NCBI GenBank assembly: GCA_963849325.1
Contig: CAWKHF010000009.1
Coordinates: 320,001 to 384,000 of the forward strand
DNA: 64,000 nucleotides
Reading direction: 5' to 3'
From: an uncultured Planctomycetota bacterium
GTDB taxonomy: Bacteria > Planctomycetota > Planctomycetia > Gemmatales > Gemmataceae
Made by a program: the position numbers and the translations under genes. How positions within the stretch are numbered: position 1 is the first letter of the stretch; every line of letters begins with the position of its first letter. Positions 1 through 64,000 of the stretch are shown piece after piece. Under the pieces are notes generated by a model, which saw only the letters and a list, made by a program, of their open reading frames with translations, did no database searches and had not been told where the DNA came from.

Positions 1-89
1 GCAGGCGTCGGCGAAGGGCGAGGCCGGTGCCACGAACGCTGAAGATCGTTGAGCAACCGAGTCGCCCTGCCTACCAGAACCTGCAACAT
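1..89 (-). CDS. possible 5' end of a gene running off the window (MLQVLVGRATRLL...)
   Basis: ATG at 89 with GGAG upstream; frame open to the window edge. Confidence 0.3.
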   Translation of the reverse strand, partial: MLQVLVGRATRLLNDLQRSWHRPRPSPTP

Positions 90-275
90 GTTCCGCGTCC
101 ACTCCACAAGGACGGCTGCGGTGGGCGGTCCCGACCCGCATCGGCAAGGGAGAGTTTCGGTACGGGCCTGAGATGGCGGGCCAACCGAACGACCGTTCCT
201 CCTCCCTTCCTCCCCATCATCATAACCAGCCGGCACGGCAGAGTCAAAAGAGGAACCGCCCGGCGAATGGGAGAG

Positions 276-358
276 GGGTCCATTGTTTAGCCGCGACGCG
301 CAGCGGAGCGCGAGAACGACTCGCGCTCCGCTGCGCGTCGCGGCTAAACAATGGACCC
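276..358. repeat. REP-like perfect palindrome (GTTTAGCCGCGACGCGCAGCGGAGCGC family)
   Basis: 39-bp arms with a 5-nt loop; same core at 44598 and 59135. Confidence 0.9.
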
Positions 359-1978
359 AACCTGGAAAAAGCGAGCGAGTTGCTCCGTTATTTGCCCGCT
401 GTTGTCCATGCGCGGCACCTTGTTCTGTCCGCCGAGCCGGCCGCGCGAACGCATCCAGTCGGCGAAGCCGCCGCGCGGCACCGGACAGACTTCCGGCGCT
501 CGCATGGTCAGATCGCCGGCGCGGTGCGCCCAATAATCCTCGTTCAGCCGGCCGAGCGCGGCGTCCAGTTCGCGCGCGAAAACCGCGCGCACGTCGGCAC
601 AGGTGGACGCGGCGAACTCGACGAACCAACGGTGATGTCCCGGAAGGCCAGGCCTTGCGGGAAAGACGGGACCGACGTGAAAATCGATAACGGAGGTGCC
701 GGTGGCGGAGGCGGCGGCCGCGATGGCCTTTTCGACTTCCTCGCTGATGACGTGCTCGCCGAACGCGGACAAAAAGTAGCGGGTTCGTCCCGTGAAGCGC
801 AGCAGGGGCGGCTCGCGGCGCTCGAAGCATACGGTGTCGCCCAGGACGTAACTCCACAGGCCGGCGCAGGTCGTCAGGACGACGGCGTACTGTACCCCCG
901 GCTCCAGGTCGGCGACGGTGTGTCGGGTCGGGTGTTCCGCGTCGAGGTCTTCCGTGGGCACGAACTCAAAGAAGATGTTGTGATCGGGGATCAATCGGAG
1001 CAGGCCGTAGCGCGAATCCTCCGTGGCGATGAATCCCTCGGAGGCGGGATAGGTTTCGAGGAAGCGCACCGACGCATCGCCGAGGAGCGTCTGAAACAGC
1101 GGACGATACGGCTCGAACTTGGTGCCGCCGTGAATCACCAGGCGTAGTCGTGGCCAGATGTCGGCGATGCGGTCGCGGCCGGTCATCTGCTTGAGCCGAT
1201 CGAACAGCACCAGCAACCAGGCGGGGATGCCGCTGAGCATGGTGATAGGCAGATTCACGCCGTTCTCGGCGAGAAGACGCATCTTTTCGTCCCAGTCGGT
1301 GACGAGCGCGAGTTTTTCCGGAGGGAACGTAAAAGGCCGCAGCAGGGAGGACGCCTCGCGCACGGTGATGCCGCTGAGATCGCCGGCCAGGATGGGGTAG
1401 GGCGCGGGCTGACCGTCCTTGGCCGCGAGATTGCGCAGGTCGGTGCTGCCGCCGAGGAAAAACAAACGCCCCGTGAACAGCGGCGTTCCGGGGTAGGCCG
1501 ACAGGAACAGCGACAGCGTCGTCAGGGCCGCTTTCTGGTTGGAGGCGAGCATCTGCCGCGACAGCGGAACGTACTTGGTGGCACCGCTCGTCGTCCCCGA
1601 CGACAGGGCGAAGTACGGGACTCGGCCGGGCCAGGTGACATCGGCGAGACAGGGGAAGGGCGCGCGCCAGTAGTCGGACCAGAAGGCTTCGTAGCTGCGC
1701 AGCGGCACGCGGCGCTGATAGTCGGCGATGCCGCGGATGCCGTCGAAATCGTGATCGCGTCCGAAACGGGTCCGCCAGGCGTGCCGTACCAGGCGGAGCA
1801 AGGTTTGCTGCTGGAGCTGCGCCGGCGAGCGCTGGTCGAGTTGGGCCGTGCGATGCGCCGCATAGCGGCCCATGAACACGTCGGTGAGTCGGCGGACTGC
1901 GGATGACAAGGTGACAAGGTGACAGGGTGACAAGGTGACAAAGCTCCCGTGACAAGGCGGTCGGTGAGGACGGGACAA
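344..1978 (-). CDS. GH3 family (acyl-acid amido synthetase-like) protein; start uncertain (1873-1978)
   Basis: SSGTTSG.K, ETYPASEG and Y.LGD adenylate-forming motifs; C-terminal GQNKVPR. Confidence 0.85.
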   Translation of the reverse strand: MSRPHRPPCHGSFVTLSPCHLVTLSSAVRRLTDVFMGRYAAHRTAQLDQRSPAQLQQQTLLRLVRHAWRTRFGRDHDFDGIRGIADYQRRVPLRSYEAFWSDYWRAPFPCLADVTWPGRVPYFALSSGTTSGATKYVPLSRQMLASNQKAALTTLSLFLSAYPGTPLFTGRLFFLGGSTDLRNLAAKDGQPAPYPILAGDLSGITVREASSLLRPFTFPPEKLALVTDWDEKMRLLAENGVNLPITMLSGIPAWLLVLFDRLKQMTGRDRIADIWPRLRLVIHGGTKFEPYRPLFQTLLGDASVRFLETYPASEGFIATEDSRYGLLRLIPDHNIFFEFVPTEDLDAEHPTRHTVADLEPGVQYAVVLTTCAGLWSYVLGDTVCFERREPPLLRFTGRTRYFLSAFGEHVISEEVEKAIAAAASATGTSVIDFHVGPVFPARPGLPGHHRWFVEFAASTCADVRAVFARELDAALGRLNEDYWAHRAGDLTMRAPEVCPVPRGGFADWMRSRGRLGGQNKVPRMDNSGQITEQLARFFQVGSIV

Positions 1979-2027
1979 GGTGGCCTTCTTCTCACCTTGT
2001 CACCCTGTCACCTTGTCACCTTGTCAT
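1904..2027. repeat. octamer tandem repeats (GTGACAAG)n and inverted (CTTGTCAC)n
   Basis: directly visible tandem units in opposite orientations. Confidence 0.85.
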
Positions 2028-2822
2028 CTGTAGAGTCGGCCGAGCACTGCTGAGGAAGTGCAGCACCAGGCGATTGGTCAGCCGCGGTCTCTCCATCTGT
2101 GGGGCGTGGCCGCAGCGCGGGATCGACAGGTAGTGTCCCTGTGGCAGCAACGTCGCCACTTCCGCCGCCTGCCGAGGATCGACGATTTGGTCCTCGCGTC
2201 CGCTGACCAGCAGCGTCGGCTGCGACAGTTCGGCCATCCGATCGCGGACGGAGTGAGCCATCGTGCCGCGCACCGTGCGCAGCAACCCCGTCCGCCAGCG
2301 GCGGTTGGCGAACTGGCGCCGGTAGTAGATCAGCAAGCGCGGGTCCACTCGGCTGGTGTCGTAAAAGACGCTTTCGATCAGCGAACGCAGGTCGTGGCGG
2401 CGCATGCCCTCGACGAGGGGTAGGCGCTCTTCATCGCCCATTCCGGAGGGACAAAGGAGTACAAGTCGAGTGACGCGCTCGGGATAGCGCACCGCGTACT
2501 CGACGGCGATCTTGCCGCCGAGGCTCGCCGCGACCAGGTGATAGGGCGGCGTCTGCACGAACGATTCGAGATACTGATGCAGTTGCTCGACCAGGTAGTC
2601 GATGCTGATAGGCCGTCCCTGGTCGATGCGCTGGTGCAGGGCCGGGCCGTCGTAGACGAGCAGGTTGGGCAGGTAGACGTCGAAGTGACGCCGCCAGAAG
2701 GGGACATTGCGGAACCAGCTCTCCGCCTGCTCGGCCAGTCCGTTGAGGAGGACGAGCGGTTGCCGCCGGACGTAGGGATGGACCTGGAAGCGCGCCAGCC
2801 AGGTTCGCCAGGGTGCGGCCAC
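2016..2822 (-). CDS. alpha/beta hydrolase
   Basis: ASLGG nucleophile elbow, G..D, GH.PQ.E; GTG start after GGAGGT. Confidence 0.85.
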   Translation of the reverse strand: MAAPWRTWLARFQVHPYVRRQPLVLLNGLAEQAESWFRNVPFWRRHFDVYLPNLLVYDGPALHQRIDQGRPISIDYLVEQLHQYLESFVQTPPYHLVAASLGGKIAVEYAVRYPERVTRLVLLCPSGMGDEERLPLVEGMRRHDLRSLIESVFYDTSRVDPRLLIYYRRQFANRRWRTGLLRTVRGTMAHSVRDRMAELSQPTLLVSGREDQIVDPRQAAEVATLLPQGHYLSIPRCGHAPQMERPRLTNRLVLHFLSSARPTLQMTR

Positions 2823-3015
2823 GGTGAGACCTCCCACTGGAGAATCGGGACGGCCCAATCATCCCGTTCTCCACGTCGATTCCCTTCGGCCCCCCGGTAT
2901 AACCAAATCGCTCCCGTTTGACTAGACGTTCTTGCAACCGCTGGCGGGACACGTGGTTTCTGTTATCCTGCAACGCGGCCGGATGTCTCTCCTGGTATTT
3001 GCGCGGAGTGCGGTT

Positions 3016-3977
3016 ATGACTGGACCGTCCGATGTTCTGTGTGCGGGCATCATCGTCGCCGATCACGTCAGCTCCCCGATTTCGCACGTGCCGGACCCTG
3101 GCGAGCTGGTTCTGGCCGATCAACTTTTGTTGACCATCGGCGGCTGCGCCGCCAACGTGGCCGTGGACCTGGTCAAGCTCGGCGTATCGGCGGCGGTGGT
3201 CGGCCGCGTCGGCGGCGACGTCTTCGGTCGTGTCGTCGCCGACATGCTGCGCGAACGTCAGGTCGATGTCTCCGCCCTGGGGGTCAGTACGGACCTGGAT
3301 ACCAGCCAGACGCTGATCGTGAACGTGGCCGGACAGGACCGTCGTTTCATCCACACCTTCGGGGCCAATGGCGCTTTCGGGGCCTCCGACATCCCGCTGG
3401 ATCGCGTGGCGACGTGCCGCGTGCTGTACCTGGGCGGCTATCTGCTGATGGGCAACGTTCATCCGGAAGAGTTGATTCCCGTGTTCGCGGCGGCGCGCGC
3501 GCCGGGGCAAAGACGGTGCTCGACGTGGTCACGCCTGGCCCGGCCGATTACCTGCCGCGCTTGCAGAAGCTATTGCCTCATGTCGATGTCTTTCTGCCGA
3601 ACAACCACGAGGCGGAGTTAATTACCGGCGAGAAGGACGCACTGCGGCAAGCTGAGCGCTTCCATCAGATGGGAGCGCAGACGGTCATCATCACGATGGG
3701 CGATCAAGGTTCGGTACTGGTGGGGCAGGGGGTGCGATTGCGGGCAGAGACGTATCGGATGCCGTTCGTGGACGGCACCGGCGGCGGGGACGCTTTCGCC
3801 GCCGGCTACATCGACGGACTGCTTCGCGGGCTGGACGCGGAGGGGTGTTTGCGCATCGGCAGTGCGGTCGGAGCCAGCTGCGTCCGCGCCATCGGCACGA
3901 CGACCGGCGTGTTCACACGGGCGGAACTGGAGGCGTTCGTGTCTGCGAATCCGCTGCGGATCGAGCGGATACAATAA
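3016..3977 (+). CDS. PfkB/ribokinase family carbohydrate kinase (frameshift near 3500)
   Basis: GG.AANVA, VGGD.FG, N..EA and DGTGGGDAF motifs split over two frames. Confidence 0.85.
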
Positions 3978-4014
3978 CCACAACGCACAGGGTCGTTGAT
4001 CGGAGGTGATTCAC

Positions 4015-4761
4015 ATGCCCATCCATGATTGGCGATTGGTTGATGCGGGAATCTTCCACCATTTCCATCACTCGTGGATTGAGGAGATCCAGCGGGCATT
4101 GAACCGCGGTTTATTGCCGCCGGAGTATTATGCACTCTCCGAACAAATCGCGGGCGGTCTGGGACCGGATGTCCTGACCCTTCAAAGACCTGGAACCGAG
4201 TCCGTTTCCCTCGATGATCCTCGTGGAGGAGTGGCCGTGACAGTCCTTCCTCCGAAGGCGCGGTTCCGCGCTCGCGCCGAGCCGGACCTCTACGCGGCCA
4301 AGGCCAAGACCGTCGTCATTCGCCACCGGAGCAACCACCGGATCATCGCCATGGTGGAGCTAGTCTCTCCCGGCAACAAAAACAACCGGCATGGTATCCG
4401 CGCGTTCGTCGAGAAGGCCGTGGCCGCACTGCGGGCTGGCATCCATCTCCTGATGGTGGACCTGTTTCCACCGGGGCCGCGCGATCCCCAGGGCATCCAC
4501 AAGGCGATCTGGGATGAACTGGTCGAAAATGACTTCCGTCTTCCCGACGACAAGCCGCTGACCCTGGTGGCCTACAGCGCCGACCAGTTTCCCGAGGCGT
4601 TCATCGAGCCGGTGGCCGTTGGCGATCCTCTGCCGGACATGCCCGTGTTCTTAACTCCCGACGTTTACATCCCGACGCCACTCGACGCAACCTACCGTGC
4701 GGCCTGGGATGCCTTTCCTTCTTTTTGGCGCGATGTCCTGGGCCATTCGGGTGGGGTGTAA
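4015..4761 (+). CDS. DUF4058 family (PD-(D/E)XK-like) protein
   Basis: MPIHDW..V.AGIFHHFH, PDV and ELVSPGNK, typical of planctomycete DUF4058. Confidence 0.8.
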   Translation: MPIHDWRLVDAGIFHHFHHSWIEEIQRALNRGLLPPEYYALSEQIAGGLGPDVLTLQRPGTESVSLDDPRGGVAVTVLPPKARFRARAEPDLYAAKAKTVVIRHRSNHRIIAMVELVSPGNKNNRHGIRAFVEKAVAALRAGIHLLMVDLFPPGPRDPQGIHKAIWDELVENDFRLPDDKPLTLVAYSADQFPEAFIEPVAVGDPLPDMPVFLTPDVYIPTPLDATYRAAWDAFPSFWRDVLGHSGGV

Positions 4762-4803
4762 CCTCGCCCCTCCGCCATCGGAATACGACGCGCCGCGAGT
4801 CCA

Positions 4804-5232
4804 CTATCGCGGGGCGGATGGTTGTTCGTCCAGATGAGCCAGCAGGCGGTCGAGGAAAGGCACCTGATCGGAGTGCAGAAGCCTCCGCGCTTGTTCCAGC
4901 GAGACGAAACGGGCGTCATCGACTTCCCAGGACGTGGGCCGCGGTTCGGCATCGACGGGGGCGAGACCGGCGAAACAGTACACGTCCTTGCGACTCTTCT
5001 TGTACTCGATGAAACCAAGGGACACGAGATCGCCGGGCATGACGCCGACTTCTTCCAGCGTCTCGCGGCGGGCCGTCCGCTCCAGGTCCGTCTCACCATC
5101 GTTGGGCACTCCCTTGGGGATGCTCCACGGCGCACGGCGGTTGTAAGGGCCGGAGGGGTGGACCAGCAAGACCTCCAGCCCATCGGCTCCCTGACGATAC
5201 AGGAGCGTTCCAGCCGACTGCTTCCTGGCCAT
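4804..5232 (-). CDS. NUDIX hydrolase
   Basis: WSIPKG...ARRETLEEVG Nudix box. Confidence 0.9.
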   Translation of the reverse strand: MARKQSAGTLLYRQGADGLEVLLVHPSGPYNRRAPWSIPKGVPNDGETDLERTARRETLEEVGVMPGDLVSLGFIEYKKSRKDVYCFAGLAPVDAEPRPTSWEVDDARFVSLEQARRLLHSDQVPFLDRLLAHLDEQPSAPR

Positions 5233-5260
5233 GCTCTCCTCCCGCGAACACATTCTCTCG

Positions 5261-5286
5261 GAGCCTGAAGCGTACGCTTCAGGCTC
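5261..5286. repeat. loopless 26-bp palindrome (REP remnant)
   Basis: GAGCCTGAAGCGT/ACGCTTCAGGCTC; related to 9053 and 26088. Confidence 0.7.
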
Positions 5287-5311
5287 GGACGGGCACTCAC
5301 TTCTTCCGGCA

Positions 5312-6301
5312 CTATGGCACCTTTAGAGAGTCGAAAATACGCTGAAGCAGGCTTTCCGACGTGATGTCCTCGGCCTCGGCCTCGTAGGTGACGCTGACGC
5401 GATGACGCAGCACGTCCGGGCCGATGGACTTGACGTCCTGCGGCGTGACGTAGCCGCGACCGTCGAGGAACGCCTGCGCTTTCGCCGCCCGCGCCAGGAA
5501 GATCGTCGCGCGCGGACTGGCGCCGTACTGGATGTACGGCGCCAGGTCGAGGTTGTAATCGGCCGGCTTGCGCGTGGCGTGGACGATATCGACGATGTAA
5601 CGCTTGATCTTGTCATCCACGTAAATCCGATCGAGGACGCTCCGCAGGGAGGACACGTCGGATGGACCCAGGACGGAGTCGATCGTCCATTTCGGTTCGA
5701 TGGCGGACATGCGCTCGAGGATGACCAGTTCGTCTTCCTTGCTCGGGTAGGTCAGCTTGAGCTTGAGCATGAAGCGATCGACCTGCGCCTCGGGCAGCGG
5801 GTAAGTACCTTCCTGCTCGATGGGATTTTGCGTGGCCAGGACGAGGAAAGGAATATCAAGAGGATAGCTCTTGTCGCCGATAGTGACCTGCTTCTCCTGC
5901 ATCGCTTCGAGTAAGGCGCTCTGTACCTTGGCGGGAGCGCGATTGATCTCGTCGGCGAGGACGAGGTTGGCGAAGATGGGGCCTTTCTTGATGCTGAATT
6001 CGCCGCTGCGCGGGTTGTAAATCTGCGTGCCGATGACGTCGGCGGGCAGCAAGTCGGGAGTGAACTGGATGCGGCTGAAACTGAGGCGCAGCGCCTGGGC
6101 GAGCGTGCGCACGGCCAGGGTCTTGGCCAGGCCCGGCACACCCTCCAGGAGGATGTGACCGCCGGTGAGCAGGCCGACCAGCAGGCGATCGATCATGCCG
6201 CGCTGACCGACGATGACTTTCTCCATCTCGGCGTAAAGTGGATCCAGCCGGGCGCGCAGGTCGCATACCACGCGGTTGATTTCCTGGACGTCGTCGGTCA
6301 T
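5312..6301 (-). CDS. moxR: MoxR family AAA+ ATPase
   Basis: GVPGLAKT, RIQFTPDLLPAD, DEINRAPAKVQSALLE, ATQNPIEQEGTYPLPEAQ. Confidence 0.95.
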   Translation of the reverse strand: MTDDVQEINRVVCDLRARLDPLYAEMEKVIVGQRGMIDRLLVGLLTGGHILLEGVPGLAKTLAVRTLAQALRLSFSRIQFTPDLLPADVIGTQIYNPRSGEFSIKKGPIFANLVLADEINRAPAKVQSALLEAMQEKQVTIGDKSYPLDIPFLVLATQNPIEQEGTYPLPEAQVDRFMLKLKLTYPSKEDELVILERMSAIEPKWTIDSVLGPSDVSSLRSVLDRIYVDDKIKRYIVDIVHATRKPADYNLDLAPYIQYGASPRATIFLARAAKAQAFLDGRGYVTPQDVKSIGPDVLRHRVSVTYEAEAEDITSESLLQRIFDSLKVP

Positions 6302-6510
6302 GGACACCTCGGAGGCAGGGACGGCCCAACGGCCGGAGCAAGCGTCCGTGTGTTTCCATTCTCAGCCCTGCCGCCACAAATGACAATGGCCGCTGCACCC
6401 TGACGAGTGACCGGGAGGAAAAAGCGCAGAGAACGAGGCCGGCCGTATCAGCCTGGAGGGAAGGCGGCTGAGACGGCCGGCACCGAGCGATGGGCGATGA
6501 AAGGTCCGAC

Positions 6511-6870
6511 TTACCAGCGGTATCCGGGACGGTAATAGTAACGGGAGTACGGGCTGTAATAGCCTCCATAGTAGCCGCCCCAGGGATTGTACCCGCCGTA
6601 GTAGCGCGGGTAATAGGAACGACCGTAGCCGCCATAGCCGCCATAGCCGCCATAGCCTCCGTAGGGGTAGTAGCCGCGGGAGAAGCCATAGCCGGAATAG
6701 CCATAGCGGCCTCCCCAGTACCTGCCGCCGTGTCCGTAATGGGCCACGGGGACGGTGGTGCCGGCAACGGTGGGACCACGATACGGGTTGGCCCGCACGG
6801 ACGACGGGTTCCCCAGCGACAGACCCAAGGCGCCGAGACCGAGGATCAACGATCCCAATAACGAACGCAT
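6511..6870 (-). CDS. secreted Gly/Tyr-rich low-complexity protein (119 aa)
   Basis: GAGG RBS, signal peptide ending VRA, GGY repeats. Confidence 0.75.
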   Translation of the reverse strand: MRSLLGSLILGLGALGLSLGNPSSVRANPYRGPTVAGTTVPVAHYGHGGRYWGGRYGYSGYGFSRGYYPYGGYGGYGGYGGYGRSYYPRYYGGYNPWGGYYGGYYSPYSRYYYRPGYRW

Positions 6871-6926
6871 GACGCACCTCCTTCTGTTCATTTGAGAGAG
6901 CGATCTGCCCTCTCTATAAGTCCTAA

Positions 6927-6942
6927 TGCAAAAGCGATACCA
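6927..6942 (-). promoter_or_regulatory. sigma-54 promoter
   Basis: TGGTATCGCTTTTGCA (GG-N10-GC) about 57 nt upstream of the Gly/Tyr-rich gene. Confidence 0.6.
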
Positions 6943-7053
6943 GCTTGCGCGGAATGTTTTTCGGCCTTGTTTGTGGCCGCGAAATAGAGCACCTTGCCGC
7001 AATCTCGATGCGATTGTTGCGTTTTCATACAAGGCCGTTCGTTTGTGTTGCCG

Positions 7054-7077
7054 CGTTATATCCACTCGAATATAACG
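7054..7077. promoter_or_regulatory. ModE-type operator (Mo-box)
   Basis: perfect palindrome CGTTATAT-N8-ATATAACG, adjacent to a ModE-family gene. Confidence 0.7.
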
Positions 7078-7090
7078 ATGGTCTCCGTCA

Positions 7091-8163
7091 TCATCCCCGG
7101 TCGCGGCGCGACGGCTGGACGGTGCGGAAGCCGGCACTGCGAAAGTGAGATTGGGCGGCGGCGGAGCCAAGGTAGGCGAGCAAAGCCCGAGCCGACGGCG
7201 AGCGCTCGCCCCAGTGCGTCAGGACGGCGGTATAGGAAATCGACGGTCGATCGGTCTGGGAACGAAACAGGATCCGGCAGTGGGCGGCAGCGCCGGCATC
7301 GCTGTCATAGACGATGCCGGCGTCGGCCTGACCCGACTCCACCGCGGCCAGGACCACACGAGGGTTGTCGAGGAACATCGCCCTCCGGCAAACCTCCGGC
7401 CAGATACCGAGCGGTTCCAGGTACGAGCGGGTGTAGCCACCCAGTGGACAGGAAGGATGAGCCAGGGCGATCCGTCTCATCCGGGGTTGCAACAGACCGC
7501 GCGGTCCGCGCAGGTCCGGGACCGAAGAGGGGAGGGCCACGGCCGCTAGACGGTTGGTTGCCAAGATGTTGCGTGTCTCCGCCGCGAGGAGATGGGCGGC
7601 GGCCAGGCGGTCGAGTTGGCGGACCTCGGCACTAAGGAAGAGATCAACGTGGATCCCATGCAGCAGATGGTCGGCCAATTCGTCGGAGGCGCCGCAGACG
7701 GTTCGCACCGCGATCGCGGGCTGTCGCACGGCAAACTCGGTCAGGAGGCGGCGCAACACGACTTCGAGACTGGCGGCGGCGGCGACGTGAACGCAGTCCG
7801 CGCCGGCCCGAGGCGTGGAGAGAGGTCCGGCGACCGAGTCCTGCGCCGCGCCTGCAATTGGCGGAAGAGGTCGGCCGCGAGCCGTCCTCGCGGAGTCAAC
7901 TCCGCCCCGCCTCCGTCTCGGCCGCCGGTCTGGGTGCGGACCAGGGGCTGGCCCGCCGCCCGGTTCATGCCCTCCACCAGCAGCCAGGCTCGGCGATACG
8001 ACATGTGGAGGTCGCGGGCCGCGGCGCTGATGCTGTGGCAACGCTCGATCGCCTCCAGCAGTTCCAGCCGACCCGGCCCGAGAAGGGTCTCGCCATCGCG
8101 TTCGACCCACAGCCGAACGCCGACCGTCCAGTCCTTCGTCCATTCTTCGTCGTCGGCACTCAT
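7091..8163 (-). CDS. ModE winged-helix domain fused to a ModA-like molybdate-binding domain (frameshift near 7800-7860)
   Basis: LGPGR.ELL..I....SISAAA....MSYRRAW..TGG.DGGGA.LT; then [30 protein letters not shown]; no signal peptide. Confidence 0.75.
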
Positions 8164-8229
8164 CGGCGGCTTTCCGCTGCCGGGGAGCGCCGGCGTTGCG
8201 GCTCCCCGCGAACTTTGTGGAGACCTGCC

Positions 8230-9036
8230 ATGCGACGCCGTTCCGCCTTCACCCTGATCGAATTATTGGTGGTCATCGCCATCATCGCGATCCTGATCGG
8301 CCTGCTGCTGCCGGCGGTGCAGAAAGTGCGCGCGGCGGCGGCGCGGGCGCAGTGTCAGAATAACCTCAAACAGATCGGGTTGGCCATCCACAACTACCAC
8401 GACGCCCTGCTCGCCTTCCCGCGCTACCGCCAGTGCGACACCACCTCCGGAACCTACGACGCCAACTGCTACTCCCTCACTTCGGCCACCATCTGGACCG
8501 GACCCAACGAGGTTTGGTGGTCGCCTTACGACAACCGTCCCGCGCCCTCCAGTCCGACCAACGCCCAGGGCAGTCCCAACCCGAACAACTCGTACAACAA
8601 CGGCGGTTATCCCGCTGGTTTTCTCTGGCCCTACATCGAGGGCAACCAGAAGATTTTCAAGTGCCCTGTCGGCATCGACACGACCACCGGCGCCGTCTTC
8701 CAGGTTAGCTACGGCATGAACTACGTCAGCGGAGGGCCGAACGGCCAGAACCTCGCGACGTTGAGCAACGGCAACGGCAGCTCCAACATTCTCATCGTCT
8801 GGGACCACGGCAAGACGCCCGGCTGCGCCGACTCCAGCCACGCGGCCACGGCGGCGAACCCGCGCGGTCCCTGGCCGTGGCCGGACACCACCAAGCCGCC
8901 GAGCCATTACCCGTACCAGCGCCACACCAATGTTTTCAACGTCCTCTACTGCGATGGCCACGGCAGCAGCATCAGTCAGAATGATTTGATCACAAGCTTG
9001 TTCCTGGCCAGCGGCAGCACCCCCATCTTTCCTTGA
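8230..9036 (+). CDS. DUF1559 prepilin-type protein
   Basis: [37 protein letters not shown]9-DG motif. Confidence 0.92.
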
Positions 9037-9052
9037 CTACAATACCGGCAGA

Positions 9053-9100
9053 GAAGCGTCAGCGAAGGAATGACAACTTCGCTGACGCTTCAGGCTCGGA
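9053..9100. repeat. REP-like palindrome
   Basis: GAAGCGTCAGCGAAG...CTTCGCTGACGCTTC. Confidence 0.7.
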
Positions 9101-9116
9101 CAGTCAAGGGGACCAC

Positions 9117-10983
9117 ATGGGCTATCGCAACCTCCGCGACTGTGTCGCCGACCTGGAGCGCACCCGGCAGCTTGTACGCATCGAGCGCGAGATCGACCCG
9201 TATCTGGAGATGGCGGAGGTCCACCGGCGTGTTTACGAGGTCGGTGGGCCGGCCTTGTTGTTCACGCGCGTCAAGGGCTGCGCCTTTCCGATGGTGAGCA
9301 ATCTCTTCGGCACGCCGGCGCGCATCCGCTACCTGTTCCGCGATACGCTCCAGGCCGTGCGTCACTTGGTCGAGCTGAAGGTCGATCCCGGCGCCTTCTG
9401 GAAACGGCCGTTTCGCTACCGCGACGTGCCTGGCACGCTGTTGCACACCCTGCCGAAACGGGTCAAGGATGGGCCGATTCTGGCGCAGCAAACGACCCTC
9501 GCCGAACTGCCGCAATTGCAGTGCTGGCCGCGCGACGGCGGCGCATTCATCACCTTGCCGCAGGTGTACACCGAGGACGTCGATCGGCCGGGCTGGCGTC
9601 ACTCGAACCTGGGCATGTATCGCGTGCAGCTGTCGGGCAATCGGTATGAGCCGAACCGCGAGGTCGGCTTGCACTACCAGATCCATCGCGGCATCGGCGT
9701 GCATCACGCGGCGGCGCTGCGGCGCGGCGAGCCGTTGCGAGTCAACGTGATTGTCGGCGGTCCGCCGGCGCTGGCCGCTGGCGGCGGTCATGCCGCTGCC
9801 GGAGGGGCTGCCCGAATTGGCGTTCGCCGGCGCCCTGGGCGGCCGGCGCATTGGCCTCGTGACTCCATCGCCAAACGGTGACGGCCTCTCGCCTCCGCTG
9901 CCGATCCCGGCCGAGGCGGATTTCTGCATCCGCGGCACGGTCGATCCGCAGCGGCTGCTGCCGGAAGGGCCGTTCGGCGATCACCTCGGTTATTACAGTC
10001 TCGTCCACGATTTTCCCGTGCTGCGCGTCGAGCGCGTCTATCATCGGCCCGGCGCCATCTGGCCGTTCACGGTCGTCGGCCGGCCGCCGCAGGAGGACAC
10101 CTGTTTCGGCGATCTCATTCACGAACTGACCGGCCCGATTATCCCGACGGTGGTGCCGGGCGTTCACGCCGTTCACGCCGTCGATGCCGCCGGAGTGCAT
10201 CCGCTGCTGCTGGCCATCGGCAGCGAGCGTTACGTCCCTTATGCCCGCGAGCGGAGGCCGCAAGAGCTGCTGACCTGCGCCAACGCCGTTCTCGGGCAGG
10301 GACAGCTTTCGCTCGCCAAGTACCTGTTCCTCGTGGCCCGCGAGGACGACCCGGAGCTGGACATCCACGACATCGCGGCCTTTTTCCGGCACGTCCTGGA
10401 GCGCGTGGACTGGCGGACGGACCTGCATTTCCAGACGCGAACGACGATCGACACGCTCGATTATTCGGGCAGCGGCTTGAACGAAGGCTCCAAGTTGGTC
10501 GTCGCCGTCGCCGGCCCCAAACGCCGGACGCTGGCCGCTGAGGTGCCGGAGAAACTGCCTCTCGCCGAGGGATTTCGAGAGCCGCGCGTGTGCTTGCCGG
10601 GCGTGCTCGCCGTGGAAGCACCGGCGTATCCGCGAGGGCGAACCGAGGACACGCCGCCCGACGTGGAGCGCTTCTGTCGCGCCCTCGCTTCCGGTGAGGC
10701 GGCGATGGGTTTCCCACTCGTCGTGCTGGTGGACGATAGCGAGTTCACCGCTCACGCCCTCAAGAACTGGCTGTGGGTCACGTTTACGCGCTCCAATCCC
10801 GCGGCGGACATCCACGGCGTTGGGGGGTTTACGCATCAGAAACACTGGGGCTGCACGGGTCCGCTGGTGATCGACGCACGCATCAAGCCGCATCATGCGC
10901 CGCCGCTGGAGGAAGATCCAGAAATCACTCGCCGCGTGGAAGCGCTGGGCGTGCCGGGTGGGCCACTGTACCGCATCATCTGA
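9117..10983 (+). CDS. UbiD family decarboxylase (frameshift near 9770)
   Basis: NLGMYR.Q, PEGPFGDHLGYYS, VGRPPQED, D.LDYSG. Confidence 0.88.
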
Positions 10984-11071
10984 TTGGCCTTGACCGATGC
11001 GGTAGTGGGAGATATGTCTTCGCGTCTTTCGTCCGGCGCGGACGAGGCTCGGAGAATTGAGGAAAACCGGC

Positions 11072-12172
11072 ATGGCGGCCACGGCTCGAAGACTGCTGCT
11101 CGTCACGCTGCTGGGCGCGGCGATGCTGCTGCCGAATCGGCCGGCCTCCGCTCAAGATTCGCCGCCCCCCGGTTCGGACGTGGTGCTGCCGCCGCCGCGG
11201 AGTGCGGGGCCGCCCCCGGCACCGGCCCCGCCGCCTCCGGCGGGACCGTCCACGGCGCTGCCCAATCCCAGCCCTTTCCCCCCGGCCCCTTCGCCGGCGT
11301 CCGCCGACCCGATTTTCGGCCCACGCGATCCCGGCGCCAACGGCTGGGGACCATACGGCGGTCCTTCCATCCTGCCGGCGCTCTTCGCCGACGTCGAGTT
11401 GGACATCCTCAAGCCGCACCTCAAGGCGGCACTGTCCAACGCCGTGACGTTCGCCGACGGCAGCCAAACAACGGTTCGACCGCCGACGACGCAGGTGGGC
11501 TGGACGGCCGCCCCGCGCTTCGAGGTCGGGTGGTTTCTGCCCAATAGTCTCGGCTTTTTCGCCTTGAATTATCGCGGCTTCGCCACCGACGGCCGGCAGG
11601 ACGCGACCAGTCTTGAAGGAATACCGTTCGCGCTACGCACGCGCCTGGATGTCAACCAGGTCGCTTTCGATTACGGTGTGGCGCCGTTCTCGTTCGCCCC
11701 CCACTGGGACGTCGCCTCGCGCATCGGCGTCACGCTGGCCGACGTGTTCTTCGACAACCAGGCCATCAGCGCCCCGCAGACGCTCTACGCCAGCAACAAT
11801 TACTACGGGGCCGGGCCGCACCTCCGCCTGGACCTTCGCCGCCACATCGGCCTGCTACCCGGCCTGGACCTCTACGGGCGGGCCGACCTCTCCGTCCTGG
11901 TCGGCCAGATTCACCAGCGCTTCCGCGAGAGCGACACTAACCTCGACGGCAGCACGGCCGAAGGAGAGTTCGTGCAGCGGAAAACGCAAACGGTGCCGGT
12001 GTTCACGACGCAGGCCGGACTGTCGTACATTCCGCCGAGCCTCAGCAACTGGCGTTTCACGCTCGGTTACGAGTTCGAGGAGTGGTGGTTCGTCGGCCAG
12101 GTCGATCAACTCGACTCGCGCGGCCAGTTCAACACCAACGGCGTATTCCTCCGCGCCATGGTGCGCTTCTGA
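11072..12172 (+). CDS. outer-membrane beta-barrel protein (Lpg1974/BBP7-like) with Pro-rich N-terminus
   Basis: signal peptide, alternating beta strands, terminal Phe. Confidence 0.7.
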   Translation: MAATARRLLLVTLLGAAMLLPNRPASAQDSPPPGSDVVLPPPRSAGPPPAPAPPPPAGPSTALPNPSPFPPAPSPASADPIFGPRDPGANGWGPYGGPSILPALFADVELDILKPHLKAALSNAVTFADGSQTTVRPPTTQVGWTAAPRFEVGWFLPNSLGFFALNYRGFATDGRQDATSLEGIPFALRTRLDVNQVAFDYGVAPFSFAPHWDVASRIGVTLADVFFDNQAISAPQTLYASNNYYGAGPHLRLDLRRHIGLLPGLDLYGRADLSVLVGQIHQRFRESDTNLDGSTAEGEFVQRKTQTVPVFTTQAGLSYIPPSLSNWRFTLGYEFEEWWFVGQVDQLDSRGQFNTNGVFLRAMVRF

Positions 12173-12176
12173 TTGG

Positions 12177-12241
12177 GGCGAACGGCCGGCGTCAGCCGGT
12201 TGGTTGAGTCCGTACCAGCCGGCTGACGCCGGCCGTTCGCC
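12177..12241. repeat. REP-like palindrome
   Basis: GGCGAACGGCCGGCGTCAGCCGG...CCGGCTGACGCCGGCCGTTCGCC. Confidence 0.8.
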
Positions 12242-12347
12242 ATTACCCGATCTTGCCCCCTCTGCCTCCTCTATGTTAAACCTACGCCACGGCCCGCTCT
12301 CCGTAGGAGCCGGCCATGCTCTCTTCACCAGATCACGGTGACGCACC

Positions 12348-13343
12348 ATGATGATCCGCCGCATGGGACAAACCGGGCTGAAGGTCTCGGCCATCTGCCT
12401 GGGCACGATGACGTTCGGCCAGCAGTGCGACGAGCGAACCTCGTTCGCCATCCTCGACAGGGCCGCCGACGGCGGCGTCAATTTCCTCGATTGCGCCGAC
12501 GTCTACCCGGTGCCGCCGAGCGTGGAGACGGCCGGACGCAGTGAGGAAATCCTTGGCCGCTGGCTGGAGGGCAAGCGCGATCGGTTCGTGCTGGCGACCA
12601 AGTGCCGCATGCGCGTCGGCAACAGTCCCAACGATGAGGGGCTGTCTCGACGGCACATTCTGCGGGCGGCCGAGGATAGCCTGCGACGGCTGCGCACCGA
12701 TTACCTCGACCTGTATCAGACGCATTCGCCGGACCCGGAGACGCCCCCTGAGGAGACGTTGCGGGCGCTGGACGACCTGGTGCGTCAAGGCAAGGTGCGC
12801 TACCTGGGCTGCTCCAACTATCCGGCCTGGCAGGTGGCCCTGAACCTCGGACTGTCGGCCCGGCTCAACCTGGCGCGGTTCGACTGCGTGCAGCCGCGCT
12901 ACAACCTGCTGTATCGACCGATCGAGGACGAACTGCTGCCGCTGTGCCGCCATCAGGGCGTCGGCGTCATCGCCTACAATCCGCTGGCCGGCGGGTTCCT
13001 CAGCGGCAAGTATCGCAACTTGGAAGAGCTGCCGGCGGGCACGCGCTTCACCCTCGGCAAGACCGGCGAGCTGTACCGCGAACGCTACTGGCACCAGGCG
13101 CAATTGCGGGCCGTGGAAGAGCTGCGCCGGCACTTCGAGCCGCGCGGGAAGTCCCTGGTGACGGCCGCCATCGCCTGGGTGATGAGTCAACCCGGCATCA
13201 CCGCCGCCATCGTCGGCGCGACGCGGCCCGAACAGCTCGACGCCAGCCTCGCCGCGACGGAGTTCATCCTCGACGAGGAGGACCGCGAGGTGTGCAACCT
13301 GGCCTGGTACAGTCTGCCACGGCCGGCACCAGCCGCCAAGTAG
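12348..13343 (+). CDS. aldo/keto reductase
   Basis: LGTMTFG, D.A.VY, SL.RL.TDYLDLY, GKVRYLGCSN. Confidence 0.93.
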   Translation: MMIRRMGQTGLKVSAICLGTMTFGQQCDERTSFAILDRAADGGVNFLDCADVYPVPPSVETAGRSEEILGRWLEGKRDRFVLATKCRMRVGNSPNDEGLSRRHILRAAEDSLRRLRTDYLDLYQTHSPDPETPPEETLRALDDLVRQGKVRYLGCSNYPAWQVALNLGLSARLNLARFDCVQPRYNLLYRPIEDELLPLCRHQGVGVIAYNPLAGGFLSGKYRNLEELPAGTRFTLGKTGELYRERYWHQAQLRAVEELRRHFEPRGKSLVTAAIAWVMSQPGITAAIVGATRPEQLDASLAATEFILDEEDREVCNLAWYSLPRPAPAAK

Positions 13344-13410
13344 CCGCCCGACAGCATGGACGCTGTTGCGACCAGGCTTCCTACGACAAACAAGAGAGAC
13401 GAGTGCAAGG

Positions 13411-15263
13411 ATGCATCAAACTCTCCCGATCGTGATAGGTCCGTATCGGATACTGGAGCCGCTCGGCGCGGCGGCATGGGGCACGTTTACAAGGCCGAGC
13501 ACCGGCTGATGAAGCGCGTGGTCGCGTTGAAGATTGCCAGTCGAGTGCGGCACGGAGCGCGTGGCTCGGCCGTGCGGAAGCGTTTTCGCCGCGAGGTGGA
13601 AGCGGCCGGCCGGCTCCATCATCCCGGCATCGTCTCGGCCTACGATGCCGGCGAAGTGCGCGGCCGGCTCTACCTGGCGATGGAGTACGTCGAGGGGATC
13701 GACCTCGAACGACTGGTGGAAGAGAGCGGGCCGCTTTCGGTTGATCTCGCGTGCGAAATCGTGCGGCAGACGGCGGAGGCGCTGCATCATGCGCACGAGC
13801 GCGGCCTGCTTCACCGCGACATCAAACCCTCCAATCTCATGCTCGCCGCACCGGGCGTCACCGTGAAACTGCTCGATCTCGGACTGGCCCGGCTGGCGCA
13901 TCCCTCTTTCCCAGAAGAGGAGGAGGCGGCAGACGATCCGCTGTGCGGCACGCCGGATTTCATGGCCCCCGAATGGGGCCGCGACGTACAGCCGGCGGAC
14001 GTGCGCGGCGATCTGTACAGTCTGGGTTGCACCTTCTATTTCCTGCTCACCGGCCAGGTGCCTTATCCCGGCGGCAGCGGTACGGAAAAACTATTGCGTC
14101 ACAGCCTCGACGCGCCAGCGCCATTGCGGCAGGTGCGGCCGGAGACGCCGCCGGCTGTCGTCGAGGTCGTCGAGCGTTTGATGGCCCGCGATCTGGAGGA
14201 TCGCTATCCGACGGCGGCCGCGGTCGCCGCTGCCATCGCAGCCATCCACGACCCCAAATCGGATCGAGACGGCATTGCCGGCGCGGTGCAGCCGACGAAT
14301 GCAGCTCGACGCATGGTCTCGTCTCGATTCGCCATTGCGGCGCTTGTTGCCGTCTTGCTCGGGGTAGGGGCGGCCGCCGGGGCGCGACGGGTGGTCGAGA
14401 AACCTGTCGCGGCAACAGCGCAAGCGAGGACGTTCGCGCCGTCGTTTCGGATCGAAGGTCGAGAGGAAGGGTTTCCTTCGCTGGCGCAGGCGATTGCCGC
14501 CGCACGCGATGGCGATGTAGTGAGCGTGCATGGCTCCGGCCCGTTCGTCACGGCATCGCTCAATTGTCGGGGCAAAGCCTTGACGGTGCGAGCGGCGCAG
14601 GGAGTGCGGCCGCGGCTGGAGCGGAAACCGACCGGCGATCCCTCGCGCGCGCTCTTCCACACGGATCGGGCCTTGACCCTGGAAGGACTGGACCTGGTCG
14701 TCGCCGACAACGCGCCGATGATCTGCTGCGAAGGAGCGCCTTTGCACCTGACGGACTGCCGGTTGACGACCGGCGCCGATGGCGTGGCCGTCATCGCCCG
14801 AGCCGCCTCCGAGGTGGTCGTGTGCGGTTGCCGCATCGATGCCGGGGCCGTCGGGCTTTCCGTGGAGGCCGGCCAGGGTTCGATGTGCCGCGTTCACGTG
14901 CGCGAGAGCCGGATCACCATCCGAGCGAAGATGGGGGTGGCCCTGTCGTTGTGGGCGTCAGAGGTGCCGCAGCCGACGCCGGTTGAGCTGGAGTTGGAAG
15001 GCAATACCATTCAGGCGGGGCGGACAGCGGCCCTGCGTGCCTTGCCGGCGGGCCTGGCGATCCGGGCTCGCGGCAACCGTTTCACGTTCCACACGGCCCT
15101 GCTCAGCTATACGGGATACGCGGACCCGGACGCCTGGCGGCGGAACACGGCCTGGGCCGGCGGCGACAACGCCTATGAGGGACCGCCATCCTGGTTGTGG
15201 GTCGAGGGACAGCCGGTGCCCCTCGCCACGGTGCCGATGTCCGTCCCCACGAGCCCGGGATGA
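13411..15263 (+). CDS. Hanks-type Ser/Thr protein kinase with TM segment and beta-helix-like extracellular domain (frameshift near 13468)
   Basis: MHQTLPIVIGPYRILEPLG in another frame joins GGMGHVYKA; HRDIKPSN, DLGLA, GTPDFMAPE. Confidence 0.88.
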
Positions 15264-15267
15264 CAAA

Positions 15268-15529
15268 CCTCCGGATAATAGGAAAGGTGCAGTAAGGTGC
15301 ACCGATCCCGTTATTCGGAGGAATGAGCGGGGCAAACCTTGCCATACCGGATTATTTACCGGCCTCGGATGGTGACGGCTTCGTGCGTTGTCTTGTCGCC
15401 GTAAGCCGCGGGATGGACGGGCTTTTCGCTCGTTTCGTCCCTTCGGCAGAGCAGCCCTCTGGCCGAAATGCTCGACCAGAGCTGTCTCTTTGCGTCACCG
15501 CCTCACGACGGTTTTGCCTTTTCGAGGAT
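15268..15529 (-). repeat. ~262-nt riboswitch-headed unit, copy B
   Basis: homologous to 16380-16642; the 15316-15422 core matches 16431-16535 at about 89/107 by hand alignment. Confidence 0.85.
15437..15529 (-). ncRNA. c-di-GMP-I (GEMM) riboswitch aptamer, copy B
   Basis: TCCTCG-AAAAGGCAAA-ACCGTC-GTGA-GGCGGT-GACGCAAAG...CTGCCGAAGGGA; P1, GNRA-capped P2 and long P3. Confidence 0.8.
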
Positions 15530-15583
15530 AATCGTCAGTCAATCGCCGTAAATGCCTTAACCGCCTAGAGGCAAGGCGTTTGC

Positions 15584-15592
15584 AGTTTACCA
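15584..15592 (-). promoter_or_regulatory. extended -10 promoter for copy B
   Basis: TGnTAAACT about 55 nt upstream of the aptamer. Confidence 0.4.
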
Positions 15593-15669
15593 AGCATCAC
15601 ACAGAAGGCACGCTTTCCCACGGTCTTGTACAGCATGCCGTGCCCATTCCGTGCCCTCCTGGTGGCCTC

Positions 15670-16185
15670 TCAGGACACGGACTTCCAAGTGTGGCGATGG
15701 ACGACCGCGAAGACCGTTCCGATGGCGATGCCGTACTTTTTTGCCAAGGCGGGCATACTCATTCTCCCAGCGACTTTTCTGATTTGCCTTACCGTGGCTT
15801 CGTTTAGTCTCGATGACCAGTGTTTCTCGCCTGCTTTTGCGTAGGGCATCGACCAATAATGCCGCATGTTCCCAGATCGGTCAGTGTATTCAAGGTTCTT
15901 CACCCCGTTGTGCGAACGCACGCCGTCTTTGTGGTTGACGTGAACGTCTGGATCGACGGGACCGAGAAAAGCGGCGGCTACCAGGCGGTGAACCTTCCGG
16001 TTGATCGGCTTCCCGTGGCGGGAGAGGCGCACGATCCGGTAGCCGTGGCCGTTGTCCCGGGGGGTGAGGATGCGAGGGAGCTTATCGGGATTAGACGGCA
16101 AGCGACGGACTCTTCCGAGATTGCTTACTTCGTAAATCCCCTCGAATTCAGCGACGGGCTTCCATTGCTCCACGGAATCGTCCAT
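15670..16185 (-). CDS. NUMOD4-HNH homing-endonuclease-like protein with C-terminal HTH (171 aa)
   Basis: EQWKPV..FEG.YEVSNLGRVR, VHRLVA.AF, VNHKDG...N...NLEY; AGGAGG RBS. Confidence 0.9.
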   Translation of the reverse strand: MDDSVEQWKPVAEFEGIYEVSNLGRVRRLPSNPDKLPRILTPRDNGHGYRIVRLSRHGKPINRKVHRLVAAAFLGPVDPDVHVNHKDGVRSHNGVKNLEYTDRSGNMRHYWSMPYAKAGEKHWSSRLNEATVRQIRKVAGRMSMPALAKKYGIAIGTVFAVVHRHTWKSVS

Positions 16186-16379
16186 GAGGCTTCCTCCTTG
16201 CAAGTAGGAGAAAGCCTAGAAGAATGTCCCTTTACGGCAAGTGGAGCGGCGCAGAATCTTTTGGAGCTTGGTCTTGGATTCTTTCAGCGTTTTAACAAGG
16301 CGTTTCTGCTTACGTCGATGGTGGTGAAATAGCAGCTCTTGGATTTACGCCAGCAGATGTCGGATGTGCGAGGTATGGT

Positions 16380-16642
16380 TTCCTCCGGGGGAGAGGGCCG
16401 GGAAGGTATACCGTACCCTACATCATTATACGGAGGAAAGAGCAGAGCAAACCTCGCCATACCGGATTTTTTCCGGCCCCGGATCGAAGCGACTTCGTGC
16501 GTCATCCTGTCGCCGTAAGTCGAGGATGGACGGGCACTTCGCCACGATCCACCCTTTCGGTAGCTCGGCCGACACAGGGATGATTCCCCAAGTCCCGGAG
16601 CTTTGCGTCCCACGGTTTCCCGTGGTTTGCCTTTTCGAGGAT
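16380..16642 (-). repeat. ~263-nt riboswitch-headed unit, copy A
   Basis: direct repeat of 15268-15529, closed by TTCCTCCG...CGGAGGAA hairpin. Confidence 0.85.
16551..16642 (-). ncRNA. c-di-GMP-I (GEMM) riboswitch aptamer, copy A
   Basis: GAAAAGGCAAACCACGG-GAAA-CCGTGGGACGCAAAGCTCCGG...CCGAGCTACCGAA; canonical G20/C92-equivalent positions. Confidence 0.9.
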
Positions 16643-16724
16643 GAAAGGCGTTGCGATCCGAGCGCGACAGCGAGGTTCGCCCCCGAAAGCTGCCACCAAA
16701 GCTGGCCGCTTCGTTTGCTGCACA

Positions 16725-16753
16725 ACTGTAGTACGCGATCGCAAGGCAAGCAA
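16725..16753 (-). promoter_or_regulatory. sigma-70-like promoter for copy A
   Basis: TTGCTT-N17-TACAGT. Confidence 0.5.
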
Positions 16754-16782
16754 ACCGCGTCTCCGCTTTCCCCTGTCGGTAT

Positions 16783-17806
16783 TCAAGCCGCCGACGCATC
16801 GCGCCCGGGACGGCCGACGTAGGCGTTTCGCGCCGCGCCCTCTCGCCCCATCGGCACCGCCGCCAGGTCCGGCGAGGATTCCTTGAGCAGATACAGCGGC
16901 CGAACCTTGACCTGCTCGTAAATCCGACCGACGTATTCGCCGACGATGCCGAGACAGCCGAGGATGGCGCCTCCCATCAGGAACAGGGCGGCCAGCACGA
17001 GCGAATCTCCTCCGATGCTTGCGCCGAACAGCGCCCGCATCAGCAGGACCATGCCGTGTCCGGCACCGAGCAGCGCGAACAGCCCTCCCAGCACAAACGA
17101 AAGCCGCAGCGGCAGCTTGGAGAACGAAAGCATGGCATCGACGGCCAGGGCCAGCATGCGGCGCAGCGTGTACTTGGTGACACCGGCGCCTCGGCTGGCG
17201 GGGTGAAACGCCACCGTCGTCGTGCGAAAGCCCAGCCAGTTGACCATGCCGCGTAGAAACCGGTGCTTCTCGTGCAGCCGCAGCAGGCTGTCGATGGCCT
17301 TGCGCGACAGCAGCCGATAGTCCGACGCCGCCGAGCTGACCGGCGTGTCGCTCAACCAGCGCATCACCATGTTGAAGGCGCGCGACGACAGGCGCTTGAA
17401 GGGGCTGAGGCGCGGATCGTCCTCGCGGAAAGTCAGCACGATGTCGTGTCCCCGGCGCCACTGTTCCAGCAGAGCGGGGATGAGATTGGGCGGATGCTGC
17501 AAGTCGCTGTCGAGGGTGATGACCACGTCGCCGCGCGGCGTGTTCCATGCCGGCCGTCAGGGCCGCCTGCTGGCCGAAATTGCGGCTGAAGGACAGGTAG
17601 CGAATACGCGGGTCGGCGGCGGCCAGGCGGCGCACGAAATCGAGGGTGCCGTCGCGGGAGCCGTCATCGACGTACAGGATCTCGATGTCATACTCGGCTT
17701 CGAGGGGGGCCAGGGCGGCGCACAGTTCCTGGTGGAAGTGGGGCAGCACTTCCTCCTCCTCGAAGGCGGGGCAGACGATGCTCAGCTTGCAAACAGGCGC
17801 GGCCAT
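16783..17806 (-). CDS. GT2 polyprenol-phosphate glycosyltransferase (GtrB/ArnC-like; frameshift near 17535)
   Basis: SIVCPAF.EE, VDDGSRD, SRNFGQQ.A, D.DLQHPP, two C-terminal TMs, GEYVGRIY.QVK.RP.Y. Confidence 0.9.
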
Positions 17807-17835
17807 TTCCTTCTCCGTTCTAAGCCGGCTCCCCT

Positions 17836-19121
17836 TCATGCGGCGTGGGCCGAGACGCCGGGCGCATCCACCGACGCCCCGGACTTCGCCGCCAGCGCCC
17901 GCACGAGGACCATCCCATAGGCGGCGGTCAGGCACAGGGCGGCCAACGGGTGCAGTCCCAGGGCGTGGACGCGGTTGGCCTGTGGCGCAGGCCGGCCAGC
18001 ACGCACAGCATCAGCAGCACAAAAGCCGTCCCGGCGAGCATCCGTGCCGGGCGCGGCCAGCCGTCGCAGCGGCCACTGAGGACGGCCCAGGCCAGGGCCG
18101 GGGCCAACAGGACGTAGGTACACGCCTCGGTCGCCGGGCCGCATAACGTCATCCAGCACGTTCCCAGCGCCAGGATAGTCCCCAGCACCTCGCCACGCGG
18201 CCGGCCACGCAGCCGAGCGGCTACGCACAGCACGGCGCATCCGGCGGCACTAAGCAGTTGGACGCCGACGTAACCGAGCGGCGTCAGCGGCAGGTGCCAC
18301 ACGCGGATGAGCAGCCACAGATCGCGGTAGGCCATGTGCGGCGGCCAGTGCCAGCGCTGGTCTTGGCCCAGCCGTTGCAGCCAAAGGGCGTACTGGCCGC
18401 AGACGTAATCGCTGTGTTGGCAGAGGAACGGCAGCGCGAACGTCAGCGCCAGGACGAGCACCAGCCGCGGCGTGCAGCGCCGCGGATACGAGGCCGCCAG
18501 CAGCAGACCAACCGCCAGCGGATAAACCTTCAAGGCGGTGGCCAGGGCGATGAACGCGGCCGCCGACGTCCAGCGCTTGCGCTCGGCCGCGGCCAGCGCG
18601 GCCAGCAGCAGACCGATAACCAGCGGATTGGGTTGGCCGTTATTCAAGCTGCTCAGCGATAGTGGCACCAGGAGTAGGAACAGGATGCCCTTCTCACGCG
18701 GCGTCCGCGCAGCTGGGGCCGTGCGCAGCCACCAGGCGAAACCGCTCAGCAGCGCACCGGCGTTGAGCAGACGCCACACGACACCGCCCAGGCGCACCGG
18801 CAGATGACTGAAGGGCACCAGCAGCACGGCCGTCGTCGGACTGTAGCGGAATTGGTCCTGGTCCGCCTCCCAGGAAGTGCGGTACAGGTCTCGTCCAGTC
18901 TCCCAGTCGGCGCCGGCCTGCGCCCAGGTTGTATACAGGGTGCGCTTGTAGGGCTGGACGGCGGCACGGACGCAGACGGCTCCGACGACGACAATCCAGA
19001 CGAGGATTGCCGCTCGCACCCACGGCTCTCCGCCGCCAGTAGGTCCGGCGAGCCGAGCCGGACAACGAGTGCCGCTCGGCTCGCGGCACCTCCCTGGCCC
19101 TCGTAGCGCTTCAGGCAGCAT
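17836..19121 (-). CDS. GT87/DUF2029 multi-pass membrane glycosyltransferase (frameshift near the 3' end)
   Basis: FRYSP, NGQ.N, KVYP, many TM helices. Confidence 0.8.
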
Positions 19122-20020
19122 GGGCGAACCTCCCCCGTCGTCGGGCGCTCAACTCCGAGGGGGCCACCCGCGTGAAGCCGGCCCGCCGGCAGGCGTCGAG
19201 GAACTCGGGCTGCGCAGCAGGCGCAGCTCATCCACGCGCCGCTGGGCCAGGCCGTCGTGCCGCGTGCAGTCCCGGCCGAACAGCGTCGTATCGAAATGGC
19301 CGGGATGGCAGGCCAGCTCCACGTCCCGGCCCGGCACCTGCGTCAGCCAGCGCGTGAAAAAGTCCGGGTCGCGCACCCAGCGCGGATCGGTGATGCCGGC
19401 CAGCCAATCGTTGCCGGGGAAGCCGTCCGCGTCCAGGTGACGCGCCTCGACCCGCCCCAGCAGGGTCAACAATGTCCGCTTCTTCCGCGCCTCCCGCGAT
19501 GCGCCGCAGCATCGACCACGGCTCCTGGACACGGCGCACATAGGGCGGCGGGACGCAGCGGTCTTTCAGTACCTCGGCGCAGAATGGCCCCGACCGGCGG
19601 AAACAGCGAAGTGTGCTGGTGTGAGTTGACGACCGCCGGAGGGTGGCCGACCAGGTCCAGGAAGCGGTCGTATTGCGTGCGCAGCTCGGTCTCGATCTGT
19701 TTGGGACAAATCTGGTGCAAATAGAGGCGGGCGAGGAAGTGACGCAGCGGCAGCATCCGGCCGTCAGGACCGACCAGGCTCGGCACGCGCGCAACCGGAG
19801 CGGCGGGCGGGTCGAGAGTCAAACACGGATGCCAGCCCATCTCCGGGCGCACGCCGCACTGCCGCCAGGCGCGAACCGCATCCTCGGCATGGGGCGAATT
19901 GACGAGCAGGACGGTCCCGGTGACGACGCCGCGGGCGGCCAATTCGAGGATGGCGCGGGAGGTCTCCGGGCCGATGCCGTAGTCGTCGGCGATGACAACG
20001 AGAAAGCGGGTCGCATCCAT
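19111..20020 (-). CDS. ChbG/HpnK (YdjC) family carbohydrate deacetylase (several frameshifts)
   Basis: ADDYG, GWH..LT, NSHQH, ELACHPG. Confidence 0.85.
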
Positions 20021-20288
20021 GCGCTGCTCTTCTCTCCTGATCTCCGGCACGGATTCGGGTTTAGGGCTTGGGGTTTCGGGTTTAGGGTGAAGAACCGGAA
20101 GGCGCGTCCGCCTCCTGAATCTTTTGCATCCCGAAACCTTCCTGCTCTAAACCCTAAGCCCTTCCGTCCGCGCGGGCGATTTCAACGCATCCGCCCACGG
20201 AAGTAAAGGCCAACCGCCACGGAGGAACCCCGCCTCCGGCCTGTCGGGGTCGCACGCCGGCGCAGGCACTCTCCCGAGTTCGTCCACG

Positions 20289-20317
20289 GGGATAGCCAAT
20301 CGACGGCGTCCCGTCAA
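20289..20317 (-). promoter_or_regulatory. sigma-70-like promoter of the deacetylase-GT operon
   Basis: TTGACG-N17-TATCCC. Confidence 0.45.
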
Positions 20318-20546
20318 TCCATACCGCCAACTTCGGCCCCCGCAGACCTGCGCTGAAGGAAAAGTTTTCCACACACCCTTTTGCCGGCGGGCATTCTTCT
20401 ACCCAAAGGTGGCGGCATTGCACATTCTTCCTGGTAAAACTTGCACAACCCCTCTGCGCCCGTTCTTCTCCCGCCGCCCGGACATATTTCGCAAACGATT
20501 CCATGGAAAAGGTTTCGGACTGATACCTCCTCGTTCCTGTCGATTC

Positions 20547-20562
20547 TGGCACGGCACTTGCT
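20547..20562 (+). promoter_or_regulatory. sigma-54 promoter
   Basis: TGGCACGGCACTTGCT, exact TGGCAC-N5-TTGC consensus. Confidence 0.7.
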
Positions 20563-20572
20563 TTTCAACAAC

Positions 20573-20689
20573 TTCGTGAACGAAAACTTGTCGGGCTGTT
20601 TCCCGCGGCCTGCTCCCACGCCTACGACCCATATCCCCCGAACCCTTCCCGCGAGCCGGTGACGCAAGTCACCGGCTTCTAGTCTTTTT
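20573..20689 (+). ncRNA. candidate sigma-54-dependent sRNA
   Basis: lies between the sigma-54 promoter and a GCAA-capped hairpin followed by a T-rich tail; no credible ORF. Confidence 0.4.
20654..20689 (+). terminator. intrinsic terminator-like hairpin
   Basis: AGCCGGTGAC-GCAA-GTCACCGGCT then TCTAGTCTTTTT. Confidence 0.6.
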
Positions 20690-20718
20690 AGAGGGCGTAT
20701 CCGTCGGAGCCGCGACCG

Positions 20719-22183
20719 TTAGGGAGCGGAGAAAGCTCTCACAAACAGTTCCTTCACCGGCCGGCCCGTGCCGTCCAGTGTGACGTAGAACGGACGCTTC
20801 TCGACGTCGAAGGCGGTGCGCGGCGAGATGCCCAGCGCCGTCAGGATGGTCGCATGCAGGTCGGGAATGGTGATGGGGTTCTTCGTGACCAGCAGCGGCC
20901 GTTCCTTCGCCGTCTCGCCGTAGAGGAAACCCTTCTTCATGCCGCCGCCACAAAGCAGGACCGAGCCGGAGCCGGTGAAGTGCCGATGCAATCCGTAATG
21001 AATCATCTTCTCCATGCGGTCGGCCTTGGCCCGCGATTGATCTCGGGCCGTGCTGCCGGGCACGCCCTCGATCATCATGTCGCGGCTGAACTCGCTGGCG
21101 AGGACGACCAGGGTACGCTCCAGCAGTCCGCGCGCCTCCAGGTCGCGGATGAGCTGAGCGATGGGACGGTCGATCTCCTGCTTCATCCGCTGGTAGGTCG
21201 TGTGTCCGTTTTCGTGCGTGTCCCAGTGCAGGAACGGCACGTACTCCGTTGTCACCTCGATGAAGCGCGCCCCCGCCTCGGCCAATCGGCGGGCCAGCAG
21301 ACAGCCCAGGCCGAAGCGGCCGGTGTTGTAGCGGTCGAAACTTGTCCTTCGGCTCCTTCGTCAAGTCGAAAGAGTCGCGCTCCTTCGAGCTGAGCAGACG
21401 GTGAGCGTTCTCGACGGCACGCAGCATGGACTGCTGATGATAGTCTCCGGCCATCTCGCCCAGCGGGCTTTGCTTGACCAGCTCCTTGTAGCGCTTCATC
21501 CGGCCCTCGAACCGTTCGCGCGTCATCCCCTTGGGCGGGCGGACGGCGGCGACGGCGTCGGTCGGGAAGGGCAGGTTGAAGGGGCCATATTCGCTGCCGA
21601 AGAAGCCGCCGGTCGTGAACGCCTTCAGCTCCTCCGATTCGCCGATGCCCTCCAGCCGCTGGCCGATGTTGAGAAAGGCGGGGATGGCGGGATTGTTGGG
21701 TCCGCGCACCCGCGCGATCCAGGAGCCGAGGTGCGGCACGGCGACGGTCTGCGGCGGCACATAGCCGGTGTGCCAGTGATACTGGTGCCGCGAGTGCAAG
21801 ATGTTGCCCAGGTCGGCGACGACGTGCGAACGGATGAGCGTGGCCCGGTCCATGACCTTGGCGACGTTTTCCAGCCCCTGCGCGAGCTTGATGTTGTCCA
21901 CGACCGTGTCGATGGTCGGGAACGTACACAGGATTTTGTCGGCGGGCACGCCGACCTCGAAGGCGGTGTAGCGCTTGGGGTCGAACGTCTCGGGCGCCGC
22001 CATGCCGCCGGCCATCCACAGGAGGATGCAGGTGTCGGCGGTGGCCTTGGGGTGCTTGATTTTTTCCTCTGCCGCGACCAGGCGCGGCTCGCCGGCGGCC
22101 AGCGTGGTCAGGGCCGCCGCGCTCAGGCCATGCAGGAAGTCGCGGCGAGTGACATTCGGATTTGCCTGGAGATGTGCTGTCAT
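20719..22183 (-). CDS. DUF1501 Tat-exported protein (frameshift near 21330)
   Basis: TRRDFL Tat motif, LWMAGG...ETFDPK, WDTH, SEFSR. Confidence 0.88.
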
Positions 22184-22200
22184 GGTGGGGATACTCCACT

Positions 22201-22554
22201 CTATGCGATCTCAAGCGCCGCCTTCAAACAGTCGTTGAGCCGCTGTTTCAACACGTCGGACAGATGACCAATCACTCGTTGGATCTTTACCTGTTCGACG
22301 ACAAAGAGGTTGTTGCACGACGCCACCGAGGGACCGTGGATGCCAGCTGAGGCTCCTTCGGGAGCAGCGGGATCAATCAGGAAGTGGCTGGGATCTCCGA
22401 GCCGCTTTTGATTGCCCGTGATGATAACGATAATTGTCTTCCGCAGCCTGGCGTTATCCCGGTCGTTCTGAACGATAATCGCCGGGCGAGCTTTCGACCG
22501 TGCCGCATCCGTGAACGGAACGTCAGCGATCACCACGTCACCGCGTCGGATCAT
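22201..22554 (-). CDS. PemK/MazF family toxin
   Basis: RGDVV..DVPFTD....KARPAIIVQND.DN. Confidence 0.9.
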   Translation of the reverse strand: MIRRGDVVIADVPFTDAARSKARPAIIVQNDRDNARLRKTIIVIITGNQKRLGDPSHFLIDPAAPEGASAGIHGPSVASCNNLFVVEQVKIQRVIGHLSDVLKQRLNDCLKAALEIA

Positions 22555-22972
22555 CAGAGCCTCGGTACTTTTGATAGCTCTCTAGTAAGGGATCGTTTTC
22601 ATCATCTTCGCGCATCGCATCCGCGATCAGAGCACCGACGTCAATCCCGTCGATCTCCTCCTCATCCTCAAGAACGCCCTTCGGGCGCCCGGACATCTCA
22701 ATCTTCCGCCGAATTTCTTCCGCCTGCTCCTCCTGTTCGCGGAGGTACTGTTCGACCGCTTCTCGATGGTCCAGATAATAACCGATCAGCGTGTAGACGT
22801 CCGCCAGGCGAAGTGTATCGAATGAGTCCACAATCTCTTCCGGCGTGGCGCCATCCTTGTACGACTCGACGATCCGTTCCAGGGGGATTCGCGTACCCGT
22901 CACCCGGTATACGCCGTTGTCCAGGCGGGTTAAGGGGACTGCCCTCGGTTCAAGAACCAGAATCGATGTCAT
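22538..22972 (-). CDS. DUF433 putative antitoxin with acidic C-terminal extension
   Basis: RV.GTRIPL..IV..Y..G.TPEEI...F.TL.LADVY..I.YYL; overlaps the toxin start. Confidence 0.8.
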   Translation of the reverse strand: MTSILVLEPRAVPLTRLDNGVYRVTGTRIPLERIVESYKDGATPEEIVDSFDTLRLADVYTLIGYYLDHREAVEQYLREQEEQAEEIRRKIEMSGRPKGVLEDEEEIDGIDVGALIADAMREDDENDPLLESYQKYRGSDDPTR

Positions 22973-22997
22973 AACACTCCTCCTTTTCAATCCTATT

Positions 22998-24913
22998 TTA
23001 CCGTATCATCTGAAACTCCGGCAGCATGAACACCGCCCACAGCAGGTCCGCCAACGATTCCGGCGTGACCGACGGCCCCAGGATGTCGCGTCCGGTGGCC
23101 AACTCCGCGGCCGTCGGTCGGCGGCACAACGCCCGCAAGTAAATCCGCTCGATCCGCTGCTCGGCCGTCGGCTTTCGGACTCGTCTTTGAGCAAGTTCGC
23201 CGCCCCGCGCGTGAGGGTATCGGCCAGGATGGGGCCGTTGGACAGGTCCAGCGCCTGCAGCGTGGTCAGCTGATCGGGCCGCGTGGTGACGACCTGCTCG
23301 CGGTTGGGCCGGCCCAGCGAGCGCATCAGGGCGTCGGCCCTCACCAGGGCCGCGCGGACGTATTGCCGCTCTGGCGGCGTCGTGACAGGATACGGAGGCG
23401 ACGCGACCGGGGCGATGGCCTTCGCCGGCGCCGTGCGCGTGATCTGCCACACCGCGTCCAGGAACTGCTCGGCCGTCATCCGCTTCAGCTCCGGCCCGTG
23501 AAAGACGTAGCTCTCGGCCGTCCCTTCCTCCTTGTGTACCACCGCACGGGACTGATAGGTCCGCGAGAGAAGGATGTGTTCGAGGAGCTGCTTCATGTCG
23601 TAGCCATGATCGGCCAGGTACACGCCGAGGTAGTCGAGCAAGTCATCGTCCCACGGCTTGTTGGCCATCACGTCCACGGGATGAACGATGCCGCGGCCGA
23701 ACAGGCGCTGCCAAAGGCGGTTGGCGAGGGTCCGCGTGAAGCGGCCGTTGTCCGGGTGCGTGACAAGACGCGCCAGTTGCTCGAGCCGCCTGGCTCGCGG
23801 CTGGGAAGCGTCGATGCCGCCCAGCTGTGGCCAGAGGAAGCGAGGCACGGCCTTGCGGCCGAGCGGTTTGTCGCAGCGGTGCATCTCCAGCGGACGATCG
23901 GCGATGACCGCCGCCAGGCTGTAGGCGTCGTCCAGCTTCCAGGTGTCGATGAAGCTGTCGTGACACGAGGCGCATTTCATGTTGATGCCGAAGAACACCT
24001 GCGAGACGTTCTGCGAAAATTGCAGTTCCGGCACCTGGCTGGCGTTGACCCGGCCGCGCCACTTGATGCCCTTGATGAATCCTTCCGACTCCGCCGATGG
24101 GCTGATCAATTCACGGACGAATTGATCGTAGGGCTTGTTGTCCAGCAGCGAGCGATAGAGCCAGCCGGTGATCTGCTGGCGGCCGCCGTCGATGTAGCCG
24201 GTGCCCTGGTAGTCGTTGCGCAGCAGATCGTTCCAGAAGGTCAACCAGTGCTCGGCGTAGGCGCGGCGATCATCCAGAAGTCGGCGGATCAGCCGCGCGC
24301 GTTTGTCGGCGGTCGAGTCGTGGACGAAGGCGGCTCAGTTCCTCGGGCGCCGGTAGCTGGCCAATCACGTCGAGGTACAACCGGCGGGCGAAGGCGGCAT
24401 CGTCATCGAGCGCGGCCGGCGGCGTCAGATGGTTGCGAGCATAGTAGGCGTCGAGGATGCGGTCGATCGGATGGTCATGGCCGGCGCGGACGGGGGTAGG
24501 ACCGGCCGACGAGGTTGGAGCGGAGGCGTGTAGGCGTTCGCCTGGAAGGTGAATCCTTCCTGCCAGGGCAACCCCTGGTCGATCCACGCGCGCAGGAGGG
24601 CGACCTCTTTGTCCGTGAGCCGTTCGCCCTTGGGCGGCATGCGTTCGTCGGGATCGCGGGACGTTATGCGCTTCACCAGTTCGCTATCGCCGCTTTTGCC
24701 GGGCACGACCACCTTGGCCCTGAGCACCGCCGCCCGCGTATCCAGCGAGAGCGATCCCTTGTGTTTGCCGTTGGTATGGCATTCGCCGCAGCGGGCCTTG
24801 AGGATCGGCACGACGTCGTGCGCGAAATCGATCGGCTTCGACGCCGGCTCCGCGGCGCACGCCGGCGGCAGCGGACAGGCAAGGGCGAGAAGGCCGACAA
24901 GAATTCGGCGCAT
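22998..24913 (-). CDS. planctomycete cytochrome c / DUF1549 / DUF1553 (PSD1) protein (frameshifts)
   Basis: CGECH and CASCH heme motifs, RMPP.G, RRLYLD..G, NRLW..LFGRGIV. Confidence 0.88.
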
Positions 24914-25172
24914 GCAACCGTTCCTTTCGCGTTCGGATGGACTCGATTCCTTTCGTTGTAACCTACGGCAACCCGTCGAACCAGTCCCCGGTGATCGATT
25001 CTCCTCTCCTTCGCCGATCTGCTAGAGTATCGGCAGCAACCTCCGCACGGTCCAGCTGGCTCCGTGGGGACGGCGCTTCAGGGGATGATCGGCCCATGCG
25101 ATCGCAGGATTTGCGGAAGACCGAAAGAGCGCGTCGGCCCCGACCCGCGCCGCGCGGAAGCGGAAGACGCCC

Positions 25173-25913
25173 TTGCCGCCGCCCCAGAAACCCGTCGATT
25201 ATCGCCAACCCCGCCGCGTCTACGAGGCCATCCGGGTCGGCAACGGGACCGTGCTGGTCGAGAAGCAACTGCTTTCCGACGCCCCCGACGTTGCCAAACA
25301 ATCGCTGGCGCGACTGAGGAAGAAATGGAGTGAGGCGCTTGCGGCCCTTCCCCGCGCCGTCCGCGCGGACATGCGGAAACTGCCGCTTTTTCTCCTCTAC
25401 GGACCCAAAGCCAAGGGCGGCGGCCGCGACAACGGACTCGAATACTTCCCGAAGAACGCACCCAGGCATCACCGCACGCTCGATCCGCGCTGGAGCAACT
25501 GCGTGGTCGTTTATTGTGCCGAGAATTACCTGCGGATTTCGGACTTCTGGGCGCTGAAGGCGCTGGTGCATGAGTTCGCCCACGCTCATCATCTGGGACA
25601 ATGGCCGGAGGACCAGCCGGACATTTACCAGGGCTGGAAAAACGCCGTCAAACGTCGCCTCTATCGCGGCGTCCCGGATGCCGAGGGCCGGAAGATCGTC
25701 CGGGCGTATGCGCTGGTGAACCAGCTGGAATACTTCGCCGAGCTGTCCTGCGCGTATTTCGTCGGCTGCAATTATCGGCCGTTCAATCGAGCCGAACTGA
25801 AGACCTACGATCCGGCTGGTTATGCCCTAATTCAAAAGATGTGGGGCGTGAAAGACAAGGCCGAGTCGCGACCGTCAGGGAGCGGTTCTCGCGGCCAAAA
25901 CCCCGCTCCCTGA
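25173..25913 (+). CDS. zinc metallopeptidase (lethal-factor/MtfA-like zincin); start uncertain
   Basis: LVHEFAHAHH followed by YA..N..EYFAE. Confidence 0.75.
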   Translation: MPPPQKPVDYRQPRRVYEAIRVGNGTVLVEKQLLSDAPDVAKQSLARLRKKWSEALAALPRAVRADMRKLPLFLLYGPKAKGGGRDNGLEYFPKNAPRHHRTLDPRWSNCVVVYCAENYLRISDFWALKALVHEFAHAHHLGQWPEDQPDIYQGWKNAVKRRLYRGVPDAEGRKIVRAYALVNQLEYFAELSCAYFVGCNYRPFNRAELKTYDPAGYALIQKMWGVKDKAESRPSGSGSRGQNPAP

Positions 25914-25927
25914 CGGTCGCGGCTCGG
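25861..25927. repeat. REP-like palindrome (GAGCCGCGACCGTCAGGGAGCGG family)
   Basis: inverted arms; a half copy also at 20708. Confidence 0.8.
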
Positions 25928-25933
25928 TTGGGG

Positions 25934-25971
25934 AAACACAAAGGCCGGCTCCCCCGAAGGGGAACCGGCCT
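25934..25971 (-). terminator. intrinsic terminator
   Basis: GGCCGGTTCCCC-TTCG-GGGGAGCCGGCC-TTTGTGTTT. Confidence 0.75.
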
Positions 25972-26001
25972 GTGTCGCACTGTCGCCCAATCAGTACGAC
26001 A
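25934..26001 (-). ncRNA. candidate two-hairpin sRNA
   Basis: TTGCGG-N17-CATCTT upstream; hairpin GUCGUACUG/CAGUGCGAC; UUCG-capped terminator. Confidence 0.35.
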
Positions 26002-26087
26002 AAAACTAAGATGCCACAACCCTGACCTCTCCGCAAGAGCGAAAGAATTACTTCTTCGTAAGCATTTCGCCGCTCGTAGGGCGGCCG

Positions 26088-26141
26088 TCCGAGCCGGAAG
26101 CGTAAGCGAAGAGCAACCTTCGCTTACGCTTCCGGCTCGGA
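26088..26141. repeat. REP-like palindrome
   Basis: TCCGAGCCGGAAGCGTAAGCGAAG...CTTCGCTTACGCTTCCGGCTCGGA; contains the MFS stop codon. Confidence 0.8.
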
Positions 26142-27422
26142 TAGAAACTCACTTGTTCCGGCGCGCCGATGGCAGAGCAGATAGAACAACGCGGCCCCCA
26201 CCCCGCCGCAACCGCAGGCGACATACAACAGTACCTCCGGGCCGAGGCTGAGCCACAATCCGGCCCCGGCCAGCGACGCGGTGCAGACGGCGAAGCTGCG
26301 GATGCCCCAGTACAATCCTACCCCGCGCGCCCGCACCTCCGGCGGCAACAGCGACGTGATAAGCGCCTTGCGGGCCGGCTCGCCGATCTCGCGCAGACCC
26401 TGGACGACAAACGCCAGCACCAGCCAATCGCCGCCCGGCAGCAGTGCCAGCGCCAGCGGAAACAGGGCGAAGAAGAGGAACGTCAGTCCGATGAACGGCT
26501 GCAAACCGACTGTCCGCGTCAGCCGGCCGATGGGCAGGTACGTCAGCAGGGCCACCGTGTTCTGCACGGCGACGAAGACGCCGAACTGTTCCAGCGACAG
26601 GCCGCGCACGAAATACACGTAGAGGACGATGAAATCGCGCACCAGCCAATCGCACCAGCGTTTGAAGACCTCGGCCAGCAAGAGACGCCGCAACGTCGGG
26701 TGCATCCGCCGCAGGACTTCGCCGACGGAATGATCCGACGCCGGCGGCTGACGGTGCGGCATCCATCGCCACTGCACGGCCAGCGAGACCAGACCCAGGA
26801 GCAACGACACACGGACCAGCCAGCGCATGCCGTCCACGGTCCCTTGTTCGTCGCCGCGTAGCCTTTGTGCCTGCGTCAGCACGAAGCCGGCGATGAGCGG
26901 GCCGAGCACCTTGGGCAGTCGTTTCTGGATCGATTGCAGGGCGAAGGCCATGCCGCGGCCGGATCGGCTCACAGTGGCGCCGACGGTCGTGAACGTGACC
27001 GGCACGGATAGCGGCTCCCAGCCGAGGATGAGCAGGGCGGCGAGCACGGCCCCCGCCGGCGCTCCCCAGGCCAACAACAAAACATATCCGCCGACCGTCA
27101 GCATACCGAACAGCAGTAGCGAACCGCGATCGCCCAGGCGGGCCGTCAATTGTCCACCGCCAATGTAGCAGAGGCCCTCGAACAGGTTGCGCAGGCAGGT
27201 GTAAATGCCGACGGTCCACAGGGTCGAAACGGCCAGGCCGACCGGCGACGGCGCGGCCCGGATCGCGTCCTTGCTCCGTGCCTGCAAGTACACCGGCATG
27301 TACGGCTCCCACAACTGCTCGCCCAGGCCGAAGCAGAGCACGGCGAGGAGGACGACCGCTAACGTGCGGTTGAGGACCAGCAGTTTCGCCAAGGAAGGCC
27401 GAGCTTTCGGGGATGCCGTCAT
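26124..27422 (-). CDS. MFS transporter
   Basis: about 12 hydrophobic helices, GG.L..RLGDR motif. Confidence 0.85.
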   Translation of the reverse strand: MTASPKARPSLAKLLVLNRTLAVVLLAVLCFGLGEQLWEPYMPVYLQARSKDAIRAAPSPVGLAVSTLWTVGIYTCLRNLFEGLCYIGGGQLTARLGDRGSLLLFGMLTVGGYVLLLAWGAPAGAVLAALLILGWEPLSVPVTFTTVGATVSRSGRGMAFALQSIQKRLPKVLGPLIAGFVLTQAQRLRGDEQGTVDGMRWLVRVSLLLGLVSLAVQWRWMPHRQPPASDHSVGEVLRRMHPTLRRLLLAEVFKRWCDWLVRDFIVLYVYFVRGLSLEQFGVFVAVQNTVALLTYLPIGRLTRTVGLQPFIGLTFLFFALFPLALALLPGGDWLVLAFVVQGLREIGEPARKALITSLLPPEVRARGVGLYWGIRSFAVCTASLAGAGLWLSLGPEVLLYVACGCGGVGAALFYLLCHRRAGTSEFLSEPEA

Positions 27423-27470
27423 GATGCCATGATATAATGATTGCGGCACGCCCGTGGAGGATCGTTCCTC

Positions 27471-27860
27471 ATGTCCGAGTCGGTACAGAACGCCAAACGT
27501 GTGTTGAGCGTTGGCCAGTGTTTTGCCGATCATTCCGCCATCGCGCGGGTGCTGCGCGGCTCTTTCGGAGCAGAAGTTGTCGGTGCCGACACACGGCGGG
27601 AAGCCCTGGAATTGCTTCGTCAGGAGACTTTCGCGCTAATCCTGGTCAATCGCGTCTTCGACGCGGACGGCTCGTCCGGGCTGGACCTGATCGGAGCGAT
27701 CCGGGCCGATGAGGAGATGCGTAACGTCCCCGTCATGCTGGTGAGCAACTACGAGGACGCCCAGGCGCAGGCCGTGAAGATGGGAGCGACGCCCGGCTTC
27801 GGAAAGGCGGCGCTAGGGCAGGCGCACATGCTGGCTCGCGTCGAGCCGCATCTAAGCTGA
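27471..27860 (+). CDS. single-domain response-regulator-like protein (atypical receiver)
   Basis: VLSVGQC..D, LILVNR.FD.DG..GL, PVMLVSNY; lacks the canonical Asp. Confidence 0.75.
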   Translation: MSESVQNAKRVLSVGQCFADHSAIARVLRGSFGAEVVGADTRREALELLRQETFALILVNRVFDADGSSGLDLIGAIRADEEMRNVPVMLVSNYEDAQAQAVKMGATPGFGKAALGQAHMLARVEPHLS

Positions 27861-28220
27861 CCCCGCCATCCCGCGTCGTTTGACGACATGCGCGCGAGAT
27901 AGCAAGATCGCGCGTAGGTTATCCTGGGAACCCTGGGACGCCTCGATCATGCCGCGCGTCTTCGCGGCTGCCTCGTCGCATTGGCGCAGATACGCTTCAA
28001 ACGGAGTGGAGTCTGCAAGGAAGCGGCTGATGACCGCGTAAACGTCGGCCAGGTTGAGGGCGTCATAGGACTGGACGATGGACTCCGGCGTGGAGCCGGC
28101 CTTGAAAGCACGGAGGACCAACTCCAGAAGGACACGACTCTTGCCCACGCGAAAGACGCCCGCTGGCTCCTCACGGAGCGGCACCGCAACGGTTAGAGGC
28201 TCGAAATCAAGCGTCGTCAT
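27852..28220 (-). CDS. DUF433 protein
   Basis: RVGKSRVLLELVL.AF..G.TPE.IVQSY..L.LADVY. Confidence 0.8.
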   Translation of the reverse strand: MTTLDFEPLTVAVPLREEPAGVFRVGKSRVLLELVLRAFKAGSTPESIVQSYDALNLADVYAVISRFLADSTPFEAYLRQCDEAAAKTRGMIEASQGSQDNLRAILLSRAHVVKRRGMAGSA

Positions 28221-28346
28221 CGGCTCAACCCTTTCAGTCAACGAACCTCCCGTATTGTACGTCTGTCCAACCACGTCTCCGTCCATAGCGGCCGATGGAG
28301 GCTATATCCGCGTGGCGATCGTGCGGGAGGAAGACGGCTGACGATC

Positions 28347-31300
28347 TCACTTTGCCACATCCAGGCGCAGCACGTCGCCGTACCCCAGGGCCGGAATCGT
28401 GAGGACAACGCGCCCCTTCTCCTGGCTCACCGGCAATTCGCCGTGGTAGGCGCTGATCGCCTTGGCGATCTTGTCCTCGCTGCGGATGCGCAGCGTCACT
28501 TTTTGACCAACCCGGTCATGATAGTTGGCGAGCGGTAGGATGTATCCTCCCGGCCCTCGGAGCAAGCGCACGTCCACCAGCGCCGGCGTCGCCTCGATGA
28601 TCGGCTGCACGTGAGCGGCCTGGAGCACCAGTTGGAGCAGCGCTCGCGTTCCTCGGTTGAACGCGGTGGGGATCGAGTGCGTATGGGGTCCGCGATCCGG
28701 CACGACCGGCGGTTGCAATGCCGACCAGAGATAAGCCACGCCAGGCAGGGCGGCGACATAGAAGACATGTCCCTTGCCCAGACGCCGCTCTACGATGGCC
28801 GCCCCCTCGTCGTGCTGGAAGCGCGCGAGGACGGTGGCGTCCTTCGCGGGAACGATGCGCTCGCGGGTCGCCAATTGCGGCAGGAGGCCGCCGGGACAGA
28901 CGATCTGGTCGAGCGGCTTGAGGAACGGCAACTCCTGACGCGGCCGGAAGAAAACCGTGTGCTCCTCGCTCTGCCGCTCCTCCAGTCCGAACAGCTTCTC
29001 GAACGCCGGCGTCGGCGTGCGATAGGGATCGTAGCGCCCCGTGTTGGCGGTCGCCAGTACGACGCCGCCCTGGCGCACCCAGGCTTCCAGCGCCGTCGCC
29101 AGGCTCGGCGGCAGGCAATCGCCAACAACGATCAGCACCTTGTAATCCTTCAGCCCCTTTTCGCTGACGTCTTCCTCCATGACGAGGTCCGGCGACGCGC
29201 CCAGGAACGTCAGGGCAGTCCACAGGCCGAGTCGATCCATGTGGGCGTTCAGGCGCATCTTGCGGAAGTTCGGGCCGAACAGGGCGTGTCCGGCGGAATC
29301 CTCGGCGACACCGGCGAAGTCCCAGCGTTCGGTGCTGGCGCTGAGGAGCAGAGCCACCGGCGATGGCACGGGCCGCGACTTCGGCAGCAGGTCTTCGACC
29401 AGGCCGACGGCGTGCGTCACGTCACGGAGGGCGCGATAGCGGGCGTGGTCGCGGTGGTCGATGTGGTTTTCCGTGAAGGTCTCGTTCATGCCGATGCCGA
29501 AGAAGTCGAGCATGGTCGCTCCGTGCGCCAGGTGCGTGAAGGCGGAGCGAAGGAAGTTCGCCTCGGTGTTGCCCGGTGAGTGCGGCATGGTGTACTGGCG
29601 GATCACGGCCTGGGGATTATCGCGCATGCCGGCGCGGAAGTGCTCGGCGATGTAGCCGTTGATCATCGGCCCGGCCTGGGCGACCTGCCAGAAGTATTCG
29701 CTGTGCCGGCCGAGGTCCGCCGCTCCTTCGCGGAACCACTTCACGTATAGGGTGCTGTGCGGATAGTAAAACGGGTGGCACGAGTAGTTCGCCCCGCACA
29801 GCACGTCGTCGCCCAGCGTCTTCTTGACGTCCTTCCTGCCCTCGGCGACGAAGCGAATGGCGGTCTCCTCGTAGAAGAGCAGCGAATCGACGTACAGTCG
29901 AACGTTGGCCGCCGCCGCCGCGGCGCTGCTGTCGGGCCGCATGCGGCCGGGGTTGAACGGACCCCACTTGTCCAGCCAGTACGTGGCGAGCGGGACGTCG
30001 GCCCGGTTGGCCCGCAGCCAATCGAACCACAACTTCGACAACACGTTGATCGGCTTGACCTTCTTGCCCTCCGGCCCGCCCTTCTCGATCTCGCTGTCGA
30101 TGCGCAGCCGCATCCACTCGGAGAAAGCGATCTCGTCGCCGTAGTCGAAGAAGCGGAGTTGTCCTCTCAGGCCGTTGCGTGCCAGCGTCCGCTGGGCCTG
30201 TTCGATGTTGCCGCGCGTCGGCGGGTTGCGGTAGCCGCTGGCCGACCAGCTTCGGCTCGGCGGGATGCCGGCGTCGCGCAGGTTCTGGAGGACGGCCGGC
30301 CCGCTGTGCGCCGGGTGCAGCGAGCGGAAGCCAAGGGCGGCGTACAACTCGGCGTACTTGCGGCCGTATGCGCTGTCGATGCCGAGCGGCATCCAACCAC
30401 CAAAACAGAGAGGTTGCGTCGGTTTTTTGCCGATGGCTGGTGTCTTCTTCAATTCCGCCAGCACGGCGTCCAGTTCCTCAATCGGCGTGATGGGCCGATC
30501 GCCCTTGCCCGGATACGGCGGCAGATAGACCTGGACAATCCCCTCTCCCGATAATTTGCGTTCGACCGTGCCGCCGGTGGGACGGATTTGCACGTCGAAC
30601 GTCTTCGCCGAGCCGCCGAAGCGGACGAGGCTGAAGTGGGCCGTATCCTGCATGCGCAGCGAGACCCATCCGCTGGCGGACCCCGGCGCAACGCCGCGCA
30701 CCGGCTCCGCCTCGCTGACGCCCCACGGAACGCGATTGTAAACGTGAGTGATGGGGAAGTCGGCCGGCCGGTCGCCGCGATTGGTGAAGCGCACCTCGTA
30801 GCGCGGCCCTCGACTGTCGCGGAAGGCGTCGAGCAGCGGATACAACTTCGTGGCCTTGGCGTAATGCTTCCTCCAGGCGTCTTCCGTGTCGCGCGTCAGG
30901 TAGACCAGATCGATGTTGCGGTTGGCCGCCCTGCCCGGTTCTTGCGGTTGCGCCGAACCTCGGAGGTAGATCCGCGCCGGACCCGCTTTCAATTCGGGGA
31001 CCGCGACGGCTTCCGCGAACAGACCTTCCGGTCCCCAGGACGGATCGTGCTGCGCCTTGGCGACGGGTTCGCCAAGTCCGTAGCGCGGACTGTTCTTCGT
31101 ACCCATGACGCGATCGAGGACGTTGCGTCCGTCCTGTTGGACGACGACACGAAAGCGCGCTTCGCAGAAGCCCGGGTACTCGTAACGAACCCACAGCCGA
31201 TAGGCGCCTGTTTCGGGCACCGTTACGTCCGCGAAAGCGGAGGCGCTGTCGTCCTTGCTGTCGAGACCGAGCAGGCGTTCGCCGGAAATGTGATTGAAAC

Positions 31301-31490
31301 CGATGATGTCCACCATGTAATTGCCGTGGCCATTGGGGATGACCTTCCAGCCGGATTCGACGTGGAAGTCCTCGGCTTCGAGGGCGATGGCGGGGGCGAG
31401 GCGGAACGCCGGCTGAGCGAATAAGGGGACATCTGGCCCGGCGACGAAGGAGATCAAGGCGAAGAGAAAGCAGCCTGCCAATCGCGGCAT
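28347..31490 (-). CDS. secreted glycoside-hydrolase-like protein with beta-galactosidase trimerization domain
   Basis: signal peptide, DYGDE, VALL.S, WV.QGG.VLA, LGKG. Confidence 0.65.
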   Translation of the reverse strand: MPRLAGCFLFALISFVAGPDVPLFAQPAFRLAPAIALEAEDFHVESGWKVIPNGHGNYMVDIIGFNHISGERLLGLDSKDDSASAFADVTVPETGAYRLWVRYEYPGFCEARFRVVVQQDGRNVLDRVMGTKNSPRYGLGEPVAKAQHDPSWGPEGLFAEAVAVPELKAGPARIYLRGSAQPQEPGRAANRNIDLVYLTRDTEDAWRKHYAKATKLYPLLDAFRDSRGPRYEVRFTNRGDRPADFPITHVYNRVPWGVSEAEPVRGVAPGSASGWVSLRMQDTAHFSLVRFGGSAKTFDVQIRPTGGTVERKLSGEGIVQVYLPPYPGKGDRPITPIEELDAVLAELKKTPAIGKKPTQPLCFGGWMPLGIDSAYGRKYAELYAALGFRSLHPAHSGPAVLQNLRDAGIPPSRSWSASGYRNPPTRGNIEQAQRTLARNGLRGQLRFFDYGDEIAFSEWMRLRIDSEIEKGGPEGKKVKPINVLSKLWFDWLRANRADVPLATYWLDKWGPFNPGRMRPDSSAAAAAANVRLYVDSLLFYEETAIRFVAEGRKDVKKTLGDDVLCGANYSCHPFYYPHSTLYVKWFREGAADLGRHSEYFWQVAQAGPMINGYIAEHFRAGMRDNPQAVIRQYTMPHSPGNTEANFLRSAFTHLAHGATMLDFFGIGMNETFTENHIDHRDHARYRALRDVTHAVGLVEDLLPKSRPVPSPVALLLSASTERWDFAGVAEDSAGHALFGPNFRKMRLNAHMDRLGLWTALTFLGASPDLVMEEDVSEKGLKDYKVLIVVGDCLPPSLATALEAWVRQGGVVLATANTGRYDPYRTPTPAFEKLFGLEERQSEEHTVFFRPRQELPFLKPLDQIVCPGGLLPQLATRERIVPAKDATVLARFQHDEGAAIVERRLGKGHVFYVAALPGVAYLWSALQPPVVPDRGPHTHSIPTAFNRGTRALLQLVLQAAHVQPIIEATPALVDVRLLRGPGGYILPLANYHDRVGQKVTLRIRSEDKIAKAISAYHGELPVSQEKGRVVLTIPALGYGDVLRLDVAK

Positions 31491-31545
31491 GGGGATTCCT
31501 TCCAGTTAAAAAATCCGAACACGCTTTTCTGTCCCCGAGCGGCAC

Positions 31546-31869
31546 TCAGTAGAGGGGAGTAAACTCTTCAAATTCAAAGCGATTCACGAGCGAGGTTTTC
31601 GCTTCCTTGGGCGTCAGCAAGATCAGCAAGTTGATCTGGTCCCACCATTCTTCCGGCAAGGTATGAATGGCCTCCCAAACCGCTTTGCCGCGATCCGTCT
31701 GATCCTTCCGGGCGAAACGCGGATCGATGACACGGACGCGAACGCACGCCGAGTTGGATCGCTTCACGTCGATTTGGGCACGAGGATGTTTAGCCCCGTA
31801 GGCTTTGGTCAGCTCCTCGCGAAGGTGGCGGACATACGAATCTTCCTGTTTGCGGTTGTTGACACCCAT
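31546..31869 (-). CDS. small HEPN-associated hypothetical protein (putative antitoxin)
   Basis: starts 1 nt after the HEPN stop; VRVRVIDPRF...R...VW. Confidence 0.6.
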   Translation of the reverse strand: MGVNNRKQEDSYVRHLREELTKAYGAKHPRAQIDVKRSNSACVRVRVIDPRFARKDQTDRGKAVWEAIHTLPEEWWDQINLLILLTPKEAKTSLVNRFEFEEFTPLY

Positions 31870-31870
31870 C

Positions 31871-32281
31871 TTAGAACCTCCCGTGCCCCCAGCGGATAAT
31901 CTCCTCCGTAGCGGTCAAAAAGGTGTCCGCGTCCCTCCGCGTTTGGATGGTTGGATCGTAACGAAGGTTCGTCGTCCATCGACTCACATCGGTGAGGGCC
32001 GTGGTTATTGTAGCGGGGAGGGAGACCCGCCGCTGGAGTAATTGCTTTCGCAGCCAATCAAAATCATGTCCATGCACTCCTCGAAACGACTTCATGGTTT
32101 CGGCATGACGAGTTTCCGGCTCGCTCGCCAGGATCAGCGCCTTGAGGATGCACTCCACGGCATATCCCGCCAGGTAAACCGAGGCGGTGGTGTAGTCGTG
32201 TCGCAGCAGGAATTGAACTTCTTGCAGCCGCTGTTCCGCGGCGCGGAAGAAGCGGCGCGGCTCTTTCGCCAGGCGAGCCAT
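31871..32281 (-). CDS. HEPN domain protein
   Basis: YLAGYAVEC.LKA, R-X4-H (RGVHGH), W...LRY. Confidence 0.85.
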   Translation of the reverse strand: MARLAKEPRRFFRAAEQRLQEVQFLLRHDYTTASVYLAGYAVECILKALILASEPETRHAETMKSFRGVHGHDFDWLRKQLLQRRVSLPATITTALTDVSRWTTNLRYDPTIQTRRDADTFLTATEEIIRWGHGRF

Positions 32282-32293
32282 GAGAGCAACCCA

Positions 32294-33316
32294 TCACCAG
32301 CGGAGGACGGCGGTGCCCCAGGCGAGACCGGCGCCGAAGCCGCTGAGCACCGCCAGTTGCCCCGCCCTCAGCCGCCCCTCGGTGATCGCTTCATCGAGGG
32401 CCAGCGGCACGGAGCCGGCGGACGTGTTGCCGTAGCGGTCGAGGTTGTTGAACACCTTGCTGCGCGGGATGTGCAGGACGTCGATGGCGGCGTTGATGAT
32501 GCGAATGTTGGCCTGGTGCGGGATGTACAGATCGACGTCCTGCGGCCGCAGCTCGCTGGCTTGCAGAACGTCCTGGATGGTGTCCGACAGGATGGCCACC
32601 GCCCAGCGGAAGACGGCCCGGCCATCCATGTACATGTAATGCAGACCCTTGCCCAACAACTCCGGCGTCGGCGGCATGCGGCTGCCACAGGCCGGCCGAC
32701 TCAGCAGGTCGCCGCCTCCGCCGTCGGAGCCGAGGCTGAAGCTGAGCAGCCCCTGGTCCGGTCGGCCGCGGGTCAGTACGACCGCGCCGGCCCCATCGCC
32801 GAACAGCGGATACGTCTTGATGTCGGTCGGGTTGAGGATGCGCGAGTTGCAGTCGCCGCCGACGATCAGGGCCGTGCTGCTGGCGCCCGAGGCGACGTAG
32901 GCCGCTCCCGTGATGAGGGCGTACATGAAGCCGGCGCAGGCCGCTTGCACTTCCAGGGCCGCTCCACTGATCTTGAGACGATCTTGCAGTAGGCAGGCCG
33001 TCGAGGGGAACGACATGTCCGGCGTGAACGTGGCCAGCACGATCAGGTCGATGTCCGAGGGCGTGACGCCGGCGTTATTCAGGCAGCGCGTTGCCGCCTC
33101 GTAACAGAGATCACTGGTGGCCTGGTGCGGCAAGGCGTGGCGGCGCTCGAGAATGCCGGTGCGCTTGACGATCCAGTCGGAATCGAAGCCGAACCGCGCG
33201 TGCAGGTGGTCGTTGGTGACGACGGCGTCGGGCACGTAGCTGCCCGTCCCGAGCACACGCACTCCCATCAGACTGCGACAGCGCGGGCGCGGAAGTGGGA
33301 TGCGTTCTTCGCTCAT
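32294..33316 (-). CDS. fabH: 3-oxoacyl-ACP synthase III
   Basis: AACAGF, LFGDGAGA, PHQAN, YGNTSAGS, GFGAGL. Confidence 0.95.
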   Translation of the reverse strand: MSEERIPLPRPRCRSLMGVRVLGTGSYVPDAVVTNDHLHARFGFDSDWIVKRTGILERRHALPHQATSDLCYEAATRCLNNAGVTPSDIDLIVLATFTPDMSFPSTACLLQDRLKISGAALEVQAACAGFMYALITGAAYVASGASSTALIVGGDCNSRILNPTDIKTYPLFGDGAGAVVLTRGRPDQGLLSFSLGSDGGGGDLLSRPACGSRMPPTPELLGKGLHYMYMDGRAVFRWAVAILSDTIQDVLQASELRPQDVDLYIPHQANIRIINAAIDVLHIPRSKVFNNLDRYGNTSAGSVPLALDEAITEGRLRAGQLAVLSGFGAGLAWGTAVLRW

Positions 33317-33442
33317 GAAAATCGGGCCGCCTGCTACGGGACCGGGACCAGACCGCGGGAGTGAGATCGAGCAATCGCACCCAAAAGGTGCGCGAGAGTA
33401 ACCAAGTCGTACTATACCGCTCTCCGCTCCCTTTGGCTAGTT

Positions 33443-33507
33443 TCTCCCCAGCCGCTTGCGGATTAACGAAGCAGGGACCGTCGCGAAGCCGCAAGCGGCT
33501 GGAGAAG
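33443..33507. repeat. REP-like palindrome
   Basis: CCAGCCGCTTGCGG...CCGCAAGCGGCTGG. Confidence 0.6.
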
Positions 33508-33512
33508 CCATT

Positions 33513-34862
33513 CTAGTTCTCCAAATACCCCACCAGGGCTGACAGCGCGTGCTGGGTGTAGTCGATGCGCAAGTTGCCGTCTCGGAACGAGGCATGGAAG
33601 GCGCCGACCAGTCGAGGCCGATACCACTCGGCGAAATGCTGGGCGTTGGCGTCGGTGTACTGCAACCGCACCACGAACTGCAAGCCGCGCTCCAGCACCT
33701 CGGTGTAGCGCTGGTGCCGCGGCACGTCGGCGGCCGACCGCGCCACCCGGCACGCCTCGGCGAGGCTTTCGGCGCAGGCCGCCGAGCCAACGGTCGGCGG
33801 CGAATCCACCGCCTTGCCATCCGACCAGCCCATGAACCCGCCGTACCACGCCAGCCGGTGTGGCTCGATTTGATCGTATTGCAAGCCGCATAGCCAGTCG
33901 TTCATCTCGTAGACGAACGCGGCGAAGGCCGGCTCCTTCGTCTGCGCATACGCTTCGGCACCGGCCGCCGTCTGCCACGGTACGAAGGCCGTGTTGCGAT
34001 GGGCGTTCCACCAGGGGCGATAATACGCCGCCGCCTTGCGAGCCAACTCCACCTTCCAGGACGCCGGCCGGTGCTTCTGGCTGCGCAACACGGCGAACAG
34101 CGCCAGACCCGGGTACTCGCTTACGCAGTCGGTATCGTCTCCTTCCGGCTTGTCGCCGTCGGCGGCGTCGTTGCAGCGAAGCGAGCCGTCCACACGGGCC
34201 TGACGGTGAATCCAGTTACACAACTGCTCCGATTTGTCCAGCAAATCCGGCTGCGGCGCGGGCAACTCGTTGATGGCCAGGACCAGCAGGCCGGCAGCGC
34301 CCAGCCGATTGACGACGGCGGAAGGCAGCGCCGTGTGGCGCTCCTGCGGGTCGGAAGAATCGGTGACGGTCTCGTCGAGCAGGGTCAAGATGGCCTGAGT
34401 CGCTCGGGCGGCGTAGCGTTCCTCGCCGAGGAAACGCGCGGCGCGGGCCAGGGCGAAGGCGGCGCCGACCTGGCGCAGGTAATTATCGCCCTCCATCTCG
34501 GTTTTCAAGGCCGGCAGATAGCCGTACAGGAAGCGGCCCTTGAGTCCGTTGATTCGGTAAAGCCAGTCGGCGCCGCGCTGGCAGCTGCCGAGCATCTCTT
34601 TCTGCAACGGCCCCAGCTTGGAGAAGTCGCGGGCCGGACCTTTGGCGGGCGGAAGGAACGAGGCCGGAGAGAGAGCGGGAGTGTCCTTTCGGGGAGCCGG
34701 ACGGGGCGCCATCGGAGCTTCCGGGAGGGTTGTTTCGGGGGAACGGGCGGCGGGAACATTTGTCGGGACGGGGATGGTGGGGCGGTCCTCGCCCCGTGTC
34801 AGCGAGAAGGTCATGACACCGGCGAGGGCCAGCAGCAGGACGCTGAGGATGCGAATGCGCAT
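33513..34862 (-). CDS. secreted alpha/alpha-toroid-like hypothetical protein
   Basis: signal peptide, G.F.YGY.P, RIDYTQHA. Confidence 0.7.
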   Translation of the reverse strand: MRIRILSVLLLALAGVMTFSLTRGEDRPTIPVPTNVPAARSPETTLPEAPMAPRPAPRKDTPALSPASFLPPAKGPARDFSKLGPLQKEMLGSCQRGADWLYRINGLKGRFLYGYLPALKTEMEGDNYLRQVGAAFALARAARFLGEERYAARATQAILTLLDETVTDSSDPQERHTALPSAVVNRLGAAGLLVLAINELPAPQPDLLDKSEQLCNWIHRQARVDGSLRCNDAADGDKPEGDDTDCVSEYPGLALFAVLRSQKHRPASWKVELARKAAAYYRPWWNAHRNTAFVPWQTAAGAEAYAQTKEPAFAAFVYEMNDWLCGLQYDQIEPHRLAWYGGFMGWSDGKAVDSPPTVGSAACAESLAEACRVARSAADVPRHQRYTEVLERGLQFVVRLQYTDANAQHFAEWYRPRLVGAFHASFRDGNLRIDYTQHALSALVGYLEN

Positions 34863-35040
34863 GGGTCAGGCCTCCTTGCCCACGAGAGCGCACGATGGAT
34901 CGGCGATCCTCCCTCCTGGCGGATCGTCCACGGATGGCCCCACCTCGGCGAGGTGAGACCCCATCGTCAACGCAAGTTATACAGCGCCGGGTCGTAAACG
35001 ATCAATCGGAACCGGGGAGCAAGAGACTCGCATGGGCGGC

Positions 35041-35442
35041 TCAACTCGCCGGAGGAGCCGGAGGAGTGCCGGGAGTCGCCGGCGCTTGGCTCTGGGCCGG
35101 TTCCGGCGGCGGAGCGGCGGGCGGTTCCTGGCCGGGCAAGAGGATGTGACGGATGCGCACGCTGGTGTACGGCTGGCGATGGCCGCGCAAACGGCGATAG
35201 TTCTTGCGGCGGCGGAAGTGCTGGATGTACAGCTTCGTCGAAGGGTGCTCGACCACTTCGCCGAGGACGCGCATGCCCTCGACCATTGGTTGACCGATGC
35301 GCGTGTCGTCGCCATTCTGAAAGAGGAGGACACGACCGAACTCGACGCGGGCGCCCTTGTCGCCCGCACGGTAGTCTACCTTCACCACATCGCCTTCGCT
35401 GACCCGGTATTGTCGGGAACCGTCTTCAAAGACTGCGTACAT
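35041..35442 (-). CDS. rplU: 50S ribosomal protein L21
   Basis: MYAVFEDGSRQYRVSEGD...FRRRKNYRR..GHRQPYT. Confidence 0.95.
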   Translation of the reverse strand: MYAVFEDGSRQYRVSEGDVVKVDYRAGDKGARVEFGRVLLFQNGDDTRIGQPMVEGMRVLGEVVEHPSTKLYIQHFRRRKNYRRLRGHRQPYTSVRIRHILLPGQEPPAAPPPEPAQSQAPATPGTPPAPPAS

Positions 35443-35641
35443 GTTTTCGCTCAACCGTGTTTTCAATCCATCTCTCCGGTTGCCCAGAGAGAAAAAAAAG
35501 GACCAACCCGCCGGAAGCTGTAACAGTAGTAAAGACGGAGGCACTTGGCCAGACGGTGGCAGCATTTCTCCGCACCCGCGAGCCGAAACCCGTGGCGATC
35601 GGCGGCGGGTCCGATTGCCTGGGAGCGCAACGACCGGAGCA

Positions 35642-36352
35642 TCAGCCCGTCCGCAGTCGGCCTTTGGGATAGACCGCGATCACCGACCCGGCCGCGAAGA
35701 CGGTGGACATCGGTGTCGCCTTGTCCAGCACCGCCCATTCCGGGCCGTAGACGCGGACCCAATCCAGATCGATGCGATACGAACGCACGGGGAACACTTC
35801 CCACAGCGGATGAGCTACCTGGTAACGGAGCGGCTGTCCACTCCGGGTCCGGCCGTATCCCCAGTGATGTTCCTTGAAGAAATGTTCGTCGCTGCTCTCG
35901 CTCGGCAGGAAGGAGGGTTTGCCGCCGCGGACACCGAGGACGTTCTCCCGGCCAGCCCAGCGCAGCCGATACTCCAGGCTGCGGCTGCCGGCGTCATCTT
36001 GACAGTGACTTGTCACCGGGGCAGCGAGATAGGGTTCGTGGTAAATCGTCCGCGCCAGCCAGGCGACGAGGCGCTGCGGCACGAACTCGCGCACGAACAC
36101 CACCCCGCGGTCGTCGCCGTGCCGGACGTAAAAACGCAGGTTCAGCTCCGTGAAGTTGCGGAAGCCGGGCCATGGCACGCCGAGGACGCGCATGTTGAGG
36201 AACTCGAAAGCGACGAGACTGACGAAGGCGTCCCCGTTGCGCATGTCGAGCGCCAGGCCGGCCGGAAGGCGCGGCTTGAGCAGGGACGGCGGCACAGCGT
36301 AGGTGGCGAGGAACAGGTTCCGCCATTCGGCGGTCAGAAAGGGGCGGCTCAT
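35642..36352 (-). CDS. DUF2071 (YqjF-like) protein
   Basis: FLTAEWR.L, F.ELNLRFYV, RGVVF, EHHWGY. Confidence 0.85.
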   Translation of the reverse strand: MSRPFLTAEWRNLFLATYAVPPSLLKPRLPAGLALDMRNGDAFVSLVAFEFLNMRVLGVPWPGFRNFTELNLRFYVRHGDDRGVVFVREFVPQRLVAWLARTIYHEPYLAAPVTSHCQDDAGSRSLEYRLRWAGRENVLGVRGGKPSFLPSESSDEHFFKEHHWGYGRTRSGQPLRYQVAHPLWEVFPVRSYRIDLDWVRVYGPEWAVLDKATPMSTVFAAGSVIAVYPKGRLRTG

Positions 36353-36756
36353 GGTGGCTCTCCGCGGGACAGTCTATCGGTCCACTTCTGGAACCGCAAC
36401 CCGAGCGGAATGCTCACGCGAGCATTCGTCTGTCATTCGATGATTTCCGCTGCCATCTGAATGGCGCAGACTGATCCTGCCTCTTTCCCTTCCGTTTTTA
36501 CCGCATCGATTTGCCCGGCCTCTCGCCGCGACCTATAGTCAGAACGGAACGCCCGTGAAAACCATCGCCGCGGATGGCGACAGACATTCGACTGCCGCAT
36601 GAAAGTTCGTACCTGACGGAACTTGGGCTGCGGAGAACAGCAACGGCGCTGCTTTCCGTTGGCGGCTGCGGTGGTCTCCGCCCCCCTGGAAGGACACCTC
36701 CTCCCCTTTCGCCTGGGTCCATGAAACGCCCGACTCCCGCCCGGAGGCGAGTGGTG

Positions 36757-37689
36757 ATGTGCTGGCACGATGGACGCAACCGCGCCGGGTTCACGCCGAT
36801 CGAACTGCTGGTTGTCCTGGCGATCGCCGTGACGCTGATCGCTCTACTGCTGCCCGCCTTGCAGAAATTCCGCGAGGCTGCCAGCGGCTTGACGTGCCGC
36901 GATCGCCTCCGCCGGCTCGCCCTCGCCGGCCATCACTGCAACGATACGCGGCACTCTCTGCCAGCCGGGCTGGGCTGGTTCCCCTCCCCGTTCCCCCCTG
37001 GCGCCTATGGGACCGCCCTGTTCCATCTCCTGCCGTATATCGAGCAGGACCATCTCTACCGGAACGCGGCGATGGGACCGTATTATTTCGCCGCGCGGGA
37101 GGATCTCTTCGCCCATCCCCTCGCGCTGTATCGCTGCCCTTCCGATCCCAGCGTCGGGCCGGGGGGAGTGGTCCGCGACGCGGACGGCGTCACCTGGGGG
37201 GCGAGCAGTTACGCCTGGAATGCCCAGGTGTTTTGCCAGGTCTCAAGCGCCGGCGTTTTTCTCGATGCTCAGGGGCAGGCGCGTCTCGCCGCCGACTTTC
37301 CGGACGGCACTTCCCGCACCATCCTCTTCGCGGAAAAGTACGCCGACTGCGACAACGACAGCTATCCGGCGGGCGGCAACTACTGGGCCTACTGGATCAC
37401 CGGCGCCGGCGTCCGTCCGTGTCATCCGGGCTTCGCGATCTCCTGGAACGGCTCCAGCATCGGACCCGGCTCGAAGTTTCAGTCGCAGCCGACGCCCTAC
37501 CGGGGCGGCTGCGATCCGACGCGAGCCTCGTCGCCGCATCCCGGTGGAATCCACGTCGGCATGGGCGATGGCAGCGTCCGGTGTCTATCCGCGGGCATCA
37601 CGCCTTCCGCGTGGTGGTCCCTGTGTACCCCTGCCGGCGGGGAGGAGGTTTCTCCCGGCGGGGAGGAGGTTTCTCCCGACGGCGAGTGA
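36757..37689 (+). CDS. DUF1559 prepilin-type protein
   Basis: GFTPIELLVV, LLPYIEQ, CPSDPS, DGTS.TILFAEKY, HPGGIHVGMGDGSVR. Confidence 0.9.
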   Translation: MCWHDGRNRAGFTPIELLVVLAIAVTLIALLLPALQKFREAASGLTCRDRLRRLALAGHHCNDTRHSLPAGLGWFPSPFPPGAYGTALFHLLPYIEQDHLYRNAAMGPYYFAAREDLFAHPLALYRCPSDPSVGPGGVVRDADGVTWGASSYAWNAQVFCQVSSAGVFLDAQGQARLAADFPDGTSRTILFAEKYADCDNDSYPAGGNYWAYWITGAGVRPCHPGFAISWNGSSIGPGSKFQSQPTPYRGGCDPTRASSPHPGGIHVGMGDGSVRCLSAGITPSAWWSLCTPAGGEEVSPGGEEVSPDGE

Positions 37690-37750
37690 CGGCGGCTCGG
37701 ACATCCGCACCGCACGGGGTTGTTGGACGACGGCGGGGAGGACGAACGCG

Positions 37751-38221
37751 ATGAGCAGGCGAGGAGGCGCGAGCGGTTCGGCTCGACTCGGAGCGGTGTT
37801 CCTGCTCGGCTCTCTCGTCGTCTCCGGCTGTGGCCCGGAGACGGCGTCGGTGTCGGGCAAGGTCCGGTTCCGCCGACAGCTCTTGAAGAGCGGCACCGTG
37901 ATCTTCCTCGCCGACAATGGGGAAATGTCCTCCAGTCTTCTCGCTCCGGACGGCACCTATCACGTGCCGCGCGTGGCACCCGGGACTGTCCGCGTCGCCG
38001 TGGTCAGTCATCCGGCCGTGCCTCCCGGCTTGCAAAGGGGCCAACCGTTCATCCCCCGTTCGAGGAGCGACCGATCCACAAAGATCCGCGACTCGCGCAG
38101 TCCGTCTATCTTGACCATCTGCACGCCGATTCCCGAGAAATACAGTCATCCGGAAGAGTCGGGGCTTGTCTTCACGGTACACTCGGGCAACGAGACCCTC
38201 GACTTCGATCTGGAGCCATAA
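37751..38221 (+). CDS. DUF1559-associated lipoprotein (carboxypeptidase-regulatory-like)
   Basis: lipobox VSGC, VSGKV, DGTY, IPEKY....SGL. Confidence 0.8.
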   Translation: MSRRGGASGSARLGAVFLLGSLVVSGCGPETASVSGKVRFRRQLLKSGTVIFLADNGEMSSSLLAPDGTYHVPRVAPGTVRVAVVSHPAVPPGLQRGQPFIPRSRSDRSTKIRDSRSPSILTICTPIPEKYSHPEESGLVFTVHSGNETLDFDLEP

Positions 38222-38226
38222 AAACG

Positions 38227-38400
38227 AGGGAATAGGGAATAGGGAATAGGGAATAGGGAAGAGGGAATAGGGAATAGGGATGAGACCCTGCTTTCCTATT
38301 CCCTATTCCCTCTTCCCTCTTCCCTATTCCCTCTTCCCTATTCCCTATTCCCTCTTCCCTCTTCCCTATTCCCTATTCCCTATTCCCTATTCCCTATTCC
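38227..38400. repeat. heptamer arrays (AGGGAAT)n and inverted (ATTCCCT)n
   Basis: directly visible; same unit at 62574-62631. Confidence 0.95.
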
Positions 38401-39797
38401 GTACCGTGGGGAAGGGAAACGGTGACGGTAGTGCCCTGGCCGACGGTGCTGGCGACGGCGATGTGTCCGCCGTAGGCGTTGACGATGGCCTGGCAGATGC
38501 TCAGGCCCAGGCCGGTGCCGCCGGTGGGCTGGGCGCGCTGCCGCGACTTGTCGGCCCGGTAGAAACGCTCGAACACGTAGGGCAGGTCCTCCGCGGCGAT
38601 GCCGGCCCCCGTATCGCGGACGCACAACCGCACCGGCTCCGTGCGCGACGGGGCGCTGACCTCGATGGTCACGCGGCCGCCGGGCGGGGTGAACTTCAGT
38701 GCGTTGTCCATCAAATTATGGACTACCTCGCGCAGATGTACCTTATTGCCGCGCACCGCCACGGGGTCGGAGGCCTTGACGCACAGCTCCAGGCCACGCT
38801 GCTCGGCGATGCCCTGGAACATATCCACCGCCTGGCTGGCCAGCTGGTCCAGTCGCACCGGGCCGTCGGCGTGCAGCAGACCGGCGTCGCCCTCGGCCAG
38901 CAACAGCAGCTGGTTGATGAGAGTGGCCAGGGCGGCGCACTCCTCGACCAGGTCGGCGAGCAGGTCGCGGTACTCCGCCGGCGAACGATCGCGCTGCAAG
39001 GCGACCTCGACCGAGGTGCGCATGGCCGCCAGCGGCGAACGCAGCTCGTGGGCCGCGTTGGCGACGAAAGTACGCTGCTGCTCCAGGTGGGCGGCCAGGC
39101 GGTCGAGCATCCCGTTGATCGTCGCCGACAACTGATCCAGCTCGTCGCCGCTGCCTCGTAGCGGCAAACGCTCGCTCAGGTTGTCCGGGTGCAGGCGCGC
39201 GGTCATCTGCAAGATGGTGGCCAGCGGACTGGTGGCCCGACCCGCCAGCCAGTAGCCGCTCAAGGGAGCCAGCACCAGGATGAAGGCGAACGCCAGCAAG
39301 ATCATCTCGGTCAAACGCCAGATGTCGTCATCGACCGTGCTACGCTTGGCGCCGACGCGGAGGATCAGCTGGGGAGAGTGGCCAGTCGCCGGAATGGGCC
39401 GCTGCAGCAGACGATACTCGTCGCGGTTGTAGGGTCCGTGTTTGACGGCCTTGACCATCGGCATGTGCAGCTCGGGCGCGTCCTGGCTCGACCAGAGCAC
39501 CGAGCCGTTCGAGTCGAAGATGCGCACGTACCAGCCGCGATCGCGGTGGCTGAGCGCCTTGCGGTTCAACTCGTCCTTGATGAGATCCCATTTCGGGTGG
39601 AAGCGCTCGATGTTCAGGCGCACCTCTTCCACTTCCTCGGCCAGCAGCGTATCCATCTCGCCCAGCAGCGTCCAGCGCAGCCCTTCGCGCACGCCCCACA
39701 GGGCGGCGCTGACCAGGACGAGCAGGACGATCGTGTTCCAGAAGGTGAGTTGGAAGCGGAGGGTCCGAAAGAGGTGTTCAAGAGGCCCGAAGCGCAT
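38394..39797 (-). CDS. HAMP sensor histidine kinase
   Basis: AHELRSPL, NL.DNALKF, DTGAGI, FYR.D, GTGLGLSI. Confidence 0.93.
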   Translation of the reverse strand: MRFGPLEHLFRTLRFQLTFWNTIVLLVLVSAALWGVREGLRWTLLGEMDTLLAEEVEEVRLNIERFHPKWDLIKDELNRKALSHRDRGWYVRIFDSNGSVLWSSQDAPELHMPMVKAVKHGPYNRDEYRLLQRPIPATGHSPQLILRVGAKRSTVDDDIWRLTEMILLAFAFILVLAPLSGYWLAGRATSPLATILQMTARLHPDNLSERLPLRGSGDELDQLSATINGMLDRLAAHLEQQRTFVANAAHELRSPLAAMRTSVEVALQRDRSPAEYRDLLADLVEECAALATLINQLLLLAEGDAGLLHADGPVRLDQLASQAVDMFQGIAEQRGLELCVKASDPVAVRGNKVHLREVVHNLMDNALKFTPPGGRVTIEVSAPSRTEPVRLCVRDTGAGIAAEDLPYVFERFYRADKSRQRAQPTGGTGLGLSICQAIVNAYGGHIAVASTVGQGTTVTVSLPHGTE

Positions 39798-40449
39798 AAC
39801 CTCGCCCTCGCACGGTCTGGATGATCGAGGCGGAATCCTCGCGGTCGATCTTCTTGCGGATGCGGTTGATGTGGACCTCGATGACGTTGGTGGTGCCCTC
39901 CCAGTCCGTCTCCCACAGATGTTCGCACAGCATCTTGCGCGTGACCACCCGACCGGCGTGTCGCATCAACAACTCGAGGATGCTGAACTCGGTGGGCGTC
40001 AGGTCGATCTCCATGTCGCCCTTTTGGACGCGCCGCGTGGTCAGGTCGAGGTGGATGTCGCCGACCTCCATGACGACGGGCGGCCGATCGACCGTGCGTC
40101 GGCACACCGCTTCCAACCGCGCCATCAGTTCGGGAAAAGCGAACGGTTTGACCAGGTAGTCGTCGGCACCGGCCTTCAAGCCGGTGACGCGGTCCTCCAC
40201 CGCGCCGAGGGCGGTCAAGAGCAGGATCGGCGTCCGCACGCCGCCGCCGCGGACCTTCTTCAGCACCTCCAGGCCCGACATGCCCGGCAGCAGTAAATCC
40301 AGGAGGATCGCGTCGAAACGCTGGCTGAGGGCTTGTTCCACTCCATGTTTGCCATCCTTGACCCAGGCGCAGGCGTGCCCCGCTTCGCTCAGCCCCTTGT
40401 TCAACGATTTACCCATTACCGGATCGTCTTCCACCACAAGAACATTCAT
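39778..40449 (-). CDS. OmpR family response regulator
   Basis: VEDD, LD..LP, GADDYLVKPF, TVRGRGY. Confidence 0.95.
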   Translation of the reverse strand: MNVLVVEDDPVMGKSLNKGLSEAGHACAWVKDGKHGVEQALSQRFDAILLDLLLPGMSGLEVLKKVRGGGVRTPILLLTALGAVEDRVTGLKAGADDYLVKPFAFPELMARLEAVCRRTVDRPPVVMEVGDIHLDLTTRRVQKGDMEIDLTPTEFSILELLMRHAGRVVTRKMLCEHLWETDWEGTTNVIEVHINRIRKKIDREDSASIIQTVRGRGYALRAS

Positions 40450-40654
40450 CGCCTGGATACCTTGTTGTCTCCACTCGTCCGGTGGGAGAGACTAGCTCGT
40501 TGCGCCGAGGGATGCGGAACGAGGTTCCTTGCCGCGTTTCGTCCGTAGGGAAACCGCGAGTCATCCTTTCTCTATTCTATCCAGAGGGAACTCCGCGCGT
40601 CAAAGGAATCACCGCAATTGGACGATGAAACTTAGGGAGAAATGGCTGCCGGCT

Positions 40655-41725
40655 TCAGGCCGGTTTGACGTCCCCCGCCGTGGGAGTGCGCCGGGCGAGT
40701 TCCTGCGCGATGAACGTGTCCACGATCAGTTGACCGACATGGTAAAACACCATCGGTACCACGGCCAGCGGATGCGCCTCCTTGAAGTACGTCTCGAACA
40801 ACAGCAGGGCGACCGGCAGCGTCTTCTGGCTGCACGCGAAGGCGACGGCGATGCGGTCGGGACGGTCGAAGCGTAGCGCCTTGCTGCTGTACAAGCCCAC
40901 GAACAGGGCCGTCAGGTGCAGACCCAGGCACAGGCTGGCGGTCCCCAATAAGAGAGCGGGCGACGGCAACTCCGCCCGCGCCGTCAAGCGGCCCGCGACG
41001 TCGGTCGCCGCCTTGAGAATGATGCTGAAGATCAGCAGACGCGAGAGGATGCCCATCGCGGTCTTGCCGCGCGAAGCCAGCCGCGCCAGCGGCGGCGAGG
41101 TCCGGGCCAGTTGTCCCAGTCCCACCGGCACGACCAGGACGACGAGCAGTTCGCGCATCATGGCGGCGGTGTCCACGCCGACGGCGGCGCCGGTGGTCCA
41201 GCCCAGCCAGGCCGTCGTGACCAGCCAGCTCGTCGCCGTGGTCAGCAGAGTGACGAGCAGGGCCGTCGCTTCGCGGCCGCCGGCCATGCGCGTCCACAGC
41301 ACTGCCGAGGCCAGCGTACTGGGCACGCTCGCCGAGATGAGCAGACCGATACGGTAATCGGGTTCCGTCACGAGCGGGCCGGTCAGCCAGGCCAGGGCCG
41401 GCAGCGCGGCGTAACTGAGCAGCGCCGCCCACAGCGCCGGCAACGGGCGAAGCACGGCTCGCCCCAGGCTGCGGCTCTCCAGCCCCCAGGCCATCAGGAA
41501 CAGCGCTGCGCCGACCACGCCGCGCGGCGGCACCGGCGCCACCAGTGGACGCAGCCAGTCCGGCCGAACCGCCGCCAGCGTCACGCCCGTCACGAGGGCA
41601 AGGAGGAACCAGTGCCGTTGGAAAAAGGGAGGATTGAAGGTGGAGGATTGACGATTGGAAGACAGACGCTCGATCCCTTTTCGTCGCTCCGTTTCTTCCG
41701 AGTTGTTGCAGTCCTCACTCATCAA
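40655..41725 (-). CDS. bile acid:sodium symporter family protein
   Basis: PSTLASA..WT..AGG, SQKTLP, YH..QLI.D; true start may be further downstream. Confidence 0.85.
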   Translation of the reverse strand: MMSEDCNNSEETERRKGIERLSSNRQSSTFNPPFFQRHWFLLALVTGVTLAAVRPDWLRPLVAPVPPRGVVGAALFLMAWGLESRSLGRAVLRPLPALWAALLSYAALPALAWLTGPLVTEPDYRIGLLISASVPSTLASAVLWTRMAGGREATALLVTLLTTATSWLVTTAWLGWTTGAAVGVDTAAMMRELLVVLVVPVGLGQLARTSPPLARLASRGKTAMGILSRLLIFSIILKAATDVAGRLTARAELPSPALLLGTASLCLGLHLTALFVGLYSSKALRFDRPDRIAVAFACSQKTLPVALLLFETYFKEAHPLAVVPMVFYHVGQLIVDTFIAQELARRTPTAGDVKPA

Positions 41726-43700
41726 TCATCATTTTTTCCAACTGCCGCGCCTCGTAGAGCGAAGCCAGTTTTTCGAGGGGAGTCATGGTCCCGGATAGAT
41801 CTTTCCACGAGGCGATGGCGGCCTTCTTGTCGCCGAGCATGGCCTCGGCTCGGCCGCGCATCCGCCGGGCGGCGGCGCAGTCGCCGCGGTTGGGATAGTC
41901 CTCGATGTATTGCTTCCACGTATTCCGCGCGTCCTGCCAGGCTTGCTTCGCTCTCTCGACGTCGGAGGGATGCGGTTTGCCGTCGGGCATCCGGGTCTGC
42001 AAATCGACGCGCGCTTGCAGCTGCTCGGCCTGCTCCTGCATGCACAGGCCGAGCAGGTACGTCACCTGGGGGGCGCGTGCGGCGGCCATGGCACTGTTGA
42101 GCAGGACATAAATCGGTTCGGCGCGCCGCGGCTGCCACAGGGCTGTCACTTCCTGCTCGGCCGCCTCGCGCTCGCCGGGCGTTTTGGCCCGGATCTGGGT
42201 TAAGTAAGTGCGGAAGGCTTGCTCACTCCACTCGTTGGCTCGTCGCTCGACCTCGACGGCGTTGGCCCGTCGCTTCTGCTGATCGTGCCAGTGATCGCGT
42301 TCGCGCACCAGTTCCGGCACCGCCTTGCTATAGCGGCCGCGTAGTAGTAAGTCGCGCGCCTTGCCCGGCTCCAGCGCGGAGGTGAGGAACGGCGTGGCAA
42401 AGATCGCTCGCACGCGCTGACCCAGGCCGATGTTCGGCGGGAAGCGTTCCCGGTCCTGGAACGGAGGCGGCAGCGCCGCCCACGGCACCAACTCGAAGCT
42501 GAAAATCTCCATGCGCGACAGCGCGCGGGGCTGCCCGGCTGAAGCGGTTCGCCCTCATCGACGCCGCCCTCCTCCCGCGACAGGAAACGCCGCAGTAGGC
42601 CGACGCTGGGCTTCCACAATGCCACCGGAGTCGGCTTGTCGCCGCAGGCCGCCTTGAGACGCTCCAGATCCTTCGCCGGGTCCGCGGACAGACGGACGCG
42701 CACCACCGGCGCCAGCAATTGTTCCTGCAAGAAACGCATGCGCGGAGACAGGCTCGACAGCGGACAGACTCGCAGCACGTGGGCCGCCCGCGCCTGTTCG
42801 GCCGTCACGTCGTAGCGCCTCCTTGTCGCCGACGTTGAGTTGGGCGAGGATCTCGGGCTGCTTGCGGACCTCGGCCAGCGTGGCGATACCTTGGCCCTTC
42901 GAGCCCGGCAGCGGCAGACCGAGGCGCGGATCGAAGAGATACACGTCCTTGTCATCGTCTGTCACGACGCCGCACGCCCAGAAGTTCATGCTACCCGATT
43001 CGTTGGGAATGTAGAGCAGACAGCCGAGCAGTGCAGGGCGGGAGATATCCGGGTCGCCGAATTGTTCGAGCACGGCCAGGAAGACGAGAGCGCGCTCCAA
43101 GGCACTGCCCCAGCCGCGCCGCAGCGCGAAGGCCGGCGGCACCGGCTCGCCGCCGTGCTCTCCTAGCTGAATCTCGCGCACCACCCAGGCGAACGCTCGC
43201 GCGGCCCAGCCCAGCGGCGCTTCCGCCGCGCCTGCGCCGCGGACGCCCTTCACCTCCAGGCCAGCGGCCGCATCGCGCATCAGGAGGCAGCGGTCCAGAT
43301 GATGGCCATCCAACCGCGTGTAATCGCTGCCGTCGATCTCGGCCAGCGCGCCGCGGTCCAGCCCAGCTTGCTCGCGGAGCCAGGCTCGCTGCTCCGCCTT
43401 CAGCAGCGGAGCGCGGCGCTCGGGCTTCTCCCTCAGCTCCGCATTGATCTGCTGCAAGGCGCTGCGACAGGAGTTCAGGTCGGCCTGACGGACCAGACTC
43501 TGACGGGCCGGCTCCAGGCCGCTCTCCTCGACACGAACGGGACCGCCGCCGCTGTTGATCGTCGGCGCCGAGGAGCCGCGCAGCAGCAAGAAGAAGCCCA
43601 CGATCGCTAACAGGATGCCACCGGAGACCGCGACAACAATCCAACGCCGTGCGAAGAGGCGTTCCCAGGGTCCGAGCGCCGAAGGGTAGTCATCGCGCAT
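41715..43700 (-). CDS. membrane-anchored hypothetical protein with C-terminal TPR-like region (frameshifts near 42820 and 42520)
   Basis: three consecutive overlapping ORFs, N-terminal TM, YLFDPRLGLP. Confidence 0.6.
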
Positions 43701-43724
43701 GAAAGCTGCTCCCGGTTGCGTATC

Positions 43725-44569
43725 TCAAGCCGTCGCCGGCGCGGGCACATCGAGGGCTTGTCGCAGGCGCAAACAGCACTCGATCAGGGTGGGCAGGTCG
43801 GCCAGCGCGATCATGTTGGGTCCATCGCTGAGCGCCTGGTCCGGCGCGGGTGCGTCTCCAGGAAGAGTCCGTCACACCCCGACGCCACGGCCGCCCGCGC
43901 CAGGTACGGCACCATGCGGCGATCGCCGCCGCTCTTGTCGCCCGCGCCGCCTGGCATCTGTACGCTGTGAGTGGCATCAAAGATCACGGGATAGCCCAGG
44001 TCTTGCATCCACGGAATGCAGCGCATGTCGCTGACCAGAGTGTTGTAACCGAACGTGGCCCCGCGCTCGGTCAGCAGCAGACGGCGATTGCCCACTTCCT
44101 CCATCTTGCCGACGACGTGCCGCATGTCCCAGGGCGCCATGAATTGCCCTTTCTTGACGTTCACCACCCTTCCGGTTCGCCCCGCCGTCTGCACGAGGTC
44201 CGTCTGTCGGGCCAGGAAGGCCGGGATTTGCAGGACGTCGCAGACCTCGGCCACCGGCCCGACCTGGTGTACTTCGTGGATGTCGGTCAACAGCGGCAGG
44301 CCGGTGCGTTCCTTGACGGCGGCCAACGTCTTCAATCCCTCGCGCAGTCCCGGCCCGCGGAACGACTTGCCGGAGGTGCGGTTGGCCTTGTCGAACGATG
44401 CCTTGAACACCACCGCAATCTGCAAGCGGCCGGCCAATTCGGCCAGCGCGTCGGCGATACGCAGCGTCAGTTCGTGCGATTCGATCACGCACGGCCCGAG
44501 CACCCACAACAGCGGCCGGCCCGAACCGCAGACCGCATCGCCGATCGGCACGGATCGCATCGTGTTCAT
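43725..44569 (-). CDS. kdsA: 3-deoxy-8-phosphooctulonate synthase (frameshift near 43845)
   Basis: [40 protein letters not shown]. Confidence 0.95.
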
Positions 44570-44597
44570 GGACTCGCCCTCCCTGGTCAAAGAACTT

Positions 44598-44664
44598 CGT
44601 TTAGCCGCGACGCGCAGCGGAGCGCGAGGCTTTCTCGCGCTCCGCTGCGCGTCGCGGCTAAACG
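44598..44664. repeat. REP-like palindrome (GTTTAGCCGCG family)
   Basis: same arms as 285-349. Confidence 0.9.
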
Positions 44665-44680
44665 GGGAACTTCGTCTGGT

Positions 44681-45040
44681 CTACGTCTTCAACTCCACCG
44701 GCAACTGATCGATCTTGGCGGCCAGGATGAAATCGTTCTCCGTCAAGCCGCCGACGGCATGCGTGGACAGTTCGATGGCGACGTTGCGGTAGCCGGTCAG
44801 GTGCAGGTCGGGGTGATGGTCCTCCGCCTCGGCAACTTGGCCGACCCGCGCGAAGAAGTCAAGAGCGGTCGGGAAGTCCTTGACGCGCCATTCGCGGCGA
44901 ATGCAGTGGCCCTCGTCGCCGGCTCGCCACTGCGGCACGGCGCGCAGGTGCTCGCGCACCTGCTCCGCGTTCAGGGCCGGCACGCCGCCCTCGCACGGCC
45001 GGCAGCGCTTGTGCGTCAATTCCGTCGCGGTGATCGTCAT
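44681..45040 (-). CDS. phhB: pterin-4-alpha-carbinolamine dehydratase
   Basis: C.PCEGG, AE.EDHHPD, THAVGGLTENDFILAAKID. Confidence 0.9.
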   Translation of the reverse strand: MTITATELTHKRCRPCEGGVPALNAEQVREHLRAVPQWRAGDEGHCIRREWRVKDFPTALDFFARVGQVAEAEDHHPDLHLTGYRNVAIELSTHAVGGLTENDFILAAKIDQLPVELKT

Positions 45041-45287
45041 GGCTGGATTCCTCGTGCTTGGGTGCGTGGGCGATACCGTCATTTTAGAGAATCCCTCGCG
45101 CCGCGCCCTCTCGGTCGATTCTTTCGGCATAACCGGAAAGGACGCGAACCTCGCTCCGTTTGCGTCCCTCTAGTAAAGCACAGTCGGCGTCGGACTCGTT
45201 TGCGGAAGCCTGCGGCTCATCCTGACAACTCCCTGGCCTCGATGACTTATCCGGTCAGGGTTCCTCAACTACTCGATGGGAGGATCC

Positions 45288-45725
45288 ATGATTTTCCTGT
45301 ACACGGCTTTGCTGTTCCTGGTCGGGGTGGCCCATTTCCTGAGCAAGCGTCGGGTCGCCGCCCTGGAGAAGAAATACTCCAAGGTCGTCAAGGACGCGGA
45401 CGATCTGCTGCGCCAGTCCAACTACCGCGACGGCAACAGCAATCGCCAGGACCCGTATCAGAGCGCCAAGCGTCAGTACCAGCTCGCCATGCTGGCCCAG
45501 AAGCGCGACCGCATGGAAACGCGCTACAGCACCTGGCACCAGCGCGCCGAACGGCTCAGCAAGTTGCGCCATCGTCTGCGTGCCTGGAAGGGACGCAAGC
45601 TGCCCTACACGTTCGGCGCCCTGGACGTGGCCGGCACACTCGGCCTGATTGACTACTTCGGCGCCGGGCAGTACCTCAACGCCCGCCAACTGGTGGAGAC
45701 CGTCATGTCTCTGTTTTCGCGGTAA
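45288..45725 (+). CDS. hypothetical membrane protein
   Basis: GGAGG RBS, N-terminal TM, coiled coil. Confidence 0.7.
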   Translation: MIFLYTALLFLVGVAHFLSKRRVAALEKKYSKVVKDADDLLRQSNYRDGNSNRQDPYQSAKRQYQLAMLAQKRDRMETRYSTWHQRAERLSKLRHRLRAWKGRKLPYTFGALDVAGTLGLIDYFGAGQYLNARQLVETVMSLFSR

Positions 45726-45747
45726 CGAGACGCTGGCGAAGTTCTGA

Positions 45748-45860
45748 GAGTCTGTCCCCTAAGGGTTGTGGCGGCACGTTTTCAACGTGCCGATCTGCTG
45801 GATTCTCCGGCCCTCCAGCACGTTGGAAACGTGCCGCCACAACCCGTAGGGAACAGACTC
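45748..45860. mobile_element. 113-bp MITE-like element
   Basis: 43-bp TIRs with 3 mismatches starting GAGTCTGT; TGA direct repeat on both sides. Confidence 0.7.
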
Positions 45861-45931
45861 TGAGTTCGGAGTTCGGAGTTCGGAGTTCTGAGTGGATGGG
45901 ACTCAGAACCCAGAACTCCGAACTCCGAACT
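45861..45931. repeat. heptamer array (GAGTTCG)n and its inverted copy
   Basis: directly visible. Confidence 0.8.
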
Positions 45932-46037
45932 TGGAATCGCTACTCTCTCCGTCTTCTGAAGGCCGAAGGAAAGGGAAGTCCGTCCGAATCGCGCCGGAGG
46001 CGCGGCGACAGGTCGTAGACCCTCGGGAGGGACCCCC

Positions 46038-47126
46038 GTGAGACATGCAGGCTGGCTGACGGTTGTTTGGCTGGCGCTGGTCCCGTGGTCGTCGGCCTCG
46101 GCGAACCCGGTGCGGCGGTTCTTCCAATTCGATCGCGTCAACGCCCAGATCGCCGGCCGCGTCCTCGATTACACGCGCAACCACGGCGCCGATCGCCGCT
46201 TCTGGTCGCCGGCCTTGCAGCACAAGCGCGACCTGTACGTATATCTGCCGCCCGGCTTCGATCCGTGCCGGCAGTATCCACTCCTCATGTGGCTGCACGG
46301 TCTCGCCGAGGACGAATTCATCTTCCTGCGCGATGTGGTCGTGTGGCTGGACGGGGCCATCCGTACCGGCCGACTGCCGCCGGTCATCATCGCCGCCCCG
46401 GACGGCAGCGTCAACGGCATCGATTGCTGTCTCAGCCCCGGCAGTTTCTACCTCAACAGCGAGGCCGGCCGCTTTGAAGACTACTTGATGGTCGATGTGT
46501 GGAATTTCCTGATGAGCCGCTTCCCTATTCGGCCGGAGCCGGAGGCGCACATCATTCTCGGCGTGTCGATGGGAGGCGGAGCGGCGTTCAACAAGGCCAT
46601 CAAGTTCCCCCGCTATTTCCGCAACGCCGTCGCTTTGTTTCCACCGTTGAACCTGCGCTGGCTGGATTGTCACGGCCGTTACCAGGGCAACTTCGATCCC
46701 GAGTGCTGGGGCTGGCGCAGCGACTTTCGGCACCGCCGCGAGGTCATGGCCCGCTTCTACGGCATCCCCATCCGATTGGGCGCCATCATCAACCCCCTGT
46801 ACAGCCGTCGTAACCCCGAGACGCTGCCGGCCATCATCCGCAACAACCCCATCGAAATGCTCGACCTTTACGACGTGCAGCCGGGCCAGCTGGAAATGTA
46901 CGTCGCTTACGGCGGCAAGGACCAGTTCAACATCGATGCCCAGGTCGAGAGCTTCCTGTATGTCGCACGCCAACGCGGCCTGGATGTCGGCGTCGGCTAC
47001 GAACCGGAAGGCAAGCACGACCGGCCCACGGCGGAGAAACTCCTGGGCGGTATCATTGAGTGGATGGCCCCTCGCCTGGCCCCTTTCGCGCCGGACGCCT
47101 GCCCCCTCCTCGTCCCCGGTCCCTGA
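46038..47126 (+). CDS. secreted esterase (alpha/beta hydrolase)
   Basis: VYLPPG, YP....LHG, GVSMGG, GKHD. Confidence 0.85.
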   Translation: MRHAGWLTVVWLALVPWSSASANPVRRFFQFDRVNAQIAGRVLDYTRNHGADRRFWSPALQHKRDLYVYLPPGFDPCRQYPLLMWLHGLAEDEFIFLRDVVVWLDGAIRTGRLPPVIIAAPDGSVNGIDCCLSPGSFYLNSEAGRFEDYLMVDVWNFLMSRFPIRPEPEAHIILGVSMGGGAAFNKAIKFPRYFRNAVALFPPLNLRWLDCHGRYQGNFDPECWGWRSDFRHRREVMARFYGIPIRLGAIINPLYSRRNPETLPAIIRNNPIEMLDLYDVQPGQLEMYVAYGGKDQFNIDAQVESFLYVARQRGLDVGVGYEPEGKHDRPTAEKLLGGIIEWMAPRLAPFAPDACPLLVPGP

Positions 47127-47388
47127 CACCGCGATGAGACGGCCTACAATCCCTGACTTACCCGCGTGCCGGAGTCGCACGCCGGTACGCGCCATCGGGG
47201 TAGTTTGAGCGTTTTTCCTGTCCGCGCGGCGCCGAAAACTTGGTCTCCATTTGCGGGGCGGCTTTTGGTAGAGTCCCGGGGCTTCAGATGCCGGGCAGTA
47301 CCAGCCGTGGGTTCCGGGGGCTTCCGGGGACAAGGACGTCCCGGTGACGGCGCCTCGGCTCGGGGAGGGTCCGGAGGAGGAGACGGGC

Positions 47389-49168
47389 GTGGCCTCGCGA
47401 TGGCGGATTCGCCACAAGCTGATGCTCGGACTGGGCCTGGTCGTGGCGACCATGGTCCTGCTGCTGGGCGGCACCGTCCGCGGATTGTGGTCGTACTACC
47501 TCGACATGAATAGTCTTCGCGTCAAAACCTCGCAGCTGCGCCTGGCCGAGGACTTCAAGGCCGCCGTCAGCGACATCACCCGCCTGGCCGAGCGCCCGCC
47601 CACGTCGGGAGAAGAATCGCTCGAACCCGGACAGCCGGAGGCGACGAAAGGGTCCGCCGGCGAACTCCTGCTGCCTCCCTTGCCAGGGGAAGGAGGAGAA
47701 GAGCCACGACCGCGACGGTTGCACGCCGCCAACCTTCGGGACGCCATCACCGAAGCGAACAAAAGGCTCGATGCCTACGAAACGGCCCTGCAAGACGCCG
47801 CGCAGCACGATTCCCCTTCGCCCAGCAGCCGGGTGGCTTTCGCCCTCATCGGCAAACTGCGCGAGTCGTTCCAGGCGCTCGACCAGGCGCTGGATCAACG
47901 AGAGTTGCCCCGGCAGATCCAGGTTTTCATGGTCCCCGGTCAGGGCGACGGCAACATCGAACGAGAGGAGCGCCGCCAGCGGGCCGAAAAGATGGCGGGC
48001 ATCGAGCGCGACGCCGACGACCTGTGCGACTACATCCACCAGGACATGCACCTGCGCATCGACCGTTCGCGCCGCAATTACCAGACGACGGCGTGGATCG
48101 CCGGCCTGGCGAGCATTGTCGGTCTCTTTTTGGTGTGCGGCCTGTTCGGTTCCTTCTACGCCTGGGTGTTCTACCCCATCCGCGACCTGGAGGCCGGCGT
48201 CGGCCGGGTCGCCAAGGGCGACTTCGCGCACCGCATCGAGGTCCATAGCGGCGACGAGATGGAAGACCTCGGCGACGCCTTCAACGACATGATGCAGCGC
48301 TTGCAAGACCTGTACAGCGACCTGGCCCGACAGGTCAACGAGCGCAGCCGGCAGCTGGTCCGCTCGGAGCGTTTGGCCAGCGTCGGCTTTTTGGCCGCCG
48401 GGCGTGGCCCACGAGATCAACAATCCGCTGGCCAGCATCGCCTTTTGCAGCGAGGCGCTGGAAGCGCGCCTCCACGACCTTCTCGGCCAACTGCGAGCGT
48501 CCGGCTGGCTCGACGAGGAGCAGGAGGTCTTCAGCAAGTATCTGAAGATGATCCAGGAGGAGGCGTTTCGCTGCAAGAACATCACCGAGCGTCTGCTGGC
48601 GTTCAGCCGGCCCGGCGAGCGTCGCCGCGAGAAGACCGACCTGCGCGAGTTGGTGCAGCTGGTGCTCGACGTGACGCAGCATTTGCCCAACCATCGCGGC
48701 AAGGAGATCCAGTTCGAGATGAGCGCCGACCGTTTGGCCGGCGCGGCGATCGCGGCCTGGGTCAACAGCGAGGAGATCAAGTCGGTGGTGCTGAACCTGG
48801 TGGTCAACGCCCTGGACAGCATGGACGAGGGCGGCCGGCTGACGATCCGCCTGAGCCAGCGCGGCGACATGGCGGAACTGCAGTTCAGCGACAGCGGCTG
48901 CGGCATGACGCCGGAAGTGCTGGAGAACATCTTCGAGCCGTTCTACACGCGCAGCCGCACCGGCAAGGGCACCGGCCTGGGACTGACGATCAGCCATCGC
49001 ATCATCACGCAGCACGGCGGCGAGATCGAGGCGACCAGTCCCGGACCCAACCAGGGCAGCACGTTCATCGTGCGCCTGCCCATGCAAGCCCCCGAGGAAT
49101 CGCCGGCCCCTACTGCCCGGACCCGGCGCGACGCTCGGCAGGACGCGGACACGCCGCTGGCGGCTTGA
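47389..49168 (+). CDS. HAMP sensor histidine kinase, NtrB-like (frameshift near 48400)
   Basis: AHEINNPL, NL..NA, DSGCGM, GTGLGL. Confidence 0.9.
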
Positions 49169-49232
49169 CGCGTCCACGGCCCCGCTAAGCCGCCAGCGGC
49201 TTCGACTGGATTCTCAATACGGAACGGAAGCC

Positions 49233-50707
49233 ATGACCGATAGCACTCTCAATCGAACCTCGGCCCGCGATCGTGCCCAGACGCATCGCAGTCTGCGCGT
49301 GATCTTCGTCGATGACGAGAAGCCGCTGCAAGAGTTCATGCGCTCCGAGCTGCCGCGCCTGGGACACGAGGTCACGGTCTGCCCCGACGGACCCACCGCC
49401 CTCAAGGTCCTGGAGAAGGCCACCTTCGACGCCGCCATTCTCGACCTGCGCATGCCCGGCATGACCGGCATCGAGGTGCTGGAACACCTCAAGAAGGTCA
49501 GCCCGGACACCGAGGCCGTCGTCATGACCGGCCACGCCACCATGGAGACGGCCATCGAGGCCGTGCGCCTGGGGGCGCTCGACTACATCACCAAGCCGTG
49601 CAAGCTGGCCCAGATCGAGGCCGTGCTTGTGCAAGGTGGCCGAGAAACGCGAGCTGAAACACAAGAACCTCGCCCTGCAAACGCGCGTGCAGGCCGCCGA
49701 GGGGCCGACCATCCTCGTCGGCAAATCGCCGGCCATGGCCGCCGTCCATCGCCTCATCGACACCGTGGCGCCGACCGATTCGACGGTGCTCATCCTCGGC
49801 GAGACCGGCACCGGCAAGGAGCTGGCGGCGCGGACGCTGATGCAGAAGAGCAAGCGGGGCGACATGCCGTTCGTGCCGGTCAACTGCGGCGCCCTGGCCG
49901 AGCACCTGGTCGAGAGCGAGCTGTTCGGCCACCGCAAGGGAGCGTTCACCGGCGCCGACCGCGATCACAAGGGACTGTTCGAGGTGGCCAACGGCGGCAC
50001 GCTGTTCCTCGACGAGGTCGGCGAACTGAACAAGAACATCCAGGTCAAACTGCTGCGTTTCCTGGAATCGGGCGAGATCCGCCGCGTCGGCGACACCGAG
50101 CCGTTCCGCACCGACGTGCGCGTGCTGTGCGCCACCAACCGCGACCTGCGGACGATGATCCGCGAAGATCAGTTCCGCGAGGATTTGTATTTCCGCATCA
50201 ACACCTTCGAGGTGCGTCTGCCGCCGCTGCGCGAACGGCGGCCGGACATCCCGGAGCTGGCCCGTCACCTGCTGGCCCGCGCCGCGCGGCGACCGATCGA
50301 TCAGGTGGCCGACCTGCTCAGCCCCGAGGTCATCGACGTGCTGCTGGAACACGAATGGGACGGCAACGTCCGCGAGCTGGCCAACGTGATGGAGCACGCC
50401 TACATCCTGTGCCGGCGGCGGCAAGATCCTGCCCGAGCACGTGCCGCACTCGGTGCGCAGCCGACCAGCCGGCGCGCCACGCTCCGACTGACGGGCGACT
50501 CGGCGCCTGCGGCGCCATCGCTGCCGGCATCGCCGGCCAGCTCGGCGGCGCGGACGCTGCGCGAGACTGGAGATGGAGCACATCTTGCGCGTGCTGGAAA
50601 AGCACAGCGGCAGCAAGACCGCCGCCGCCGCCGAGTTGGGGATCAGCCTCAAGACGATGTACAACAAGCTGAATCAGCTCCAGGAAGAGCGCAAGTCGGC
50701 GGGATGA
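49233..50707 (+). CDS. sigma-54-dependent response regulator, NtrC family (frameshifts)
   Basis: receiver domain, [28 protein letters not shown], Fis HTH. Confidence 0.92.
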
Positions 50708-50960
50708 GCCGAGCCGCGAGCGTCACAGTAGTTTCAAGTTTCTTGGGAGGAGCTAATAGCGCAAGTGGTTTGTTGGCAGGGGTTTAACGGCGCCGAAAAG
50801 CGCCGAAGCCCTCGTCGGCGCTTTTCGGCGCAGCTGCCATCGCCTGGCCTCAATTCACTGCGGTTTTCATGGAGTTTTTCAAACTCCTCCCTTCCGACAA
50901 CCTTGAAACTACTGGTCAGCGAGCGGGGCTTGCTTCGCTCGCTGATGCTCGCGGCTCGGA
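50708..50960. repeat. REP-like palindrome interrupted by a MITE
   Basis: CCGAGCCGCGAGCGTCA|GCGAGC...GCTCGCTGATGCTCGCGGCTCGG reassembles when the insert is removed. Confidence 0.75.
50726..50914. mobile_element. 189-bp MITE
   Basis: 13-bp perfect TIR CAGTAGTTTCAAG; 4-bp target duplication GTCA; internal 17-bp-arm hairpin. Confidence 0.85.
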
Positions 50961-51575
50961 TTACGACGATGCGGGCGGCGTTTCGCCTCCATTCGCCTCG
51001 CCGGGCATGAAGAAAAAGTCCGCCACGCGACAGCGGAAATCGGGCAAGAGGTTGCCACCCGTGAGTTCTTCGTCCTTTTCAAGAACTTCAGGGACACAGT
51101 CCGGCCGGTAGATGGTGACGGTTTGTTCCTCCGGATCGATGAGCCAAACCAGCGGCACTCCCCACTTGATAAATCGACTGATTCGACGATTCACCTTGGT
51201 CAGTTGATCGTTAGGGGAAAGGACCTCGATCACCAAGGTAGGAATGTCTTCGGTCCACTTTGGATTCAGATCCGTGAAGGTGCGCTTCTTGTCGTAGAAA
51301 AAGAGGTCCGGTCCCTTGACGGTATCGGGACCGGATTCCCATAGGATCCCTGTATCATTGGCACAAGCGTATCCTTTGCGTCGTTGCCGGATATACGTAC
51401 TGAGAACGAATCCGGCATTGAGGCAGACGACGCCATGCACTTCTCCGGGGCGCGACACTTCCACCACCTTTCCGCGCTCTAACTCGAAACACCGGTCACG
51501 ATTCTCCGGCCGATGTACCCAGTCGTAGAATTCACCCGCCGTCATGGATTGTGCTGGTATCGTTATCGTCGTCAT
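50961..51575 (-). CDS. Uma2 family endonuclease
   Basis: ELERG, H, PD, EVLSPND, VWLIDP. Confidence 0.9.
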   Translation of the reverse strand: MTTITIPAQSMTAGEFYDWVHRPENRDRCFELERGKVVEVSRPGEVHGVVCLNAGFVLSTYIRQRRKGYACANDTGILWESGPDTVKGPDLFFYDKKRTFTDLNPKWTEDIPTLVIEVLSPNDQLTKVNRRISRFIKWGVPLVWLIDPEEQTVTIYRPDCVPEVLEKDEELTGGNLLPDFRCRVADFFFMPGEANGGETPPASS

Positions 51576-51647
51576 CTCTCCTCCTCGGGTTCCAGACAGA
51601 TCTTCGGCTATGATAATCTCGATTCGTCGTCAACCGCTACGGAGGTT

Positions 51648-53165
51648 TTACGGCCAGTTCACTACTTCCCCCCCGTTGCGCGTGAACAGTCCCTGCAACG
51701 TCTCCTTGGTGATCGACTGAGGCAGCACTTGTACCGAGCCGTCCGCGAAGCCCGTCACGTAGCCGCGCGACGCACGCGCCAGCCCCTTGAACGGGTCCAT
51801 TGGATCGTAGGGCCAATCCTCCGGTTTGGTCCACACGACGGCGCGGGTGTCCTCAACATCGACCAGCATAATCGTGTTCGACGTGCCGTCGGTGATCTCG
51901 GCGAGGCGCACGCCGCGCTTGTCGGGGAAGAGGGTGGCCTCGCCGAGCGGGGCGAGGAAGGTCGTCTTGCCGTCCTCCGCTAGATGGGGCGCACCGGCGG
52001 AGCGAAACACCGCCGGCATGCGCGCGATCAGCTTCTTGTTGTGTTCGCTGTCCCACGGCTCATCGAGGCGGAACTCCTTGTATAACGGCTTCTCGCCGAG
52101 GTACGGCAAGAGATGCACGCGCCAGCTCAGCAGGGGCTTGTTCTGTTTGTCGTAGCTGGCGGCGGCCGGGAAATGTTTGTTCGCATCGTAATACTCGTGC
52201 ATCGCCCGCAGGATGCGGCCGAGATCGTTCGTGCTCTGATCGCGCCGTATCCGCAGGCGGAATTCGGCAAACGGTCGCAGTAGGTTCGTCAGTTCCTTCT
52301 CGTCGTGCGTCAGCGTCAGACGGTCGCCGGCCACAGTCGGCGTCACGAGCGGCACAATCGCATCGAGATGGGGCGCGTATTCGGCGAGCACCTTGTTCTG
52401 GCCGAGCGCCTTGAAGAGACGAACCAGCGCGGCGCGCAGCGCCTTGGCGGACTCGGCATCCGGAGCTTGCAGGACCAGGCGCGCCCGAAGCGAGGGCGCG
52501 ACGTCCACACTCGCGGCCGCCCATTGCAAGCCGCGCGTCAAGTCCCGAGTTGATCCGCCGCCGAAATCCGCCGGCAGCGTGGGCAGCATTTCCTCGATGG
52601 CGCGGCGCGTGTCGGCCGTGGGCAGCAGAAACGCTTGCAACGCCGCGTCGCCGGCGACCGCGATGGCCCGAGCGAGTTCCGGCCGCTCGACCGGCTGGAG
52701 CTTGTGCAAGCGTTGCAGGGCCGTCTTGGGACCGATGACAACGGCCTGTCCAATCTTTTCCGCGGATTGATCAGTCTGTCTCACCAGACGCTTCAGGAAG
52801 GTCGCCAGCGCTTTGCCCTCGCCCTCCACCGGCGCCACAAAGAAGGAGCCATCGAGCAGATCCATCAAACTGAAGACGATGTAGATGTCCTTGCCGCCGG
52901 CCTTGCGGAAGGCCGGCAGCAATGCGTCCCAGCGCTGTCGGAGAGGATCGAAGTCGCTTTCCTTGCCGCCCGTCAACCGGGCGAACGCCTCCACAAGTGT
53001 TTTCGGTTCCAGCCGAGTCAGATCGACGTGGACGACGAGGATCGTGCGATCGTCGAGGTAGGGGGCGATGGTTTTGGCCACTTGACCGGGATCGAATTTC
53101 GACTCGGCGGCGTTGCTGGAGACCGTCACCGAGAGGGCGAGTGCCGCGGCGAGGAGTCGATACAT
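51648..53165 (-). CDS. secreted protein with C-terminal DUF1559-like domain
   Basis: signal peptide; LSWRVHLLPYL, EPWDSEHNKKLI, ITDGTSNTI, FADGSV. Confidence 0.8.
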   Translation of the reverse strand: MYRLLAAALALSVTVSSNAAESKFDPGQVAKTIAPYLDDRTILVVHVDLTRLEPKTLVEAFARLTGGKESDFDPLRQRWDALLPAFRKAGGKDIYIVFSLMDLLDGSFFVAPVEGEGKALATFLKRLVRQTDQSAEKIGQAVVIGPKTALQRLHKLQPVERPELARAIAVAGDAALQAFLLPTADTRRAIEEMLPTLPADFGGGSTRDLTRGLQWAAASVDVAPSLRARLVLQAPDAESAKALRAALVRLFKALGQNKVLAEYAPHLDAIVPLVTPTVAGDRLTLTHDEKELTNLLRPFAEFRLRIRRDQSTNDLGRILRAMHEYYDANKHFPAAASYDKQNKPLLSWRVHLLPYLGEKPLYKEFRLDEPWDSEHNKKLIARMPAVFRSAGAPHLAEDGKTTFLAPLGEATLFPDKRGVRLAEITDGTSNTIMLVDVEDTRAVVWTKPEDWPYDPMDPFKGLARASRGYVTGFADGSVQVLPQSITKETLQGLFTRNGGEVVNWP

Positions 53166-53199
53166 GCTTGTATTCTCCGTGAGGAGTGACAGGGACTTG

Positions 53200-54657
53200 T
53201 CAGCGTTTCGTGGCGAGTTCAAAGCGTCGGCGCGTCTGGGTTCCCTGCCCAGGCAGCGGCGGCACGTCCAGAATGGCGCGACCGTCCTTGACCTGGTAGA
53301 AGGCGTCGAAGCCTTTGCCGGTAGCGGGATCCAGCGGCAGCGGCACGAGGGTGAGGTCGCTCCACTTCGCCGGCGGCTGGCCCTCGTGCGCCGCCGCGTG
53401 CAGACGCAACGCCTCGGCACAGCGCAGGCTGGCGATGTTCATTTCGAGGCGGACCTTGGCGGCGTAGATTTTACTGAACGCCGGCATCAATGCGGAGAAG
53501 ATCGAAAGATTGCGCGAGACGGTTCGCATGTCCTTTTCCATCTGCGTCAGGGCCGGCAAGGCTTGCCATGACGGCAGCGCCAGCCACTTGAGGATGTCGT
53601 CGCGCATGCGGTCGTACTGGTCGAGAAAATAAATGAGGGCCACCTGCGCCATCGGCATGGCGTCCACCTCCTTGGCGGGATGCCCCTGGTCGAGCAGAGA
53701 CTTGCGTCCTTCGGGATAGACCTTCGCCGCCAGGACCGCGATGCCGAGTTTTTGCATGACGATCAGGTCTCCGCGCTCCTTGGTGGAACCGCTGAGATCA
53801 TTCAAGGCGTGGAACAGCTTTTCGAGAAGATGATCGACCTCGCGGACGGTCAGGGATGTTTGGTGCAGCTCGCGTAATTGTGGGAGGGAGCGATAGAGAG
53901 TGTTCAGCTCGCTCTCCATCGACTGGCGCACGTCGAGAAGGGGCTTGGGTAGAGCGGTGAGCGGCCAGTAGAGATTGGGCGAACCGGGGATTTGCAGCCA
54001 CTCCTCGACGCGGCCCAGCATGATCTGGGCGATAGCGATGGCGACAAGCTCCTGGATGAGCGTCTGACTGTTGCCGATGTGTCGCGCCAGCGCGAAGCCG
54101 GTTCGCAGCGTGTCGATGGCGTCGTCGAAGCGTCGCTCGGCCAGCTGATACCGGCATTGAACACTGAGCAAGAACGCAATGGTACGGAGCCCCTGAATGC
54201 TGCCCGGAATCAAGTCCTGCAGGTTCTGAAACGTCAGCTCCGGCTGTTGCCAGTCGCAGTATTCGCGGCGGGCTGCTTGTCGAGCCAGGCGGAGCGGGAC
54301 CGCATGGCGGGCCAGGAACGCTTGGACCGCCGGGCGCGGCAAGTTCTTGAGCGGCATCTCGCGACGATCCGACCATTTGTCCTCTTCCGGACTGATCTTC
54401 TGGTTTTTGCCGCGCTCGGCCAACATGGCCTCCTGCCATAACGGGGCGGCGTTGCCCGGCGTCCGTTCGAGAGGTTCGGGTAGCAGGCGATAGTGCAGAG
54501 CAGTCGCCGGCCTGGCCGTCGCCTGAACGGCCAGCCGGATCGGCGGCGGCAGAGAGGTTTCGGGTGCGGCCGGTTGTTTGTCGTCGCCTGCTCGGCTAAA
54601 GGGAACGAGCAGGATTATTACCACCATGAGAGATGTGAATACGAGATGACGTATCAT
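53200..54657 (-). CDS. secreted all-alpha hypothetical protein
   Basis: signal peptide, PGNAA, PNLYW.L, P.PLDP.TGK.F. Confidence 0.7.
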   Translation of the reverse strand: MIRHLVFTSLMVVIILLVPFSRAGDDKQPAAPETSLPPPIRLAVQATARPATALHYRLLPEPLERTPGNAAPLWQEAMLAERGKNQKISPEEDKWSDRREMPLKNLPRPAVQAFLARHAVPLRLARQAARREYCDWQQPELTFQNLQDLIPGSIQGLRTIAFLLSVQCRYQLAERRFDDAIDTLRTGFALARHIGNSQTLIQELVAIAIAQIMLGRVEEWLQIPGSPNLYWPLTALPKPLLDVRQSMESELNTLYRSLPQLRELHQTSLTVREVDHLLEKLFHALNDLSGSTKERGDLIVMQKLGIAVLAAKVYPEGRKSLLDQGHPAKEVDAMPMAQVALIYFLDQYDRMRDDILKWLALPSWQALPALTQMEKDMRTVSRNLSIFSALMPAFSKIYAAKVRLEMNIASLRCAEALRLHAAAHEGQPPAKWSDLTLVPLPLDPATGKGFDAFYQVKDGRAILDVPPLPGQGTQTRRRFELATKR

Positions 54658-54695
54658 GACAATGCTCCGGGGAAATAGATCGCGGAGGAGAGACA

Positions 54696-55157
54696 TCACA
54701 GGGATTGCAGCAATTGCTCGACGCTTTGAGGTTCCTCGGCGGAAGGAGCTGACGAGGGCATGGGCAAGCCATCCAGGCCCCAGCGTAACACTTGCTCCTG
54801 CATCTGGAGATAGGGCGATCGCGGACCCCAATCCCTCGGCTCCGCCGCGATGAGTTCTAACGGCGGCGAAGAGGCGCTTTCCTCCGTCCGCGGCGCGGAC
54901 GGCTCGGGTTGCGCTGCGGGGACGTAGACGACGCGCTCGACGACGGCCGGAGAGGGACGAATCAGCAACAAGATGCCGAAGGCAACGGCCAGCGCCGCCG
55001 TGCCGAGAGTGGCCAACGGCCAACCCCATCCGCGGGCCGACGCCCGACCGGCGCGGTACATCCAGACGGCGGGATCGATTGTCTCCGGCCGTGGCCGCAG
55101 GTCGCGCAGGGCCGACTCTAGCGCCGTCAACTCCAGGTCTTCGGGTCTTTCGGACAT
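54696..55157 (-). CDS. putative anti-sigma factor (single TM)
   Basis: overlaps the ECF gene end; LE.AL..L.P, .YRAGRA, TM. Confidence 0.6.
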   Translation of the reverse strand: MSERPEDLELTALESALRDLRPRPETIDPAVWMYRAGRASARGWGWPLATLGTAALAVAFGILLLIRPSPAVVERVVYVPAAQPEPSAPRTEESASSPPLELIAAEPRDWGPRSPYLQMQEQVLRWGLDGLPMPSSAPSAEEPQSVEQLLQSL

Positions 55158-55631
55158 GGTACGTGCAGCCTTTCCCGCAAGGCGTGCAAACCGGCCAGGT
55201 AACGCCGATGGGCGGTGCTCGACGAGACCCCGGTCAGCGCGCCGATTTGTTCAAAGGTCAAGCCACCCCACAGATGAGCGACCAGCGTCTCGCGCTGTTC
55301 GATGGGCAAACCTTGCAGCGCCGTCGTGGCGGCCTCGCCGTCGAGCCGCGCTGCGTCGGTGGGCAGGAACCAGCTCGACATCCGCCGGGCGGCGGTCGTT
55401 TCGTGACGGCGGCGCCGCCGCTCCGCCCGCGCCGCCGCGAGAGCGCCGTTGCGGACGACGCGATACAGCCAGGCCACGAGGTTGTCCGGGCGCGGCGCTG
55501 GGCCGCCAACTTGACGAACGCCTCCTGCACGACGTCTTCGGCGCGGCGCACCACTGCCGCGCATACAGCACCAGTGCCGCCGCGTACACGTCCAGCAGTT
55601 GGCCCAGTTGCTCCGGTCCCATCACTTCCAT
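55127..55631 (-). CDS. ECF sigma-70 factor (frameshifts)
   Basis: AEDVVQEAFVKL, AWLYRVVRN, LP.EQRE, GLTFEQI. Confidence 0.85.
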
Positions 55632-55773
55632 GATGCCGGCCGATGACGATTATCCCAGAAAAAAACGCCCGAACGAGGAGCCGAGAAGCGGAGAAGCGGT
55701 AAGGGCAAGGATTCTCGGGTCGTCGCCCCAGTCCGAACTGTTATAATAATAATTCCCCGCTTGGAGGTGGCGT

Positions 55774-57962
55774 ATGCAACGGCTTGCCGTGCCTGCCGCG
55801 ACGGCCCTGGATGACCCGTCTCTGTATTTCAACCGCGAATTGAGCTGGCTGGAATTCAACCGCCGCGTTCTGGAAGAGGCGCAAGACCTCGGCGTGCCGC
55901 TGCTGGAGCGCCTCAAGTTCCTGGCCATCTTCGAGTCGAACCTCGACGAGTTCTTCATGGTCCGCGTCGGCGGACTGCAGCAGAAGGTGCAGTCCGGCAT
56001 CGCCTACGGCTCCGGCGCCGACCGCATGCCGGTCAAGGAGCAGTTCGAGCGCATCGGCCTGACCGTGCGCGCCAGTGGCCGAGCAGACCTACCGCTGCCT
56101 CATGGATGAGGTGCTGCCGGGCCTGGAGCGCGAGGGCATCACGGTGCGCGGCCCACGCGATCTGAGCGAAGCCGACCGCAAGCACCTGGCCGAGGTCTTC
56201 CGCCGCGAGGTCTTCCCCGTCCTGACGCCGCTGGCCATCGACCCGGGCCATCCGTTCCCGCACCTGCTCAACAAGTCGCTCAACCTGGCCGTCATTTTGC
56301 AGCGGCCCGGACAGGCCGAGCAGCTGTTCGCCGTCGTGCAGGTGCCCAGTGTCCTGCCGCGTTTCGTGCCGCTGCCGGCCGAGGCTGGCCCGACGCCCCG
56401 GCACGTGTTCGCGCCGCTGGAGACGGTCATCCGCATGCACCTGTCGGAGCTGTTCCCCGGCATGCAAATCGAGCACGCCACCGTCTTTCGCGTCACGCGC
56501 AACAGCGACTTCGAGATCGACGACGACGAAGTCGAGGACTTGCTCAAGACCATCGAGGAAGAGGTGCGCAAGCGACGGCGTGGGGCGGCGGTGCGGCTGC
56601 AGATCGAGGCCGACGCGCCGGCCGAAGTCGAGCAGTTCCTTATGACCGCGCTGGACCTCGACCCGACCGACGTTTACCGTCACCCCGGCCTGCTCGACCT
56701 GACCGGCCTGTTTCAGATCCACGGTCTGCCGGGCTATCCGCACCTGCGCGATCCGCAGTTCGTGCCGCAGCTGGTACCGGAGTTCGCGCAGGCAGCCAAC
56801 TTGTGGACGGCCATCCGCGGCCGCGACATCCTCGTCCATCACCCTTACGAGTCGTTCAGCGCACGTCGTCGATTTCATCGATGCCGCCGCCAACGACGAG
56901 CGCGTGCTGGCCATCAAGCTGACGCTGTACCGCACCAGCAGCGATTCGCCCGTCGTCCGCGCCTTGCAGCGCGCCGCCGACAACGGCAAGCAGGTGACGG
57001 CCGTCATCGAGCTGAAGGCCCGCCTCGACGAGGAGCGCAACATCGTCTGGGCGCGCGAGCTGGAGAAGGCCGGCGTCCACGTCGTCTTCGGCTTCGTCGG
57101 CCTGAAGACGCACTGCAAGGTCGCTCTGGTGGTGCGCCGCGAGGACGACGGCATTCGCCGTTACGTCCACCTGGCCACCGGCAACTACAACCCGCAGACC
57201 GCCCGCATCTACACCGACCTCGGCTACTTCACCTGCAACCGCGACTTCTGCGAGGACGTGTCGGCGCTGTTCAACTACCTGACCGGCTACTGCGAGCTGC
57301 CGCAGTGGCGCAAGCTGGTGGTGGCGCCGAGCCGGATGCAGGCGTTCATGATCGAGAAGATCGGCCGCGAGACGACTTTGCAGCAGAACGGCAAGGAAGG
57401 CCGCATCATCGCCAAGATCAACGGCCTCCTGGAGCCGGCCATCGTGCAGGCGCTGTACCGGGCCAGCCAGGCCGGCGTGCAGATCGACCTGATTTGCCGC
57501 GGCATCTGCTCGCTGCGGCCGGGCGTGCCCGGCGTCAGCGACAACATCCGCGTCATCTCCATCGTCGATCGCTTCCTGGAGCACAGCCGCATTTTCTACT
57601 TCGGCAACGACGGCGACCCGCAGGTGTACATCGGCTCGGCCGACTGGATGGACCGCAACCTGAGCCGCCGCGTCGAGGTGGTGTTCCCGATCGAGCCGCC
57701 CGAGCTGAAACAGCGGCTGATCCGCGAGATCCTGGCGACGTCGCTGGCCGACAACGCCAAGGCGCGCGTGCTGCTGCCGGACGGCAGTTACGAGCGCATC
57801 CGGCCATCGGACGGTCAGATGCGCGTCCGCAGCCAGGAGCGCTTCCTGGAGATGGCGGCCCAGAATGCCGCTCGGCCGCTCGCCGACAATCCGCCGCCGC
57901 CCATCCCGTTTGTGGAACCGCAGCCCGTTACCCGGCGGCACCGCAAACGACAAACGAGTTAG
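55774..57962 (+). CDS. ppk1: polyphosphate kinase 1 (frameshifts near 56070 and 56865)
   Basis: [41 protein letters not shown]. Confidence 0.96.
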
Positions 57963-57965
57963 AAT

Positions 57966-58091
57966 AAATCCGAAATCCGAAATCCGAAAGAAATCCCAAA
58001 GAAGAAAATCGAAATCCGAAACAAACGTGTGAGGTTTTGAGTTTCGGTATTTGGGTTTGAGATTTCTTTCGGATTTCGGATTTCGGATTTT
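57966..58091. repeat. heptamer arrays (AAATCCG)n and inverted (CGGATTT)n
   Basis: directly visible between convergent genes. Confidence 0.85.
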
Positions 58092-58244
58092 CTAAGGCAT
58101 CGCTGGCTTGGCGCAGGGCGAGGGCGTGCCGTGCTCAATCGGGTAGACCTGGCAGTCGCAAACGCCGTGGCAGCGGTGGTGCGAGCAGCCGGCGAGCAGA
58201 CCGAGCAAGCCGAGGCCGATGGACAGCAACAATCCGCGATACAT
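58092..58244 (-). CDS. 50-aa Cys/His-rich lipoprotein
   Basis: AGGTAGGGA upstream, lipobox LAGC, HHRCHGVCDC. Confidence 0.6.
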   Translation of the reverse strand: MYRGLLLSIGLGLLGLLAGCSHHRCHGVCDCQVYPIEHGTPSPCAKPAMP

Positions 58245-58456
58245 AGCTTCCCTACCTTTCCTGTGTACACCCGACATCCTTGGCGGCCAATCCCTGGCCG
58301 TGCGGACGGTGCCAACCGCGAACGCGGATTGCATCGACGGCGCAAGGGACCGGCCTTGATGGAATCCGCCCCGACCTGCTAAACCGTCGAGTATGCACAA
58401 GCCGATCAATCGGCACAAAGGCCGGGGACCGAATCGAGAGAGGAGATGCGAGGCGT

Positions 58457-59140
58457 ATGGATGCGATCATTCTGGCGGCCGGCCTGGGCACTCGTCTGCG
58501 GCCGCACACGCTGACGACCCCCAAACCGCTCCTGCCCGTTCAGGGACGGCCCATCCTCGACTGGACGCTCGGCGCCCTGCCGAAGGTCGTCGATCGGGTG
58601 CTGGTCGTCACGCACTACCTGGCCGAGCAGATCGAGGCGTACCTGCGCCGGCAGGACCACTTCGCCGAGTGGAAGACGGTGCATCAGGGGACGCCGCGCG
58701 GCACCGGCGATGCTTTGCTGGCGTGCCGCGAACACCTGCGCTCCGAGCACTTCCTGGCCCTCAATGGCGACGACCTCTTCGGCGCCGCCGACCTGGCGAA
58801 GTTGGCCGGCCATCCGGCCGGCGTTCTCTGTCATCCGGTGGACGAACCGCGCCGCTTCGGCATCGCTTTCCGCAAACCGGACGGCACGCTCGATCGCCTC
58901 ATCGAAAAGCCCGACCTCGATGGCCGACATCTGGCCAACACCGGCGCCTATGTTTTCCCCCGCGGCGTCTTCGACATCCCCCTGACCCTGTCGTCGCGCG
59001 GCGAGTACGAGGTGACGCAATACGTCAGCGCGTTGGCCAAACGCCAGACCGTGCAAGTCGTCGAGGCGAGCTTCTGGCTACCGATCGGCACCGAAGAAGT
59101 GTGGCAGACGGCGCAGACGATGGATCTACCATTCGTTTAG
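58457..59140 (+). CDS. sugar-phosphate nucleotidyltransferase family protein
   Basis: ILAAGLGTRLRP.T...PKPL, GTGDA, NGDD, EKP. Confidence 0.9.
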   Translation: MDAIILAAGLGTRLRPHTLTTPKPLLPVQGRPILDWTLGALPKVVDRVLVVTHYLAEQIEAYLRRQDHFAEWKTVHQGTPRGTGDALLACREHLRSEHFLALNGDDLFGAADLAKLAGHPAGVLCHPVDEPRRFGIAFRKPDGTLDRLIEKPDLDGRHLANTGAYVFPRGVFDIPLTLSSRGEYEVTQYVSALAKRQTVQVVEASFWLPIGTEEVWQTAQTMDLPFV

Positions 59141-59198
59141 CCGCGACGCGCAGCGGAGCGCGGGACTCTCTGCGCTCCGCTGCGCGTCGCGGCTAAAC
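59135..59198. repeat. REP-like palindrome (GTTTAGCCGCG family)
   Basis: fills the whole gap between two convergent genes. Confidence 0.9.
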
Positions 59199-59837
59199 CA
59201 GGAACGGATTCGTTCGCATCTCGTGCCCAACCGTGGTGACGGGACCGTGGCCGGGGTAAACAACGGTGTCGGCGGGGAGCGTGAAGAGTTTGCGGCGGAT
59301 GCCGTCGAGCAGCAGAGGACCATTACCGCCGGGGAAGTCGTAGCGGCCGATGCCGCCGCGGAACAGCACGTCGCCGCCGAACACTTGGACGGGCGCGCCT
59401 GCGTGGACGAAGACGACGTGTCCGGGCGAGTGGCCGGGGATGTCGTGTACGGCGAAGACGAGACCGGCCGCCTCCACCGTGTCGCCTTCCGTCACGGTGC
59501 GATCCGCCGGCGGACTGAGGACGGCGAAGCCGAACGACGCGCTCAGGTTGGCCTCGGCGTCCGTGAGCATCCGCGCATCGCCGGCGCCGATGATCAGCGG
59601 AGCGTCCGGGGCCATCTGCTTCAGCGCCGCGTTGCCGCCGATGTGGTCGGCATGTCCATGCGTGTTGAGAATGGCCCGCACAGTCAACCCCTCTTCGCGC
59701 AGGCAATCCGTAATCAGCTCCGGCTCCAGCCCCGGATCAATGACCACGCATTCCGTCGAGCCGGGTTGCCATACCACGTAGGTGTTCTCCTCGAAGGGCA
59801 TCGAAACCAGCGTGCGGATGTGCGGCGCCGCCATCAT
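59193..59837 (-). CDS. MBL-fold metallo-hydrolase (glyoxalase II-like)
   Basis: THGHADH, PGHSPG, GD.LF, PGHG. Confidence 0.92.
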   Translation of the reverse strand: MMAAPHIRTLVSMPFEENTYVVWQPGSTECVVIDPGLEPELITDCLREEGLTVRAILNTHGHADHIGGNAALKQMAPDAPLIIGAGDARMLTDAEANLSASFGFAVLSPPADRTVTEGDTVEAAGLVFAVHDIPGHSPGHVVFVHAGAPVQVFGGDVLFRGGIGRYDFPGGNGPLLLDGIRRKLFTLPADTVVYPGHGPVTTVGHEMRTNPFLV

Positions 59838-60194
59838 GGTGAAACTCTCTCGATAACAAGGATCGTCCTCGGGAGTGCGACGGCGAGACGGCGGCGGATT
59901 GTGCCGCCCCGGACCTCGCTATTTCCCCTACCTTCACTCCCTTTTTTTCTCCGTCTTGCAAGCGACGTGTAAATTATACACAGACGGCTCTGGCGGCGGC
60001 AGGCAACCCTAGTCACGGGGTTTGATGCAAGTTCTTGCCGGCCAAACCCTTTGTTCCTCCGTGCGAAAAAGCCAGCGGCTGCTCGGAAGAACGGCACCAA
60101 AGCTGCTTTCGGAAGTGGCCCGTTGGAATTGAGGATTGAAAGATTGATGATTTGAAATCATCAATCCCCAATCCGAAGTGGAGGAGCGGCAGCC

Positions 60195-61073
60195 ATGTCC
60201 ATGATCCGGCGAGAGGGAGCCATTCATTCGCACATCCGGGCGCAGGTTCGGAACCAACGGCCGCCGCGCTGGTGGTACTACAGCGGCGTCGCCGTGCTCG
60301 GCCTGGCCCTGCTCGGCGGCGGCCAGGCGCCGAGTTCGGCGCCGCCGCCCGCCGCGCCGGCGGCCCCGCGGCCCATGACGGAACCGGCCCCGGCCAGCGC
60401 TCCCGCCTCGCCGATGGACGAACCGCTGCGACTCATCCACGAGGCCCGTCGCGCCTACCAGGACGTCCGCGATTACACCTGTCTGCTCATCAAGCGCGAG
60501 CGCATCGGCGGCGTGCTGCCGCCGGAGAGCGTCATCGAAATGAAGGTGCGGACCCAGCCGTTTAGCGTGTATCTGCACTGGCTGCAACCGCGCGCCGAGG
60601 CCGGGCAGGAAGTCTGTTATGTCGCCGGCCGCAACGACGGTCGGATGCGCGTCCGCCTCAAGGGCATGCTCGGGGCGGTCGGTTTCGTCTCGCTCGATCC
60701 CAACGACCCCCGCGCCCGGCAGACCAGCAAGCGCAGCATCACGGAGGCCGGTATCGGCAACATGATCGAACGATTCACGCGCGCCTGGGAGGACGAACGC
60801 CGTCTCGGTCTCACCAAGCCGATCAACGTCGCCGAGTACGAATACAACCGCCGCCGCTGCACGCGCGTCGAAACCGTTCATCCCAGCCCCGATGGCCATT
60901 TCCTCTATTACCGCGACGTGGTTTACTTCGACAAGGAGACGCACCTGCCCATCCGCCTGGAGTTCTACGATTGGCCGCGTCAGCCGGGCGACCCCGGCCA
61001 ACTGGTGGAAGTGTACAGCTTCGCCAACATGCGCCTCAACGTCGGGCTGGCGGAGGACGTGTTCAATCATTGA
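60195..61073 (+). CDS. DUF1571 protein
   Basis: DYTC...KRERI.G, K.R.QPFSVY, ITEAG, D.E..LP. Confidence 0.8.
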   Translation: MSMIRREGAIHSHIRAQVRNQRPPRWWYYSGVAVLGLALLGGGQAPSSAPPPAAPAAPRPMTEPAPASAPASPMDEPLRLIHEARRAYQDVRDYTCLLIKRERIGGVLPPESVIEMKVRTQPFSVYLHWLQPRAEAGQEVCYVAGRNDGRMRVRLKGMLGAVGFVSLDPNDPRARQTSKRSITEAGIGNMIERFTRAWEDERRLGLTKPINVAEYEYNRRRCTRVETVHPSPDGHFLYYRDVVYFDKETHLPIRLEFYDWPRQPGDPGQLVEVYSFANMRLNVGLAEDVFNH

Positions 61074-61082
61074 AAGGATAGG

Positions 61083-61144
61083 GACAAGCCCAGAGCGTCC
61101 GCGACGGGTTCTTTTGACCCGTCGCGGACGCTCCGGGCTTGTCG
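61083..61144. repeat. REP-like palindrome
   Basis: GACAAGCCC.GAGCGTCCGCGACGGGT...ACCCGTCGCGGACGCTC.GGGCTTGTC. Confidence 0.8.
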
Positions 61145-61277
61145 TTTCGTTCGGATGGGAACGCAAAATGCCCTTTCCCGAGCGTTGGGCCGATGTGGTA
61201 GCATAGCAAGGACTCGCAGCCGCCGCGGCTGCTCGCTACTTCCGTGATTGACCCTGACCTATCGAGCGAGGCGGTCC

Positions 61278-62571
61278 ATGCACGACGTTCTCAGCCTGAT
61301 CCTCGGCGGCGGCCGCGGCACTCGGCTCTATCCGCTCACCAAGCTGCGCAGCAAGCCGGCCGTGCCCGTCGCCGGCAAGTATCGCCTCATCGACATCCCC
61401 ATCAGCAACTGCATCAACAGCGGACTGCAACCGCATCTACGTCCTGACGCAGTTCCTCAGCGTCAGCCTGCACCGCCACATCGCCAACACCTACAAGTTC
61501 GATCCCTTCAGCCAGGCGTTCGTCGAAGTGCTGGCCGCCCAGCAGACCAACGAGGCCGCCGACTGGTACCAGGGCACCGCCGACGCCGTGCGCCAGCAGA
61601 TCCGCTACGTCGTCGAGGACCCCTGCAAGGAAGTGCTCATCCTGTCGGGCGATCAGCTCTACCGCATGGACTTTCGGCAACTTGCTGCAGACGCACCGCG
61701 ACACGAAGGCCGACGCCACCCTCGCCGTGCTGCCGGTGCCGCGCAGCCAGGTCGACGGGCTTCGGCATCGTCCGCCTCGACGACAGCGGCCGGGTCATCG
61801 GCTTCGTCGAGAAGCCGCAAGACGGAGGAGCAGCTCGAGCCGGTGCGCATGTCCGACGAGTGGTTGGCTCGGCACGGCGTCCAGGGCACGGGCCGGCCGT
61901 ACCTGGCCAGCATGGGCATCTACGTCTTCAACCGCAAGGCGCTGCTCGACCTGCTCACCGCCAAGCCGCTGGCCACCGACTTCGGCAAGGAAGTGTTTCC
62001 GCGCAGCATCCGCTCGCACCACGTCCAGGCCCACCTCTTCGACGGCTACTGGGAGGACCTGGGCACCGTGAAGGCGTACCACGAGGCCAACCTGGCCCTG
62101 GCCGGCGACAACCCGCCCTTCGACTTCCACAGTCCCGAGGGCGTCATCTACACGCGCATGCGCTTCCTGCCCGCCTCGCGCATCAGCGCGGCGTCGGTCA
62201 AGCAGTGCCTCATCAGCGACGGCTGCGTCGTGCAGGAGGGGGCCAACCTGGAGCGCTGCGTCGTCGGCGTGCGCAGCCGCATCGGCCGCAACGTCGTCCT
62301 GCGCGACACGGTGCTGATCGGCGCCGACCGCTTCGAGACGGACCTGCGAGCGCACGGCCAACCGTCAGCGCGGCGTGCCGGACATCGGCATCGGCGACGA
62401 CAGCGTCATCGAGAAGGCGATCATCGACAAGGATTGCCGCATCGGCCGCAATGTGCAGCATCACCAATCAACGCGGCCTGGAAGACGCCGAAGACAGAGA
62501 ATTACGTCATCCGCGAGGGCATCATCACCATCCCGCGCGGCACGGTCATGCCGGATGGGACGGTGATTTGA
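61278..62571 (+). CDS. glgC: glucose-1-phosphate adenylyltransferase (multiple frameshifts)
   Basis: [49 protein letters not shown]. Confidence 0.95.
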
Positions 62572-62573
62572 AA

Positions 62574-62631
62574 AGGGAATAGGGAATAGGGAATAGATTT
62601 TTCATTTCTATTCCCTATTCCCTATTCCCTA
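62574..62631. repeat. heptamer arrays (AGGGAAT)n and inverted copy
   Basis: between convergent glgC and secF. Confidence 0.9.
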
Positions 62632-62633
62632 TT

Positions 62634-64000
62634 TCACGCCTCTGTCGCGGCTACTTGCGGCATACGGGCGCGATCGCGGGCGCTGGGCGTGCCTTCGCCG
62701 AAGATCAGCAGCAGCGGGCTGGCGATGTAGATCGAGCTGTACGTACCGACGATCACGCCGACGATCATGACGAAGGCGAACAGGTGGACGCCCTCGCCGC
62801 CGAAAATGTACAGCACGATCACCACCAACCACACCGTCATCGACGACAGAATGGTCCGCGTTAGCGTCTGGTTGACGCTGTCGTTAATCATGGTCGCCGT
62901 CAGGATCGGGTTCTTGCCGCGCACCTCGCGGATGCGATCGAAGACGACGATGGTGTCGTTGACCGAGTAGCCCACCAGCGTCAGATAGCGCGGCGATGGC
63001 CGGCAGGTCGATCTTGAAGTCGCTGATGAGGAGCAGGTTGCCCAGCCAGGTGCCGTGCAGGTAGTGGCAGCCGGCGATGATGCCGAGCGTGAAGAGCAGG
63101 TCGTGCAACAGGCACAACACGGCGGCGGCGCCGAAGGTCCAGTTGCCGAAGCGGAACCACAGGTAGAGCAGGATGGCGCCCCAGCTCGCCAGGATGGCGT
63201 ACAGGGCGCGTTCTTGCGTGTTGGCGGCCAGCTGGGCGTCGAAGTTCTCCAGCCGCTCCGGCTGCGGGCTGGTGTCGAACGCCGTCTTGGTCTGCTTGAG
63301 GATCTCCTCGAACTGCTCGCGGCTGATCGGGTCGGTCAGCTCGACTTTCAGCTTCGAGAAGCGGCCGTTCTTCTCGTCGCCGGCTGGCTCGACGCGGAAG
63401 TTGCTCAGCCCTTCCTCGCGCAGCAGCATCGTCACCTGGGCCTTGGAGGCGTAATCCGCCTCGTCCGAGTTCGGCTTGGTGAACTCCAGCGTCGCCGACT
63501 TGTTGTTCTTGTCGATCTCGTACTTGTGCAGCTCGATGTACTCCAGGGCGTCACCCAGGCGGGTGTTGATGATCCGCTGCACCTTGCGCGCGTCCTTGTC
63601 CGCCGTGCGGACGGTGAACAGCGAACTCGCGCCGCCCTTGTCGCCGGTGAGGAAGATCTGCTCGATCGAGAGGTCGGGCAACTCGCTTTCCTGCGGCGTC
63701 AGGCCGGGGACCGGGACGTTCTGTTCGAGCTTCTGCCGCAGGCTGGTCATGTCCAGCGGCTTGGCGAGCTTGCCGGTGTAGGCGGTGCCGCCGATGAAGT
63801 CGATGTTCATGACGCTGCCGCCGCGCTCGGCGGGATTCAGACGCCAGACGAACAGGCCCGCTCCCAGGACGGTCAAGATGATGGTGGCCGTGAACCAGTA
63901 ATAGCGGATGCCCATGAAGTCCCAGTGGTGCCGGTGCAGCACCCGCACCAGCCCCTGGTAGAAGCTCAGCTTGTGCAGCCAGCCCTTCGACTGCCACAGG
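62634..64000 (-). CDS. secF: protein translocase SecF portion (probably a SecDF fusion; 5' end outside the window; frameshifts)
   Basis: IDFIGG, Y...[31 protein letters not shown]. Confidence 0.92.

Follow-up and report, generated by a model that had tools for sequence, protein, structure and literature searches.

The window, i.e., the whole 64-kb stretch of DNA analysed here, comes from an uncultured member of the Gemmataceae (Planctomycetota). Between a kinase gene and a glycosyltransferase gene it holds two units, A and B, each with a c-di-GMP-I aptamer, a core and a hairpin, placed around a NUMOD4-HNH endonuclease gene, an arrangement that an earlier note had described and that was confirmed here. 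The features are as follows, with the strand in brackets:

13356..15263 (+): Ser/Thr protein kinase gene, convergent (Pfam Pkinase, 7.9e-45)
15268..15321 (-): unit B hairpin with two TGCACCTT repeats (15301-15294 and 15291-15284), read from the sequence as the putative P'-type scar of an older element
15329..15440 (-): unit B core, with the closing-helix 3' strand (15345-15329) lacking its 5' partner (model R1)
15441..15529 (-): unit B aptamer, its 5' start exactly at the ATCCTCG boundary (Rfam RF03167)
15530..15669 (-): putative P arm at the far end of the element; it carries GGGCACGG as a direct repeat at 15656-15649 and 15645-15638, at a distance of 11 nt (sequence, arm alignment)
15670..16185 (-): NUMOD4-HNH_3 endonuclease gene, intact, 171 aa, with an AAGGAGG ribosome-binding site (Pfam, PHROG)
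16239..16376 (-): remnant of a tyrosine integrase N-terminus, about residues 9-54, in two frames and then cut off (tblastn, translation)
16382..16436 (-): CCTCCG...CCGGAGG hairpin, read as a putative integrase leader plus P' arm (absence from most loci, integrase spacing)
16440..16555 (-): unit A core with C1, C2, C3, the LR3 3' strand, the closing-helix 3' strand (16460-16444) and a pyrimidine/U-rich tract (model R1, covariation, fold)
16556..16641 (-): unit A c-di-GMP-I aptamer (Rfam RF01051)
16643..16722 (-): 5' domain of the RNA with hairpin H1, the closing-helix 5' strand (16683-16667) and the LR3 5' strand (16662-16654) (covariation, MFE fold)
16725..16753 (-): promoter-like block TTGCTT-17 nt-TACAGT, conserved upstream of full-length copies (alignments)
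16789..17818 (-): family-2 glycosyltransferase gene, upstream, split over two frames (Pfam in two frames; tblastn pieces 17818-17537 and 17535-16789)

Membership of an aptamer class was judged by a covariance-model score at or above the Rfam gathering score, a level that both units reach: the aptamer of unit A (16556-16641, minus strand) belongs to c-di-GMP-I (RF01051) with 76.5 bits against a cut-off of 35, and that of unit B (15441-15527, minus strand) to c-di-GMP-I-GGC (RF03167) with 59.8 bits against a cut-off of 59. In the model alignment, both units carry the canonical A in place of the G of the GGC consensus (..CGCGAAg..). A permissive Rfam scan of positions 15100-16800 returned, besides the aptamers, just two matches at chance level (E 3.3 and 3.6). 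Model R1 gave 144 bits for unit A and 134.5 bits for unit B. The two units are identical at 58 of 91 aligned positions in the aptamer, 69 of 94 in the core and 41 of 52 in the 3' part, and at 32 of 71 over the 60 nt upstream; the core is indeed better conserved than the aptamer stems, as had been proposed. The closing hairpins are likewise present in both units (CCTCCG at 16436-16431 with CCGGAGG at 16388-16382, and 15321-15316 with 15274-15268), and the inner stem of the unit B hairpin was matched by a terminator-like scan. The GC content is 52-60% across 15300-16650 and 65-69% outside.

A promoter had been suggested before each unit. The strict sigma-70 scan called none anywhere in 15150-16850, and the consensus scan found no site upstream of unit B; the promoter-like block, which 60 relatives share, is present only upstream of unit A and may represent the promoter of the RNA gene. 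The kinase gene being convergent, no gene follows unit B in its own direction.

Unit A is the 3' two-thirds of a single-copy structured RNA of about 280 nt. The size of about 262 nt first given to the units fell short of the true RNA, to which the ~80 nt upstream of the unit A aptamer also belong; the complete gene in the window extends over about 16722-16440 on the minus strand, and the median length in the RNA family is 281 nt. Unit B lacks the 5' domain, and none was found in the alignments upstream of its core. With a core-only covariance model, the RNA was detected in 83 of 151 genomes of the bacterial family (57 of 90 genera), single-copy in all but five of the positive genomes, and outside the family in one of 150 genomes of the phylum. 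An aptamer passing the Rfam score abuts the core in 20 of 20 divergent loci. In the pattern scans, 19 of 38 matches in genomes and 16 of 31 in metagenomes were discarded as chance hits in unrelated taxa, and the core pattern matched nothing in viral contigs. Beyond the aptamer, no Rfam family was matched by the flanks of the RNA at E up to 10.

The family-2 glycosyltransferase gene is the conserved left neighbour of the RNA gene, and the downstream neighbours differ. The clpS gene lies 28-275 nt downstream on the same strand in seven loci and is displaced 0.9-3.4 kb from the RNA in three. Of 27 further loci whose neighbour has Pfam support, nine have a convergent gene next to the RNA. A small ORF inside the core (ATGGCGAGG...) was rejected, its ATG not being conserved across the family in the alignments.

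The 5' domain of ~80 nt pairs with the 3' end of the RNA through a closing helix of 17 bp and the LR3 helix of 8 bp, which together enclose the aptamer and the core. Among 60 full-length sequences, the 54 non-aptamer pairs were paired in 90.4% of cases, compared with 36-48% when the partners were slid, and the covariation score was 0.487 against 0.08-0.13, none of 500 shuffles reaching any of the measures. In these sequences, double changes affected 10 of 11 pairs in H1, 16 of 17 in the long-range (LR) closing helix and all eight in LR3, and C1, C3, LR3 and LR covary. The P2 and P3 stems of the aptamer keep their pairing with many double changes, on 27 as well as on 60 sequences, in agreement with what had been seen in the two units. 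The single-sequence MFE fold of unit A has the same architecture (z = -5.3), and its closing helix is perfectly complementary. A T-run of at least four follows the closing helix in 37 of the 60 members, and the aptamer stretch ...GACGCAAAG... is kept in nearly all of them. The view of the aptamer as a domain of a larger conserved RNA is thus borne out by the distribution of the core model, the covariation and the fold, and more strongly than the earlier note had argued. On the other hand, the switch it had proposed between GGTTTGC in the core and GCAAAC(C) in the aptamer did not hold, as GGTTTGC occurs in only two of 60 members and the segment covaries with the 5' domain instead.

Two further pairings were considered. 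A shorter terminator, CCGGGG with GCCCC, is possible, its pairing resting on G-rich invariant columns. For the 5' strand of the closing helix, a local hairpin of four to six weak pairs could be drawn, which alifold on the 5' domain alone does not select, and that it competes with the closing helix is purely speculative.

Ordinary GEMM-I switches are generally described as short 5' leaders with a short local expression platform. The RNA described here resembles them in that both units and all 20 relatives tested have an aptamer above the curated score, P2 and P3 covary and a U-tract lies at the RNA end. It differs from them in its structured domain upstream of the aptamer, whose 17 + 8 bp of pairing with the 3' end make the aptamer an internal domain of a closed RNA, in being present once per genome behind a conserved promoter-like block of its own, and in a downstream gene that is not conserved. 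The part that would correspond to an expression platform is a helix formed over long range, with a U-run after it in 37 of 60 members. The convergent next genes in 9 of 27 loci, together with a clear U-run in only this part of the members, argue against an obligatory role in cis. A c-di-GMP aptamer is also joined to a larger structured RNA in Clostridioides difficile, where an allosteric c-di-GMP-II riboswitch is fused to a group I ribozyme whose folding is thought to be controlled by the aptamer; unlike that system, the present RNA has an aptamer of another class, no group I intron match at E up to 10 and no hint of catalysis. In the literature covered, we found no description of this RNA family or of a riboswitch RNA as an attachment site, and the portion of PMC12452182 covered gives class names only.

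How the RNA works can be modelled on these pairings. We give an even chance to a mechanism in which the closing helix would act as a c-di-GMP-gated terminator stem through switching between P1 and C1. Binding of c-di-GMP would stabilise the short P1 helix, (A)UCCU with GGGR(Y), which would compete with the core helix C1 and compact the inner domains; the compaction would join the distant strands of the closing helix just before the U-tract, so that this helix would become a ligand-dependent terminator stem. The output would be either a discrete ~280-nt RNA or read-through downstream, into clpS where the neighbourhood is kept. Both alternatives, P1 and C1, consist of invariant sequence and hence carry no covariation signal. 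It is also possible, though we hold this only tentatively, that the RNA always terminates and serves as a stand-alone c-di-GMP-sensing RNA. In either case, the aptamer lies inside a large RNA with paired ends, which is single-copy in more than half of the sampled genomes of the family. A closing helix acting as a ligand-dependent terminator stem would be an unusual coupling of sensor to termination, and an RNA acting on its own would be a so far undescribed type of RNA sensor for a second messenger.

The second unit is not part of an RNA array, as had been supposed: the window has one complete gene and one 5'-truncated copy in an attL/attR-like arrangement. The ATCCTCG motif is the exact 5' start of unit B and of the truncated copies in loci L051, L053, L080 and L168, and truncated second copies in three other genomes share the start of unit B, their full copies adjoining a tyrosine integrase. 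In all four two-copy genomes with an integrase or its remnant (G000, G022, G128 and G066), the full-length copy is the one linked to the integrase, and the other begins at ATCCTCG and is preceded by unrelated DNA; in three of these genomes the two copies are on different contigs. From the common boundary, the two copies are identical over 17, 97, 17 and 13 nt, respectively, with about 50% identity upstream. The duplication therefore has attL/attR geometry.

Integrase genes accompany the full copy in five other loci, directly after it in L034, L057, L061 and L082 and ~300 nt after it in L047, and an integrase remnant follows it in L031. The seven loci with clpS close to the RNA and the three with clpS displaced would correspond to empty and interrupted sites. 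The integrase of L061 is a PF00589 member (1.8e-14), and matches to phrog_1 reached 9.1e-31. In the window, tblastn with the L057 integrase matched 16352-16239 (E 6.3e-4) and 16392-16243 (E 0.002), which are the best two matches in the whole 64 kb and lie between unit A and the HNH gene. Because the ATCCTCG start recurs, integrases adjoin the full copies and an integrase remnant is present in the window, we read units A and B as attL and attR. The locus as a whole would then consist of an RNA gene and a decayed integrative element, with an HNH gene that has no functional tie to the RNA, an explanation which we consider probable on the evidence of the sequence comparisons.

The same data bear on a rival explanation, in which unequal recombination would simply have duplicated a riboswitch leader in tandem and a free-standing HNH gene would have inserted by chance, with no integrase event. 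The two direct copies lie 1.1 kb apart, their mosaic pattern (see below) shows sequence exchange between them, and the integrase stump is short with modest E-values, all of which would suit such a duplication. It would leave unexplained, however, the identical 5' boundary of truncated copies from five genomes or contigs, the integrase genes at five other loci, the position of the stump at the expected place, the paired repeats in both arms and the phage genes of the G022 element, and we regard it as very unlikely.

The G022 element carries genes for YopX, DpdA, Thg1-like and RusA-like proteins and another HNH family beside the integrase; a capsid or terminase gene was not found within the 11 kb seen. 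In the window insert, HNH is the only phage-type gene. A PHROG scan of the L170, L030, L066 and L047 inserts (73 of 86 ORFs, leaving out the 13 ORFs of L063) had as its sole hits the integrase of L047, clpS and a single family without known function, with no phage genes in the L030, L170 and L066 inserts. In G022, repeat pairs of the GCACCTT type are found next to the integrase (L061) as well as in the far arm (L053); CACGG-type repeats adjoin unit A and recur in the arm that precedes unit B. The far arm of the window aligns with those of L051, L053 and L080, with paired repeats at the same place. The paired repeats may be arm-type binding sites; the arm-repeat prediction failed in G066, which has no GCACGG pair before the truncated copy. 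The repeat type of the unit B hairpin is also found beside the integrase in L061 and L063.

The closing hairpins probably lie outside the conserved RNA, as integrase leader and attachment arm. The CCTCCG hairpin is missing at 46 of 67 non-redundant loci, where a U-run directly follows the closing helix (tails inspected by eye), and where an integrase is intact, as in L061, L034 and L082, its ATG lies 7-8 nt past the GGAGG of the hairpin. The hairpin could instead be an old optional terminator of the RNA, since it occurs without any integrase in five loci (L032, L132, L134, L136 and L164).

The short spacing also means that the hairpin could mask the ribosome-binding site of the integrase, which would fit a further explanation, in which aptamer, core and hairpin form a leader of the element's own, tying the expression of the integrase (here HNH) to host c-di-GMP and borrowing the host promoter and 5' domain once integrated. 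That the element copy always starts at the aptamer start, and that the host RNA promoter directly precedes the integrase in attL, would also be expected of such a leader. Yet elements of this type carry the 3' part of their target gene anyway, restoring the gene, and without the 5' strand of the closing helix, which is missing from the element copy, that copy cannot adopt the fold of the host RNA in the excised state; we consider the explanation unlikely. We are equally doubtful of a combined scheme, in which the RNA would be a stand-alone, trans-acting c-di-GMP sensor and temperate phages of these bacteria would integrate so that the integrase (here also HNH) is read through from the host's c-di-GMP-gated RNA. 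If true, excision or cleavage would be timed to the second-messenger state of the host.

For the favoured explanation, an RNA gene with a decayed integrative element, we propose the following course of events. A tyrosine-integrase element would have recombined within the invariant ...CCTTTCATCCTCGAAAGGGCAAA stretch, with the crossover predicted in the ATCCTCGAAAGGGCAAA stretch. The element would have carried its own copy of everything 3' of the crossover, followed by the hairpin and the integrase gene. Integration would have produced unit A, composed of the resident promoter and 5' domain and a replacement 3' part with the integrase adjoining. The original 3' part would have been left without its 5' domain and shifted downstream, becoming unit B. 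The element may then have decayed to ~1.1 kb, comprising a 50-codon integrase stump, the intact HNH gene and the far arm, and exchange between the two copies would have made unit A a mosaic. Its 5' domain is nearest to L058 and L074, its segment from aptamer to C2 is nearest to L017 and L018 (29 of 30), and its C3 and 3' strand are nearest to unit B (22 of 24). The later exchange with unit B is invoked because a simple chimera would not predict the perfectly complementary closing helix.

Integrative elements and prophages are known to target the 3' part of tRNA, tmRNA and icd genes and to carry a replacement copy. The gene of the 4.5S RNA (ffs) is also a target of integrative elements, according to the portion of PMC12540744 covered. 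The present locus is similar to these in that a tyrosine integrase adjoins the site, the target is an RNA gene, the crossover would lie in the most invariant stretch, a diverged copy would replace the displaced 3' part, and a complete attL copy stands beside a headless attR copy. It differs in that the element carries a long copy, of ~260 nt, with a complete ligand-binding aptamer in it, and in that the element in the window has decayed to 1.1 kb. We know of no riboswitch-bearing RNA that serves as an attachment site. A riboswitch-bearing RNA gene would thus join the short list of RNA genes serving integrative elements in this way, and the locus would explain how such aptamers come to be duplicated and to adjoin phage nucleases.

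The HNH ORF (15670-16185, minus strand) matched NUMOD4 (2.5e-13) and HNH_3 (8.1e-9), both past the Pfam cut-offs, and the best PHROG of its protein is phrog_59, HNH endonuclease (2.6e-43). In domain pair, size and best PHROGs, all phage HNH endonucleases, it is like the free-standing homing-type NUMOD4/HNH_3 endonucleases of phages, and its gene lies in low-GC foreign DNA; an HNH gene also adjoins the integrase of the G022 element. Unlike those endonucleases, the HNH gene of the window has no intron or intein context. No intron family, group I included, was matched around the gene at E up to 10, and neither was HEARO or the omega RNA of IscB, the 171-aa protein having no RuvC domain. The HNH of G022 belongs to other PHROG families and was not matched by tblastn with the window protein, and the viral contig collection yielded no close relative of this protein either.

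The earlier note had considered an RNA-nuclease module controlled by c-di-GMP. In such a module the RNA would guide or activate the HNH protein or be its substrate, and units and gene would form one functional unit. The tight linkage on one strand speaks for such a module, as do the intact gene with its strong ribosome-binding site and full-length relatives (63-77% identity, on metagenome contigs) and the lack of a U-run between the unit A hairpin and the HNH gene, which makes read-through from the RNA promoter possible. Against it, a tblastn search of 103 RNA loci matched only the five that overlap the window itself, and none of 11 fetched loci with HNH relatives in the family holds the RNA beside them. 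The RNA occurs in 83 of 151 genomes, compared with 13 of 200 family genomes for HNH relatives, which have at most 42% identity and are found in none of eight same-genus genomes. The protein is a plain NUMOD4+HNH_3 endonuclease, and unit B is a headless copy. We therefore judge the module extremely improbable. Of the two findings that the note had itself counted against its proposal, homologous units elsewhere were indeed never linked to HNH in the loci covered, while the 3' core does covary. Its other suggestion, a selfish HNH element living in an RNA array, stands as far as the HNH gene lies in selfish DNA and fails for the array. We infer that the HNH gene is cargo or a remnant of the element, and the locus is a warning against taking neighbourhoods of riboswitch and nuclease as functional modules. 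The HNH gene is single-copy in the genome.

Both c-di-GMP-I aptamers claimed in the earlier note pass the curated Rfam cut-offs, and they belong to two RNA copies that flank the HNH gene, a full-length unit A and a unit B without the 5' domain. On the minus strand, read 5' to 3', the locus runs from the end of a glycosyltransferase gene through unit A, a 195-nt spacer, the HNH gene and unit B to the end of a kinase gene in convergent orientation.

Aptamers in the window
16556-16641, minus strand: unit A aptamer, Rfam c-di-GMP-I, 76.5 bits
15441-15527, minus strand: unit B aptamer, Rfam c-di-GMP-I-GGC, 59.8 bits

A permissive Rfam scan of 15100-16800 returned only chance-level extras besides these aptamers, and no family match in the RNA flanks. 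In the Rfam alignment both units carry the canonical A where the GGC consensus has G; to our knowledge, the ligand of the GGC variant class is unsettled. When aligned, the units share 58/91 positions across the aptamer, 69/94 across the core, 41/52 across the 3' part and 32/71 over the 60 nt upstream, bearing out the observation that the core is better conserved than the aptamer stems. GC content is 52-60% across 15300-16650 versus 65-69% outside. The window's genome holds three more Rfam-passing c-di-GMP-I aptamers (C4:413940-414033, C1:365585-365681 and C1:415386-415460), all without the core.

The covariation of helices between the 5' domain and the 3' end supports the proposal that the aptamer is part of a larger conserved RNA. 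Conservation in the alignments extends ~110 nt upstream of the aptamer, over a promoter-like TTGCnn-17-TAgaGT block and a ~80-nt domain, and RNAalifold pairs this 5' domain with the 3' end. The covariation alignment held 60 full-length copies; seven copies without the 5' domain, three cut by contig ends, one lacking the anchor motif and 10 that duplicated included loci were excluded. The 54 curated non-aptamer pairs were paired in 90.4% of cells, versus 36-48% with partners displaced by 1-3 columns. The covariation score was 0.487 versus 0.08-0.13, and none of 500 shuffles matched the observed value on any of five measures. Double changes occurred in 16 of the 17 pairs of the closing helix, which joins the 5' domain to the 3' end, in all eight pairs of the long-range helix LR3 and, among the local helices, in 10/11 pairs of H1 and 5/6 of C3; C1 is less variable (3/9). 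Folded as a single sequence, unit A adopts the same architecture (-132.6 kcal/mol, z = -5.3). Measured from its presumed start through the closing helix, the RNA has a median length of 281 nt, and a T-run of at least four lies within 14 nt past this helix in 37/60 copies. The sequence GGTTTGC, whose pairing with the aptamer was previously proposed as a switch, is kept in only 2/60 copies, and the segment instead forms part of the 3' strand of the closing helix. As a whole the RNA shows a new architecture around a member aptamer of the c-di-GMP-I class. The literature searched, at less than full-text depth, yielded no description of it, and an undescribed, structured RNA family is well supported.

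The 3' core has two copies only, units A and B, in the 8.16-Mb genome of the window (13 BLAST matches, the other 11 all with E >2), and BLAST found it in nine of 61 related genomes. Of the 38 genome contigs that matched a degenerate core pattern, 19 held true matches, all from Gemmataceae, Gemmatales or Planctomycetota MAGs (the remaining 19, chance matches in unrelated taxa, were excluded); of the 31 metagenome contigs that matched, 15 did, and viral contigs gave zero matches. A covariance model built on the core alone for a family-wide search detected the RNA in 83 of 151 sampled Gemmataceae genomes (57 of 90 genera), as a single copy in all positive genomes except five, and outside the family in one of 150 phylum genomes, by a weak match. 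The latter is locus L173 (G325:C35:9067-9260; 30 bits, E 7.5e-6). An Rfam-passing aptamer abuts the core in all 20 divergent fetched loci, the best-scoring class being RF03167 in 14 and RF01051 in six. Directly past the RNA end of one distant member (L163) lies a short tandem repeat with units like GTTTTCAGTGTTCA.

On its left side the RNA has conserved neighbours, YdjC-like, GT87 and then GT2 genes, and its right side is variable. The clpS gene lies on the same strand 28-275 nt past the RNA in seven loci, usually with a xylose-isomerase-like TIM-barrel gene, and 0.9-3.4 kb away in three more; in the window's genome it is on another contig. By hand tally, the nearest Pfam-supported gene in 34 further loci is co-directional in 18 and convergent in nine, with none in seven. 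Since the downstream genes differ in identity and direction, the RNA is not tied to one of them. At L159 an ORF with a ParE-type toxin domain (2262-2810, minus strand) separates the RNA from an ABC transporter gene; the near-identical L158 is without it. In the window, the GT2 gene that precedes the RNA (16789-17818, minus strand) is broken into two frames near 17536, and clpS of the same genome (C12:1152256-1152569) likewise occupies two adjoining frames, either as real pseudogenes or through assembly indel errors.

We hypothesize that the GGGRY stretch behind the aptamer could pair either with (A)UCCU ahead of the aptamer or with RUCCC of the core, and because of this shared partner a ligand-stabilised P1 would compete with helix C1. 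Ligand-induced compaction of the enclosed domains would join the closing-helix strands ahead of the U-tract, and the closing helix would act as a ligand-dependent terminator stem. The U-tract and the linkage to clpS speak for such attenuation, to which we give an even chance of being correct. The RNA might also be a constitutively terminated, stand-alone sensor, a proposal we would sooner doubt than adopt; an independent RNA gene is favoured by the convergent neighbours, by its single-copy occurrence and by the restoration of the gene by inserted elements.

The duplication in the window is probably an integration scar. The core model finds two RNA copies in five sampled genomes. In genomes G022, G128 and G066 a tyrosine integrase immediately follows the full-length copy, and the other copy lacks the 5' domain, starting at ATCCTCG with unrelated DNA upstream. 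The window has the same geometry on a single contig, with a full-length unit A and a unit B that starts at the ATCCTCG boundary, and it holds a remnant of an integrase.

Integrase remnant in the window (best two tblastn matches of the L057 integrase against the whole 64 kb; two frames, about residues 9-54)
16352-16239: E 6e-4
16392-16243: E 0.002

If the GT2 and clpS splits are assembly errors, the frameshift in this stump may be one too. From the common boundary the copies are identical over 17, 97, 17 and 13 nt in four copy pairs, and the crossover most likely fell within the invariant ...CCTTTCATCCTCGAAAGGGCAAA stretch. The integrase at L061 matches PF00589 (1.8e-14), more intact integrases lie past the RNA at L047 (phrog_1, 4.7e-35) and L082, and L031 holds a remnant. 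The window's genome has six other tyrosine recombinase genes (C2:659964-660944 and five other places); the best is 32% identical to the L061 integrase, and thus no intact copy of the element's integrase is present in the genome. Integrative elements that target tRNA and tmRNA genes are a comparison case, and insertion in the window is likened to theirs. The same likeness extends to elements reported to target ffs (PMC12540744).

A CCTCCG...GGAGG hairpin is present in 21 of 67 non-redundant loci, as judged from tails read by eye; the other 46 have a U-run directly past the closing helix and then end. The ATG of intact integrases lies 7-8 nt past GGAGG. The hairpin loops contain paired ~8-nt repeats, and repeats of the same type are found again some 125 nt ahead of the truncated copy: G022 has GCACCTT-type repeats at both places, and the window has a CACGG-type motif in the unit A hairpin and two GGGCACGG at 15656-15638. 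These repeats are putative arm-type sites; the repeat pair predicted in G066 was not found there. The TGCACCTT repeats in the unit B hairpin suggest that it came from an older, different element. Since the hairpin is also present without an integrase in several loci, it could instead serve the RNA as an optional terminator. In G175, a second copy with a degenerate aptamer (L035/L133, contig C9) has an IS66-family transposase immediately upstream of it; the genome's full-length copy, on a separate contig, has the hairpin and no integrase.

Within the genus, unit A is nearest to L058 (27/30) and L074 (25/30) in its 5' domain, to L017 and L018 (28-29 of 29-30) from the aptamer to helix C2, and to unit B (22/24) in C3 and the 3' strand. 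Read by eye, L017 has four mismatches in the closing-helix strands, and the resident 5' strand fits the 3' strands of both units, which points to a later exchange between the copies, perhaps selected for retention of the closing helix.

The HNH ORF carries NUMOD4 and HNH_3 Pfam domains, matches phage HNH PHROGs and is single-copy in the window's genome. A tblastn search over 103 loci matched only the five that overlap the window, so the gene is absent from every other fetched RNA locus, and it was found in none of eight same-genus genomes. Relatives occur in 13 of 200 Gemmataceae genomes, all with at most 42% identity, and the 11 loci of such relatives that were fetched are all away from the RNA; the nearest relatives (63-77% identical) are on short metagenome contigs. 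These results do not sustain a functional pairing of RNA and nuclease; the link is incidental, and we conclude that the HNH gene is either the element's cargo or one of its remnants. The earlier reading is thereby largely explained away, while a larger structured RNA family has been uncovered.

The element in G022 is phage-like. On its integrase side it carries a YopX gene and an HNH endonuclease whose PHROG families differ from those of the window's HNH protein, and DpdA, Thg1-like and RusA-like genes lie upstream of the truncated RNA copy.

Genes of the G022 element
L172 (G022:C51) 2895-3665, plus strand: HNH endonuclease adjoining the integrase, phrog_3377 (1.6e-40) and phrog_374
L172 (G022:C51) 3595-4683, minus strand: integrase
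L171 (G022:C182) 1733-3497: DpdA-like and Thg1-like genes, PF23859 (5.4e-73) and phrog_4717 (5e-76)

Such elements may repeatedly carry an HNH gene beside their integrase, and the DpdA-like and Thg1-like genes hint that a planctomycete prophage may have 7-deazaguanine DNA modification.
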